Origin: Octopus vulgaris
Taxonomy: Eukaryota
Direction of reading: 5' to 3'
Length of the DNA: 64,000 bases
NCBI GenBank assembly: GCA_951406725.2
Contig: OX597836.1
Coordinates: forward strand, 22,010,001 to 22,074,000
Numbering within the stretch: position 1 is the stretch's first letter; the number at the start of each line of letters is the position of its first letter. The notes below the pieces were generated by a model. The model made no database searches. It was not told the DNA's origin and saw only the letters and a list, made by a program, of their open reading frames with translations. A program made the translations under genes and the position numbers. This document shows positions 1-64,000 of the stretch, in pieces.

Positions 1-3000
1 TGATAGTTGGATATCTTCTGTGTTTCTTGAATTTATGCAGGTCTCTCAAGTTTTTTTGGCAAAGTATTGAAAAACTGCTGGCATCTTCTTGTTCTTTTCT
101 TTTATTCCTTTACTTGTTTCAGTCATTTGGCTGTGGCCATGCTGGAGCACCACCTTTAGTCGACCAAATCGACCCCAGGACTTATTCTTTGTAAGCCTAG
201 TACTTATTTATTCTATAGATGTCTTTTGCCGAATCACTAAGTTATGGGGACGTAAACACACCAGCATCGGTTGTCAAGTGATGGTGGTGGTGGGGGGGAC
301 AAACACAGACATGCAAACAGTCACACACACACACACACATGCAGATGACGGGTTTCTTTCACAAGGCTTTGGTCAGTCTGAGGCGATAGTTGAAGACACT
401 TGCCCAAGGTGCCACACTGTAAGACTGAACTTAGAACCATGTGATTCAGAAACAAACTTCTTACCACACAGCCATACCTGCATCTGTTGGGCAACCGACT
501 GCATAGTTTCTTTTTCTGTATCTATAAAACAGTCCTTGGACGAAAATTGTATGCACATTTGACTATGACGGTCAATGGCGGTCAAACCGAGGCTAGGATC
601 GAGCTGAAAATTGGCAGGGATACTAAATGCATGGTGAGGATGAGACCCACGATGGTTAAAATTCGCAAGCTATAAAGATGTGGTTGCTATAGCAAAAAGA
701 GTGATTTTTATCGATTCAAGGGGGCCCAGATCCCCTCTGAGTTTGTGCGATTGGCTTCTAATGCCCAGTGGCATGCACTGCAGGCTGTTGTGCTTAATAA
801 ACATACATTTTGTCGCAAAATTCCAGCTACTAGGAAACGATTTTTCATTGTGAAAAAACGAGTGCTTTTTGCCCTCATTTTCTTTTTAATCTTTTTATAA
901 AAGTGAAAGGATTTTGTCTATTTATTTCTGCTGTCCACTTACGATTGTGATTCAGTTGACGAGGAAAACTATACATGATGAATATCCAATACCTAACTAT
1001 CTTAATCTACATATTGAAACTGCATTAAACTTCGGCAAGCTTACCTTTACCTATTCTGAGTTACTTGAAAGGTGATGTTCCCTTCCCTCTCTTCTGATTG
1101 TTGATACCTTTTTTTTTATCTTTGATACCGTTGTTTCACTTTAAGGATGCTTCTTTACCCAGCCGTTATGATATTTCGGCTGCTGTCCATTGCTTCAAAT
1201 AGGTTTTAGCATTGTCATTCTAGCCTTTTTTAAACACTCACATATGATTTGTCCCAAAGAATCAACCTTTAAATAAGAGTTTTGCTTCCACTAGTGAAAG
1301 CTATATGTATCTTTCAGGAAGCTCCATACCAATTTGATAAGATGGATACATCGAAACCGGTTATATTTTAAATCATTCACTTAAACAAAAATATTAAACG
1401 TTCTCAAAAATAAACTTCTGTGCCTTTTCCAACTTTATGGAAGTAAGTGAAAATCAAAATCAAAATCGAAATTAATCAACATCAATGGAAATTGCAGCTG
1501 TGATACCAGTGCCGGTAGTACGTAAGCGAACCATCTGAACGTGTCTGTTGCCAGCACCGCCTCGACTGGCCTCGTGCCTGTGGCACATAAAAAGCACCAT
1601 CCGATCATGGCTGTTTGCCAGCCTCGTCTGGCACCTGTGCTAGTGGCACGTAAAAAGCACCCACTACACTCACGGAGTGGTTGGCGTTTGGAAGGGCATC
1701 CAGACATAGTAACATTGCCAGATCAGACTGGGCCTGGTGCAGCCTTCTGGCTTCCCAGACCCCAGTTGAACCGTCCAACCCATGCTAGTATGGAAAGGGG
1801 ACGCTAAACAATGATGATGATGATGATGATGAATACATAAGCTTTATCTCCATAAGGTAGAGGGTGATGATAAGGAAGTGAAGGATAGGGAAGAGAGGAT
1901 ATGGAGAAAAAAGAAAGAAAGCTGACTCAACCCTTACTGATTACCATAATATTAATAGAGGAAGACTTTGAAGGATAATGAAATAAGGGTTATAGGGGGC
2001 AAAGCTCTAAACTATGACGGGAACCATTGCACAGGAATCAAAAGAAACTACTACAACTTAGTAGAGTCATAATAAGAGTAATTAAAAATTAAATATAAGT
2101 AAATACAGTCCCACTGCGTGGCACCTTGGGCAAGTGTCTTCTACTATAGCCTCGGGCTGACCAAAGCCTTGTGAGTGGATTTGGTAGACGGAAACTGAAA
2201 GAAGCCTGTCGCATATATGTATATATATATATATGTGTGTGTGTCTGTGTTTGTCCCCACCAACATTGCTTGATAACCGATGCTGGTGTGTTTACGCCCC
2301 TGTAACTTAGCGGTTCGGCAAAAGAGACTGATAGAATAAGTACTAAACAAGTACAAAGAATAAGTCCTGGGGTCGATTTGCTTGACTAAAGGCGGTGCTC
2401 CAGCATGGCCGCAGTCAAATGACTGAAACAAGTAAAAGAGTAAAGAGTAAATTATTATAAGGTTCTTAAAATTATAAGAAAAAGAGATGCATTAAAATAT
2501 ATCATCCCTCCCTGTCCTTCACTTCCTTATTACTGCCTTCTGCTTTGTTGATTTGTGGAGATAAAGCTTGTGTATTGGGTCCATCACAAATGACCTTGAT
2601 AATTTAGTAGGTTGACCTGACCTCAAATCATTTTCTTACCACTGTCCAGTAGACATTAAGCAACTTCTTAATAGATAAACCTAAGACTAATGGAGCCACA
2701 CCCTCCTCTCTTGTTAGGTGTAGAACTAATTGGGTCACTGAAGTTAATTATTCCTTCCCCCTCCTAAAAACTCTACTAACCTCTAAATTTCTCTGTTCTG
2801 ATCAAATATATATTATTCTCGTAAATCCATTCTGTCAACTGAAATATTAGCAGAATCACTGGAAATGTTTTGCTTTGTGGATTTTAAACTGTTAAATCAT
2901 TTTTAATGCCTTTTATTTGAAATTCATGAATTCAGCTGACGAAAACAGTTTCTTTACAATTATGTAATGTTTTCATTAATCAATTAACCCTTTAGTGTTC

Positions 3001-3462
3001 TGATTATTCTATCAAACATAATGCTTATTGATTCCCATTGATTTGAATTAATCGTGCATTATCTCATATCTTCACCATCTTGATGGTGCAATTACTTAAT
3101 GTAGAATAACATTGTAGGGTAGGTGTGAGGGCCTGGATCCGGTCAGTTTGAACGTAAGGCAGATTAAATATTTTGGCCGGATATGGCCGGTTTAAATACT
3201 AAAGGGTTAAAGGAATCGTTAGAAATGGCCGTAATGGATTGTCACCTGTACCTCTATTGTTATTCGTTTATATATATATATATATCAGAAAATGAGATGA
3301 CAAAGGAATAAATGATTACCTTATGAACTTCATTAGATTACAGCTGTTTCTGCTACAAGATGTGGTGGACTCATGCTTGAGTGCCTGAGTAACACCTTAC
3401 TGTCTCCTCAGAGTCTCAGAGTCTCAAATATATATATGTATGTGTCTGTGTGTGTGTGTATC

Positions 3463-3544
<82 letters not shown>

Positions 3545-3877
3545 GGTGCATGGCTCAGTGGTTAGAGTGTCAAGCTTATGATCATGAGGTTGTGAGCTCG
3601 ATTCCCGGACTAGGCTGCGTGTTGTGTTCTTCAGCAAGACACTTTATTTTCACGTTGCTCCAGTTCACTCAGCTGTAGAAATGAGTTGCGACTTCACATG
3701 TGCCAAGCTGTATCAGCCTTCGCCTTTCCCTTGGATAACACTGGTGGCATGGAGAGGGGAGGCCGGTATGCATGGGCGACTGCTGGTCTTCCATAAACAT
3801 CATTGCCCGGACTTGTGCCCTGGAGGGTAACTTTCTAGGTGCAATCCCATGGTCATTCATGACTGAAGGGGGTCTCA

Positions 3878-3922
<45 letters not shown>

Positions 3923-5746
3923 TATGTATAACGGGAAAGTTTATCAAAATAAACAAAAGACGAAGGCAGGTGGAGTACGAACAAACAAATGTATTAGTAT
4001 GGTGCTCAGGAATAGAAATAGAAAAAGTCTTTTACGTTTCGAGCCTATGCTCTTCGACAGAAAGATACACAGAAAAAAACAAGGAGAGAGAAAAATGCGT
4101 GTAATGTATGTATGTATGTATGTATGTATGTACATATATATGTACACAAACATACATATATACATACATGCATCTGTTATTGCCAAGTAATTTTCACAAT
4201 AGAATGCTTTGGCAGACTTTCAGAATAGCACGCCAACGTAAGGTGGATCTTCTCCATTTTGATGGGGATCTTTCAAATTTTCTTTTTCTACACCCTTGTA
4301 AATGATGGTAGAGAAACTTTGTATGAAAAGGAATTTTTGAAAATTTATGAATCTACCCCTCTATCTACCTTCCAGATTGATTTTGTCCACTTTTCCTTTT
4401 TGAACTATACACTTAAAAATAATAGGAGACACCCTTTCGTTTCACGAAAAGAAATAAAAATTGTTTTATGAACTTACGATGAAAGTAAACAAACAAATAA
4501 TTTATTCTCAAATGCATGATAATGCTAATACAATAGCATGAACAGGAATTACAACCGTGTTTCGTGGTCTGCTACCACAACAGCTCCTTTATAGGATCCA
4601 GTTAGCTCAAGACATCATCAGGAGGAACCACGTCCGGTTTCGGCCCCTACTCCTCTACCGTTTTGACGTGGCAGGGCCCCCGTTTCGGAGGTGTCTTCAG
4701 TTCTGGTGTTGGGTGCATGTCTTCTTTCTTCTTCTTTCTTCTGTTCCCTGGCCTCTTCGATGTATCGTCAGCGAGTGTCAGCCGGTGACTGACTGTCTTG
4801 TCAAATTTTTCCCTTTAAATACCTGCCGCATAGGCTCCAGCAGGCAGCCCCAGCAAGTTGTCATGTGACATTGTCTCACCTTAACTGACTAGTGAAGGCG
4901 CGTAAACTATCCATATATTGCAGGTAAAAGTTGTTACTGGCCAGCCATGATACTCAAACTCACATCCCTGTGATTACATATATGTGTGTATAAATGTGTA
5001 ATATATATATATAAATTTATATAATAAGGGTGAAAAATTGAATATTAATTTGATTAATATCAAATTTAAAACCAGTGGCCTAGCATATTGAAAAATCTGA
5101 AGATTCAGAAAAATTATATTACATATAATTTTCTGAGAACAATCTTTTCTTAGTGGTCAGACCATATGGGGTCTACATCTAGCATAATGGATGTCCACTT
5201 AGTGGTCATCCCACTTATATATATATATATGTATATACGACAAATAATAAAACAGAGGATATAAAATCGACAAACATCAGCCAGTAAACATCACAGTATG
5301 TTTATTTATTGAAATGTACTGGATAAATACATACACCGGTGCTAATTCTTGCACCTGCACACCCATGCAGTTCAATTGCGCATTTCTTTCTATATGCTTG
5401 TATGTTTTCACACCCTTGTTTATGAAGTTACCAGCTTTTTCCACTCGCTAATCTGTACCACGCATACATGTGTGTGTATTCATCCAATACATTTCAATGA
5501 ATAGACATACTGGAATGTTTACCAGCTGATGTCTATCGATTTTATATCCTCTCTGTTTTCTTATTTGCCGTATAAATCAAGGGTAAACCACTTTTTACTC
5601 CTCACCCCGCCCATATATAATACTCAGTTGCAAGATTGCCATGCAATAACTAGCACTTGGCTATATATAATCGGGTACACTACCAGCAGTATATTGAATA
5701 GGTACTATCCCTTAGTTGGTTTCTCAACCTCTAACTCACACAGATA

Positions 5747-5809
<63 letters not shown>

Positions 5810-7194
5810 ATTTATATATAAATATATATATATGTGTGTATATATATATAAATATATATATATATAAATGTGTGTGTATATATATATATATATATATGTA
5901 TATGTGTGTGTGTGTATATATATGCTTGAAATGAGGAGTAGATAGGCAGCCAACAACTGATGAAGGGTCGTTCTTTATGTTACTTGTCCTGTTTTCCATT
6001 TTTTCTCTTGTTGTTTGCGTATTCAACTCATTTGTTTTCATATTTTATGTTGTTTACTGTTTCTGACGTCCTGTACCCATATATGTATATATATATATAT
6101 ATATCTTTTATTATTATTTGATTGAACGCCATATATTCATTTCCAAGTAAGTTTATCTTAATCTTTTTGATGCAACTCTACCCTATACTGTTCCCTCCCC
6201 TATCGTTTTCTCTCTCATCCTTTCTCTTTTCTTTCCCCTTCACCATTCTCTCTCTCTCTCCCTCCCCCTCTTTCTCCTTTGCTCTTGTTGCTCACACGTG
6301 ACCATCCTCCATCTTTCTTTTCCTTCAGGGCTGTCCTAGAGGCTGGATGTATCCTATCTATCTCTCTTTTCTATCTTTTTGCTTGTCAGAGAAAATATTT
6401 CTGTAGCGTTTGCTATTTTACTCTCGTTCTGGTCTAACGATCTTCCATGTTTGTTTTCGTTCAGTTTCCTTGTATGTCTCCACTGTACTGGTTTTGTTCC
6501 CAATCCATAAATCCCAAATTTTATTTTGGTATTTGTGGGAGCAACCCCCTTTAAAAACTCATATTATCATTCAGTGCTCAGTGATACACATTAACTGGTT
6601 ACAGCATTTTCCAGACTGGTGTACATGTTTATGCTATGCCTGAAGACAAAAATTACTGTCAGCGCTATATGAAATTTTTATTCTGCCCATCAGTCTTACG
6701 ATCTATTCATACAATTTGATTTGCTTTTGTGATATAAAACATCTAGAAATATTTATTGCATTGTGTTTACTCTATGTCGGATATTATGAATATGCAAAAA
6801 AAACACCTTTTCAAATTTCACTCTCCCAATTTAAAATTTTGATTTTGTTTACTTTAAAAATATCATAATGAACTGACAAACATATGCAAATTGAAATCTA
6901 ATATAGACAAACACATTAAAGTGAAAAGAATTTGGGCTTTACTTGTGTTTGCCCTAAATATCGTAAATAATAATTAAATAAAAATTAAATATACACCATT
7001 TTATGAGAAACACATTAATATGTTTAATGATTACAGTTATAAAGTTTAATATGGGGCTCAAATTTCACCCCCTCCCCCAATTTTAAATTTTGAACCATTT
7101 CATCCATTTATTTATTTGTCTGTCTATCTCTCTATCCCTATCTGTTTATTCATCTCTCTCTCTATTTTATTTACATCAACCATTTTCACATGCA

Positions 7195-7970
7195 AAAGTA
7201 GTCTGCATGATGGATTCCCCGGATGCTCACACCTTTTCAGAAGCAGGAATAAGTCAATTGCTCCCAGGCTCATTTGGCAATGTGCCAAGAAAATGAGGAG
7301 GATTTTTATGGCAGACATATCACACAAGATGAAACATGAGTCCATCACTATGAAACTGAGACTAAAGTCCAATCGAAGCAATGGAAGCATGATAACTCAC
7401 CATCTCCAAAGAAGTCTCGTTTCCAAACCTCAGCAGGCAAGGTGATGCTCACAGTCTTTTGGGACTAGTACAGAGTAGTGATGATGGATTTTCTGCCAAA
7501 TGGCACCACAATTAATGGGGTATATTATGCTTCTCTGCTGCAGAAATTGCAGGATGGCATCAAACCAGAGAAGTGTGGCATGCTGACCAAAGGAGTCCAC
7601 CTCCTTCAAGACAATACCTCAGTTTACAATGCGCTTGTTGCCCAGACAAAAGCATATTCCTGCAGCTTTGAAATCCTTCCTCATCTCCCTTACTCTTCTG
7701 ACCTCATACCATCTGACTTCCACCTCTTTCCAACCATAAAGTCTTTTTTGAAGGAGAAGCACTTTTTGGATGATAATGAGCTTATTTCTGAAGTAAAATT
7801 TTGACTCCAGACGCAACTTACTGAGGTCTTGACAGCTGCATAAAGCAATGGGAGAAGTGTGTCACCATTGGTGGTGTCTATGTAGAGAAGGACTAATAAT
7901 TATGCCAAGTTTCACTTATCCCAGTCCTTGGCAAGTGAGTCAGAGGAAATCTTTAATGTGCACCCCTCAT
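7195..7970 (+). mobile_element. Degenerate mariner (DD34D) transposase remnant, 3' part with right end
   Basis: Motifs SKQWKH, AGKVMLTVFWD, LLQDN and HLPYSSDLIPSDFHLF (PYSPDLAPSDF-like). Contains stops and frameshifts. Confidence 0.88.
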
Positions 7971-8376
7971 AAATATGTCATGAATATTAAGTTTGTTTGA
8001 TAATATAATCACAGGTCATAATGTGAAACTTACTTTTTTCTGTCTTCTGTTACAAAGAAATGTAGTTGTTGTTCTGTGAGGGTAGTGCTCACCTTCCAGT
8101 TTGATAATCTGTTGTAAATATGCAAATATATATCCGGGAAATGTCAGCTATGTTCTGAAGAGTCACTCTCAATAATGTTAACAAAGGGGTGTATTATAAA
8201 TAAATTTACTGAATAAATCCCCAGATGCCTACACGCAGTTAAACACACATTCACATATTACAATCCTGACCATACATAACTAATGTAAACACAACACCCA
8301 CAACTCTGATTAATCCACCTGAACTTAAGGAACTGTATTCGAATAGCTTGCATTTAGACATCTAAGTTTACTGTCT

Positions 8377-8485
<109 letters not shown>

Positions 8486-8597
8486 GAGGGAGAGAGTTTT
8501 TGAAGTGATGTACAGATATTGTATATTTAGAATGATAAGGTAGTCAGAATGTTGGATATTATTATTATATTTTTATTTACATTTTATTTACATTTTC

Positions 8598-9570
8598 ATG
8601 TCCAGCAGATGCACAGGGGCAATAGACACCACAGATACTCAGAAAACAGATTCCATCACACTCCAGGGGGAGAAACTAGAAGTAGTTGATAACTTCTGCT
8701 ACCTTCTGTGACCAAGTTAGTAGTGGGGGTGGCTGCTCAGAGAGTGTTACCACTAGAATACGAATAGCCTGAGCAAAGTTTAGAAAGCTTCTTTCCCTAC
8801 TGGCGACAAAGAGTTTCTCACTCACAGTGAATTGTAGATTGTACGACGCATGTGTGCGAACAGCCATGCTTCATGGCAGTGAAACATGGGCTGTGACTGC
8901 TGAGAGCATGCGTAGGCTCTAAAGAAATGAGGCTAGCATGATCCGCTGGATGGCTATTGTCAGTATGCACACACAACAGTGTGTAAGCGCCCTGAGAGAA
9001 ATGCTGGACATAAGACGCATTGGATGTGGTGTGCAGGAGAGACGTTTACGCTGGTATGGTCATGTACTATGGATGGATGAGGAGAGATGTGTGAAGAAGT
9101 GCCACTCTCAAATAGTTGAAGGAATCCGGGATAGAGGTAGACCCAGGAAGACATGGGATGAGGTGATGAAGCATGACCTTCGAACGTTGGGCCTCACAGA
9201 GGCAATGATGAAAGACCGACACCTCTGAGATATGCTGTGACTATGAAGACCTGACAAATGAAGTGACTTCATGGGTCGCAGTATGGCCTTCTGTGCTTAC
9301 CTTTGATCGTAGGGCGACCTGCTGTGCTAGAAGAGACCTATTGAGTCAAGCACATTAACATCAACATCAAAATAAAAATCAAATGGAAATTGTAGTTGTG
9401 ATACACGTGCCGGTGGCACGTAAAAACCACAATCCAAACATGGCCGATGCCAGTGCCGCCTTGACTGGCATCTGTGCCAGTGGCACATAAAAAACACCAA
9501 CCGATCATGGACATTGCCAGCTTCATTTGGCCGCTGTGCCAGTGACACGTAAAACACACCCACTACACTC
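8598..9570 (+). mobile_element. 5'-truncated RTE-clade LINE (end of RT ORF plus 3' UTR)
   Basis: LEVVDNFCYL, MLHGSETW, RRLRWYGHV and RGRPRKTW motifs. 3' UTR is shared with many shorter copies in the window. Confidence 0.85.
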
Positions 9571-10123
9571 CTGTTGCAGGTTCAATCTGAGGAATATTGA
9601 AATGATACCCATCTTGTCCATTCCACAGAATAAGAGTATACCAGAAAGCATGATAAGAGGGATGAGTCTGTGAAACACGTTTAAGGTTGTTATTTTGAAC
9701 ACAAATGAGAATATCATGGTTTCCATGGGGATCACCAACCATAAGGATGACTACTTCATTAGATGTGGACTCATTAAAACAGTGCAAAATGTTCTTTACT
9801 TTAGATGTAAGGAACGCAGAAACACACTCAGAATTAATAATATTGAAAACAGCAAAATGTACATATACGAAGTTGAAGCAAAATGAAATGTAATCAATCT
9901 GGGTACAAAACCTACTTTCTGTAGCATAGTTATGCTATAAAAAAATGGAAAGTCAGCAATTTGGTAAAAGTTAGTATGCGTCACCAATGTAACAAAGTAC
10001 AGAGAGTTAACTTATATTTGGAACATGTACTAAATGTTATCAAATTCATAATTGAATGAATGTCACTGTGAAGAAAGTGGAAAGCTGAGAAAATTCAGAA
10101 GCATAATTATTACATATATACTT

Positions 10124-10172
<49 letters not shown>

Positions 10173-12332
10173 GAATGTGAGTTTCTGTTTGTGTGTATAT
10201 GTGTATACGTATGTATATTTATATATATATGTATGTATGAGTGTATTAGTATATCTAATATATATATATATATCATCATCATCATCATCGTTTAGCGTCC
10301 GCTTTCCATGCTAGCATGGGTTGGACGGTTCAACTGGGGTCTGGGAAGCCAGAAGGCTGCACCAGGCCCAGTCTGATCTGGCAATGTTTCTACGGCTGCA
10401 TGCCCTTCCTAACGCCAACCACTCAGAGAGTGTAGTGGGTGCTTTTTACGTGCCAGCCGAGGCTGGCAAACGGCCACAATCGGATGGTGCTTTTTATGTG
10501 CCACCGGCACTTTTACGTGATATATATATATATATATATATACATATATGTATGTCTGTGTATGTGTAAATGTGTGTGTTTGTGTGTGTGTGTGTGTATG
10601 TGAGAGTATTTACATGTGTGTATCTGTTTTTTACATAAGTAGGAGTGTAGACCCTATACAGGCCCATTTTTACCTCTGGGAAGATATAGTCCATGTTAGT
10701 CTGGCCTCCATCCTTTGTCCTGTTCAGCATGGAAGGCCCTACCAAGACCTTGCACTCCTCCAGTATACCTCTCAGGGTCTTTGAGGCACACAAGCCATAG
10801 CACCACCACAAGGTCAAGTCCTTGTGGTGGATGCTTTCAACAAGAAAAGACAACAGTTTCAGAAATCCTACTTTTGTCTCCTTTCATTTGTTATATACGA
10901 ATAAAATAAATAAAATAAACCTTTTTACTATTGGTACAAGGCCTGAAAGTTTTGGGAGAAGAGATAAGTCGATTACATCAGCACCAGTGTGTAACTGGTA
11001 CTTATTTCATTGACCCTGAAAGGATGAAAGGCAAAGATGACCTTGGCAGAATTTGGATTCAAAACTTGCAGATGGATGAAATACTGTTAAGCATTTTGCC
11101 TAGTTTGCTAACAATTCTGCCAGCTCACCACCTTAATAATAATAATATAAAAACATGTGAGTACATTGTTGTATAACAGGATTTGATTTTTAGAATCTAT
11201 TGCTTATTTTAACTGACTTTCCGGTTAGGCAGCCTTCTAACCTAGGCATAGAACCTGAAATTTGTGGAGAGAGATGGTTTAATTTATGAAATCAATCCCA
11301 GTATTTGACTGTTAGTTTATTTTACAAGAGCAGGAATGCTTGTGTGGTTAAGAAGTTTGCTTCACAACCATGTGATCTCAAGTTCAGTCCCACTGCAGGA
11401 CACCTTAGGTAAGTGTCTTTGACTTACAGCCCCAGGGTTACCAAAGACTTGTGAGTGGATTTGGTCAGCAGAAAGTAAAAGAAGACCATCATATACTCAC
11501 ATAGACATATATATATATATATGTTAGTGTGTGTTTGTGAGTACCTTTGTCTTACTTGACATTCTGGTTATAAACAAGGATCACTGTTATGGAAACAATG
11601 TTGTTTATTCCCAGTCTTCCATCAAAAACATGTCAGGTCACGGTGCGACTGGCAACAAGAAGGAAGGGCATCGGGCCATAGAAAATCCGCCTCAACAAAA
11701 TTCCATCTAACCCATGCAAGCAGGGAAAAGTGGATGTTAGATGATGATGATAATGATGACCCTGGAGGGATAAGAGGCTAAGTTGACCTCAGCAAATTTT
11801 GCACTCAGATTACAAGGAGCCTGAATAAACATTGCCAGGCAGTTTTATATATTTTTTTTTTCTTTGCCACTCTTAAAATTTTTCCAATCCACTACACTAA
11901 ATATCTGTGATAATATATAATAACTTAGTTACCCCACAAGCACATATAAATAATGCATACATACATCCTTCCTTTCTTCCTTCTTCCCACCCTCCCGCCC
12001 TCCCTCTAGCTTCTATATCCAGATTACAAATTTACATGTATACCAATAATAACTGGAGCACTTGGTTTTGTAAGTAAATGCTTAATAGTCTGGATAAGCT
12101 TGGATTTTTAGAAAAAGAAAATCAACCGATTTGCACGTTACAAATACGATTTGTAAGTGGAACAGTAAAACTCTGCAAAACTTTTCTTAGATTTAAAATG
12201 GGACTTTGCTTTTGTTATCTACACTTTAGTGACGGAGCTTTGTCTCTTTATTAGAAATCAGCTCCTTCTTCAGAGGAAGAATTTAAATGATTAAAAACAG
12301 AAAAGAACAAACATACATACTTACATATGCAT

Positions 12333-12668
12333 ATTCATTCATTCATTCATCCCTTCATTCATTCATTCATTCATCCCTTCATTCATTCATTCATTCATTC
12401 ATCCCTTCATTCATTCATTCATCCCTTCATTCATTCATTCATTCATCCCTTCATTCATTCATTCATCCCTTCATTCATTCATCCATTCATCCCTTCATTC
12501 ATTCATTCATTCATTCATCCCTTCATTCATTCATTCATCCCTTCATTCATCCCTTCATTCATTCATTCATTCATCCCTTCATTCATTCATTCATCCCTTC
12601 ATTCATTCATTCATCCCTTCATTCATTCATTCATTCATTCATTCCTTCATTCATTCATTCATTCATTC
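12333..12668. repeat. (TTCA)n microsatellite with periodic TCCC interruptions
   Basis: Read directly from the sequence. Confidence 0.95.
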
Positions 12669-12727
12669 TATAGAACCCTCTGCTCTATACCTTTCTCTAT
12701 AACCCTTCAATGCTCCCACCTCATTAA

Positions 12728-12947
12728 CCCTTTCGTTACTGTATTTATTTTGAGATGCTCTGTGTTTCTTTCAATTACTTTAAATATAACAAAGAATTTA
12801 GTAAAATAACTTCGTTATCATTAAGCTAGTGATAGAAATATTAATTGCGACTAAGGTTTGGTAGAATATTTTAATTCAAAACTTATGAAAACAAGACATT
12901 TTACCACAAAGCCAGAGCCGGTTTTGGCCGGGTTAGTAACAAAAGGG
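12728..12947. mobile_element. About 220-bp non-autonomous piggyBac-like MITE (TTAA|CCCTT...AAGGG|TTAA)
   Basis: TTAA TSD and CCC/GGG termini. Same architecture at 2988-3206, 13484-13704, 30517-30727 and 43258-43477 (two subfamilies). Confidence 0.8.
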
Positions 12948-13087
12948 TTAACTCAATCACGTGTTCTCTTCTTTGGTTTCTAAACAATTTTGTGTTAATG
13001 TTTTAGTACTTTTTTTTTGTTTTGCCATTACGACTAAAGCCATGCTGGAGCATCAAACTAAGACTTGATTATTTTCTATATTTTCAG

Positions 13088-13129
13088 CCAGGCAGAGTGG
13101 TTACATTGGTACAAAGTGATAATCCTGAG
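13088..13129 (+). CDS. CHAC2: ChaC-family glutathione-specific gamma-glutamylcyclotransferase, internal 42-nt exon (PGRVVTLVQSDNPE)
   Basis: ttttcag| acceptor and |gtaggt donor, phase 0/0. PGRVVTL is the conserved ChaC motif and joins in frame to AIVWGVAY at 16006. The first coding exon (FGYGSL motif) was not found in the window. Confidence 0.88.
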
Positions 13130-13138
13130 GTAGGTTAG

Positions 13139-13395
13139 AACCTTTCTCTTACTGAGTGATATGGTGACAGTTACTAGAAGAGGGACCCAAACTTTTCTCT
13201 TACTGCATGACATAGTTATTAAAAGAGGAACAGAAACTTTCTCTTATTGTATGACTTAATGATAATTACTAGAAGTGGGTCCAAAACTGTCCCTTAGTGT
13301 GTGACGTAGTGATAGTTACTAGAAAAGGGATCTAAGCCTCATATTGTATGACATACTGATAGTTAGTAGAAGAGGGACGCGAATCTTACTATGTA
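13139..13395. repeat. Degenerate minisatellite, about 50 bp x 5, starting about 10 nt after the ChaC micro-exon donor
   Basis: Recurrent ctttctcttact...tgac....tgatagttactagaagaggga units. Confidence 0.7.
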
Positions 13396-16005
13396 TTTTC
13401 TTAAGGAGTGCCTTAATGCTCTTATCTTTAAATAATGATTTCAAATTTTGGCACAAGGCCAGCAATTTTGGGGGAGGGTTTAACCCTTTAGTGTTCACAT
13501 TATTCTGCCAAAATTAATGCTTTCTAATCCACATTGTTTTGAACTAATCATGCATTATCTTGTAGCTATGAGATTTTGATGAGATAGCTGTTAATTTTTA
13601 AAATGATATAGTAGGGTTGGTGTGAGAGACCAGATCTGGCCAATGTGAACATAAAACAGGCAGAATACTTTTGGCCGGATATGGCCGGTTTAAATGCTAA
13701 AGGGTTAAGCTGGTACATTGACACCAGTGTTTGACTGTCACTTATTTTTTTGACCCTGAGAGGATGAAAGGCAAAGTCAGCCTTGGCAGAATTTGAATTC
13801 AGAGCATAAAGATGGATGAAATGCCACCAAATATTTTGCCCAGCATGCTAATGATCTGCCAGCTCGTTACCTTACCATCACTAATTATATTAACACTAAC
13901 ATATTTATCTTTCAATTTATCTCACCATGTAATTATTTCAAACGAGCCTTTTATGCCCTCTTCATTAAATATATTAAAATTAAGTAACAGCTTGTTACTG
14001 TATTTATTCCCACAGCATAATCATTTCTAATTAGCTATTCAGTTTTCTCTTGATTAAACATTTTAATGCTAAGTTACATATCTGTGAGTCTGTTTTTCTG
14101 TCTCACTACGTAATTATTTGTAATTAACTTTTTAATACTCCCTTCATTAAACATATTTAAAGTAACTTATTTAAGTGCTTATCTCTTTGGTTCCCAGCAT
14201 AATTGTTTCTAATTAGCTTCATTAAATATATTAAGATTAACTTAATTATTTGTCTTTTGATTTATCTAACTTCATAATTATATTTAATTAACTTTTTAGT
14301 GCTCTCTTTGTTAATTATATTAAGACTAACTTACTTAACTATCTGTTTGTCTAACCACATAATTATTACTAATTGGAATTTTTAATACTTCTTCCATTAA
14401 CCATATTTATACCAACTTAATTATTATTCTATAGTTTTATATTATCCTGTCTTTGAAAACGAAAAAAAAAACCCTGCATTTTATTTTATGAAGCATATGA
14501 TTGTTTGCAGATTGCCATTATAAGGTCTTGAACTCTTTTGGTATCAACCTATCTAAGAATCCATTTATACCCCAGTTCCATATTCTAGAAAATACTGAAA
14601 AAGTTACTACAGCCATACACCTATGCACAAACATAGCACCATCATGGGACTCCGTTTTGACCTGTTCTCTTTTATTGCTCAAACTTCTTAACTTCTTCTC
14701 ACCTTCTCAGTCAGAGTGTTGCTTTGAGTGGACAGTCACTTAATAGAGTCATGTGCATGCTTTAATCTTATGAGCAAGTAAGGACAACCCTAGTATTGAT
14801 GGTGCCATGCTAAAATGCAATTGGTACGTTGTAAAATGATTAGCAGATGAGTGAAGATGACACGGGACTGAGAGAATCTTTTAGTCCTGCTGAGGACATG
14901 ACAACTCCTCTGGGGCTGGTGCCACAATAAAATATACCCAGTTCAATCTGTAAGGTGTTTAGTGATTGATAAGAAAGGCACCCAGTCAGGGAAATCAAGC
15001 CAAAACTGAAATGCATAGCAAGACATGGTCCTCTGTTATGTGACAATGGTGCCCTCATGCTTGGAGAAGTTCTCCAACACTTATAATATCAGCTTTTATT
15101 GGTGAAGGTCGACCACCCATCTACATCTATGTACAGTCCTGGGCAAGATATTTTGAGAGGCAAAGCTAGCAGTTGCTCATTGAGGCAAGTTTCTCTCCTC
15201 TCCACACCACAAATTTTTATCCAAAGGAAAAACTACCAAGCTGGTCTGATACACTTGGCACCATTGTTGTCACAGGCATTGCTGTCAGAAAACAAAGAGC
15301 TAGAATAAATATACCAAGGTATCTTGCTTCAACTTTCTAGTAGTTTTGCTAATCCACTGTCTTTGTTGACTCTGAACAGATAAACAGCAAAGTTGACCTC
15401 AACAGGATTGAACTCAGATTGCAGAGAGTTGGAACAAAGAACATGAAGCATTGTAACCAACACTGTAATGACTCTGTAAACTCACCCCATCCAATACTTA
15501 TAAAAGCAGCAACAGTAAAAGCTTTGTGACTAAGAAATAGTTATTGCCTTTGGGTATATTTTTACTGTGGCACCAGCAATAGATGGGTTGTCATGTCCTT
15601 GACAAGACCAAAAGATCCTCTCAAACCCTTTGTCATTTCCACTTGTTTGCCCACCACTTTACAATGTACTAAATGCATTTTATCATGGCACAAGCAACAC
15701 TAGGGTTTTCTTTACTGTTATTTATTAAATTTGCCATGTAGGCAGCACATAGATAATGTAGCTTTGCGGGCTGGACACAGACATTGATGAGGCGAATGAT
15801 TATGATACAAAAATGATAAAGAAGGGAGAAGACAGAAAGTGTCCTCTGACCCTTTGCTTCTCTTGGGTTTTCCTTACTTGCCCATAAGTCTACATTACTA
15901 TATCAAGTGTTTGTTTACTGAAAGCAACAATATATGATGGTGAGTAGGAGCTAGGAAATTTGTTTGTTTAATGTTGTGTTTTTAACTTCTCTTTCTTTTC
16001 CGCAG

Positions 16006-16374
16006 GCTATCGTGTGGGGAGTTGCCTATGAGATTGCTTCAGAAGATGCAGAGAGTGTACGCAACCATTTGGACTACAGGGAGAAAGGTGGATACAAATC
16101 AGTCACTGTGCAATTCCATCCAATCAGTACTGAAAACAAGAGCCCTTTTGAGCTGACCCTATACATTGGGACCGAAGACAACCCATTCTTCCTCGGCCCA
16201 GCATCAATGGACGAAATGGCCAAACAGATAGCTGAGGCTGAAGGACGCAGCGGCCGCAATCGTGACTACCTTTTCAACTTGGCCGACGCTATGCGAACAC
16301 TTGTGCCTGGAGCAGATGATGTTCACCTCTTCCAGTTGGAAGCTAAAGTTCGGCATTTATCTACACATATCTGA
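16006..16374 (+). CDS. CHAC2: ChaC-family gamma-glutamylcyclotransferase, terminal coding exon (AIVWGVAY...LDYREKGGY...GRSGRNRDYLFNLA...HI*)
   Basis: Polypyrimidine tract plus cgcag| acceptor. ChaC motifs VWGVAY, LDYRE (catalytic Glu region), YxGxxxNPxFLG and GxSGxNxxYL. TGA at 16372-16374. CHAC2 versus CHAC1 is a judgement call. Confidence 0.92.
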   Translation, partial: AIVWGVAYEIASEDAESVRNHLDYREKGGYKSVTVQFHPISTENKSPFELTLYIGTEDNPFFLGPASMDEMAKQIAEAEGRSGRNRDYLFNLADAMRTLVPGADDVHLFQLEAKVRHLSTHI

Positions 16375-16461
16375 TGATAATAATAACAACAATAATAATA
16401 ACACTAACAATAATAATAATAATAATCTACCTCGAGATATCATTATTTTCTTCTAATGTAC

Positions 16462-16467
16462 AATAAA
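16462..16467 (+). promoter_or_regulatory. Candidate polyadenylation signal AATAAA of the ChaC gene
   Basis: First AATAAA after the stop codon, about 90 nt downstream. Not verified. Confidence 0.35.
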
Positions 16468-18326
16468 AAGCAAATTATGAATGACGTTGTCTTGATCCCT
16501 TGCTTCTATTTACAACACTCACTGTTTCCACCCTATGTATCTCTGACATCCATTTCTTTCACTGCGCATCCCACTCATTCTCACACACATACACTCACAC
16601 TTCACCTGATTTCCCTATTTCTCATCTATTCTATTCTATTATAATATTTTCCTCTTACCTCCTTTTTTTTTTGTAGTCACTTATCAACTCTTTCTCCTTG
16701 GCCCCCCCACCTATTTTCCTTTATTCCCATGGACTTGCCTACCCACCTCTCCATCCTATTTGATCCTTTGACCCTGTCTTCTCCTGTACTCACCTTTTTG
16801 TACCTCGGGGGTACACCCCTCATACTTCATCATCACCATCTCTTTTCTCTCTTTTCAGTTGCATCAAATACCACAAGGCATTGAGCCCGAGACCCTCTAG
16901 CACTTACACTAATCAAATCAACCTGGATTAGTACTTATTTCAGTTGACCCACAACAAGAATAGAAAGCAAAGTTGACCTCGGTAAGATTTAAATTCAAAG
17001 CACATAGAATCAGAAGAAATATTTGGTGATCAGCACCAGTAACCAGTCTTGGAACTATGAAATTAAAAAGACAGAATGCAGACATATATATATCCATATG
17101 TATGTATGTGTGTGTGTGTGTGTGTGTACCTTTCAATGCTATGTATGCCATAAGGTCTGCAAATCTAACGGAGGCCTCAAAAAACATTTTAAGATCCACA
17201 AAGATCAGGACTTAACTGCAGCTCTTAGTTGTCCAAATCACATATGCAATCTATGGTATCTTTTCAAAACATTGTCTGGTTTAAAAAGCCACATCAGATG
17301 GCATGTTAGATCTAAGGTGTAAGTACAAGAGGTGGTCAGACTCAGCATAAGGAGCAGACAAATGCCATATATGTATATATGTGCTTGTGTATATATATAT
17401 ATGAAACACTCCTGTCACAACCTGGGACCTTGAAGACTGCTTTAATGCAAGAAAGTATACTAGTCCCTTAATATTTGATATTCAATATTTCATCTATTCA
17501 ATAAGACAATACTTCATTTCATTTTACACTATATATACTATTTATATTATATATACTATATTCTACATTAATATTATAAAGAATATAAATAAAAGATAAA
17601 AAATAGACAGAGTTGGAATTCCTTTGAATAATGTATATACATATTCAAAGTAAGCAACAAGAATATCTTCGGTAATTTGGTATGATCGTTTCATGCTACA
17701 TCATTTTATCAAACATTGTAAGTATTACATCAGTGTTAAAATGTTGAGCAATCATCAGCCATTCATAGAGGTTTTCCATCAATACATATACTTATTTCCA
17801 TGTTAATTGATAACATTATAAAGAGGGTAGAAATACAGACAGAGATGTTGATTTGAATGTTAAGAACATTTTTAAACTAATGTAATACAATGTTTAATAA
17901 AATGATGTAGCATGAAACGATCGTACCAAATTACCGAAGATATTCTTGTTGCTTACTTTGATTATAATCACCCCATGGATTTATATGGATAACACCATAC
18001 AAAATTCTGGTGCATCTAACTTAAGTACCATATTCATTTGAATCTATATTTTGCTGAACTTATATATATATATATATGGCCACAGTCAAATGACTGAAAC
18101 AAGTAAAAGAGCAAAAGAGCAAAGAGCATTTATACACTCAATTTTCTCTTTTTGCACAAGAGATACATTCCAGAGACTATCGTGCAAAATAAAACTATGT
18201 AAAAAAATATACAGTGTACATATGAAAATTAGAGATAGGTTTCATTCAAATATATTTAATAAAAGAATGTTAATTTTCATATACAAGTTGTATTTTTTAT
18301 TTATACATACATACATATATAAATAT

Positions 18327-18411
18327 ATATATGTATCAAAAGAAAAACAGGACGCAAAGGATTTTGTACCGCAAAATCCTTTGCGTCCTGTTTTTCTTTT
18401 GATACATATAT
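18327..18411. repeat. Perfect 40-bp hairpin with a 5-nt loop
   Basis: Arms 18327-18366 and 18372-18411 are exact reverse complements. Confidence 0.95.
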
Positions 18412-18477
18412 CCTATCACCTATACCACTAGCTGGCATATACAGGTGCTTACACTTATCAAGTATTCACCCTGAATT

Positions 18478-18515
<38 letters not shown>

Positions 18516-18539
18516 AATCATTCAGTCATTCAGTGTCAC

Positions 18540-19075
18540 TACTAAACAGTAAACATGCCCGCTTTCTGTTGTTTTTCGGTGGTGCAAAATCACTCTGGTC
18601 ACTGGAAATATTTGATGGCAATATATTTCATGTGTATCTTGAATAAAATTAACATCTTGTGTTTCTTTTGTTTCACTGGTTTTGAATATGAATTCAGTTA
18701 TCAGACGCTGTGATTTTGTTTTTGTTAGTTCTTTATATGATTCTTCATAACGTGCCATAATCATTTTGAAATCACATTGGAATCGCACAGCTTGTTCAAC
18801 ATTGCTATCATTTCTAAGAAAATGATTTCCAAGTTTATTGGCTATTCGGAGGCCTTCTGGAATTGTAATTGCAGACAGTGGAACCAATTCTTCATCATCA
18901 CTACTATAAACTAACGTGGAATCATATACATTCTCTGAAATACTGTCTATAATTTGTTCTTCATTAGGAGCTTCGTTAATTGTTAATTCTGCAATATCTT
19001 CAATTGTTAATTCTTCAAAACCTTCTCTGCCAATCTGATGTGACAAAGTGATGCTATCAGAATGTAATTTATTCC
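18540..19075 (-). mobile_element. Pogo/Tigger-like transposase C-terminal remnant
   Basis: GxEGFEELTxEDIxEL, an acidic patch, and a Y..LxK.K.Q..ITxF end, typical of Tigger/TIGD C-termini. The N-terminus of the tracked ORF is SINE-derived. Confidence 0.6.
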
Positions 19076-19087
19076 TATTTATATATA

Positions 19088-19490
19088 GGCGCAGGAGTGG
19101 CTGTGTGGTAAGTAGCTTGTTTACCAACCACATGGTTCCGGGTTCAGTCACACTGCGTGGCACCTTGGGCAAGTGTCTTCTACTATAGCCTCGGGCCAAC
19201 CAAAGCCTTGTGACTGGATTTGGTAGATGGAAACTGAAAGAAGCTCGTCGTATATATGTATATATATATATATATGCGTGTGTGTGTTTATGTGTCTGTG
19301 TTTGTCCCCCTAGCATTGCTTGACAACCAATGCTGGTGTGTTTATGTCCCTGTTACTTAGCGGTTCGGCAAAAGAGACTGATAGAATAAGTACTGGGCTT
19401 ACAAAAGAATAAGTCCCGGGGTCGAGTTGCTCGACTAAAGGCGGTGCTCCAGCATGGCCGCAGTCAAATGACTGAAACAAGTAAAAGAGT
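19088..19490 (+). mobile_element. Abundant tRNA-derived SINE with internal (TA)n/(TG)n tract (representative copy)
   Basis: ggcgcaggagtggctgtgtggtaag...ggttcagtcccac head and (aaagagt)n tail. Copies at about 110-480 (-), 2105-2450, 21345-21745 (-), 24725-25100, 25483-25830, 33645-34270, 43888-44240, 47255-47627, 53680-54104 (-), 60055-60430, 62018-62430 and 63879-64000. Confidence 0.88.
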
Positions 19491-20370
19491 AATGAGTAAA
19501 AAAGAGAGTATTCGATACGAGATTTTTAGGCTTTACACATTCTGGCCAAATTGATCTCTAGCATGCAGAGGATGAAACGCGATATGTCTTTCATGTTACA
19601 TCTGATGCTAATAACTGTCACCATGTGCTGTCTGATGGAGCAGTTACGTGCAGCCAGAGGTATGTACAGTGCATAGGTCCCACTCACACTGGAGAGTGAG
19701 GGATCACTATATAGAAAAAATAGATTGGATTCTATCTTTTATTTTGCTAAATTGTTACTTAATCATGTTACATAGAGTTTTGGCATTTTGTAAATTATAA
19801 TTGATGATTGATATTACTTAATCGTTTATTTGCAATAAATTTAGTGGTCACACAAGGACAGATGTTTAAACTGTGTTAAAGTAAAAAAAAAAAACAGTTA
19901 AAAAAAAAATCAGTTCTTTTTGTTGGACCATGTTTTTTTCAAAACCAAGTAAAAAGAGAATTGAGTGTATTCTGCTGGGTGGTTGATGTTAGGAAGGGCA
20001 TTTAGCCATAAAATCCCTGCTAAAACAGACACAGAAGTCTGGTGCAGGCTCCTGGCAAACCATCCAACCCATGCTAGCATGGAAAGCAGGTGATACACAC
20101 ACATACACATTGATGCATTTGTACATAAATGTGTGTGGATGTGAGTATATGTATATATATATATATATATATCTCGTCTGTATCACTAGCGATTTTTTTT
20201 CCCCTGTCTTCCCTTCTCGGGATCTTTCCTTCTCCTATGTTTCCAACGAAGAGCTCCGCTCGAAACGTCAAACCCTCCTTCTTCCCTTCTTTCCTGAGCG
20301 TCCAATAATACTTTATTTGTTCCACGTCCTTGCGTTGTTGTTTTTTGTTTTTGTTTTCTTGTTTGGATTA

Positions 20371-20430
<60 letters not shown>

Positions 20431-20567
20431 TAACAATGAGGGTCTTTGCAACAAGTTGACATTGTTATAATTACATAAACTTTTACCGAATATGGTCCTT
20501 TTCCATACCGAAATACTACTTGGTGAAATTTGTTGATTTTATTAAATTAATTATATTTCACCCTTTA

Positions 20568-20615
<48 letters not shown>

Positions 20616-20673
20616 CATGCATGTATGTTTGTATACATACACATATAAAAGTGTGTATATATGCGTGTGTATG

Positions 20674-20708
<35 letters not shown>

Positions 20709-22352
20709 GCACACACACACACACACACACACACATAGGCACACATTGACATATATACAAAGAAAATGACTTCAAAACAAAAGAACATTGCAAACACATA
20801 CTCGGTTATTTACACACACACACACACATGTATGTACACATGCACACACAAAACTACAATATACACGAGGACCACCACCACCACCACCACTACATAACCG
20901 CAATACAATGAGGCCTACCAAAACAATACAATACAATACCGCTATTAGTTACTAAGTTAATCTACTCTGTGTGTATGTGTATGTGTGTGCATATGTGTGT
21001 GTATATGTGTGTGTGTGTGTGTAATTTTCCAAATCTCCTTTGTTGATATCAATGAAACTGGCTAAATGTCCCAGTTTTGGCAGTGAAAAGCCTAGATTCA
21101 TTCCAACAGACAAGACAAGACAACCAGGAAGGTGGGGGAGGAGTGTTGTTGTAGTTGGTGGCACTGGGGGAGGGAGGTGGTGGGGAGAGTACACACACAC
21201 TGATATTACTAAATTAATTGATTGACACTGTGTAACCCCTGGCTTTCATTTCACCATGTTTCACAAAGTACAACTGACTGGATTTTGGTCTTCTCTCTCT
21301 CTCTACTTCTCTCTTTTTTCATCCTTTATATCTCTTTTTTCTCTCTTTTACTCGTTTTCAGTCATTTGACTGTGGCCATGCTGGAGCACCGCCTTTTTTA
21401 ATCGAGCAAATCGACCCCGGGACTTATTCTTTGTAAGCCCAGTACTTATTCTATCGGTCTCTTTTGCCGAACCGCTAAGTGACGGGGGACGTAAACACAC
21501 CAGCATCGGTTGTCAAGCAATGCTAGGGGGACAAACACAGACACACAAACATACACGCACATACATATATATACATATATACGACAGGCTTCTTTCAGTT
21601 TCCATCTACCAAATCCACTCACAAGGCATTGGTCGGCCCGGGGCTATAGTAGAAGACACTTGCCCAAGGTGCCACGCAGTGGGACTGAACCCGGAACCGT
21701 GTGGTTGGTAAACAAGCTACTTACCACACAGCCACTCCTGCGCCTTATTTACAATATATTTTGTATAATGCCTTTGCTGTTATGTAATGGTGTAATAAAG
21801 TATTGATTGGGTATCATCTGATGGTTGATGTTTGATTGATTTAAGTATGTTTCTCCATTTTCTAATTTTGTATATATATATATATATATATATATTTATA
21901 CTACAGATATAGGGTGAAAGATAATTTAATAAAATCAACAAATTTCACCTAGTAGTTTTTCGGTATGGAAAAGGACCATATTCGGTAAAACCTTATACAA
22001 AAAGGGTTTTTTATATATAATTATAACAATAAGGGTTTTGCAACAAGTTGCTTGACCACATACCGAAAATTTTAGATATAGCAGCCAAAAGACTACTATT
22101 TCCTTTTTCTACAAAAAAAAATGTCTCCACAGAACAATATTTGTATGTCTTTTCCACTTTCTCTCTCTCCTTGGACGTTTCATCATAACTTAAGTCTTAA
22201 AATTAACTTTAAAACGATGATGTTGGTGGTGGTGGTGCCAGAAGTGGTAGTGTTAGTAATACAACAATCACGTGACTATAATGCAGACAAAAGTATTCTT
22301 ACACAAACATACATGAACTCACATATACAGGTGTGTTTGTGTGTATATATAT

Positions 22353-22489
<137 letters not shown>

Positions 22490-22715
22490 CATTTATATAT
22501 ATATATATATATATATATACTTTATTTAAAGCAGCAGAAAATTCAACAAAACCTGTTACTCTGAGTTTCCCCGTTGCAACTTGTTTGGTAAGGGTGGTTA
22601 CTCAGAATAACAGGTTTTGTTGAATTTTCTGCTGCTTTAAATAAAGCATATTACTCTACCACTGGTATTTGAGTACTCTTTTTTCCACCTTGTTTCACAT
22701 TTATGTGTTTACTTC

Positions 22716-22805
<90 letters not shown>

Positions 22806-24234
22806 TACATATATAGTTCAAAGATGAGATCTAGATGTTCTCCTTTAACTCTGTATATCATTTGTATTCGGTCCTTTTAATATGTATTACATATATACAC
22901 ATTTTGTATTTCATGTAGTTGATATACTTCATACAGTGATCTATTTTATATATATGTATGTATGTATGTATGTGTGTATGTATTCAATTCAATTAAATTT
23001 TTATTGGCTCAAAAAGCAAAAGCAAGGCCATGTAGGGGGACAGGAAGTTATGTACAGGGAGGGTGGTCATACAAAGAGTTCAGGCCATTTATGGTCAAGA
23101 GAGACTTTGAACCAAGTGGTCATGTATGTATGTGTAAAGCGTGAGATGGTCAGCTGATATGTCTGTCCTTGAGTGAATGAGTAGGTGGGTGGAAGAATGG
23201 CAATCTCTCCTCCACAAACCCAAAGAGAGGACGACACCTTGAACATAGTTTTGTTTTTTTGCCCAGTGAAAACCACCCTTACCAAACAAGTTTGAAAAAA
23301 TATATAGGTTTGGTAGAATTGAGGATTTAGGTGTAATGGAATATGGCCCAGCCATGTGACAGGTTGTACTGGGTTACATACTACCAGTGGCAGTATGTAT
23401 GTATATGTGAGTGAACCTGTCTGTCTACCTGTTTATCTATGTGTGTAGTCTATTTATAGGTTACCTACCTACCTACCTCTCCCTCTATCTATCTATTTTT
23501 CTTTTAGTTAAAAAGGTTTGTATGTATATGATACAATCAGAGGTAATTTAATCTAACAATGTACATGTGTGTCATTCCGGCTGGGCTGGTTGGTATTGTT
23601 TCTCTATAAAAGTCCTGTGTTAATGATGGAGTGATACATAAAATACATATTAAATTGCATGGTAGAAGGTTAGGGTAGATAGGGAGTACCCTTTAATTTT
23701 GTGGGAAATCATCTCATTTATGGCAGTACCATGATGAAATACATTTGGTTCATTCTGTAAAGTGGCAGATGATAAGAGATGCATCCGTTGGATGAAACTT
23801 TGTCAAAGAAAGGAGGAATACATGGAGATGATGTCAAATAGACATGACTGTGCCAGGGATCCATATGAGATTTTGGTGTTAAAATTTATGAGCAATAAAT
23901 TGCTTATACTTGTAGATACACCAAATATTTGAACAATTCCTGCAATTGGTTATACTTCCACAATACACAAAATGCTTAAACAATTCTTTTTACAATTCCT
24001 CATGATATTTAATTATAAAAATATAAAAGGAGTTTCTTGGAGTGAAATAGGAATCAAAGGCTTCCATAGGTGAAAAGACATTGAGAACCACTGTTTAAGT
24101 AATCTCTACCATGAATTCTGTCGTCTAACAAATATCTTTGGTTTTCTCTGTTGCTGCATGTGCCAACTGATGAAGGACTGTATGTAGCAAGTGATGAAGC
24201 ACTGTGTGACACCCGTCTTATCCTATCCATTGCT

Positions 24235-24618
24235 TGGAGGCACAATGACCCAGTGGTTAGGGCAGCGGACTCGCGGTCATAGGATCGCAGTTTCGATTCC
24301 CAGACCGGGCGTTGTGAGTGTTTATTGAGCGAAAACACCTAAAAACTCCACGAGGCTCCGGCAGGGGATGGTGGTGATCCCTGCTGTGCTCTTTCACCAC
24401 AACTTTCTCTCACTCTTACTTCCTGTTTCTGTTGTACCTGTATTTCAAGGGGCCGGCCTTGTCACTCTCTGTGTCACGCTGAATATCCCCGAGAACTATG
24501 TTAAGGGTACACGTGTCTGTGGAGTGCTCAGCCACTTACACGTTAATTTCACGAGCAGGCTGTTCCGTTGATTCGGATCAACCGGAACCCTCATCGTCAT
24601 AACCGACGGAGTGCTTCC
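24235..24618 (+). mobile_element. Full-length tRNA-derived SINE with 10-bp target-site duplication (atccattgct)
   Basis: A box TGACCCAGTGG and B box GTTTCGATTCC. TSD at 24225-24234 and 24619-24628. Confidence 0.88.
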
Positions 24619-27600
24619 ATCCATTGCTACATGGAAAAACACATGTAAAATGAAGATGTGTAGTATTATAATGCAAAACTATTTATCAATCATATATACG
24701 AAACAGATTGACATAGACAACAAAGGTATGACTGTGTGGTAAGAAGTTAGCTTCCCAACCACATGGTTCCAGGTTCAGGCCTACTGTGTGGCACCTTGGA
24801 CAAGTGTCTTCTACTATAGCCTTGGGCTTTCCAAAGCCTTGTGAGTGGATTTGATAGGCGGAAACTGAAAGAAGCCTTTTGTATATATATATATATATAT
24901 AAATATATGTACGTGTGTATATATTTTTATGTCTGATTTTGTCCTCCCACCATCACTTGACAACTGATGCTGGTGTGTCTATCTCCCTATAACTTAGCAG
25001 TTCAGCAAAAAAAGGCCAATAGAATAAGTATTAAGCTTACAAAGAATAAGCCCTAGGGTCAATGACTATGACCCTTTAAGGTAGTGCTCCAGCATGGCCA
25101 GTTTAACACCACCATCTGGTGCCTTTCTCTCCACCTCCTTATTTGGGAGGCCCTGTAAAGGGTCATAGATACTGTCTTCCCTTTTAACTAAAAGATATTA
25201 ATATATAGATAGACAGAGGTAAAATATATAGGGTAGGGAGTCTTTTGTAGAAATTTCACTACCAGTGGCCTAGCATGTATAAAAAGTCAATAGACAACAT
25301 ATTCTCAATATAAAATAGTGTACATTTAAACACAAGAGAAGCTGCCTTCAACACGCTAGAAGAAGCAGTCAAAAAAATAACAAGGTAAAAGTTTTTATTT
25401 TTCATTCCCTTCAAAATTGCTCTTAAATGTGGTTTTGGTCGTTTTGACTGCTTCTTCTAGCGTGTAAAGCTGCCTGTTGAAGGAATGGTTGTGTGGTAAG
25501 AAGCTTCCTTCCCAACTACATGGTTCCGGGTTCGGTCCCACTGCATGGTACCTTAGACAAGTGTTTTCTACTATAGTCTCAGACTGACCAAAGCCTTCTG
25601 AGTAGATTTAGTAGATGGAAACTGAAAGAAGCCTTTCTTATATATGTGTGTGATCACCGTTTAATAACTGTTGTTTATGTGTTTATATCTTCGTAACTGA
25701 GCTGTTCGGCAAAAAACTGATAAAGTTAGCACCATGCTTTAAAAAAATATTGAGGCCGCTTCGTTCAACTACAAATTGCTCAAAGTGGTGTCTTAGTATG
25801 GCCACAGTCCAATGACTAAAACAAGTAAAAAAGATATAAAAAAATTTAAATTACACTTGACAGAGTTACCTGAATGCTCATGAGTCAAGTGACCAGCACT
25901 TCTTAATACAGCTCTCCTCATCCATACACATCACCTGACCAAACCATTGAAATAAAAACAAAAACCATATCAAAGCAACAAATTCTTTTAAGAGGCAAAT
26001 TCATTCAGATAAGTTTTCTTTTGTTTTCTTCATGCAAATTTCTTTTTTCTTAAAAAAAAAATATAATAAAAAGAGAAAAAAAAATGTAAAAACAAAAAAA
26101 AAAAAGATAATAAAAACCATTTTTTCTTCCTCCGATGCCAAGCAAAATTATTTCCATTCATTCTTCTGTTCAACATATTTTCTTGGATTTTAAAGTTTGT
26201 ATTTTTTTTAGTTATTGTCTTTATTTTTAATTATATATATATTCAAAGTCTTTTTTTATATATATATTATATATATAATGTTTATTAAAAAAAATAAGAG
26301 AAAAAGATTTGGGGGACAAGAAATTGATAAAGAATATTGTTATTGCTTTTGTTTTTGGAAGAATTTAAGAAATTTTGAGACTCTTGAGATTTTCTTTTCC
26401 ATCTTATTATATTTTATATATTCTTGTATTTTTTAAACCAGCGTTAGAGGGAAATGGAAAAGGGAAGGAGGCCTTTGAAAATCTTCAAAAGTGGCGGCGG
26501 TGGTGTATAGTGATGGTAGTGGTGTGTGTCTGGGGAGGGAGGAGACAGAATCTAAAAACACGAGCCATTTTGGATGTGGGCTATGTAAGATGGTTGGGGG
26601 GAATTTTTCTTTTTTTAAAAAAAAAAGCATTGTGGACAATTTGTTCTGTTCTTCCAGAAAAAAATAAATGGTTTTAAATGAAGCGTCTTAGGGTTAGACT
26701 TTGCGAATAAAGGCAGTTGAAAGGGGAGAGAGAAGCAAATAGACAGGAATAGACAGATAGATATAAAGAGGCAGACATAGAGCCGAAAAGGGAAAGATAG
26801 ACCGGGACATAGTTTGAGAAGGGAGCATATTGGAAGAGGGGTTGAGGAAACCAGCAAAGTAGGATATGTTTTTATATTTTTGATAGCTTCAAAACATCTA
26901 TTGGTATGTAGAATTTCAGCCCATGATTTGCAAATATCAAAAATTGGAGTGAGAGGATGGGCAGAGATTCAAGGAAGTTTTAGATGAGTCGATGGCTAGA
27001 TCTGGGGAAAATGAGAATTCTGAACAATCTTTCCAATCTCTACTACAACAAGCAATGTTAAAAAAAAAATTTAATGGAAAAAGAATTTTTTTTAGATATT
27101 AAATAAAAAATGAAAGAATATATAAAAAAAATCTAAAATATTTGTTGGTATTTTAAAATAATATTCTTAAATGGCATAAAAGTTCTTCAACGATTTGTTC
27201 AATTTTTTGTTTTGTTATTGTAATTTTCTACATTTAAACAACCATCATACAACACAGTAGACACTGTGGAAGTGTGTCAATCATGTTATATAGTGTTTCC
27301 ACAGTGGACATAGAAATATATATATACATATGTAGATATGTATGTCTGCACACATATAAACATTATTGATGTCACATACTTAACGGACATGTTTTGCTTA
27401 AGCGCTTTTAAGCTGCGGTATTTCATCCAGGGAAAGTACCTTGAAGAGATAGAGTCTTAAAAAAAAAACACTGTACCTCAAAACCAGGTGAAATGAATTG
27501 CTCTGTAGGTGAACGAGAACAGTGGATATCAATATTTCACTGTTATTTCAGCTCGTCAGCACCATATACTCAAGTCACGCTCAAAATAAATTCGAATCTC

Positions 27601-28193
27601 TGGTCTGAGGTATATAACCTATCTCCTGATGTATAAAAGCACTGCACAAGTAAAACAAATTCAATTTTGAGTTAGAGGGAGCACTTATAATATAAACCAT
27701 GATGTCACACACATAAACACCTACATATATAATATATTACTGTATATTACTTGTGCTGGTTTCAGTCAATCACCTGGTTATGCCCATACTGGGGCATATA
27801 TCTCAAAGTTCCAACACCACTACCACCACCACCACAACGTTTTTTTTTCTTTTTGCTTTGTTTTCCGGAGAATGCAGGAGTTTTGATGTGCAGATGAGCA
27901 CTAGAGAGAGACGCACAGACAGACACAAGACAGATGAGAGAAGAGAAGAGGAAGGGGAGTGAAGCAAAATAAAAATGAGCCTGAAACTCAGGGCAAGACA
28001 TGAGAGAGAGGGAGGTGGGGATGAGGAGAATAGGTGAGAGGAAAGAACAAAGGAAGAAGAGGAAGAAATAGGGAACATGAGTCCAGGGCAGTAGTTAGTG
28101 ATGATAGTTTTGGATGGAGATTTTATTTATATTTTTGTTTTACTTATTTATTTTTTTTTTTCCAGTTCTATTGATTAGGAGTCTAAAATTGTT

Positions 28194-28361
28194 CTATAAC
28201 TTGGAGCTTAAACTGCATGGTCGTCGAAATTCTTGGCCTCGCTCGTGGATCCATTTGTTCATTACCCATTTGTTACCCACCAAGACTGGGCAGGCGGCGT
28301 GTCGCGTATTGAAGATTCCTTCTCCACTCTTGTGCAAGTTGTACCAGAATGCGGCTGTGCC
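28194..28361 (-). CDS. P4HA: P4HA terminal coding exon (GTAAFWYNLHKSGEGIFNTRHAACPVLVGNKWVMNKWIHERGQEFRRPCSLSSKL*)
   Basis: ttcttgatag| acceptor. Distal Fe-binding His in TRHAACPV, 2-oxoglutarate-binding Lys in GNKW, and the QEFRRPC end motif. TAG at 28194-28196. Confidence 0.96.
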   Translation of the reverse strand, partial: GTAAFWYNLHKSGEGIFNTRHAACPVLVGNKWVMNKWIHERGQEFRRPCSLSSKL

Positions 28362-30831
28362 CTATCAAGAAATAATTATAAAGTAAATCTTGTGAATTTG
28401 AAATAATCTTCAAATTACTGAAAGTGGAATCAAAGAAATGCAAGAAAATGTTTCAAAGAAAAATTATATTAATAATGTATGAGGTACAAGAAAAGATAAA
28501 ACTTTCAGCTTTTCTATAAATGTGTGGCACGTAGCACCATCCGTTTGTGGCCGTTGCCAGCCTCGCCTGGCCCCCGTGCCGGTGGCACGTAAAAAGCACC
28601 ATCCGATCGTGGCCATTGCCAGCCTTGCCGGTGGCACGTAAAAAGCACCATCCGATCGTGGCCATTGCCAGCCTTGCCGGTGGCACGTAAAAAGCACCAT
28701 CCGTCCATGGCCGTTTGCCAGCTCCGTCTGGCACGTAAAAAGCACCCACTACACTCACGGAGTGGTTGGCGTTAGGAAGGGCATCCAGCCGTAGAAACAC
28801 TGCCAGATCAGACTGGGCCTGATGCAGCCTTCTGGCTTCACAGACCCCAGTTGAACCATCCAACCCATGCTAGCATGGAAAGCGGACTCTAAATGATGAT
28901 GATGATGATTAGAGACGTGTATTCTCTGTATAGAATACACTTCATAGTGCTCAAGAAATTTGAACTTGAACAGGTAGAGGAGTAAATGTATATAATGTAT
29001 ATATAGATACAGGCATGGCTGTGTTGTTAAAAGTTTGCTTCCTGACTCCATGGTTCAGGGTTCTGTTCCACTGCATAGCACCATGGGCAAGTGTTTTCTA
29101 CAACACCTTGAAACTGTCGAAGCTTTGTGAGTGGATTTGGTACACAGAAATTGAAAGGAGTCCATTGTGTGTGTGTATGTCATCAACCTTAATTAATGTC
29201 CATTTTCCATGCTGCATAGGTTTGATAGTTTCACAGAATCTAACAGGCCACAAGACTGCACTGTGCTCCAGAGTCAACTTTGGCCAGGTTTCTATGGCTG
29301 GATGCCCTCCAAGTGTATAATGTGTGTGCGTGTGTTTGTCTGTCTACACTCAAACAGATACACAGACACTTCTTGCTTGCTTGGGCTGTAAACCCTCAGC
29401 AGCATCATAGGCATATATACACATATACTATGAGTCTTCCATAGTAGCTTTCTCTCCATAACTTACAAAGCCTTTCTGGTTTGTTTATAAATATTACATG
29501 TAACATATGGTATAATTATAAACAGGAAAAATTTTAGCCATTTCTCCACAGACTGAAAAAAATGATGAACAACCTAAATCAATTTCCACATCACTCTGAC
29601 AGTCTCCAGAGAAACAAGCAGCCAAACTGTTTATATACTCAACAAACGCAGCAGTTACTCTATGAAGGAGTTCCTATTTTGTATACCGAAAGTGTTTAAC
29701 ACTCTATAAATTATAGTATTAGACAGTTTAAGTATATATTCATTAAATTTGGATGAAATTGATGGGTGAGCATTTGGCCCAATCAGATGCACAAGGAGCC
29801 ATGTTAGTGTTGATTTGTGAGTTTGATCCTGGCTGAGGTTAGCTCATCACTTTTTGGTCATTTGTTTGTATTTAAAAATTGTCGTGTCAAATTGGAGAAT
29901 ATATATATTATTATGATTTATTATTATACAGCTATATATATATATAGGGTGCGATGGGTAAATTATTGCCATTTTATATTTTCAATTTCACACATGTACA
30001 TTGTTTTTGATTTTGTCGAATACACAGTATAGTAGGGTCAGTTGGACACTGTCTGTGAGAAAAATAGCACCTTGGTGCAATTCCTTCTGCCAGAAACTTG
30101 GAAACGACATGCTGTACTATTTGGCATTCACACTGAAAGCTATAAAAAAACAAAAATTCGAAAATGTTTGGGTATCAATCTGAGTGAGGAGGCAAGTCGA
30201 TTATATTGACCCTCCAGTATTCAACTGATACTAGGGATGAAAGGCAAAGTCAACCTTGACAGAATTTGAACTCAGAATGTGCAGACAGGTGAAACAATGA
30301 AAGTAATAATAATCCTTTCTATTATAGGCAGAAAGACTGAAATTTGAGGAGAGGCGATTAGTCGATTGATTCACTGGTACTTAATTCAATTGACCCCGAA
30401 AGGATGAAAGGCGAAGTCAACCTCAGCAGGATTTGAACTCTGGGCATAGCGACAGGTGAAATACCGCTAAGCATTTCGTCCAGCATGCTAACAGTTCTTC
30501 CAACTTGTTGCTTTAACCCTTTCGTTACCAACCCAGCTCTGGCTCTGTAGAACAAATGTCTTGTTTTTATAAGTTTTGCATCAAAATATACCACCAAACC
30601 TTAGTTGCAATTTATATTCCTAATACTAGCTTAATGATAACTAAGTTATTTTACCAAATTCTTTGTTATATTTAAAATAATTGAAAGAAACACAGAGCAT
30701 CTCAAAATAAATACAGTAACGAAAGGGTTAATGATAGTAATAATAACAGTCATAATAGCAATAGCAATAAGAACAATAATGAATAACAACAACAATAATA
30801 ATGTTTATTTGAATGATAATATATTTCTTAC

Positions 30832-30900
30832 TTTTTTGGGAAATAACTTCAGTCCAATATAAGGGAAAACTGTTGCTCCACCGCTTGGAATATCAGACAT
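30832..30900 (-). CDS. P4HA: P4HA exon (MSDIPSGGATVFPYIGLKLFPKK)
   Basis: tttctacag| acceptor and |gtaaga donor, 69 nt, phase 0/0. MSDxxxGGATVFP motif. Confidence 0.95.
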
Positions 30901-32812
30901 CTGTAGAAACATATTGAATCGTTGAACAACTCACAAATATTGATTATTGATTATAGATTATGGGAAACAAATTTACAACTGAACAGTTTTAACAATAAGA
31001 ATTTCTAAACTTGGAACCTAGCCACAAATTTAGAGGAGGGGGTGGGTGTGGTCAGTTATATTGACCCCATTATGTAGCTGGTACTTTATTTTTCTGATCC
31101 CTCCCTTCACTTGGAAGGATGGAAGGCAGAGTCAACTTTGGCAGGATTTGAACTCAGAATGTAAAAGGATCTTCACTAAATACCACTAGGCATAGTTTAC
31201 CTGTTAAGGAGAGGAAAGATTATGAGGAAGGTTCTACGCAACTTGAAAGCTAGTGGAAAGCTAAGGTTACAGGTGGTAACCCACTACACACCTAGATCCT
31301 GCCAGGAATAAGACTGAACCTGAGTCAAATCAATAATAATACTTATTTTGGCACAAGGCCAGCAATGTTAGAGAAGAGGATAGCCATTTACATTGACCCC
31401 CAGTAACTGACTGGTACTTATGACAAGCAAAGTTGATCTCAGTCAAATGTCAGCTCGAAGCATAAAGAAGAAAATTCAGTAAGTATTTTGGTCCCAATAA
31501 GCTAATGATTTTGCCAGCTGCCACCTTGGGGTACATGATAACGATTCCTTCTAATTTGTGTATGGGACAAACACTTTTAGAGAGAGAGGGGCAAGTTGAT
31601 GACATTGATTCTGGTATTTGATCTTGATTGATACTTCATATCATTAACCCCCAAAGGATAAAAGGCAAAGCTGATCTCTATGGGATCTGAACTCAGACCT
31701 TAAAGAGCCAGAAGAAATACTGCACAACATTTTTTCTAATGTTCTAATCATTTTACCGGCTCTAATCATGCCTTCAAATTTAGGTACAAAACCAGTCATT
31801 TGGGGCAGATGGTGGTTAAAAGGTACTATCAGCTCTGGTACTTTATTTTATTGACCCTTAAGGGAAGAAAGACAAAGTTGGCCATGGCGGGATTCAAGCC
31901 AGAACTAACACAACAAGGCATTTTGCTAATGCATTACCAATTCTGCCAACCCACCGCCTTTGATACAACTAATACTACTACTACTACTACTACTAATAAT
32001 AATAATACAATCAATTCTTATTAACTACAAGCCTTATTACATTTTAATCTGTAAACAACATAATTATAATTTTATAGAACAATATTTTGTAACAATTCAC
32101 ACACACACACACACACATAAGTTCAGACACTATACACAAATGTTTAAGTTAGTGTATACAGCATTATTTAAACAGCAAAGAAAAAACAAAAAACAAAAAC
32201 AGTATAATTAAATATAATAATGTGGCGAGGCAAAAGATAACAACATTTCAATGATTAATATTATTCTAATAATTTAAGCACATATAAGAGACAACTCAAG
32301 ACATGTTAATAGCTATCTAACAGTGATGAGGTCTAACAAAACCAGAACATGACTGAAGTTATCTCCCTTACTTGGTACTAAATAATGATTAAAATACTAT
32401 TAATCAAGTCATCAAGTTAACGTTGTCTTTTATTTACCGCACATAATTATTTCTAAGTGATTTCTTTTCTTTTTTTTTTTTTAGTTGATGGTCTTTACAT
32501 TAAAATGTGTTAACACCAACTTAACTATTTGTGTATTTTAGCAGTTATTTCTTTCTTTTGCATGCAGATGGTGTGTATGAGCTATATGCCTCAGTGGGTT
32601 TTTTCTAATAATATATTTTTATAGCTTATTCAATGCACACACAGACATGCAGTCTGAGATATGCACACAAATGTTCATAAATTTTTTTTCTCATATTCAC
32701 AAGCACACTAAACACATACACACACTTCATAAACAAGAAGCATTAATATGCAATAAATAAATAAACAAATTGAAAATTAGATTGGCAATTACAAATTTCA
32801 ATACAAGTATTT

Positions 32813-32864
<52 letters not shown>

Positions 32865-34329
32865 TACACATATGTATACACATATATATATATATACACT
32901 AATATATATATATACATATACACACATATACATATAGATGTGTGTATATACATACACACATACATATATATATATGGTACATCTATATATATATATTATG
33001 TAAAATACATATATATATTATATAATACATGTATATATATATATATCATATAATACATATATATATATTATATACAATACATAAATATATATATATATGC
33101 ACACACACACACAAGCACATATACATATGAATTGCAGAAATTTAAAAACTTTTTAGGAGACAATTGTAATTAGCCTAGATTATTGTAATTTTAGTATTTC
33201 ATTTCTATACATATAAGTTGACCTGCCTGCTTCTCTTATTCCAGAATGAAGGAGACATCTGCAACAGCACTTTGAACACACCTTACTAAATGCTGCTAAT
33301 TACAGGTGTCTAGTTTGCACAACGCAGGTGTGATGTTTGGAATCTTTGCTATGCGATAAAGTTTTGTGTTAAATTGGGCAAAAACATTACACAAACTTAT
33401 GAACTGCCCCAGGTTGCTTATGAATTAACTTGTATGCTGGCACAAAAGGCTCAAGGATGGTAGAGAGAAGGTGAAAGATAAATGAGGTTGGGGAAGGAGA
33501 GAGCCTTTTGAATAGCAGAGCAGGTTGAGAAAATTTGCAATTTTCTGGATGAAGCTCTTTGTTTGTTTGTAAAGGCAATAAGCATACAATTTGGAGTTGG
33601 TGTAGCAATTTAACACAGAATTATTCATGAAGATATGAACTTGTAGGAGTGGCTGTGTGGTAAGTAGCTTGTTTACCAACCACATGGTTCTGAGTTCAGT
33701 CCCACTGCATGGCACCTTGGGCAAGTGTATTCTACTATAGCCTCAGGTTGACCAAAGCCTTCTGAGTGGATTTGGTAGACGGAAACTGAAAGAAGCCCGT
33801 CGTATATATGTGTGTATCATCATCATCATCATCATCGTTTAACGTCTGCTTTCCATGCTAGCATGTGTTGGACGATTTTGACTGAGGGCTGGCGAACCAG
33901 ATGGCTGCAACAGGCTCCAATCTTGATCTGGCAGAGTTTCTACAGCTGGATGCCTTTCATAACGCCAACTACTCCAAGAATGTTGTGGGTGCTTTTTACG
34001 TACCACCGGCCAAATTACAGCAACATTAGTCCCAAATCCGGACTGTATATATATATATATAAGTTTGTGTGTTTGTTTGTCCCCCCAATATCACTTGACA
34101 ACCGATGCTGGTGTGTTTACATCACCGTAACTTAGCAGTTCAGCAAAAGAGACCGATAGAATAAGTACTAAGCTTACAAAGAATAAGCCCTGGGGTCGAT
34201 TTGCTCGACTAAAGGTGGTGCTCCAGCATGGCCACAGTCAAATGACTGAAACAAGTAAAAGAATAAAAGAGTTGTGTAAAATTTGTGTGAAGTTTGTTCC
34301 AAAGGTGCTAAGAGATTAGCATCCTGAGA

Positions 34330-34632
34330 ACCAACTACTTGACAGAAATGGGGATATAGCCCAGACCTTGCTCCCAGTGACTTTTGGTTACTCTTCAAGC
34401 TGAAGAACTTCTGGGGTAGTTGTTTTGAAGATGAAGGAAGCTGTTCCAAGGGTCATGGACATGTTCACCTTGGAGGACTTCCATGAGGCCTTCACAAAAT
34501 GGCAAGAGAGCTACAACAAGGTTACTGAAGTCAGAGAAAACTACTTTGAGAGAGATTATGGTTTCATACTTGCCTAAAATTAATAAATGTCGCTCCTGAA
34601 AAAGTCTGAAAACTTCTGAAACCACCTTGTAC
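34330..34632 (+). mobile_element. Mariner transposase 3' remnant
   Basis: YSPDLAPSDFWL motif followed by a TIR-like end. Confidence 0.65.
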
Positions 34633-35692
34633 ACACACACACGTTTTCATACATTTTGATATGTATATATACATACTCACATATGTATGTGTGTTTAATC
34701 ATGCATATATCTATATGAGTAGACATTCATTTATATATATATATATGTATGTGTATCAATAGTATACATAAAATAACCAAGTATATAATCACACATACAA
34801 ATACACACATACCTAATACTTACATATATACACACATACTGTATGGTTGGTCGACCTTCAATGCTTGACGGCAAATACCTATTTGTTAGATTAAGTGAAT
34901 TACCTGTTCCTGAATAAATATGTATTCCACTGATACATGTAGTCATTCTCTGGCCAAATCAGCTTGCCACAGTGCATGTGACAAATTTGTACTTCGGATT
35001 ACTGGTGTAATTCATCCAGCAGGCTTCCATACAGTTTTCATTCACATAATGTCACTCACAAGGTATGCATCAACCTGAGTCTATAGAAAATAACATTTGC
35101 CCAATATGCCATGGCATGGGATTGAACCCATGCCCTCATTGTTGAAAAGTAAAACTCTTAACCACTGAGCCACATTGCCTCTATGCACACTGTATGTACC
35201 TCAATAAAATCTACACCAATTTCTTGTTGAACATTGTGAATCACAAGGAAGTCTCTATGAGGTGGTCACTCAATTTACTTGAAATAGCAACCAAGTTTTC
35301 TTTAAATTGCATCATACTGTCTTTAAAAAAGGAAGGAGACATTAAATGATGTTTAATTATATTTCTAGATAAGCACGCAGGTATGTGAGTATTTTTAAAA
35401 TACCTCACAGAATGATGACCATGGACTACTCCTTGGCAAGGCATATCACCCATTCAGCCACCCTGCCAGGGATATGGTGAAGCCATCGAACTGCAGCATG
35501 GCAGATTGTGAAGAGGTATTTAATTATTTTGAGAGCAAAAATATATAAATTCTTATATTAGGGTACATACAGTAGGTGTACACATATACAAACACAAATA
35601 TAAACAAAAACATGTATAGACATGCACATAAACACACACACACACAGCATTTAATTAAAACATTTAATTAGTAAATATTGCTACAAATGAAT

Positions 35693-35707
35693 TCCAACAG
35701 CTGAGAT
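35693..35707 (-). promoter_or_regulatory. Putative splicing docking site (pre-mRNA 5'-AUCUCAGCUGUUGGA-3') between exon C and the next constitutive exon
   Basis: Plus-strand tccaacagctgagat is the exact reverse complement of the element shared after exons A and B. Confidence 0.7.
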
Positions 35708-38102
35708 TTATATTAACAAACAACTCAGGATTATTGTAACTCATAATTAAAATCATAATTTAATTGGATCTTTAACTCACAATCAATTATAACTTATTAA
35801 ATTGTAGAATTTTTAAGGAGTGATTTTCTCTCATTAGGGACAAGAGCAAATACTTTAGTGAGGTTGATAAGACTTTTGCAGGGACTTCAACATTGGTGAG
35901 AGAGGAGGAAAAAGGGACAAAGTACAAGTCAACCAAGAAGGATTTATTTTCTTTTTTAATGACTTAGAAGAGGGAAAGAAGCATCCATGATCCTTTGTCA
36001 GAGTCTTTGAGATTATTGGGAGAAAAGGAGGTATCTGTGACCTCTGAGACTGATTAAAGAAAAACTAGCATTTGTGACCCGTTTGGAGAGAGGTTCTAAG
36101 ACTGCTGGGAAAAAAGGTGTCCAGAATTCTTTTGCAGGGACTGTATGACTGATGGTAAGAAGTGAGTAGGTTATCCATCCTTGGATCTGATACCTTACTG
36201 TGACTGTTCAGACCCCATTAAAGGCACTGAAAAAAGGGAGCTATATAGTGGAAAATAGGGTGTCATATTAAGTCTGTCACTCAAGAATGGGGACAATCCA
36301 GCTAATGGGATTTTACATCTACCAAATTTCACTTACAAGGCTTCAGTTGGCCCAGGACTATGGTAAAAGATTAATGATACTTGTCCAAGGTGCAACACAG
36401 TGGGACTGAACTCAAAACCAAGTAGTTATAAAGGGATTTAACCACAGGACATCATGGGTTTAAAACTATATAAAGTAATGATATTTAGATGTGGTGTTTG
36501 TACCCACCACTACTGACACATTATTAACCGTTGTTGTTTGGACACAGATTTAGCTGAAGGGTCGAGGAATTCGTTTCACAATCATAAGATTCCAGGTTTG
36601 ATCACAAGGAGTAGCAATGAGAATCATTTCACCATAAGTCCATAGACTGATCCAAGCCCTTGTAAGTGAAACTGGAAAGATAGAAATTGAACGGGAGCCC
36701 ATCGGATGGATTACTATACCTGTAATACAATGGGCTGGCCTTGTCACACCATGTGTCATATCTGAGGATTATACTAAGGGTATACAAATGTCTGTGGAAT
36801 ATTCAGCCACTTGCTCTATAATCCACTGAGGAAGCAGTTCCAGTGGAACTGGAAAAACTGAAACACTCATTGTTGAAAACAGAAATACTCGTTGTTGAAA
36901 ACAATTACAAATTTTTATTAATATTATTATTATTATTATTAATGTTAAAAGCTGTTATTATTGTTATTAACGTTCGCATCATGTTTTTTTTTTTGTTCAT
37001 GCTTCTTTTCCAAACTGAGCCCAAAGAGTGACCTCGTTTTTTGTGTACAAATTTGCCCTTGTAATATCCTTTTATCCACCACTCTTGTGGCAAAATAAAA
37101 TCCAAAAAAAAACATGCTGCTTTTGTAGTTTAGTCCTTAGAATTGATCATGCATATACCTTTAATTAAAAGTAGTCCAGCCATGACCATCCCGTCTTTTA
37201 TTTCAGACATTCTTCTATCTGGAACTACCATTATTCAGTGTGTCTTATTTTCTAAGACAGTACAATATGAATTGTAATTTAAAAGGGAAATTTAACTACT
37301 ATATCTAGCAGATTGAATTACAACATAGAGGTTCACTCATTAGCTTGAATACTTATGATTAATCAGAGGGTTTTGTGCTGAGTTAAGAGCCATCATTATT
37401 ATTAGTTTCTCCTTTGATGAGGCACAAAAGTGTAGTGAGTAGGTGGACTGGTTAAGAATATGTAATTCAAAACTACTCTAAAGTGTAGTGAGACGGAGCA
37501 GAACAAAGACAAGTGCACGAAGTTGTGATGTTTGTGTGTATCCTCAAGTGCATGACTAACAGGTAAAAGCTATGCAAAAAAGAATTTTAGCACATTTGGC
37601 TGTGGTCAACTTTACCAGTCGTCCTTTTGGGGGCAATAAAATAAGTACCAGGTAAGTACTGGGGGTGATCTGCAAGAAAATATAGGTCACCCTACCACCC
37701 CTGCCCAAATCTCATTTGAACCACATTGAATTAAAGCAGGACACAGTAAACAAATGTATCTATGATATACCAAAAGACATATTGGTCATGTCTGGAAGGC
37801 CTTTGATCATAATAGGTCTGTTTGATCAGAGCTATCCTGGTTCTGTTGGTGGAGATGGTGTAAAAGATGTGCTAAACAACAACCACCTCAACTATGGTTA
37901 AATAGTGTCAGAGTGAATGAATGGTCATGTAAAAACTGGATAGTTTACAGACCCTGGGTTCAAGCCCAGAGCAGGGTGTCTCCTAGGAAACCAAACTTGC
38001 TATTACAGATCATCCTTGTATTCAGCCAAAGGGTAGATTGAACTCAAAATGTAGAGGGACACAGTCAAATACCAAAAGATATTTTGTTTGCAGCTCTACA
38101 AT

Positions 38103-38800
38103 GGTATGGACGACTGCGCTGGTATGGTCATGTGGTGAGAATGGATGAGGATAGCTATGTGAAAAAGTGCCACACCCGAGCAGTTGAGGGAACCTGTGGA
38201 AGAGGTAGACCCAGGAAGACCTGGGATGAGGTGGTGAAGCACAACCTTTGAACATTAGGACTCACAGAGGCAATGACTAGTGACCGACACCTTTGAAAAT
38301 ATGCTGTGCTTGAGAAGACCCGGCAAGCCAAGTGAGACCATAACCCGTGACCTATGCCAGGGGTGTAACCAGCCCACTTATGTGTACCTTTTCCTTCTTT
38401 GGACACTAAACTCTGCTTGCAAAGACCTGTTGAGGCAAGTGAAATCGAAATTGAATACGATGACAGCACTGCATGACTGGCATCCACGCTAGTGGAGCGC
38501 TAAGAGCACCATCTGAGCATGATCATTGGCAGGGCCGCTGACTGACTTCCGTACCGGTGGCATGTAAAAAACACCATTCGAGCATGGCCGTTGCCAGTAC
38601 CGCTTGACTGGCCCTCGTACCGGTGGCACATAAAAGCACCCACTACACTCTTGGAGTGGTTGGCATTAGGAAGGGCATCCAGCTGTAGAAACTCCACCAG
38701 ATCAGACTGGAGCCTGGTGTAGCCATCTGCCTCGCCAGTCCTCAGTCAAATCGTCCAACCCATGCCAGCATGGAAAGCGGATGTTAAACGATGATGATGA
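38103..38800 (+). mobile_element. RTE-clade LINE 3' fragment ending in (GAT)n
   Basis: RLRWYGHVVRM...RGRPRKTW followed by the same 3' UTR. Related 3'-end copies at about 1445-1830, 10275-10520 (-), 28520-28910, 33817-34010 (-), 58305-58655 and 59190-59630. Confidence 0.82.
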
Positions 38801-39239
38801 TATATATATCTTGTTCATTATCATCATCATTCTTGTTTAACATCCATTTTTTCATGCTTGCATGGATCAGACAGAATTTGGAGAGGCACATTTTCTCTCA
38901 CCAACCCTCACCTGTGTATGTGTGCACATGTGTGTATATAAGTACTAACTAATCACCACCAATATTTTCACCATATTCCTTTATGGCTTCTCTTCTCCAT
39001 CCACAAAGAACCAACATGATGCTTGCTGTTTTCATACTTAAAGAGAAATATCAAGAACAGCACCATCGTCTGCTCTACACAATGTTTATTGACCACACAA
39101 AACTATTTGTCTTGATAAGTTTATTCCCCTGGTACAGACATAAGGGTATGTTTTCTGACTAGGGTGAGTGGACAGTAGTATTCTAATTCATAAAGTGTTA
39201 AACAAGGTTGTGTATCAGCAACTGTGCTATTTAACATGA

Positions 39240-40030
39240 TATTTTCAACCATACTGTTTTATATACTCCAAGACTTTTGCTATCATACTGATGGAACCAA
39301 AGTCAAGGAAGGTACTAAGGACAAGATTCTATTTATGCATGACTGAGCTCTTAATGCAAGTTGAGATGCAGCAAGCTGTGCAGGAGCAAGTTCACCTCTG
39401 CTGCAAAGACCTTTGGCCTTGCCATCAGCACAAAGAAAACTAAATTTATGTGCCAACGAATCCTTTGCAATGAGTAAATGACTGCAATCATGTTGAAGTT
39501 ATCAGATGCTAAAATCTTTATTTTAAATTTTTGGTAGCTAAAATCTTTATTTTAGTTATCAGATGCTATTGTCTAATGACAGGTTTGCATAACTTGGCAG
39601 TATTCTCTTTAAGAATTTTCAAAACCATCATCGCCTTTGGTAAGCTTTGCAAGAACATCAGAATGAAGTGGTATCAGCTTCTGAACCAAAGCGAAGATTT
39701 ACTCAACCATTAATCAATCAACTTAGCCATATCCCACTGAGATGGTGACTGTATATTGCAAACAAATAAAACCTCAACAGGTACTACCTGAACTGCTTGC
39801 ACAAAATGCTGCAGAGTTTTAGGAAGAACAAATCTCAGCCACTAAGATCTTCAACTATCATATGGTGTTACCCAGTCTTCGCACTCTCCCATACAGAGCT
39901 CAGCTGCAATGGTCTGGTCAAACGGTCAGAATGGGTGAGGAACAACTTCTGAAATGCCTTTTAGTTGATCAATTTTCGATGCAAATGGCACAAAGGTATT
40001 CTTAAGGCCTTCTTAAAAGATTTCAACATC
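39240..40030 (+). mobile_element. Highly degenerate RTE/BovB-like LINE reverse-transcriptase remnant
   Basis: FGLAISTKKTK, AFGKL and RAQLQWSGQTVRM-like segments, interrupted by stops. Confidence 0.55.
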
Positions 40031-40405
40031 ATGAGTCTGGGGTCATGGGAGAGAGAGGGAGGGAGTGCATTTCAACTTGGACCTTAGTCACCATTCAAAA
40101 TGGTCAATGACCCACACAAATATATGTGTAGCAAACACTCTCTCAAAAACACACACACATACCCAGTGACATATATAGACACACACACACACACACTCAC
40201 ACATGCCATCAACATACTAATCGCTAGTTATTAATTAATGAATGCAATGAAACAACTCACTAAATAAGGTTTACTCAGGGGCCTTCTTTAGGAATCTTAC
40301 AATCTAGGTTCCAGGGACTGTTTTTCTCCCCAGCCAAATTTGCATGCTCTCTCTCATTCACACTTAAGCAAATCAGCAATAAAATTTATTATTTTTTTTT
40401 GTGTG

Positions 40406-40452
<47 letters not shown>

Positions 40453-40488
40453 CCAAAAACAGTGTTTTAACAAACTTTGTAAACTTAC

Positions 40489-40554
40489 ATATATTAAAAA
40501 TGTTGCTATCCTGTTTCCAGTGCCAAGTCTCTTGAAGGCATTTTTTTCTTCTTT
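40489..40554 (-). CDS. P4HA: P4HA alternative exon C (KEEKNAFKRLGTGNRIATFLIY)
   Basis: ctttcatttataag| acceptor (AAG) and |gtaagt donor, 66 nt, phase 0/0. Closest of the three to the usual P4HA AFKxLGTGNRIAT consensus. Confidence 0.88.
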
Positions 40555-41080
40555 CTTATAAAATGAAAGATATATATCAAAGACAGATGAAAAATGTGGC
40601 ATTTTCTTCTTTTTTTTTTTTTTTTTTAAATATAATTTTTTTTTTATTATTCTGCTTTTTTTCTATTTTGCAATCGTTTTCTTCTATTTTTATGTTGCCA
40701 TTTTTTCTGGGTTTTTTTTTTTTTTTTGAAAGTTAGTGTGAAAAGATGTTACACGTGAAAAAAAAAAAAAATCAGAAATGCAAAAAAAAAAAGAAACACT
40801 TGATAAAAAAAAATTCTTTTTTAATTGCAAAAATTAATAATAATGATAATAATGGTTTCAAATTTTGGAACATGCCAGCAGTTTCCAAGAGAAGGGGATA
40901 GTCGCTAACATCGACTCCAGTATTTGACTGGTACTATATTTTATCAACCCTGAAAGGTTGAAAGGTAAAGTTTACCTCAGTGGAGTTTGAGCTGAGAATA
41001 CAAAAAGCCAGAAGAAATGCTGCTAAGCATTTTCTCCAACATGCTAACAATTCTGCCAGCTCACCATCTTAATCTTAATC

Positions 41081-41112
<32 letters not shown>

Positions 41113-42514
41113 CCTACTAAAGGCACAAGGCCTGAAATCTGGGTGAGTGGGGGTCAATCGATTACATCAACCCAGTATTCAACTGGTACTTATTTTATCG
41201 ATCCTGAAAGTGATGAAAGGCAAAGTTGACCTCAGAGGAATTTGAACTCAGAACATAAAAAAGATAGATGAAATGCCGCCAAGCATTTTACCCAGTATGC
41301 TAACGATTCTGCCAGCTTGCTGCCTTAAATAATAATAATAATAATAATAATGATAATTATTATTATTATTATTATTAAATATCAACCCCTACTCGCTTGC
41401 TCCATTTGTTTTGTTTTTCTTTCTGTGGTTTTTTTTTTTGAAATATTTTTAAAATCACAAAAGCATTGCATTGTAGTATTCCTAGATACACATACACACA
41501 CACACACACACAGCACATGGTAGAAATATTTACTTCCTCAAGTTTATATAAAAGAGGGGGAAAAAATTGATCCAAATGTTAAACCTGCTAGAAATAACAC
41601 CCAAACTTCCCTCAAGTCACATTCTTACTGCCTTTATATAATAGGGAAGGAGATATTTGATAATGCAATCCTAAATATTCTATAGCTGAAAAAAAAAAGA
41701 TAATTGATAGGGATGGTCACAAATGGAATGTCTGTCATCATTGGACTACTTGATTAGGGCTGACTTGGGGCTCTAAAGAATAACAAAGAGGTAAAAAAGT
41801 ATCCAACTAGGTGAAGAGGTAGCTATTCATTCAACTTACTATAGAAATGGTAAGACACATTACATAAAATAGTCTTAGATACATTATGTCTAACAAAAAA
41901 AAATTAAAATTCCACAGAGTAGAATGTCTTTGATCACAAGTCTGCTTGATCTTCATTAGGATGAACCTAGGGTTAAACAGCAACTCAGGAGGCTTTTAAG
42001 GTAACACTGCATTCCCTGATATTTAGATTCCATAATGTTTGTGAGTGTGTGTATGTGCATGTTTTACTATTCCCTTGTCATCAGTCACTGAAGTTGTTTA
42101 ATGTCTTTAGGAAAGGCATGAACACCACAAACTAGCATTTCTTTCATCTTTTAATAATGGTTTCTAATTTAGACACAAGGCCAGAAGTTTCAAGGGGAAG
42201 GGTGTTAGTCAATACCATTGACTCAACTCCCAGTACTTGACTTTATTTTATTGAACCATGAAATATTTGTCACATAATAATCATAATCAAAATTAAAATA
42301 TGCACTAATACAAACACAAACATCCTTGATATATGAGTGAAGTGATGCTCAGGTGAGCAGCAGATATCCTTATTGATCATTAAAGGAGTTGAAACGGGAG
42401 GCAAAGAGAGAAGGATATTTGAAGGGGAAAGAGGCAGAAAGGGTAGAGGGAGATATTCCACAAGAGATCCATTATAATAATATAAAGGTGGAGAGTACAT
42501 TGTAAAAATATCAT

Positions 42515-42529
42515 ATCTCAGCTGTTGGA
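42515..42529 (-). promoter_or_regulatory. Putative splicing selector B (pre-mRNA 5'-UCCAACAGCUGAGAU-3'), about 150 nt downstream of exon B
   Basis: 15/15 complementary to 35693-35707. Confidence 0.72.
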
Positions 42530-42678
42530 TATGTTAATTAGTTGCTACACATTTACATCAGCCAGCTAATTAGGTACGTAATGCAAAACAACAACAAAAA
42601 ATAAAGCTAGATGTTGAACAAGCAACAAGAAAGTGAGCCAATATTTTCATCGGTGGGAGCAGTTACCAAAAAACTTAC

Positions 42679-42741
42679 ATAAAAGAGGAATGTAGCTATT
42701 CTGTTTCCTACCATTTCATCAAAAGCATCTATCTCTCGTTT
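42679..42741 (-). CDS. P4HA: P4HA alternative exon B (KREIDAFDEMVGNRIATFLFY)
   Basis: atcttacag| acceptor and |gtaagt donor, 63 nt, phase 0/0. GNRIATFLFY motif. Confidence 0.88.
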
Positions 42742-44743
42742 CTGTAAGATCAATCATCATAAGGCAAAAGGAGTTGCAAAAAAAAAAAAAAAAAAAAAAA
42801 AAAGGGCTAAAAACTGAAATTCTTGAAAATTTACTGCATAAAAAAAACCACCACTTGAGTTATGTAGGAATTAAAGCATTCAAAAGTAAGAAAACCATCA
42901 TCAACACCATCATAATGGATGGCTTCTCGTCTACATCACCAACGGTACGTCAACGTTTCTCTGACCATCATGTTGGATTTAGGATGGATTAGAGACAAGC
43001 AGATGCAAAATCTTCACATAACTAACAGATAATCCTAATAACATTTTTTCTTTTCAACCTTTCTCTTTGTTTTGTTGTTTTTTTTTTTGCTCTGCACCCA
43101 CCAAAATATTTTCATATACAATTTTGTAGTATAATTAAAATTTAAAACCAAAGATGGAAACGGTACAAACTGCAAAGTAAAAATTTTTTTTTAAATTAAT
43201 TAAATTAATACATGTAAATACATGAAAATGTTCTCTAACACTTCTTTTTTTTATTAACCCTTTTGATACCAACCCACCTAAAACCACCCTTGGTTTTATG
43301 TTAACAATTCTGGTTTAAAGTGATCAAAATTAAAACTTTCCATCAAAATTTTATGTTGATTTGTGATCCAAATACCAGCTTAATAATGACTAAGTTATTT
43401 TACTAGATTCCTTGTTATTTTCTAAACTAATCAAAACAAAGTCAGTGCATTCTGACAGGAATATGGTAACAAAAGGGTTAATCAATTAGATTAACTAAAT
43501 GATTGCTTGATTAATCAATCAGTCATCAGTCTTTATTCAGCTGGTTTGTCAAAGTCCTTTTGTCACCATTCACAACCACATCAAAGTAACAAGGACATAT
43601 GATTGATGGTGTTGCAAATGGCAATGAAAAACACTGACTAACCAGCTAATTGATTGATTGATTGATTGATGAATGATCAATTAAGCTACTGGTTACGTAG
43701 GTATATAAAAACGTAATTAAAAATTTTTTTTTTCTTTTTTTGTCATTTGTATTGGTGAAATGCCCTCTTAATATTTAAGATGAAACTATTTAAGTAAAAG
43801 ACCCTTTTCTTAACCCTTTCATCACCATATTTCCATTGAAATATACAGCCTTTGTTTAAATTAATTTGAAAAATAATGGAGTATTTAGGAGTGGCTGTGT
43901 GGTAAGAAGCTTGTTTCTCGGCCACATGGTTCTAGGTTCACTCTGACTGTGTGGCACCTAGTGCAAGTGTCTTCTACTATAGCCTTGGGCCGACCAAAGC
44001 CTTGCGAATGGATTTGGTAGACAGAAACTGAAAGAAGCCTGTCGTCCCCCCACCCCATCAGTTCACAACCAATGTTAGTGTGTTTATGTCCCCATCACTT
44101 AACAGTTCAGCGAAACAAGACTGATAGAATAAGTACTAGGGCTGCTCACAAAATAAAAGCCCTGGGGTCAATTTGTTCGACTAAAAGCGGTGCTCCAGCA
44201 TGGCCACAGTCAAATGACCGGAACATGTAAATGAATAAAAAGAATTCAGCTGATGTTTGGAACATAAATTAACATGGCATTTTGATGGAAGTGTTTTAAA
44301 TCACTTTAAACCAAGAAGTTCTTTTACATTTTAATACTGGCTTTTCCATGTTTGCACGGAACAGACACACTTTCTTAGTCTCCCATTCAGCATCAAACTA
44401 ACTGTTACATCTCATTAACTCCTTGTCATTGCCTTCCATGTGTAGTTTATTTATTTTTGTAAATAATTTTGAACCTACTTCAGATTGCTATTAAGGTGCC
44501 TTTTGGTTAAAAACTGCAAAAGCAACCACAATATTCCTTTCCTTGTAACACCAAGGAGTTAATTCTATCATGTGCTGTGAAGAAAAAAATTCACAGACCA
44601 TGGAAATAAATTGGTAATTGTTGACATTGTAATGACATAACACAAAATTAGATATTATGGAAGTTGCTGAAACAATTGTAAACTAAGCAATAAACACAAT
44701 ATGCTAACTCCATTCTTTGATATTTCATTTTATATGAATGTGC

Positions 44744-44786
<43 letters not shown>

Positions 44787-44846
44787 ATGATGGTGATGAT
44801 GATATATATATATATGGATACATTCATATCCATATATTTTATGTAT

Positions 44847-44879
<33 letters not shown>

Positions 44880-44953
44880 CATATATATATACACACACAT
44901 ATAAATATATACATATATATATATATTACACACACACACACATATATATATGT

Positions 44954-44996
<43 letters not shown>

Positions 44997-45583
44997 GTAT
45001 ATGTATGTATATATATACATATACACATACAAACATGTATGTGTGTGTGTATATATATATATATATACAAGAGAAGTTGATCATTGGTATTAAAAAGTCA
45101 TTGTTTAATTGTATGCCAGAAGGTTTGCAAATCCAACAGAGGCTTCAAGATATATTTTAAGATCCACAAAGAACAGAACTTAGCCTCAGGACCAAAAAGA
45201 CATGAATATATACATATGTGTATATATGTATATATATATCTATATATATATATAGTTAATCCAAACATGAAAACACACAGAGAAAATACAACAACGCGAG
45301 GACGTGGAACAATTATAGTATTATTGGACACTCATGAAGGAAGGGAAGAAGGAGGGTTTTATGTTTCGAGCGGAGCTCTTCATCAGAAACATAGGAAAAG
45401 GAAAGATCCAAAGAAGGGAATACGGAGGAAAAAAAATCGCCAACGGTACACACGCGGTCACACATACATGTGTATATATGTATATATATATATATACATA
45501 TATATGTTTATATATGTATATATATAGAGAGAGACAGATAGATAGATAGATGATAGATAGATAGATAGATGATAGATAAATAT

Positions 45584-45614
<31 letters not shown>

Positions 45615-45809
45615 AATATATATATACATACATATATATAGATTAAAATCTATTAACCAACATAAGGTGGCAGTCCTGCGTAGGACCAAGTTACTACTTT
45701 TTAACCCTTGGAAAATATCCTTTCCAGCAGGTTATCTATACACAACCTGTGTCTGTCACACACACACATATACCTGTTTTCTGATTATATGATATATATA
45801 TATTATATA

Positions 45810-45860
<51 letters not shown>

Positions 45861-46731
45861 TTAGTGGAAAAAGCACCTCCTTATAGGTGTTATTAACATA
45901 TATATATATAAAGATATATGTGTGTGTATGTATGTATATGAAGGACTGAAATAAATTTGAATATTAGAAAGCTAAGCAGTGAGAGAAATATAATAATTTA
46001 AACACGTTCCTTCTATATTTTTTAATTTTTAAAAAAAGTAGAGGGTGGACTGATGGACCATTTCAAGGTTTGTTGAGCACTCCTCAGAGAAGCTGTACCC
46101 AGTTTCCTTCTGCAATCAACAGCATAGACTATTAGGCTACTATATAAAGCAGTCATAAATTAAGTTATCACCATAGCGGAAATATAGTTTATATAAATAT
46201 ATGAAAATTTTTCTACAACCATGTTAGATATGGTGTGCTAGTATGGACTGAAGGGAACTAAAAGAGGAATTTACAGATGAAGAAGAAAACACAGCAAGAC
46301 TACACATGGCATTTTCTGTGCAAGATAGTACGTGCATGTGTGTGTATCTATGTACTACTTTAGCAATGCCTTCGTTTGACACTAAGATTTCTACTTGTTG
46401 TTAGTGCTTCAGTTAGTAAAACTATCAGAGCTTGCAAAAGAAGCTGTTCTGTGAAAAAATGAAATGATGACATGATGGTTGTGATAGTTATGATAGCAGC
46501 AGTTAAATCTTTAGAGTAGTTTTTAGCAATAGTTAAATAGAAGCAGCACTATTCTACCTGAATTCTGGTAAGGATTAGAATGTAAAAATAAGAAAAAATG
46601 GTAAAATAATTAATAAATACAACTACAAGATAGAATTTGTAATAAAATTTGATTAGGTAACAGATTTTTCACAGACAAAGATGTGACAGTAAAAATTTCC
46701 TGCGATTATCAGAATCTGCTGTTTATTCACT

Positions 46732-47169
46732 GGATGGAAATGGAAGCACTCCGTCAGTTATGACGACGAGGGTTCCTGTTGATCCGATCAACGGAACAGC
46801 CTGCTCGTGAAATTTATGTATATATATAAATATATATATAAAAATATCCTTTTCTACTTAACGTGTAAGGGGCTGAGCACTCCACAGACACGTGCACCCT
46901 TAACGTAGTTCTCGGGGATATTCAGCGTGACACAGAGAGTGACAAGGCCAGCCCTTTGAAATACAGGTACAACAGAAACAGGAAGTGAGTGTGAGAGAAA
47001 GTTGTGGTGAAAGAGTACAGCAGGGATCACCACCATCCCCTGCCGGAGCCTCGTGGAGCTTTAGGTGTTTTCGCTCAATAAACACTCACAACGCCCGGTC
47101 TGGGAATCGAAACCGCGATCCTACGACCGCAAGTCCGCTGCCCTAACCACTGGGCCATTGCGCCTCCAC
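46732..47169 (-). mobile_element. Same tRNA-SINE family, full length, 13-bp TSD (ctgtttattcact), with an internal AT-rich insertion
   Basis: High identity to 24235-24618. TSD at 46719-46731 and 47170-47182. Confidence 0.88.
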
Positions 47170-49018
47170 CTGTTTATTCACTATTGGAATAATGAATCTC
47201 AAGGCACATCACATAAAGCTATGAATAACACTGTGTAACAAAATTTTTCTTTTAGCTTGCTAACCAACCACATGGTTCCAGGTTCAGTCCCACTGCGTGG
47301 CATCTTGGGCAAGTGTCTTCTGCTATAGCCCCGGGCCGACCAATGCCTTGTGAGTGGATTTGGTAGACGGAAACTGAAAGAAGCCTGTCGTATATATGTA
47401 TATATATATATAAGTGTGTGTGAATATGTTTGTGTGTCTGTGTTTGCTTGACAACCGATGCTGGTGTGTTTACGTCCCCGTCACTTAGCGGTTCGGCAAA
47501 AGAGACCGATAGAATAAGTACTGGGCTTACAAAGAATAAGTCCCGGGGTCGATTTGCTCGACTAAAGGTGGTGCTCCAGCATGGACGCAGTCAAATGACT
47601 GAAACAAGTAAAAAGAGTAAAAAGAGTATTGGTCAGTAAATATTATTTCCTCCTTGCTTCTATCTAGAAATCAAAGGAAATTACTTTTATTCCCTTCAGA
47701 CTTTGCTTTTGTGACCTGGACATCGATATTTTAGAACTGACCTATTTCCCATAACATTTCAGACATATTCAGCATTAAGTTGCTGAAGCAGAAATATCCT
47801 TTTCTACTCCAGGCACAAGGCTCGAAATTTTTGGGAAAGGGCCCAGTCAATTAGATTGACCCCAGTACGCAACTGGTACTTAATTTATCAACCCTGAAAG
47901 GATGAAAGATAAAGTCGACCGTGGCAGAATTTGAACTCAGAACATAAAGACAGACGAAATACTGCTAAGCATTTTGCCCAATGTGCTAACATTTCTGCCA
48001 GATCACCCCTTGCTCAAGCAGAAATATTGTTATAGCAAACATTCTGCTTAATATCACAGATTTGCTTGTCAGGTGCTTGACCATAACCACTTGAGCATGG
48101 CATATCCCTTAGTGGCCTACAATATGTATATCTCTGATCATGAGTAGGAATAGTGGGGGAGCATCATAACCATGTGTTGAGGGGGATTCCTTGGAGTTTG
48201 GATAAATGTAGCAAAAGCAAAGTCTGAAGGAAATATTGGATTGTCCGGAAAGTTTGTGCCTATTTTTAAAGGAAAGAAAAAGGTCAATAAATACTTGCCA
48301 TTACATTTTTAATCAACCAAATATGAACCATTTTGTTGCACAATGTGTCTCCATCTTTCCTTTAACTTGAAAATACCCTCTTCCCAGAATTGAGATGCCT
48401 GGGAGGGTAAGTCGAAAGATAAGCTGCTATAAATCGGCACAAATTTTCCAGACAACCCAATATTAGCCATTTTTCATACATTCTAGTGATAAGCAAATAG
48501 GGAATAAGAGTTGCCACCGAAGGACAAAATCGTGTTACACAGTGTAATAGCATGTAAATATTTTCAACTCAATATTTACATACTATTCTTTATATTTATA
48601 GCTGTTTATGTGACGTGCTGCATGAGCCAGTGTTCCAGAAATTAATTACTTCATGATGTCAACATGTTATATATAGAGGATGGAAGAAGCTCCATTTTGA
48701 AGCATTTATGTAATTTCCCTAAAGACACCAAGTGAATTGCTATGGCTGGATGCAAAAAAAGAAAAAAGAAAGAACCTTCTCAAAAAACTCTTACACAAAC
48801 CCATGAAATTCTTTGAAAACTATTGAAGATATTACATGGAGACTATCAGTAGATATCAACTAATCTTTAGTGGAGTCAAAACAGTGGAAAGAAACAAAGA
48901 AAGAAAGGTTCAAAGACAGGGCAAGAGGAGGAGTGGGAGCATATGTAGGGCTGAATGACATAGTCCCTTTGCAATGTATCCTCACATGAGGAAGGGGTGG
49001 AAAATAAAAAAAAAGTAC

Positions 49019-49032
49019 ATCTCAGCTGTTGG
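49019..49032 (-). promoter_or_regulatory. Putative splicing selector A (pre-mRNA 5'-CCAACAGCUGAGAU-3'), about 210 nt downstream of exon A
   Basis: Identical 14-mer also follows exon B. Perfectly complementary to 35694-35707. Confidence 0.7.
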
Positions 49033-49243
49033 GCCTGTTAATTATTTGGTGTTGAAATAAATAAATCCAACACCAACTACATAGCTAACGAAGCGACTAA
49101 TGAGATGGTGAACAAACAATACATCTCAGTATCTTATATATATATATATATATGTGTATATATAATATAAACATATTTTATATATTTATATATATATATA
49201 TATATATATATGGTGTGGTGGGGAGGGTTACGAAAAGACTTAC

Positions 49244-49306
49244 ATAGAAAAGAAACGTAGCTATTCTGTTTCCTACCATCTGCTCTAAGACGGTACTTTT
49301 CCTTTT
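49244..49306 (-). CDS. P4HA: P4HA alternative exon A (KRKSTVLEQMVGNRIATFLFY)
   Basis: attccag| acceptor and |gtaagt donor, 63 nt, phase 0/0. GNRIATxLxY motif, no stop codons. Confidence 0.85.
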
Positions 49307-50269
49307 CTGGAATAGCAATCACAGCAAAAAGAATAACTAAAAACTGAATATGACAAAAATTTACTTCATAAAATAAATGTAGCAAATATAGAGGAATTAC
49401 ACATGGCTCCAGATCCATTTTCTTTTTCCTTCCTTGACCATCCTGTCAGAATAGGTTGGTTTGGTTTCAGTTAAGGTAAATATATGCATCTTTATTTCAA
49501 CTAAGAAATAATTTGTTTGTTTTTTTTGTGCATGATTATTGCCCCGCAAAAAAAAAACAACAAAAAAACATGGCACCTTGTTTCATACAAAAAAATTTGA
49601 TATTAGTGAAATTTAAATTAAAAGATAATTAAAACAAAACAAAAACATATGAACTTTGAGATATAAAAAGAAATTAGATTAGAAAAGGATTTTTTATTTT
49701 TGTTATAGTTGAAATGTTATTTTAATTTTCACTGTAAAATGTTATGGAAAAAGAAAACATAACTGACAGCAAAAAATAAATAAATAAAATAAAATAAAAT
49801 AAAAAATATTAAAAAATTATAATAAAGAAAAACAGTGTTGATTATACATTGGCATTTATAATGAAACTAAACATACATATATATTTATCTATATATATAT
49901 ATATGATAGAAGTGAACTGTGAAAATGAGTACTCAACACTGCATTTTGGGATTTTCCCACACAACCATAGGTTTCATGCTCTGGAATTCACAATTTTCAA
50001 GTGCTCTACATATAAAATAGTGGTAAAAGTGTTTCCATTTTATATGTCAAACATTTGAAAATTGTGAATTCTAAAGCATAGAACCAAAGGTTGTGAAGGA
50101 AAATCATAAATAAAAAATATATATAACCTACCGTTGATAAGGCCAAAAGAGTTTGAAATCGTGCTGGTGATAACACACAGGAAAACAAAATGAGATATTT
50201 TCTCTTGGTAAAACCGCTGTATCATGTGTTCTAACACATCGACTTTTAAATGGTGAATACTTTACTATA

Positions 50270-50491
50270 TATGAAAGGGTGCTGAAAAGTTCCTGGTTTT
50301 AAGGGTTATTATGAAAGGCCTGGTTGGAGGTCCAACTTTCTGAGTTCTTTTACAGGGCTTAGAAAAACTGAAGGACCACTGCTATAAGTGTATGAATCTG
50401 AGAGAGGAATATATTGGATAAAATCATAATCAACTGATCCTCCTGTGTTTTCTTTAACCCAAAGCCAGGAATTTTTCAGCATCTCCTCATA
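50270..50491. mobile_element. Mariner-derived MITE
   Basis: Imperfect TIRs tgaaagggtgctgaaaagttcctgg and ccaggaatttttcagcatctcctca, flanked by TA. A smaller Tc1/mariner-type element lies at about 55736-55814. Confidence 0.65.
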
Positions 50492-51149
50492 TATACATGT
50501 GTGTATGTGTGTGTGTGTGTATGAATCTCATACATATTTTCCTGTATATTTGTTGCAACAGATATACAGAATGTGTGTATTTTGTGTGTGTCTGTTGTAC
50601 ACATGTATATGTATTGAATATTGTATGTGTATGTACATGTGTTGTATGTGTGTATCTGTGTGTGCTGGGAGGAGCCTTGATTGCAAAAATTGTGAAAAAA
50701 ACAGAATAATATTTTAAATGATATATTTTTTTTAAAATTACATAATTAAAATGACATATAAACATAATTATATATAGAAAACATCAGCAGTAAGATTATC
50801 AATGGAAAATTTGGGGTTATTTTTAAAAAAGCATTAAAAAGTCAATTGTCCAGCAATGGGTCCTGAGAAAGGATTAATTTGGGAAGGAAAAGAAATGGGA
50901 AGGTGTCTGTTATTCTTTCTACCCCATCCAACCAGTTTTAAACTTGAGCTGAATAAGTCAGAATATTATATATGTATATACAAACACATGAAGGTGCATG
51001 GCAACTGCTAAATCATGGGTTCGATTCCCTGACTGAGCAGCACATTGTGTACTTGAGCAAAACACTTCATTTCACGCTACTCCAGTCGTCCTTTGATCAG
51101 TGGGGAATGTTGGCCTACTTAACATAAACTCAGAACTCAGTTATTTTCA

Positions 51150-51480
51150 AGAGATGAAAAATGCGCAGACATAGAGACTGACACATGCAAAAACACAACA
51201 CCAACCGCATTATTGCCAACTATGAGAGAATGTCTTCCAGATATTATCTTCCCATGAGGCATAATACAGAATGGTATGGAGTAAGATAACAAAAAAGAAA
51301 ATACCTACAAATGAAGTTGACCATATTGAAGTCAATGGGTCAAAAAAATATTGGTGGAACTTACAAATTAAAACAGCCACCAAGTTAAAACTCAGCTGGC
51401 CAGATATCATTGTGTGGGACCACAAAGAAAAAATATGTTCTGTTGTGGAAATCAGCTGCCCTTCGGACACAGAAACCCTT
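51150..51480 (+). mobile_element. Remnant of a restriction-like-endonuclease non-LTR retrotransposon (R4/Dong/NeSL-like)
   Basis: YWWNLQIKT...PDIIVWDHKEKICSVVEISCPSD matches the PD..D...(D/E)xxxP restriction-like endonuclease signature. Confidence 0.65.
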
Positions 51481-51813
51481 GCAGAATATAGAACAGATGT
51501 CACATTATTTGTCTGTCTTTCAGTCTTATTTTTGTCTATTTTTCTTTCCCCATATGTTCTCTATCTCATCTATTTATCTTTATCTATCTTTGCTTCTGTT
51601 GTCTATCTTCATATTTGTCTGTTTTTGAATGTATCAGTGTTTCAGTCTGTCAGTCTGCCTATGTTCTCTGTTTTTGTGAGTATCACAGTGTTTATCTGTT
51701 AGTTTGCCTATACTTATGTGTCTGTCTGTTAGTCTGTCTTTGCATGTATTATCATTACGTATATCTGATTGTCAATAAAATGAAGTTCAAGTTAGTGAAA
51801 AAGATTTACTCAC

Positions 51814-51867
51814 CCTTGCATAGTCAAAATGAGGTTCATAATGGCCACCAATTCCATAGTTAGCAAC
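51814..51867 (-). CDS. P4HA: P4HA exon with the Fe(II)-binding HxD motif (VANYGIGGHYEPHFDYAR)
   Basis: ttaccacag| acceptor and |gtgagt donor, 54 nt, phase 0/0. Canonical VANYGxGGxYEPHFD. Confidence 0.96.
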
Positions 51868-52088
51868 CTGTGGTAAAGAAATAAAATTGATTAAGAAGTG
51901 GTAGCAGAGGGCAAACAAGCAACTAGAATATCAAAGAGAACGGGTTAGTCTTACAGTGGTTCTTAAAAATTTAATATTTGTGGATTCCTTTGATTGCTAT
52001 TTTATTCTGGTGGACTCCCAGAACCAGGTTACATTGTTTTCCCATTATTAATCAATTGTATAATAATATTTAATTATAACACTATATA

Positions 52089-52372
52089 GGCGGCGAGCTG
52101 GTAGAAACGTTAGCACGCCGGACGAAATTCGTAGCCGCTAAGGCAGCGAGCTGGTAGAAACGTTAGCACGCCGGACGAAATTCGTAGCCGTATTTCGTCT
52201 GTCATTACGTTCCGAGTTCAAATTCCGCCGAGGTCGACTTTGCCTTTCATCCTTTCGGGGTCGATAAATTAAGTACCAGTTACGCACTGGGGTCGATGTA
52301 GTCGACTTAATCCCTTTGTCTGTCCTTGTTTGTCCCCTCTGTGTTTAGCCCCTTGTGGGTAGTAAAGAAATA
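52089..52372 (+). mobile_element. Second tRNA-derived SINE family, with a 53-bp tandem duplication of its head
   Basis: ggcggcgagctggtagaaacg head and GAGTTCAAATTCC B box. Inverted copy at 54435-54667, plus many degenerate copies (about 10930-11130, 41120-41330, 47800-48005, 60890-61035). Confidence 0.85.
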
Positions 52373-53067
52373 TATATATAGTGCAGTTAGGCTAGTTGTG
52401 TGACCACCCATTTTGGCAAAAAAATTTGCATACATATTACATGGTCTTAAACTAATTTTGCCAGTAAATTTGAAAAGTTCATATTAATTTAGCATTAGAA
52501 TTCTTCAAGTTGTATAAAAATAGTTATTGTCTGCATCATTCGAAAGAGAAATAAATTCTGCATAAGGTGTAAAAGATAAAAATAATTTATATGGTGTTAG
52601 TAACAAATTATTTTGTAAGAAGTAGAACTTTTATCATCAGACTTAAATTTATTTTCGCCAGTGTAGCAAGCAAAGTTTTTTCATGGACCCTTAGAATGCT
52701 ACAGTGGATCCCTAATTTACGACTCCCAAAAATCCAATATGGACCCCACCAGAGTCATATGGACAGTGGTTGAGAACCATGGGTGTAAGAGTGGTATGAA
52801 CAATGGAGGGTGAGTGATAATAGTGGAATAATTATAGGAATAAAGAAAGAAAGATGGATACTACACGGTAATTATGTAATGTTGAGCAACACTAGAGGTT
52901 TACACTGACCCTCAGTTGGTAGTTTACAAAGATGAGCAGCATCAAATTAACTCCTGTGACACCTGTATGAGACTGTTCCTAATTCTATGATACACACTCC
53001 CTGTTTTAAAGGGATCCATCAATTAAAACCTTCCATCAAAATTCCATGCTAATTTATGTTCCAAATA

Positions 53068-53405
53068 GTAGTGACCCCCTTCGGTCAGACACTGACCATG
53101 GGTTTGCACCTAGAGAGCTACTCTCTGAGGCACAAGTCTGGGCAAGGTTGTTTCATGGAAGACCAGCAGTCACCCATGTATACCAGCCTCCCCTCTCCAT
53201 ACTGCTGATGTTATCCAAGGGAAAGGCAAAGAGGCCGATACAGCTTGGCACCTGTGATGTCGCAACTCATTTCTACAGCTGAGTGAACTGGAGCAACGTG
53301 AAATAAAGTGTCTTGCTCAAGAAGACAACACGCAGCCCGGTCCGGGATTCGAGCTCACAACCTCACGATCGTAAGCTCGACGCTCTAACCACTGAGCCAC
53401 GCGCC
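53068..53405 (-). mobile_element. Third tRNA-derived SINE family with 12-bp TSD (atgttccaaata)
   Basis: TGGCTCAGTGG and GCTCGAATCCC boxes. TSD at 53056-53067 and 53406-53417. Related copy at about 3543-3877 (+). Confidence 0.85.
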
Positions 53406-53887
53406 ATGTTCCAAATACCTACTTAATATTACTGGCAAAGTTAAAATGGTGAGCTGGCAGAACTGTTAGCAAGCTGGGCAAAAATGCTTAGCAGCATTTT
53501 AGCAGTCTTTTAAGTTCTGAGTTCAAATTCAACTGAGGTCAGCTTTACCTTTCATCCTTAGTGGGGTGGGGGAGGGGGTCAGTAAAATAAGTACCAGTTG
53601 AGCACTGGGATCAACATATTTGAGTAGCCTCCTAGTTTGAAACTGCTGCTCTTGAGCTAAAATTTGAAAGCAGTATTACTCTTTTACTCGTTTCAGTCAT
53701 TTAACTGTGGCCATGCTGGAGCACCGCCTCTAGTCGAGCAAGTCGACCCCAGGACTTATTCTTTGTAAGCCTAGTACTTATTCTATTGGTGTTTGTTGCT
53801 GAACTGCTAAGTTACGGAGAGATAGACACACCAGCATCGGTTGTCAAGCGAAGTTGGAGGGACAAACACAAACGTATAAATACACAC

Positions 53888-53938
<51 letters not shown>

Positions 53939-54843
53939 TACGACGGGCTTCTTTCAGTTTCCGTTTACCAAATCCACTCACAAGGCTTTGTTCAGCCCGA
54001 GGCTATAGTAGAAGACACTTGCCCAAGGTGCAACGCAGTGGGAATGAACCCGGTACCATGTGGCTGGTAAGCCAGCTACTTACCACACAGCCACTCCTGC
54101 GCCTACTGACGAAGTTATTTTACCAAATTCTTCATTATTTTCGAAATTAATTAAAACAAAGACAGTGTATTTCAACGGAAATATGATAACAAAAGAATTA
54201 AATATCGTATCAGTCTATCTGTCCATATATTCTGTAACTCACCTGAGACTGAGACTGACTCTTGTTCTATTAAACAAACTTCTTGTTTTAAAGAGATTGA
54301 AATTAAGCCCTTCCATCAAACTTTGATGTTAATTTATGTGCCAGAGACTAGCTTAATGATAATGACAGAGTTATTTAATGAAATTCTTCATTAATTTCAA
54401 AGTTAAATACAACAGAGACAAACAAAATTAATACCTATTTCTTTATTACCCACAAGGGGCTAAACACAGAGGGGACAAACAAGGACAGACATAGGTATTA
54501 AGTCGATTACATCGACCCCAGTGTGTAACTGGTACTTAATTTATTGACCCTGAAAGGATGAAAAGCAAAGTCGACCTCGGCGGAATTTGAACTCACAACA
54601 TAACGCAGACGAAATACCGCTATGCATTTCGCCCGGCGTGCTAACGTTTCTGCCAGCTCGCCGCCTTCAAAATTAATACCACGGTGCCTTTTATTCAGCA
54701 TTCTACACTTCACACTAATCTATAACTATTTTAATAAGGAAAAAGTGACAATAAATAAATAAAATTACCCCAAACTACTGCACCTCCATCCCAATACCAC
54801 TGTTATGGTCTTGGAGAATTTCTGCTTCCAAAGAAAAACTCAC

Positions 54844-54943
54844 CTGAAGCTCCTCAGCAGTTTCCACATTGAGACCTGTCACAGTTCCAATTCTCTTGTT
54901 GATTCTGGACAAAATTGGGTGGTCTGCATCTTTCAACCAAGCA
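54844..54943 (-). CDS. P4HA: P4HA exon (S-AWLKDADHPILSRINKRIGTVTGLNVETAEELQ)
   Basis: tttgcag| acceptor and |gtgagt donor, 100 nt, phase 2/0. SAWL...TGL...AEELQ motif. Confidence 0.95.
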
Positions 54944-55164
54944 CTGCAAAAAATATACAGTATATATAAGCACTGCATCCTTCAAGACTTCCATGCTTCC
55001 TGAGATTCGCCAACACTACACTTGATTTTCTCCCCTCCATACACACACAAGCATGTATCTGACTCATGCACTGTTCACTTTCCAGACATTCCTACATTAC
55101 TGCATGTACTTTATATGCACTTTCTGACAAGTTGTGGTGCACCTGAGCACTGTATACAATAATT

Positions 55165-55234
<70 letters not shown>

Positions 55235-55440
55235 GGTCCCGGGTTGAGTCGGGGTTAACCACAGTAAATAAGGTACTCAATACATAGCAGAGTAAATTAA
55301 TTTATTTTATAGAAGGAGCTTCTACAGGACTAGAACTTCCTGATGATTTCATTTGAATGAAACAGTTCTAGTCCTGTAGAGCTTCCTGATGATTTCATTT
55401 GAATGAAACAGTTCTAGTCCTGTAGAAGCTCCTTCTATAA

Positions 55441-55478
<38 letters not shown>

Positions 55479-56474
55479 TAGACAGAATGAGATAACGAAG
55501 CCAAGGCTGTGGGGAGTTTTCAGGACATTTATAAGGAAATAATAGTCTTACAGCTGTTTCTCTGATATTATGGAAATTCCTTCATCAGAGAAGGAGTGAC
55601 AAGGTTAAAAAGAGGAAATATTTGAAAAATTCTGTCCATAGCACTTACTTAGCATTACCTGACTCTCTTTTAGGTCTTCTAGATAACAATACCTCTCATA
55701 TATATATATATATAAAACGAATTAATATAGGAATATAGGGTGTCCATAAATTATCTTTACAAGTTCCAAATTTTTCATCTCAATATTGTAAAGGGACTTT
55801 ATGGACACCTTGTAGCTAACAAGGGAAATAACTTTAAAACGGGAGGTAACTGATGGTAAGTAAAACGCCTATATGCACACAGATACTTCCGAGCGTCTGT
55901 CGATGTGGTCGTTGGGCATGCGAAAAATAGCAACCAATATTGTTCGAACTACACGGTCGGCTGATTTATAAGAAGGAGAATTCATTGGATAATGAATGCA
56001 GTTACTGAACCGTCTTGTTTTTACCAGCTTGATAAATGGCGAAATAAATTAATATTTCGGTCAGGAAACCCTTGATAACTGTATTTGCGGTTTTTATAAC
56101 AAGAAGTGGAATCATACACAAACACAGACACACACACACACACAACAGAACAGAGAAGTCTGCGAACAACACCTACTCTCCGGAGATTTTCTGAAGATAG
56201 AGTCCTAGCCAGGTAAAAATATAGACCATTGACTTATATTGTTTATTTTTTTAAATAATGTTTGGGGTTTAAAACATACTTAAAAACATTGGTAAATATA
56301 TATAATATATATATATATATATTTAAGTAGGTGAATGAATTATCCTATGTTTATCGTCAGCATGGAAAATTCGTTTAACCGAAACCTGGGTTGCAAATTC
56401 ACGTCAGAAAACACAGTTGAAGCGACCTGTCAAGGGTAGAAACTCCGGGTTCATGTGTAGAAATTTGTGTGTTG

Positions 56475-56728
56475 TATATGAATAAATGAAAGAATGGAGT
56501 CGAACGAAGATGTTAACAAAATTCCTTTACTCTCGACACATGTTTCGAAGACAGCATATTTTCATTCCGAAAGAATAAAGGGTGCATTATGCAATCTTCT
56601 CATCAGGATGAGAAGGTTGCATAGTGCACCCTTTATTCCTTCGGAATGAAAATATGCTGTCTTCGAAACATGTGTCGAGAGTAAAGGAATTTTGTTAACA
56701 TCTTCGTTCGACTCCATTCTGTCATTTA

Positions 56729-56736
<8 letters not shown>
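56475..56736. repeat. Near-perfect palindrome, 130-bp arms with a 2-nt spacer
   Basis: Arms 56475-56604 and 56607-56736 are reverse complements with a few mismatches. Confidence 0.92.
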
Positions 56737-56780
<44 letters not shown>

Positions 56781-58071
56781 CATTACTAACTGTTTAGTGA
56801 TATAAAAAGTTTTTTAAAAAATAAGGGGAGATAAGTAGTAAAAGAAGCTAAGGGACATAACTGAATAACATAAACGAGTGAAGATGTTTGGTCATTCTTT
56901 ACTTGCAATCGATCCTCATGATCAAGACGTCCACACACAAAATGTGGAAAATGCATGGATGCATGCATGCATGCATGCATGACTGACAGGCTTCTTTCAG
57001 TTTCTGTCCACCAAATCCATGCACATGGCTTTGGTTGGCTTGAGACTATAGTAGAAGACACTTGCCAAAGGTGCCACACAGTGGGACTGAACCCAGAACC
57101 ATGTGGTTGGTAAGCAAGCTACTTACCACACAGCCACTCTTACATACATACAAAGTGATGCTCATGCCCAGAACGTGTTTTGTTCAAAGGTGTTATTTTA
57201 TCACCTTGTTGATAAACTTAGAGCTGAACAACAACAATAGCGAGAGACAAAGCTCATATGAAATTGTTCTGTTTTAGTTAGTGTTTTACCCAAGGCCGCC
57301 TGACTCAGAAACTCATGGCTGCAACACAAGCTTCTTAATCATAGCTATGTTTGTGCCTATGATTGAGGAAAACCTAGGATCAAAGATTTTAAAAGTTATT
57401 TTCAAGTTTTGTTTTTCAGGCATAAATGTAGTTAAGAAGTTTATTTTGTAACGAGAATGTTCCAGGTTTGCCCTCACTTCACCCCACTTCATCTCAGAGA
57501 AGTGTTTTCCTTTGCTATAACTTCAGACCCAGATGTTTATTACAGAATGCATCACCACCACCACCACCACCACTTAATCTTGTAACTTGGTAGTTCAGCA
57601 AATAGAGTTCAATAAAATAAGTATCAGTCTGAAACATGTTGTGTGGCTAATATGAACGACTAAAACCCTTGTAATTCAGTGATTAAAAGCAGTTAAACAT
57701 TGAAAGAATATTGTCATGTTATCGAACCAGTAAGGGAGTTTTGAACCAAAGAATCAAACCAGTAAGGGAGCTTCTGCATGCTAAAAACAGCAGCTACATT
57801 TTCACAAACCACATCCTGGCAAATGGAGTTGGCACAGCAAATAGCTTTGTGAAATGGCGAAAGAATGGGTGGAGGTAAAGAATACACACACCACCTGTTT
57901 CCGGCATAACCCTAACCCTAATCACTGAAAACAGGTGGTGTCTGTATTCTTTACCTTCACCAAAAAATGTAAGGAGGCAGAAAGGAGAATTAAGGAAGAG
58001 GGGACTGAAGAAATACAGAATAACTACAATCAATCCAAATGTGACCACAACATGAATATTACCCAACTTAC

Positions 58072-58142
58072 CTTTTACTGATACGGTATGTTGCTGTTTC
58101 TAATTTTCCTGTTACTGAATTCTGTACTGTTGCTCTGTTTAG
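58072..58142 (-). CDS. P4HA: P4HA 71-nt exon (LNRATVQNSVTGKLETATYRISK-S)
   Basis: tttccag| acceptor and |gtaagt donor, phase 0/2. LxRATV...YRISKS motif. Not in the ORF track. Confidence 0.95.
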
Positions 58143-59809
58143 CTGGAAAAACAGAAGAAAAGACAAAGATATCAGAAATATAATAATATATATATATTTA
58201 TGTATATGTGTGTGTATTTTTTCTCCACTCTGTCTCTTCATATCCTAGGTGCTGTTCACAGCTTCTGTGTGTGTGAATATATATATATATATATATATAT
58301 ATCAACATCAGATAAAAATCAAATGGAAATTGTAGTTGGATACCTGTGCCGGTGGCATGTAAAAAGCACCATCCGAACATAGCCGATGCCAGTGCCGCCT
58401 TGGCTGGCTTCCATGCCGGTGGCATGTAAAAAGCACCAACCGATCGTGGCCATTGCCAGCCTCCCCTGGCACGTAAAAAGCACCCACTACACTCACGGAA
58501 TGGTTGGTGTTAGGAAGGGCATCTAGCTGTAGAAACACTGCCAGATCAAACTGGAGCCTGGTGCAGCCTCCTGGCTTCCCAGACTCCGGTTGAACCATCC
58601 AACCCATGCTAGCATGGAAAACTGACGTTAAACGATGATGATGATGATGATGATGAAATATATATATGTATATATATATATATGTGTGTGTGTGTGTGCG
58701 TGTAAAAAATACAAAATGGGACAAGAACGCAAAACATCCAGACAGTTAGGTGATACAAGAAAGGGACAACAAAACATCCAGACAGACAATACAAGGAAAA
58801 CAAGGACGGGTCATTTGGAGTTTTCTTTCCTCACTCGAGTTCCAGATTATCTTTGCAATTTCAGCTGATTATACTCGAGATTCCTCCAGTCTGGCCAGCC
58901 CCAAGGAAAAACTAAGCTAAGAGCATTAGATTCCTTGGAAGAAAACAGCGAATGTGAAACTGGTAACCCAGACACTTCTTTTTATCTCTCTCCAATTTTA
59001 TTCTCTTTGTTTTCTTTCCTCATTCTGTTCTTTTGAAGAACGTAGACTCATAACATCAAAGACTTCTCCATTTTTCCTGAGCATCAAACTAATACACCTC
59101 TTTGTTGTTCTCTCACCGGTCTATGTCTTTGGTTTTTGTACATTTGAACCACACACATATATAGCTATGTAAACACACACACACACACACATCGGAATTG
59201 AAATCGATCAACATCAATGGAAATTGTAGCTGTGATACCAGTGCCAGTGGCACGTAAGAGAACCATCCGAACGTGGCCGTTGCCAGCGCCGCCCCGACTG
59301 GCCTTGCGCCGGTGGCACATAAAAAGCATCATCCATTCATGGCCGTTGGCAGCCTCGCCTGGCCCCCGTGCCGGTGGCACGTAAAAAGCACCATCTGATC
59401 GTGGCCGTTTGCCAGCCTCGTCTGGCACCTGTGCCGGTGGCACGTAAAAAGCACCCACTACACTCACGAGGAGTTTGGCATTAGGAAGGGCATCCAGCCG
59501 TAGAAACATTGCCAGATCAGACTGGGCCTGGTGCAGCCTTCTGGCTTCCCAGACCCCAGTTGAACCGTCCAACCCATGATAGCATGGAAAGAAAGCAGAC
59601 GCTAAACGATGATGACAATGATGATGATAACATATACATATATATGAGAGAGAAACAGAGAGAGTAAGCCAAATAGACAGACAAATAGCAATACTAAGAC
59701 AGACAGACAAATGGAGAGAGAGAGAGAAAGAGGAGAGGGTTTAAGGAAACAAGATATGAAGATTAAGAGATTAAAAAAAAATAAGATTCATCTTCTACAT
59801 GGCACCTAC

Positions 59810-59983
59810 CTTTGGTGTGGCAAAACTCTTCACAAAGTTCATTTCGTTGTCTGAAAGGATATCATGATAAACTACTAGCCAGGGATCGAAGTGCATCTCT
59901 TCCTCCTTGACTCGGGCTAAATACAAATATGGGTGGCCATACCAGGCATACTTGCACTTTAGTTTGTGGGCATTTTTGATTGG
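59810..59983 (-). CDS. P4HA: P4HA exon (PIKNAHKLKCKY...KEEEMHFDPWLVVYHDILSDNE...ATPK)
   Basis: ttttacag| acceptor and |gtaggt donor, 174 nt, phase 0/0. LxCxY and KEE..P..YHD motifs of P4HA. Confidence 0.95.
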
Positions 59984-61144
59984 CTGTAAAAATTTGGACA
60001 AATAAGAAAAGAAAGACGTTAAATAAAAGAAAATAGGGTTAGGGTTAGGGTTTAAGTAGCTTGCTTACCAACCTCACGGTTCCGGGCTCAGTCCCACAGC
60101 GTGGCACCTTGGGCAAGTGTCTTCTACTATAGCCTCGGGCCGACCAAAGCCTTGTGAGTGGATTTGGTAGACGGAAACTGAAAGAAGCCCGTCGTATATA
60201 TATATATATATGTGTGTGTGTTTGTGTGACTGTGTTTGTCCCCCGCAACATCGCTTGACAACCGATGCTGGTGTGTTTACGTCCCCGTTACTTAGCGGTT
60301 CGACAAAAGACACCGATAGAATAAGTACTAGGCTTACAAAGAATAAGTTCTGGGGTCAATTTGCTAGACTAAAAAAAAGGCGGTGCTCCAGTATGGCCGC
60401 AGTCAAATGACTGAAACGAATAAAAGAGTAAATAGTTTGAGCAATGTTTAGTCAAGAGTACACATACACACACACACATGCATATGTATATATATATCTA
60501 ACAAGCTTCTATCAGATTCCATCTACCATATCCACTCCCAAGGCTTTAGTCAACTCAGGATTATAGTAAAAGACACTTGCTCAAGTTGCTGTGCTGTGGC
60601 ATTGAACCCAAGATCACATGGTTTGAAGTCAGCTTCTTAACTACAGTCATACCTACACCTCTTTACCTATCTGTCTGTCTGTTTGTCTGTCTACACACAC
60701 ACACACACACACACACACATTAGTTGAGAGACATTACTCTTTCCCCAGCTCATTCTTACTCTTTTTCCCCTCTACATCTCTACCTATCTCTCCTTGCTCA
60801 TGTGTCTCTCTCCCCACCCCCTACTCAATATCTTGACATTTTGGAAACTACCTTCAACTATGATATCCACTGTGACCCCTTCTCATAGCTATTTCTTTAT
60901 TACCCACAAGGGGCTAAACATAGAGGGGACAAACAAAGACAGACATAGGTAATAAGTCGATTACATCGACCCCCGGTGCGTAACTGGTACTTAATTTATC
61001 GACCCCCGAAAGGATGAAAGGTAAAGTCGACCCCTTCTCATAGCAAGGGTCAAAGAGAAAACAAAGAGACACCCACAACAAATTAAACAAAACAACTAAC
61101 TACTACAAGGCGCCTCAATAAAACAGACCCTAATCAGAACTCAC

Positions 61145-61335
61145 CATAATATCTTCCCCTCGGCACAGGCTCTCATATGCATAGAACTCTTCAGAATTAC
61201 GGTAGTCATCGATGTTACGAGGATTCTTCACTCGTTGTAATCCAGTATCGCCACGTTTTTGTCCTTTAAATTTTTCGTCTTCAAGCATTCTTTCAAAGTA
61301 GAATTTATTATTTTTGGCTCTCTGGTGACTAGGGT
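61145..61335 (-). CDS. P4HA: Prolyl 4-hydroxylase alpha subunit exon (DPSHQRAKNNKFYFE...YESLCRGEDIM)
   Basis: ttctccag| acceptor and |gtgagt donor, 191 nt, phase 1/0. Contains the P4HA DPxHxRAxxN and YExLCRGE motifs. Upstream exons were not seen in the window and presumably lie beyond 64000. Confidence 0.93.
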
Positions 61336-61498
61336 CTGGAGAAGAGGAATGAACAGAAACAACAATAGCAATAATTAAACAAACAAACAAACTATGCTTA
61401 ACGATCTGACATTTACCTTTTTGACATTCTGTGTCATGCTGAATCTCACCAAGAACTATATTAAGGGTATATAGGGTTTGTGGAGTGCTCACCCACTT

Positions 61499-61874
61499 GC
61501 ATGAACGGATCAACGAGATTCCCACTGTCCCTATCTACTGTCTAGCGAAACCACAGCCAAGGGAATGGGCTTGGACGGATTGGCGTGGAAAGAAGACCCT
61601 TTCACAAGTAGGCTGCTCCATTGACCAGATCAACGAGATTCCCACTGTCCCTATCTACTGTCTAGCGAAACCACAGCCAAGGGAATGGGCTTGGATGGAT
61701 TGGCGTGGAAAGAAGACTCTTTCACAAGTAGGCTGCTCCATTGACCAGATCAACAAGATTCCCACTGTCCCTATCTACTGTCTAGCGAAACCACAGCCAA
61801 GGGAATGGGCTTGGACGGATTGGCGTGGAAAGAAGACCCTTTCACAAGTAGGCTGCTCCATTGACCAGATCAAC
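61499..61874 (+). repeat. 3 x 120-bp tandem repeat: about 95-100 nt of 28S rRNA-derived sequence plus 27 nt of SINE tail per unit
   Basis: GCATGAACGGATCAACGAGATTCCCACTGTCCCTATCTAC...GCGAAACCACAGCCAAGGGAA...GAAAGAAGACCCT matches conserved eukaryotic 28S rRNA just 3' of the R2 insertion site. Period is exactly 120. Confidence 0.9.
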
Positions 61875-62619
61875 TGGAACACTCACCACAAAGGCGAATG
61901 ATACCCATTTCTGTCTTGTCTTGCAGCCCCAAGGCTCTATGTTGTATATGTATTATCATTATTAATTGTTTTCTTCGTGTGGCCCTAAGTCTTTATTCTG
62001 TTTATTGCTTTGTCCCAGGCGCAGGAGTGGCTGTGTGGTAAGTAGCTTGCTTACCAACCACATGGTTCCTGGTTCAGTCTCACTGCGTGGCATCTTGGGC
62101 AAGTGTCTTCTACTATAGCCTCGGGCCGACCAAAGCCTTGTGAGTGGATTTGGTAGACGGAAACTGAAAGAAACCCGTCGTATATGTCTATATATATATA
62201 TGTGTGTGTATGTTTGTGTGTCTGTGTTTGTCCCCCTAGCATTGCTTGACAACCAATGCTGGTGTGTTTATGTTGCCGTCACTTAGCAGTTTGGCGAAAG
62301 AGAGCGATAGAATAAGTACTGGGCTTACAAAGAATAAGTCCCGGGGTCGATTTGTTCGACTAAAGGCGGTGCTCCAGCATGGCTGCAATCAAATGACTGA
62401 AACAAGTAAAAGAGTAAAAGCGTAAAGAGTATGTCCGTCCATTAACAGTCTTGTCTCGAGCCTGTTTCATTTTGTTATGTTTAGGTCCCATTCCTGGCAA
62501 GTTTCTTGTCAGTGCCACCAGAGTGGAAGCAATATTATCGATAATGGCTGAAATTTTGTTTGGCCCCTCTGACCAATAACTAATGAGGAGTTGGTGATCC
62601 TCTGTGTTTTAATATAATA

Positions 62620-63075
62620 ATATAATAATAATAATAATTGTGTACAGTGCTCAGGTGCACTACAACTCATCTAAAGTGTATATATAATCAGGTGTAGTTT
62701 CGGCGGATTTCGGAAAGCATGAGGGCCTTAAAGGATGCAGTGTCATGGCAGTCAACAACTGACGCAGGCAGTTTATTCCATGCTTCAGCAACTCTGAGCG
62801 TGAAAAAATGTTTCCGAAAGTCATGGGAGCTGTGTTGTTTTCTGACTTTGTAGGCATGTCCACGTGTGTTAGACACATGGAGATCAAAAAGGTGTTCAGT
62901 GTTGTTGTTGGTGAGGTGGTTGATAACTTTGTGGGTGTTTACCAAGTCCGTCGCCAGACGCCGGAGCTTCAGTGAATCCATGCCCAGGGAAACAAGGCGC
63001 TCAGAATATGGTAGGTGTCTGATGGAGGGTATGCGTTTGGTTGCATGTCTCTGGACAGATTCTGTCCAGCTGGGT
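62620..63075 (-). mobile_element. CR1/L2-group LINE 3' fragment
   Basis: ESVQRHATKRIP, SLKLRRLATDL, TRGHAYK and FFTLRVAEAWNKLP. AT-rich (TTA)n tail. Confidence 0.85.
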
Positions 63076-63127
63076 ATTTAGTTTATGTTTATTTGTTTAT
63101 TTACTACACATTTTCTTTAATTATATC

Positions 63128-63689
63128 AGGTCATCCCACTACCACTCTATGTCACGCTGGTGAGACCCATATTGGAGTATGGGATTCAAGCCTCTTCTCC
63201 TTATCTCCTCAAAGACATACAGCATCTCGAAAGAGTCCAGAGGCTGGCTACCCGCATGGTTCATGGTCTCAAAAATTTGTCCTACGAAGAAAGGCTGAGG
63301 ACGCTCGACCTTTATTCTCTTGAAAAACGCCGCCACCGTGGTGATCTCATTCTCGCCCACAACATCATAAGCGGGAAGTGTAACCTCTCGAAAGAGCTGT
63401 TCTTCACTCCTGCTCCGGAGCGTCGGCTGCGGGGTCATTCCGAAAAGCTCTACCTGCGACAATTTCATCTCAATCGAAGGAGAGGAGCTTTCTCCGTCCG
63501 GGTTGCGGATCCGTGGAACAAGCTGCCAGATGAGATGGTGAAGATGCCGACGACCGCTTTGTTCAAAGCCTCCCTGGACCTCAAGTGGCCTGAACTCTTT
63601 ACATGAACACCACCCTGTACTTAACTCCATGTCCCCCTACATGGCCTTGCTATTTGCTTTTGAGCCAAATTAACTAACTAACTAACTAA
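63128..63689 (+). mobile_element. CR1/L2-group LINE 3' fragment with (TAAC)n tail
   Basis: LVRPILEYG...LERVQRLATRMV.GL..LSYEERL..L.LYSLEKRR.RGDLI...WNKLP. Tail taactaactaactaac. Confidence 0.9.
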
Positions 63690-64000
63690 GTTCTGTCTGA
63701 TTTTACCTTTTCTAAAATTGAATAGAATCTAATTGTATTTTAGAATGTCTAATGGAATTAAAAATTATTTTTATGCATTTATAGAAAGCTAGATTGTGGA
63801 AGTGAAATAGAGTGTATCTGAGAGAGAGTGGAAGTGTGTGTGAGAGAGAGCATACAATTTAGTAGCTGAAATTAGTAAGGCACAGGAGTGGCTGTGTGGT
63901 AAGTAGCTTGTTTACCAACCACATGATTCCGGGTTCAGTCCCACTGCGTGGCACCTTGGGCGAGTGTCTTCTACTATAGCCTCGGGCCGACCAAAACCTT

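What the first reader, a model, noticed from the sequence alone, without database searches (positions are those of the whole stretch)
35693..49306. Docking-site/selector RNA pairing system controlling mutually exclusive P4HA exons
Seen: the introns after exons A and B are diverged but share the 14-mer (plus strand) atctcagctgttgg, about 210 and 150 nt after the donors. I saw no such element directly after exon C. Its exact reverse complement (14/14 to A, 15/15 to B) sits at 35693-35707, downstream of the whole cluster in the pre-mRNA. The chance of a pre-specified 14-mer occurring in about 20 kb is roughly 1e-4 under uniform base composition. Established: competing pairing between selectors and one downstream docking site enforces mutually exclusive splicing in the insect 14-3-3zeta exon 5 cluster, and related docking/selector schemes act in Dscam1. 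Inference: A-dock pairing loops out B and C, B-dock pairing loops out C, and no pairing leaves C available. All three exons are multiples of 3 and lie kilobases apart, so neither frameshift-NMD nor steric hindrance can explain exclusivity. I am not aware of this mechanism being described for a P4HA gene or in a cephalopod. The pairing spans are long (about 13 kb and 7 kb).
Basis: partly seen in the sequence, partly recalled or inferred. Interest (0 to 1): 0.92.

Follow-up and report, generated by a model that had tools for sequence, protein, structure and literature searches.

The report
Octopus exon-choice RNA pairing switch
In an octopus collagen-modifying enzyme gene, two short intron sequences can each pair with the same distant partner, which probably lets the cell pick one of three alternative exons, a mechanism known from insects but here spanning many thousands of bases in a mollusc.

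Summary
The minus-strand gene is an Octopus collagen prolyl 4-hydroxylase alpha subunit with three tandem homologous exons (A 63, B 63, C 66 nt) encoding a substrate-binding loop. The same 14-mer lies 211 and 150 nt after the donors of A and B. Its one reverse complement lies in the intron after C, 13.3 and 6.8 kb away. All three sites are in single-copy DNA; the word occurs 17 times in 2.8 Gb, about chance. A and B share the word by descent, since their introns still align. The evidence for selection is that the longest block kept intact is exactly the block that pairs: about 5e-6 to 2e-4 per cluster by chance. Annotated isoforms carry A, B, C or none, never two (5 of 5). The layout matches the insect 14-3-3zeta downstream-dock system. 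Cross-species conservation and RNA reads could not be tested (one search listed no runs). The dock is predicted partly closed, and repeat-derived pairings also cross these introns. Verdict: probably a real new member of a known mechanism, unproven.

The parts
51814..51867 (-). Constitutive exon upstream of the cluster (VANYGIGGHYEPHFDYAR, holds the first iron-binding His-x-Asp)
   Evidence: matches P0013 residues 413-434 region; His-x-Asp role from established knowledge
49244..49306 (-). Alternative exon A, 63 nt, KRKSTVLEQMVGNRIATFLFY
   Evidence: present in O. sinensis isoform X4, P0124
49033..49094 (-). Local hairpin that ends directly at selector A
   Evidence: -19 kcal/mol, z -4.33, 1 of 200 shuffles as stable; not significant at the matching place after B (z -0.42)
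49019..49032 (-). Selector A (14 nt), 211 nt after the donor of A
   Evidence: single-copy surroundings
42679..42741 (-). Alternative exon B, 63 nt, KREIDAFDEMVGNRIATFLFY
   Evidence: present in O. sinensis isoform X3, P0122
42515..42529 (-). Selector B (15 nt), about 150 nt after the donor of B
   Evidence: single-copy surroundings
40489..40554 (-). Alternative exon C, 66 nt, KEEKNAFKRLGTGNRIATFLIY (the widespread long type; no selector after it)
   Evidence: present in P0013 and P0121
35693..35707 (-). Docking site, reverse complement of both selectors; 4,781 nt after the donor of C and 4,807 nt before the next acceptor
   Evidence: single-copy surroundings; best or tied-best partner of each selector in the 38 kb scanned
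30832..30900 (-). Constitutive exon downstream of the cluster (MSDIPSGGATVFPYIGLKLFPKK)
28194..28361 (-). Last coding exon to the stop codon (GTAAFWY...SKL)
   Evidence: 100% identical to P0013

Best explanation
A downstream-docking-site system of competing pre-mRNA helices that guides choice among three homologous exons. SHOWN: the two selectors are complementary to the same nucleotides of one dock, so only one can pair at a time; A-dock pairing encloses B and C, B-dock pairing encloses C. SHOWN from annotation only: mRNA models carry one exon or none. INFERRED mechanism: pairing loops out the enclosed exons and brings the chosen donor to about 5.0 kb from the next acceptor, instead of 18.3 kb (A) or 11.8 kb (B). 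With the dock unpaired (it has its own predicted local hairpin), C is used by default. INFERRED origin: an older two-exon cluster (short type upstream, long type downstream) had one selector-dock stem. A tandem duplication of the short exon with at least 400 nt of its downstream intron copied the selector and made A and B compete, as in the Ivanov-Pervouchine model. Purifying selection has since kept the 14 pairing bases intact while the flanks drifted. NOT EXPLAINED by the pairing: why A stays out when B or C is chosen. As in the insect cases this needs weak default recognition of unpaired exons; the annotated isoform that skips all three fits that.
For: Exact geometry. 17 copies of the word in 2.8 Gb, 3 of them within 13.3 kb in this gene; about 21 expected by an order-3 Markov model. 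Each of the three surroundings hits only itself in the genome (1 of 1 candidate each), whereas a control intronic repeat from the same gene gave 5,224 candidates. The 14-mer is the longest perfect run in the A/B intron alignment (runs 14, 9, 7, 7...). With simple repeats masked, it is also the longest perfect complement to intron C in the first 420 nt after both A and B; the same statistic is 10 after C and 12 in 3 of 3 control stretches. Chance: 7 of 400 simulated introns match any of 217 candidate words, times 2.9e-4 to 1.1e-2 for keeping those 14 bases, gives about 5e-6 to 2e-4 per cluster. Dock flanks show no homology to selector flanks (12 of 12 tests p >= 0.26). Duplex energy -26.3 and -27.4 kcal/mol; selectors cost only 3-5 kcal/mol to open. 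Octopus isoform cluster: 2 C, 1 B, 1 A, 1 none, 0 double of 5. Same layout as IE1/IE2/IEa of 14-3-3zeta (PMC4174434 passages; PMC6071210 Discussion). A 30 kb functional pairing exists in ATE1 (PMC11802352 passage).
Against: No second species and no RNA reads were seen (one search listed no runs), so conservation, covariation and true exclusivity are untested; isoforms are database gene models. The dock is predicted to be partly sequestered (opening cost about 12 kcal/mol at 37 C), leaving roughly -10 kcal/mol before the entropy cost of a 7-13 kb loop. The dock is 4.8 kb from the next acceptor, so approximation is partial. Repeat-derived inverted pairs of 60-116 nt at 71-78% identity also bridge these introns: 4 enclose B+C and 2 enclose C, so long-range pairing here is not unique to this element. 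No convincing upstream (bidirectional) dock was found; the best donor-proximal candidate is a 13-bp, -14.5 kcal/mol helix within background. There is no A-versus-B base change inside the helix, so there is no covariation within the genome. 15 of 293 homologous proteins from other animals are modelled with two such exons in a row, one a RefSeq isoform of Lineus; none is a cephalopod.
Confidence: 0.7

Rival explanations
1. The pairing is real and selected, but it only biases isoform ratios (helps the distal exons A and B compete with C, or times their splicing). Exclusivity itself comes from splice-site strength and splicing proteins.
For: A downstream dock cannot by itself exclude upstream exons (PMC6071210 Discussion). 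The dock is far from the acceptor and partly closed. An isoform skipping all three exons is annotated (P0123). The exon pair exists in many molluscs, so exclusivity may predate this element.
Against: A-dock pairing physically encloses B and C, and the two selectors compete for the same bases, which is the pattern tied to exclusivity in insects.
Confidence: 0.12
2. Coincidence plus descent. A and B share the word because the duplication copied the intron, and the downstream complement is a chance match with no function.
For: The A and B introns are homologous, and a 14-run in such an alignment is not rare (0.04-0.64). Some word after A finds a complement in a simulated intron C in 7 of 400 trials. 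The finding was picked from a very large scan.
Against: It needs the one best-kept block to be the one block with a perfect downstream complement, in the right orientation and intron: 5e-6 to 2e-4 per cluster.
Confidence: 0.1
3. The three sites are copies of an orientation-independent DNA-binding site (the word has a CAGCTG E-box core; label from established knowledge) acting as intronic enhancer elements, not RNA pairing.
For: The palindromic CAGCTG core is visible in the sequence; two forward copies and one reverse copy fit a DNA motif.
Against: The word is not enriched genome-wide (14 other copies against about 21 expected). Exact identity over 14 bases is more than an E-box needs. The positions track exon donors.
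Confidence: 0.05
4. The dock is a relic of an old inverted insertion or decayed mobile element that shares ancestry with the selectors.
For: Inverted repeat pairs are common in these introns.
Against: No similarity beyond the core between dock and selector flanks (12 of 12 tests non-significant). All three regions are single-copy.
Confidence: 0.03

Closest known systems
Insect 14-3-3zeta exon 5 cluster (IE1, IE2, IEa; Yang et al. 2011, not seen; described in PMC4174434 and PMC6071210 passages)
   Same: Tandem homologous exons, duplicated intronic selectors competing for one docking site downstream of the cluster, origin by duplication of exon plus intron.
   Different: Different gene and phylum. 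Spans here are 6.8 and 13.3 kb in repeat-rich introns, with the dock 4.8 kb from the acceptor. The insect case has cross-species conservation and (recalled) mutational proof; this one has neither yet.
Ivanov and Pervouchine 2018 duplication model (PMC6071210)
   Same: Duplication of an exon with one arm of an intronic stem gives two selectors for one dock. The A and B introns here still show that shared ancestry.
   Different: Their data are Drosophila and human. Text search found no P4HA, PH4 or mollusc mention. Supplements not read.
Dscam1 docking/selector clusters, Mhc, MRP1, srp
   Same: Competing intronic helices select one exon of a tandem array.
   Different: Dscam exon 6 uses an upstream dock and srp uses bidirectional pairing. 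No convincing upstream dock was found here. Recalled, not seen (searches failed): Yue et al. 2017 reported similar MRP1 pairings in an annelid and amphioxus, so non-arthropod cases exist.
Human ATE1 exons 7a/7b
   Same: Competing intronic helices, including an ultra-long-range (30 kb) pairing, control a duplicated exon pair.
   Different: Two exons, five elements, and a different geometry.
Vertebrate P4HA2 exons 12a/12b
   Same: Same exon position and protein region. Exon B aligns to NDERDTFKHLGTGNRVATFLNY of 7ZSC. The splice variants change the betaII-betaIII substrate-binding loop (PMC9676403 passage). Order short type then long type is the same in L015.
   Different: Two exons, not three. 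In the P4HA2-like locus L015 they are only 68 nt apart with no downstream complement above background. No RNA-pairing mechanism for P4HA genes was found.

Membership tests
Downstream-dock competing-pairing MXE system (14-3-3zeta exon 5 type) | Tandem homologous exons coding the same protein segment | tested here: met
   (exactly 3 genomic matches to the shared exon core, all in this cluster)
Downstream-dock competing-pairing MXE system (14-3-3zeta exon 5 type) | Exons used one at a time in mRNA | tested here: inconclusive
   5 of 5 annotated Octopus isoforms have one exon or none; these are gene models and no reads were obtained
Downstream-dock competing-pairing MXE system (14-3-3zeta exon 5 type) | Intronic selector after each exon except the last | tested here: met
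   211 nt after A, 150 nt after B, none after C
Downstream-dock competing-pairing MXE system (14-3-3zeta exon 5 type) | One dock downstream of the cluster, complementary to all selectors on the same bases | tested here: met
   35693-35707; 14/14 and 15/15 Watson-Crick
Downstream-dock competing-pairing MXE system (14-3-3zeta exon 5 type) | Selector and dock conserved across species, with compensatory changes | not testable with these tools
   No relative genomes are held. The run search listed none. 0 of 61 metagenome loci matched the Octopus or Sepia exon peptides. Indirect: retention between the paralogous A and B introns
Downstream-dock competing-pairing MXE system (14-3-3zeta exon 5 type) | Disruptive mutations change exon choice and compensatory mutations rescue | not testable with these tools
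   needs a minigene
Bidirectional pairing MXE system (srp type) | A second, upstream dock pairing with selectors before the exons | tested here: inconclusive
   Only weak helices (best relevant 13 bp, -14.5 kcal/mol, 51704 with 43032), none shared by B and C
Steric-hindrance MXE | Very short donor-to-branch-point distance between the exons | tested here: not met
   Introns of 6,502 and 2,124 nt; branch points not mapped
NMD-enforced MXE | Double inclusion shifts the frame | tested here: not met
   63, 63, 66 nt, no stops
U2/U12 incompatibility MXE | Mixed major and minor spliceosome sites | tested here: not met
   All three donors are GTAAGT, all acceptors AG
Collagen prolyl 4-hydroxylase alpha subunit | N-terminal, peptide-binding and catalytic domains | tested here: met
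   PF08336, PF23558, PF13640 on P0013; E 1e-89 to 7ZSC and 6e-64 to 4BTA

The most novel reading that the evidence does not exclude
An ancient bilaterian exon duplication in the P4H substrate-binding loop is kept exclusive by a very short intron in compact genomes. In cephalopods it came under a 7-13 kb RNA switch as the introns grew, and duplicating one arm of that switch added a third, fast-diverging exon for free. The dock's own hairpin would be the default 'C' state, opened by either selector. Exon choice, and so the enzyme's collagen preference, could then respond to transcription speed or temperature in a cold-blooded animal. It would be the first such system in a mollusc found in my searches.
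Probability: 0.15. Interest if true: 0.75.

Novelty: new member of a known kind. Interest (0 to 1): 0.52.

Why it matters
If true, it extends competing-pairing control of mutually exclusive exons to a mollusc and to a collagen prolyl hydroxylase. It shows that a 14-bp helix can act across 13 kb of repeat-rich intron. It is also a clean natural example of the duplication model for how selectors arise, because the copied intron is still visible around the selector. The exons alter the loop that grips the collagen substrate, so the switch would set enzyme isoform. The element is small and single-copy, which makes it directly testable by orthologue alignment, minigene or antisense oligonucleotide. 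The mechanism itself is not new.

Tried and rejected
Cross-species DNA: the look-up of sequencing runs on 35450-43000 (DNA, library word Hi-C) listed none. That is no evidence either way; no reads or contigs were laid. Metagenome scan for the exon end: 61 loci, none matching the Octopus or Sepia exon peptides. 25 of them carry a short-type exon with no second copy detected, so they could not test pairing. 5 carry two copies 55-90 nt apart and show no complement above shuffles. Repeat origin of the three sites rejected. Inverted-relic origin of the dock not supported. Extension of the helix beyond 14-15 bp: cofolding suggests a loose extension for B only, but flank tests are not significant. 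A conserved hairpin beside both selectors: significant for A only. Upstream dock: nothing convincing. Exon C pairing with 36200-36250 (-24.4 kcal/mol) is close to the best background hit for exon A (-23.7), no null computed. Second exon pair upstream in the gene: inverted matches look repeat-derived; the one tested is a high-copy repeat. Rfam: 44 matches at E <= 1 in 34000-52000, none overlapping selectors or dock; only a tRNA-like match at 35112-35179 passes its gathering score. Earlier findings of the scan: nothing in 3 look-ups. Literature: no paper linking P4HA or cephalopod exons to dock/selector pairing. The library lacks most subscription papers, Yue et al. 2017 was not held, and no supplements were read; catalogues of predicted pairings there could list a P4HA case.
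Full report
THE OBSERVATION. The 14-mer is at 49019-49032 and 42515-42528 on the plus strand and its reverse complement at 35694-35707; no further site with up to 2 mismatches lies in the window. The gene runs on the minus strand. Three homologous phase-0 exons, A (49306-49244), B (42741-42679) and C (40554-40489), lie between constitutive exons at 51867-51814 and 30900-30832. In the pre-mRNA the word stands 211 nt after the donor of A and 150 nt after the donor of B. Its complement stands 4,781 nt after the donor of C and 4,807 nt before the next acceptor. Pairing is 14/14 and 15/15. The spans are 13.3 and 6.8 kb.

THE GENE. The last coding exon is 100% identical to a collagen prolyl 4-hydroxylase alpha subunit annotated in Octopus vulgaris and O. 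sinensis (P0013), so the window is from Octopus. The cluster of that protein has 5 members: 2 with exon C, 1 with B, 1 with A, 1 with none, 0 with two. These are database gene models, not reads. The exon aligns to the human alpha(II) segment in 7ZSC. [quoted passage not shown] A pattern for the shared exon core has exactly 3 matches in the genome, all here.

IS IT MORE THAN CHANCE? The word occurs 17 times in 2.8 Gb, 3 of them in this cluster; the reversed control occurs 4 times and an order-3 Markov model expects about 21. The 160-280 nt around dock, selector B and selector A each match only themselves, while a repeat from another intron of the gene gave 5,224 candidates. So it is not a repeat. 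First, inverted matches are common here: 917 of 28,843 complex 14-mers have one within 20 kb, mostly from mobile elements. Second, the introns after A and B are homologous over about 300 nt even with the word masked (0 of 500 shuffles reach the score), with 56-72% identity depending on how gaps count. Sharing a 14-run is therefore not remarkable alone (0.04-0.64). What is remarkable is the coincidence. The 14-mer is the longest perfectly kept block between the two introns (next 9). With simple repeats masked it is also the longest perfect complement to intron C in the first 420 nt after both A and B, against 10 after C and 12 in 3 of 3 control stretches. Any of 217 candidate words after A finds a complement in 7 of 400 simulated introns, and a given 14 bases survive between A and B with probability 2.9e-4 to 1.1e-2; the product is about 5e-6 to 2e-4 per cluster. 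The dock's flanks are unrelated to the selectors' flanks (12 of 12 tests p >= 0.26), while the A and B 5' flanks are related (p 0.001-0.005; 3' flanks p 0.09-0.30), so the dock is not an inverted copy of that intron.

EVOLUTIONARY SETTING. A short-type (20-21 aa) and a long-type (21-22 aa) version of this exon alternate in annotated isoforms of Sepia, Babylonia, Physella, Biomphalaria, Pomacea, Crassostrea, Ruditapes, Mya, Mercenaria and Mytilus, and in fish P4HA2; only the long type was seen in Haliotis, Patella, Lottia and Argonauta. In 15 of 293 proteins two such exons are modelled in a row (10 Trichinella, plus Mytilus, Ascaris, Lineus, Strongyloides, Haemonchus), the long GTGNR/NTGNR type mostly second. 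Most look like gene-prediction merges (inference), but the Lineus one is a RefSeq isoform. In 5 of 61 metagenome loci the two copies are only 55, 68, 85, 88 and 90 nt apart and show no downstream complement above shuffles, which fits steric exclusion (inference; branch points not mapped). The one short exon seen in Sepia is B-like. With the alignable introns and 4 synonymous differences in the last 12 codons of A and B, this suggests A arose from a B-type exon in the octopus lineage (inference; an unannotated third exon in Sepia is not excluded).

HOW IT MOST LIKELY WORKS. The selectors compete for the same dock bases (shown). A-dock pairing encloses B and C; B-dock pairing encloses C (shown by position). 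Duplex energies are -26.3 and -27.4 kcal/mol, and the selectors are cheap to open (3-5 kcal/mol). Pairing would bring the chosen donor to about 5.0 kb from the next acceptor instead of 18.3 or 11.8 kb (inferred effect). With no pairing, C is left as default; the dock has a local hairpin of its own and costs about 12 kcal/mol to open. That weakens the net pairing to about -10 kcal/mol before loop entropy, and could also be the default state. A strong hairpin ends directly at selector A (z -4.33) but not at B (z -0.42). Inverted mobile-element pairs nest inside both loops; they may shorten the loops or compete, and they show that long-range pairing here is not unique. The model does not say what keeps A out when B or C is used. 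PMC6071210 (Discussion read) makes the same point for known systems and invokes weak default recognition; the skip-all isoform fits. I found no convincing upstream dock. Frameshift/NMD, steric and U12 mechanisms fail on the sequence.

WHAT I COULD NOT TEST. No relative genome is held, and the one sequencing-run search listed none. Conservation, compensatory change and direct exclusivity remain open. Selector A and B are identical over the 14 bases, so there is no covariation inside the genome either. This is why confidence stays at 0.7, with 0.12 more on a real pairing that only biases ratios.

COMPARISON WITH WHAT IS KNOWN. It works like the 14-3-3zeta exon 5 system, where duplicated IE1-type selectors compete for one downstream IEa (PMC4174434 passages; PMC6071210 introduction, methods start, passages and Discussion). 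It matches the duplication model in those papers. All architectural membership features are met; the conservation and mutation features are untested. Long spans have precedent in ATE1 (30 kb; PMC11802352 passage). PMC5740500 (passages) notes that such structures are usually not conserved over long distances and has no P4HA mention in its main text. PMC8373072 (passages) traces a P4HA1 exon duplication to Bilateria without mechanism. PMC4691838, PMC12772994, PMC9741552, PMC7434440 and PMC7404189 were seen as passages only. Yang 2011 and Yue 2017 were not seen; the annelid and amphioxus MRP1 cases are recalled. Searches found no report of such pairing in a P4HA gene or a cephalopod, within a library that lacks most subscription papers; no supplements were read.

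VERDICT. Observation confirmed; interpretation supported but unproven. New member of a known kind, apparently the first in a mollusc in the literature I could search. Interest 0.52.

Noticed in passing
G000:C23:22093392-22093547 and 22088486-22088656 (upstream of the window; L062): A second pair of homologous alternative exons in the same gene, in the peptide-substrate-binding domain (isoforms P0013 vs P0121). Two variants at this position are also seen in cephalopod-like Logan proteins and in gastropods and bivalves. Inverted matches around them look repeat-derived; the one tested is high-copy.
   Followed up: partly
window 49033-49094 (-): Strong 62-nt hairpin ending directly at selector A (z -4.33). 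It could stack on the selector-dock helix or be a separate element; no Rfam match.
   Followed up: partly
window 47373-47266 with 36427-36312; 46969-46867 with 36812-36717; 41235-41171 with 37663-37600: Inverted mobile-element pairs (71-78% identity) nested in compatible order inside the A-dock and B-dock loops; they could shorten the effective loops to about 2-3 kb. May be chance given repeat density.
   Followed up: partly
window 40524-40503 with about 36250-36200 (-): Exon C can pair with a stretch about 500 nt upstream of the dock (-24.4 kcal/mol), reminiscent of the extra exon 5c pairing noted for 14-3-3zeta; not above the background seen for exon A.
   Followed up: partly
window 49266-49230 and 42701-42665 (-): Weak hairpins cover the donors of A (-4.3) and B (-3.5) but not C (-0.8); the constitutive upstream exon has one too (-5.7), so this may be incidental.
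   Followed up: partly
window 40555-40557 (-): Exon C, the presumed default exon, has an AAG acceptor end while A and B have CAG; AAG is usually the weaker form.
   Followed up: no
L009, L015, L017, L041, L059: Tandem copies of the same P4HA exon in other animals, only 55-90 nt apart. L015 is P4HA2-like by peptide similarity; in the other four the upstream copy is the GTGNR type, suggesting an independent duplication.
   Followed up: partly
window 49306-49280 (-): The first nine codons of exon A differ strongly from B (KRKSTVLEQ vs KREIDAFDE) while the rest is identical in protein; gastropod short exons show similar basic/Ser-Thr starts. Possible adaptive change or convergence in the substrate loop.
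   Followed up: no
window 49984-50071: Local inverted repeat (17-bp perfect arms) in the intron before exon A, probably a small mobile element.
   Followed up: no
window 35112-35179 (-): tRNA-like match just above the Rfam gathering score, inside a repeat copy; probably a tRNA-derived SINE head.
   Followed up: no

Follow-up and report, generated by a model that had tools for sequence, protein, structure and literature searches.

Three tandem exons that probably supply alternative substrate loops in a predicted collagen prolyl 4-hydroxylase alpha gene of Octopus vulgaris

Introduction

What determines the X-Pro-Gly site preference of collagen prolyl 4-hydroxylases (P4Hs) is an open question. 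In the accessible part of a preprint, X-position specificity is ascribed to the hairpin and betaII-betaIII loops according to docking and isoenzyme kinetics (bioRxiv 2023.06.28.546674), and the evidence behind the current loop model comes from docking and from isoenzymes which differ everywhere. The closest described system is the pair of alternative exons 12a and 12b of human and mouse P4HA2 (Nokelainen et al. 2001, as cited in PMC9676403), and the available portion of PMC9676403 states that C-P4H-II splice variants alter the betaII-betaIII loop. The human pair is listed as event 153 in the supplement of PMC8373072 and is dated there to Vertebrata. Exons 9 and 10 of vertebrate P4HA1, which encode the hairpin loop, are dated to Bilateria in the accessible parts of the supplements of PMC8373072 and PMC9741552. 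No account of cephalopod or invertebrate splicing of the loop exon was found in the mainly open-access literature searched; the available portions of PMC11257950 and PMC12340787 contained nothing relevant.

The window analyzed here is a stretch of 64,000 nt of Octopus vulgaris DNA, carrying on its minus strand a gene with three loop exons, A, B, and C. This locus would be an expanded, three-way form of the two-way exon choice known in humans. It shares with human P4HA2 12a/12b the exon boundaries, the phase, the betaII-betaIII loop, and the presence of both short and long forms (20 and 22 amino acids [aa] in human), and its exon C is close to 12b. It differs in having three exons instead of two, in spacing them by kilobases rather than 49 nt, and in the loops of A and B, which are unlike that of 12a. 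The coinciding boundaries confirm an earlier note on this DNA, which had placed a vertebrate P4HA2 alternative pair at the same position, although orthology is not established since the human event is assigned an origin in Vertebrata by the PMC8373072 supplement. Vertebrate P4HA1 likewise has tandem duplicated exons altering a substrate-binding loop in the same enzyme family, but it duplicates a different exon, whose octopus counterpart is single in the window.

Results

Gene structure and loop exons

From its sequence, we identify the gene with the three loop exons as encoding a collagen prolyl 4-hydroxylase alpha subunit (P4HA). The protein P0013, the C-terminal part of which is encoded exactly by the window, combines the N-terminal (PF08336), peptide-substrate-binding (PF23558), and catalytic (PF13640) domains in one chain and matches the structures 4BTA/2YQ8, 6EVL, and 7ZSC. 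H426, D428, H496, and K506 are invariant in 45/45 aligned P4HA proteins; we take the first three to be the HxD...H iron ligands and K506 to be the 2-oxoglutarate lysine. A search of the genome, whose counts are lower bounds, gave a single close P4HA gene; the further matches are 29 to 46% identical and lie on a different contig. Apart from the loop exons, neither the hairpin exon nor the HxD exon nor any other exon was found in duplicate within the 64-kb window (Table 1). Of 24 sequencing-run rows, 20 contain the last-exon stretch; none of these is recorded as RNA and 14 are presumed to be so, and they are given no weight here.

Table 1. Exons and intron blocks of the predicted P4HA gene in the window
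Feature	Position	Strand	Remarks
Linker exon, constitutive	61145..61335	-	gene extends past window end
Exon at catalytic-domain start, constitutive	59810..59983	-	matches spliced product
Hairpin-loop exon (counterpart duplicated in vertebrate P4HA1)	58072..58142	-	single copy here
Catalytic-domain exon, constitutive	54844..54943	-	matches spliced product
Upstream exon with HxD iron-binding motif, constitutive	51814..51867	-	single copy in window
Intron block 5' of exon A	49326..49404	-	similar to block 5' of exon B
Alternative loop exon A	49244..49306	-	63 nt, 21 aa, KRKSTVLEQMVGNRIATFLFY; loop net charge +2
Intron block 5' of exon B	42793..42879	-	partner of block 5' of exon A
Alternative loop exon B	42679..42741	-	63 nt, 21 aa, KREIDAFDEMVGNRIATFLFY; loop net charge -2
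Alternative loop exon C	40489..40554	-	66 nt, 22 aa, KEEKNAFKRLGTGNRIATFLIY; loop net charge +2
Downstream exon, constitutive	30832..30900	-	single copy
Last coding exon with stop	28194..28361	-	

Exons A, B, and C lie downstream of the HxD exon (which ends at 51814) and upstream of the following exon (which starts at 30900); each has AG directly before it and GTAAGT directly after it, and all are in frame with phase 0/0. A loop-exon profile built on 45 P4HA proteins scores them at 48, 40, and 34 bits, respectively, while the next-best place in 64 kb reaches just 1.1 bits, which argues that the matches are not due to chance and that the window holds no fourth loop exon. Coordinates, splice sites, and profile scores thus agree with the three phase-0/0 AG/GTAAGT exons already noted at this place. 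Being adjacent and homologous, of 63/63/66 nt, in the same phase, and with intact splice sites, they form a tandem cluster, with introns of 6502 nt between A and B and 2124 nt between B and C. The earlier note also described the 5' halves as differing in charge and length; the charge does differ, since the second short exon flips that of the loop from +2 (A) to -2 (B), but A and B are equal in length and exon C alone is longer, by one residue. Exon C is of the conserved long AFxxLGTG type, and exon A deviates from the AF motif present in most forms.

The loop exons encode the betaII-betaIII substrate loop and the following strand, as had been proposed for this segment: the variable half of A/B/C maps exactly onto human P4HA2 Arg435-Gly448, given as the betaII-betaIII loop in the accessible text of PMC9676403. 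The net charge of this loop is -2 in vertebrate P4HA1 (Xenopus) and -1 in human 12b, and it should be read as a crude proxy because these two loops differ little, yet the isoenzymes prefer opposite X residues.

Exons A and B differ in 7 consecutive loop residues. Their codons 10 to 21 instead show 4 synonymous and 0 nonsynonymous differences over 8.5 and 27.5 sites, respectively (Fisher P of 0.001 to 0.002), and purifying selection acts on the 3' halves, as the earlier note had suggested. No positive selection on the A/B loop could be demonstrated, the synonymous sites being near-saturated (pS of 0.47 in the 3' half and 0.77 overall). Exon A has a 20/21 orthologue in P0252, an O. bimaculoides-type record, and exon B has one in O. 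bimaculoides P0325 (20/21), against a gene background identity of 92.9%. The intron blocks upstream of A and B align locally with a score of 58, the top of 45 exon pairs (next, 32), which was reached by 0/1000 dinucleotide shuffles. A and B are probably sister copies, duplicated from each other.

Annotated isoforms and splicing choice

When spliced from 59983 on, the exons of the window yield products identical to Octopus sinensis isoform X4 (P0124) with A and to isoform X3 (P0122) with B (232/232 residues each), to P0013 and P0121 with C (233/233 residues), and to P0123 when all loop exons are skipped (211/211 residues). The O. sinensis RefSeq isoforms X1 to X5 (XP_029649805-808 and XP_036368550), which are computed gene models for which we found neither a description nor a functional test, match the A, B, C, and skip products of the window. 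The loop exons are therefore not hidden, and the earlier expectation that an automatic annotation would probably overlook one or more of them is not borne out as worded; the three isoforms inferred along with it do have their counterparts in annotated gene models that carry A, B, or C alone. Two loop exons occur together in none of the five Octopus members of the cluster, all are skipped in one, and both O. vulgaris accessions of that cluster contain exon C only.

As a rule, each transcript would carry one loop exon. No structural feature forces this exclusivity: the reading frame is ruled out as the enforcer, since double inclusion would stay in frame without stops, and so is steric spacing, given the kilobase introns. 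Gene models that include loop exons in tandem are present for Lineus, sea urchin, oyster, and tick. Docking/selector pairing was searched for in 27 kb of pre-mRNA, using 8 queries taken from flanks or exons. The best duplexes did not exceed the range given by 5 shuffled queries, or did so only slightly, and no partner common to A, B, and C appeared among the top matches, so that this search does not support such pairing. The long exon is found in 4/5 Logan-derived cuttlefish-like proteins, so that the short forms may be minor.

Distribution across phyla and exon phylogeny

According to database gene models, a short and a long form of the loop exon are also present at the same position in 11 other molluscs, a nemertean, amphioxus, echinoderms, and Trichinella, the genera including Lineus, Branchiostoma, Strongylocentrotus, and Asterias. 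Lingula has two 21-aa forms and no long form among 11 models. Apart from Lingula, these animals share with the octopus the short-versus-long contrast but have one short and one long exon, and the octopus set of two short and one long was seen in none of the other animals examined. In every model that joins both exons, the short one comes before the long one (5 phyla), except in a tick, where the order is reversed; this 5/6 bias is not significant (two-sided P of about 0.2). Human P4HA2, which we take to be read on the minus strand, presumably has its short exon first.

In a tree of 52 exon peptides over 22 columns, in which 5 of 48 branches were starred, exon C groups with the long exons of Sepia and Argonauta (support 95/91). 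All six AU tests on these 22 columns were nonsignificant (P of 0.19 to 0.47). A clade of A and B is neither backed by the tree itself nor rejected (p-AU 0.36), and the same 22 columns reject neither a single clade of all cephalopod exons (p-AU 0.25) nor, with respect to vertebrate exons, one of all short exons (p-AU 0.32) or one joining the short and long exons of fugu (p-AU 0.47).

Discussion

We consider it likely that the locus is a tandem-duplicated, alternatively spliced P4HA exon cluster, in which each normal transcript has just one of the three, A, B, or C, following the HxD exon. The invariant 3' half would supply a core beta strand, while the variable 5' half would swap the betaII-betaIII loop closing over the peptide substrate. 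Exon C would be the conserved long form, and A and B two copies of the short form present once in other molluscs, duplicated from each other and then diverged in the loop only. The choice among them is probably made by splicing regulators acting on shared weak acceptors rather than by frame or splice-site proximity. The likely purpose would be to let a single gene yield enzymes with adjusted X-Pro-Gly or peptide preference, or adjusted kinetics; for substrate tuning by the loop exons in particular, we deem the prospects evenly balanced.

It is conceivable, if rather unlikely, that the exons, although genuine and spliced, are functionally near-equivalent or minor, with C doing the work and A and B used at low level, remaining compatible with the fold but having no separate substrate role. 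Long forms do dominate the annotated and Logan-derived proteins, the loop of the short exon diverges fast between lineages, and the accessible part of a review suggests a similar function for the two P4HA1 transcripts, which are similarly expressed (PMC12525012). Nevertheless, octopus species share the loop half of A, and likewise that of B, almost unchanged (1 change in 21), and the other 11 mollusc species as well as other phyla have kept a short alternative exon. The annotated skip-all isoform (P0123) and the departure of exon A from the AF motif could instead be taken to mean that short exons lower or switch off the enzyme, so that the alpha2beta2 tetramer would contain a subunit of low activity or a decoy, comparable to the skip form devoid of a core strand. 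This we regard as very improbable, since A and B retain G443, N444, R445, A447, T448, and Y452, invariant in 45/45 aligned proteins, and since human 12b was used as an active enzyme construct according to the available portion of PMC9676403. The notion that either A or B might be a pseudo-exon in decay or a duplicate created by the assembly, to which their shared flanking intron similarity and the listed O. vulgaris accessions with C only might point, is largely refuted and hardly credible, given the 7 differing residues, the near-saturated synonymous sites, a dN of 0 in the 3' half, and the presence of A and B as intact exons in models of O. sinensis and of O. bimaculoides type.

The weight of an alternatively spliced loop-exon cluster in octopus is limited by the fact that the exons are already publicly annotated and that this kind of event is well known. 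On the other hand, A/B/C differ in one exon only, and A and B in 7 loop residues of opposite net charge, which makes them a ready-made controlled test. Furthermore, the short/long pair across several phyla questions the published dating of the event to Vertebrata. We tentatively suggest, holding it somewhat doubtful, that alternative splicing of the exon for the betaII-betaIII loop is a device found throughout Bilateria, whether inherited from their ancestor or reinvented several times at the same exon, rather than the vertebrate-only event listed in the literature, and that octopus A/B alter X-Pro-Gly selectivity, taking the place of the gene paralogues of vertebrates. The octopus would then have a single collagen P4HA gene in which three loop exons are combined with two exons for the peptide-binding domain, and, if this holds true, the charge-reversed A/B pair would be a natural loop-swap test of collagen hydroxylation specificity.

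Loop exon cluster and its annotated isoforms

According to our profile of 45 P4HA proteins, exons A, B, and C score 34 to 48 bits, against at most 1.1 bits anywhere else in the window, and the three phase 0/0 exons with intact splice sites that the earlier note had described are all confirmed at their coordinates. No extra copies of the remaining tested P4HA exons were found in the window by profile search, each being single copy. The introns across the cluster measure 2507, 6502, 2124, and 9588 nt. P4HA introns also contain copies of one GC-rich interspersed element with tandem repeats, which is probably a common octopus repeat.

Features of the P4HA gene and related loci (window positions unless a contig is named)
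Feature	Position	Strand	Splice sites and phase
HxD iron-binding exon	51867-51814	minus	
Loop exon A, 63 nt	49306-49244	minus	AG acceptor, GTAAGT donor, phase 0/0
Loop exon B, 63 nt	42741-42679	minus	AG acceptor, GTAAGT donor, phase 0/0
Loop exon C, 66 nt	40554-40489	minus	AG acceptor, GTAAGT donor, phase 0/0
Exon following the loop exon	30900-30832	minus	
GC-rich intronic element	28520-28700; 59340-59520		
Second exon pair, 161 nt, same gene (L003)	G000:C23 22093546; 22088649 (exon starts)	minus	
Divergent P4HA-like genes (L002)	G000:C10:37.81-37.87 Mb; C10:0.90 Mb		

The window's last exon is 100% identical to P0013, the C-type Octopus vulgaris/O. sinensis P4HA, and just one close P4HA gene appears among the genome matches listed (a lower bound). 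The remaining P4HA-like matches, likewise lower-bound counts, lie on contig C10 at 29 to 46% identity; these divergent genes are apparently more than one and clustered. The protein cluster with P0013 has five members, the O. sinensis RefSeq isoforms X1 to X5, of which two contain exon C, one B, one A, and one none; both O. vulgaris accessions grouped with them carry only C. Spliced in silico, the window exons equal the O. sinensis models exactly (232/232, 232/232, 233/233, and 211/211), so that the sister-species annotation already includes A, B, and C beside the skip form, contrary to the expectation that automated annotation would likely miss at least one. X1 to X5 are computed gene models, and such isoforms are usually backed by RNA-seq introns; we deem it very probable that the three isoforms are real. 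In-frame skip isoforms are also annotated more widely (P0123, which is O. sinensis X5, P0303, and P0072; octopus, sea urchin, and lizard). The skip form is probably inactive, since it loses the conserved half, a core strand with six columns invariant in 45/45 aligned proteins.

Loop structure, charge, and exon choice

Aligned to 7ZSC, the variable half of the exons falls on Arg435-Gly448, the betaII-betaIII loop as defined in PMC9676403, in line with the earlier assignment; that paper states that splice variants alter this loop in C-P4H-II and the hairpin loop in C-P4H-I. The proposed divergence of the 5' halves holds for net charge (A +2, B -2, C +2); in length, A and B are equal and only C differs, being one residue longer. 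X-position preference is attributed, in bioRxiv 2023.06.28.546674, to the hairpin and betaII-betaIII loops and to tunnel charge. However, the loops of vertebrate P4HA1 (-2) and P4HA2-12b (-1) are nearly equal in charge, so loop charge alone need not fix preference. We give roughly even chances to the three octopus isoforms differing in substrate preference.

Among known cases, human P4HA2 12a/12b comes closest; its boundaries coincide with those of the octopus loop exons, as had been claimed for a vertebrate alternative pair. The PMC8373072 supplement places the origin of this event in Vertebrata and that of the P4HA1 hairpin event in Bilateria, and its coordinates leave 49 nt between 12a and 12b. 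We consider it fairly probable that a single loop exon would be picked per transcript, the choice deciding which version of the substrate-covering loop is made. Spacing was rejected as the enforcer of this exclusivity, the octopus exons being kilobases apart, unlike the human ones. Double inclusions are open reading frames in the spliced window sequence, and therefore the frame is unable to enforce a one-exon choice either. Since a docking-site search on the exon flanks also gave nothing convincing, we infer, as the remaining explanation, that splicing regulators, possibly leaky, would pick the exon.

Conservation and origin of the exons

Across their last 12 codons, A and B encode identical protein with 4 synonymous and 0 non-synonymous differences (8.5 synonymous and 27.5 non-synonymous sites; Fisher p 0.001-0.002), which bears out the purifying selection suggested for the conserved 3' halves; in the loop part, 7 consecutive residues differ. 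Both are 20/21 identical in O. bimaculoides-type records, where the surrounding protein is at 92.9%. Two such records, P0252 and P0325, are identical across 197 common upstream residues, and P0252 carries A, P0325 carries B, and exon C was not seen for this species; both models end after the exon 3' of the loop exon, probably at an assembly gap. The intron block upstream of A resembles that upstream of B (score 58, the highest among 45 exon pairs; 0/1000 shuffles), a likeness that points to sister copies; the block may represent a common splicing element. A weaker downstream similarity (3/1000 shuffles) is not the top exon pair, and the protein tree is compatible with A and B being sisters or not.

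Our survey covered the best 120 matches in two larger searches and 30 clusters. In contrast to the Vertebrata dating of the human event, among the matches listed, database models contain a short and a long loop exon in 11 other molluscs (Sepia pharaonis, Biomphalaria, Physella, Babylonia, Haliotis rufescens, whose short-exon model is truncated, Ruditapes, two oysters, two Mytilus, and Sinanodonta), and also in Lineus, Branchiostoma, Strongylocentrotus, Asterias, Trichinella, and fugu P4HA2. The long form alone was found, for example, in Argonauta, Aplysia, Littorina, Argopecten, lampreys, and Photinus, and the short form alone in Vanessa; such single-form species may reflect annotation depth. 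One tick differs in having a second exon of another type that follows the long exon. In Lingula, a single gene carries two 21-aa forms, so that the triple is perhaps not unique to octopus, although no set of two short and one long was seen outside octopus among those examined.

In a 22-column exon tree, molluscan short and long exons are weakly separated, and 0/6 hypotheses on exon ancestry, convergence, or A/B origin were rejected. Most molluscan short exons have a basic residue in second place together with ATFL, the latter present in oysters, Mytilus, and Sinanodonta although their long exon has ATWL, which suggests one molluscan origin. In fugu P4HA2 database models, the short and long exons have a common 3' end, a likeness hinting at an independent origin in vertebrates, or at co-evolution. 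The HxD exon, single in the octopus window, comes in alternative copies in models of vertebrate P4HA1, lamprey, and Trichinella (P0033/P0034, P0081, P0357/P0358, P0008, P0015), bringing P4HA duplications to four different exons across animals.

Second exon pair and implications

Beyond the window end, the duplicated 161-nt exon pair encodes part of the peptide-substrate-binding (TPR) domain and appears in the O. sinensis isoforms X2 and X1; this segment also occurs in two alternative forms in Haliotis, oyster, Ruditapes, Sinanodonta, and cuttlefish-like proteins. Together with the loop triple, the pair would allow up to six forms from a single gene. Events of this kind have precedents, and the O. 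sinensis annotation already includes the exons; we found no published description of the octopus cluster or of invertebrate splicing at the loop exon, most subscription papers being outside the search. New are a third, charge-reversed exon, the wide occurrence of short and long loop exons among invertebrates, and the combination of the loop cluster with another alternative pair that lies in the peptide-binding domain. On a bolder reading, which we hold to be somewhat less likely than not, loop-exon splicing may be bilaterian-wide, ancestral or re-invented, and the charge reversal between octopus A and B may confer different X-Pro-Gly selectivity.
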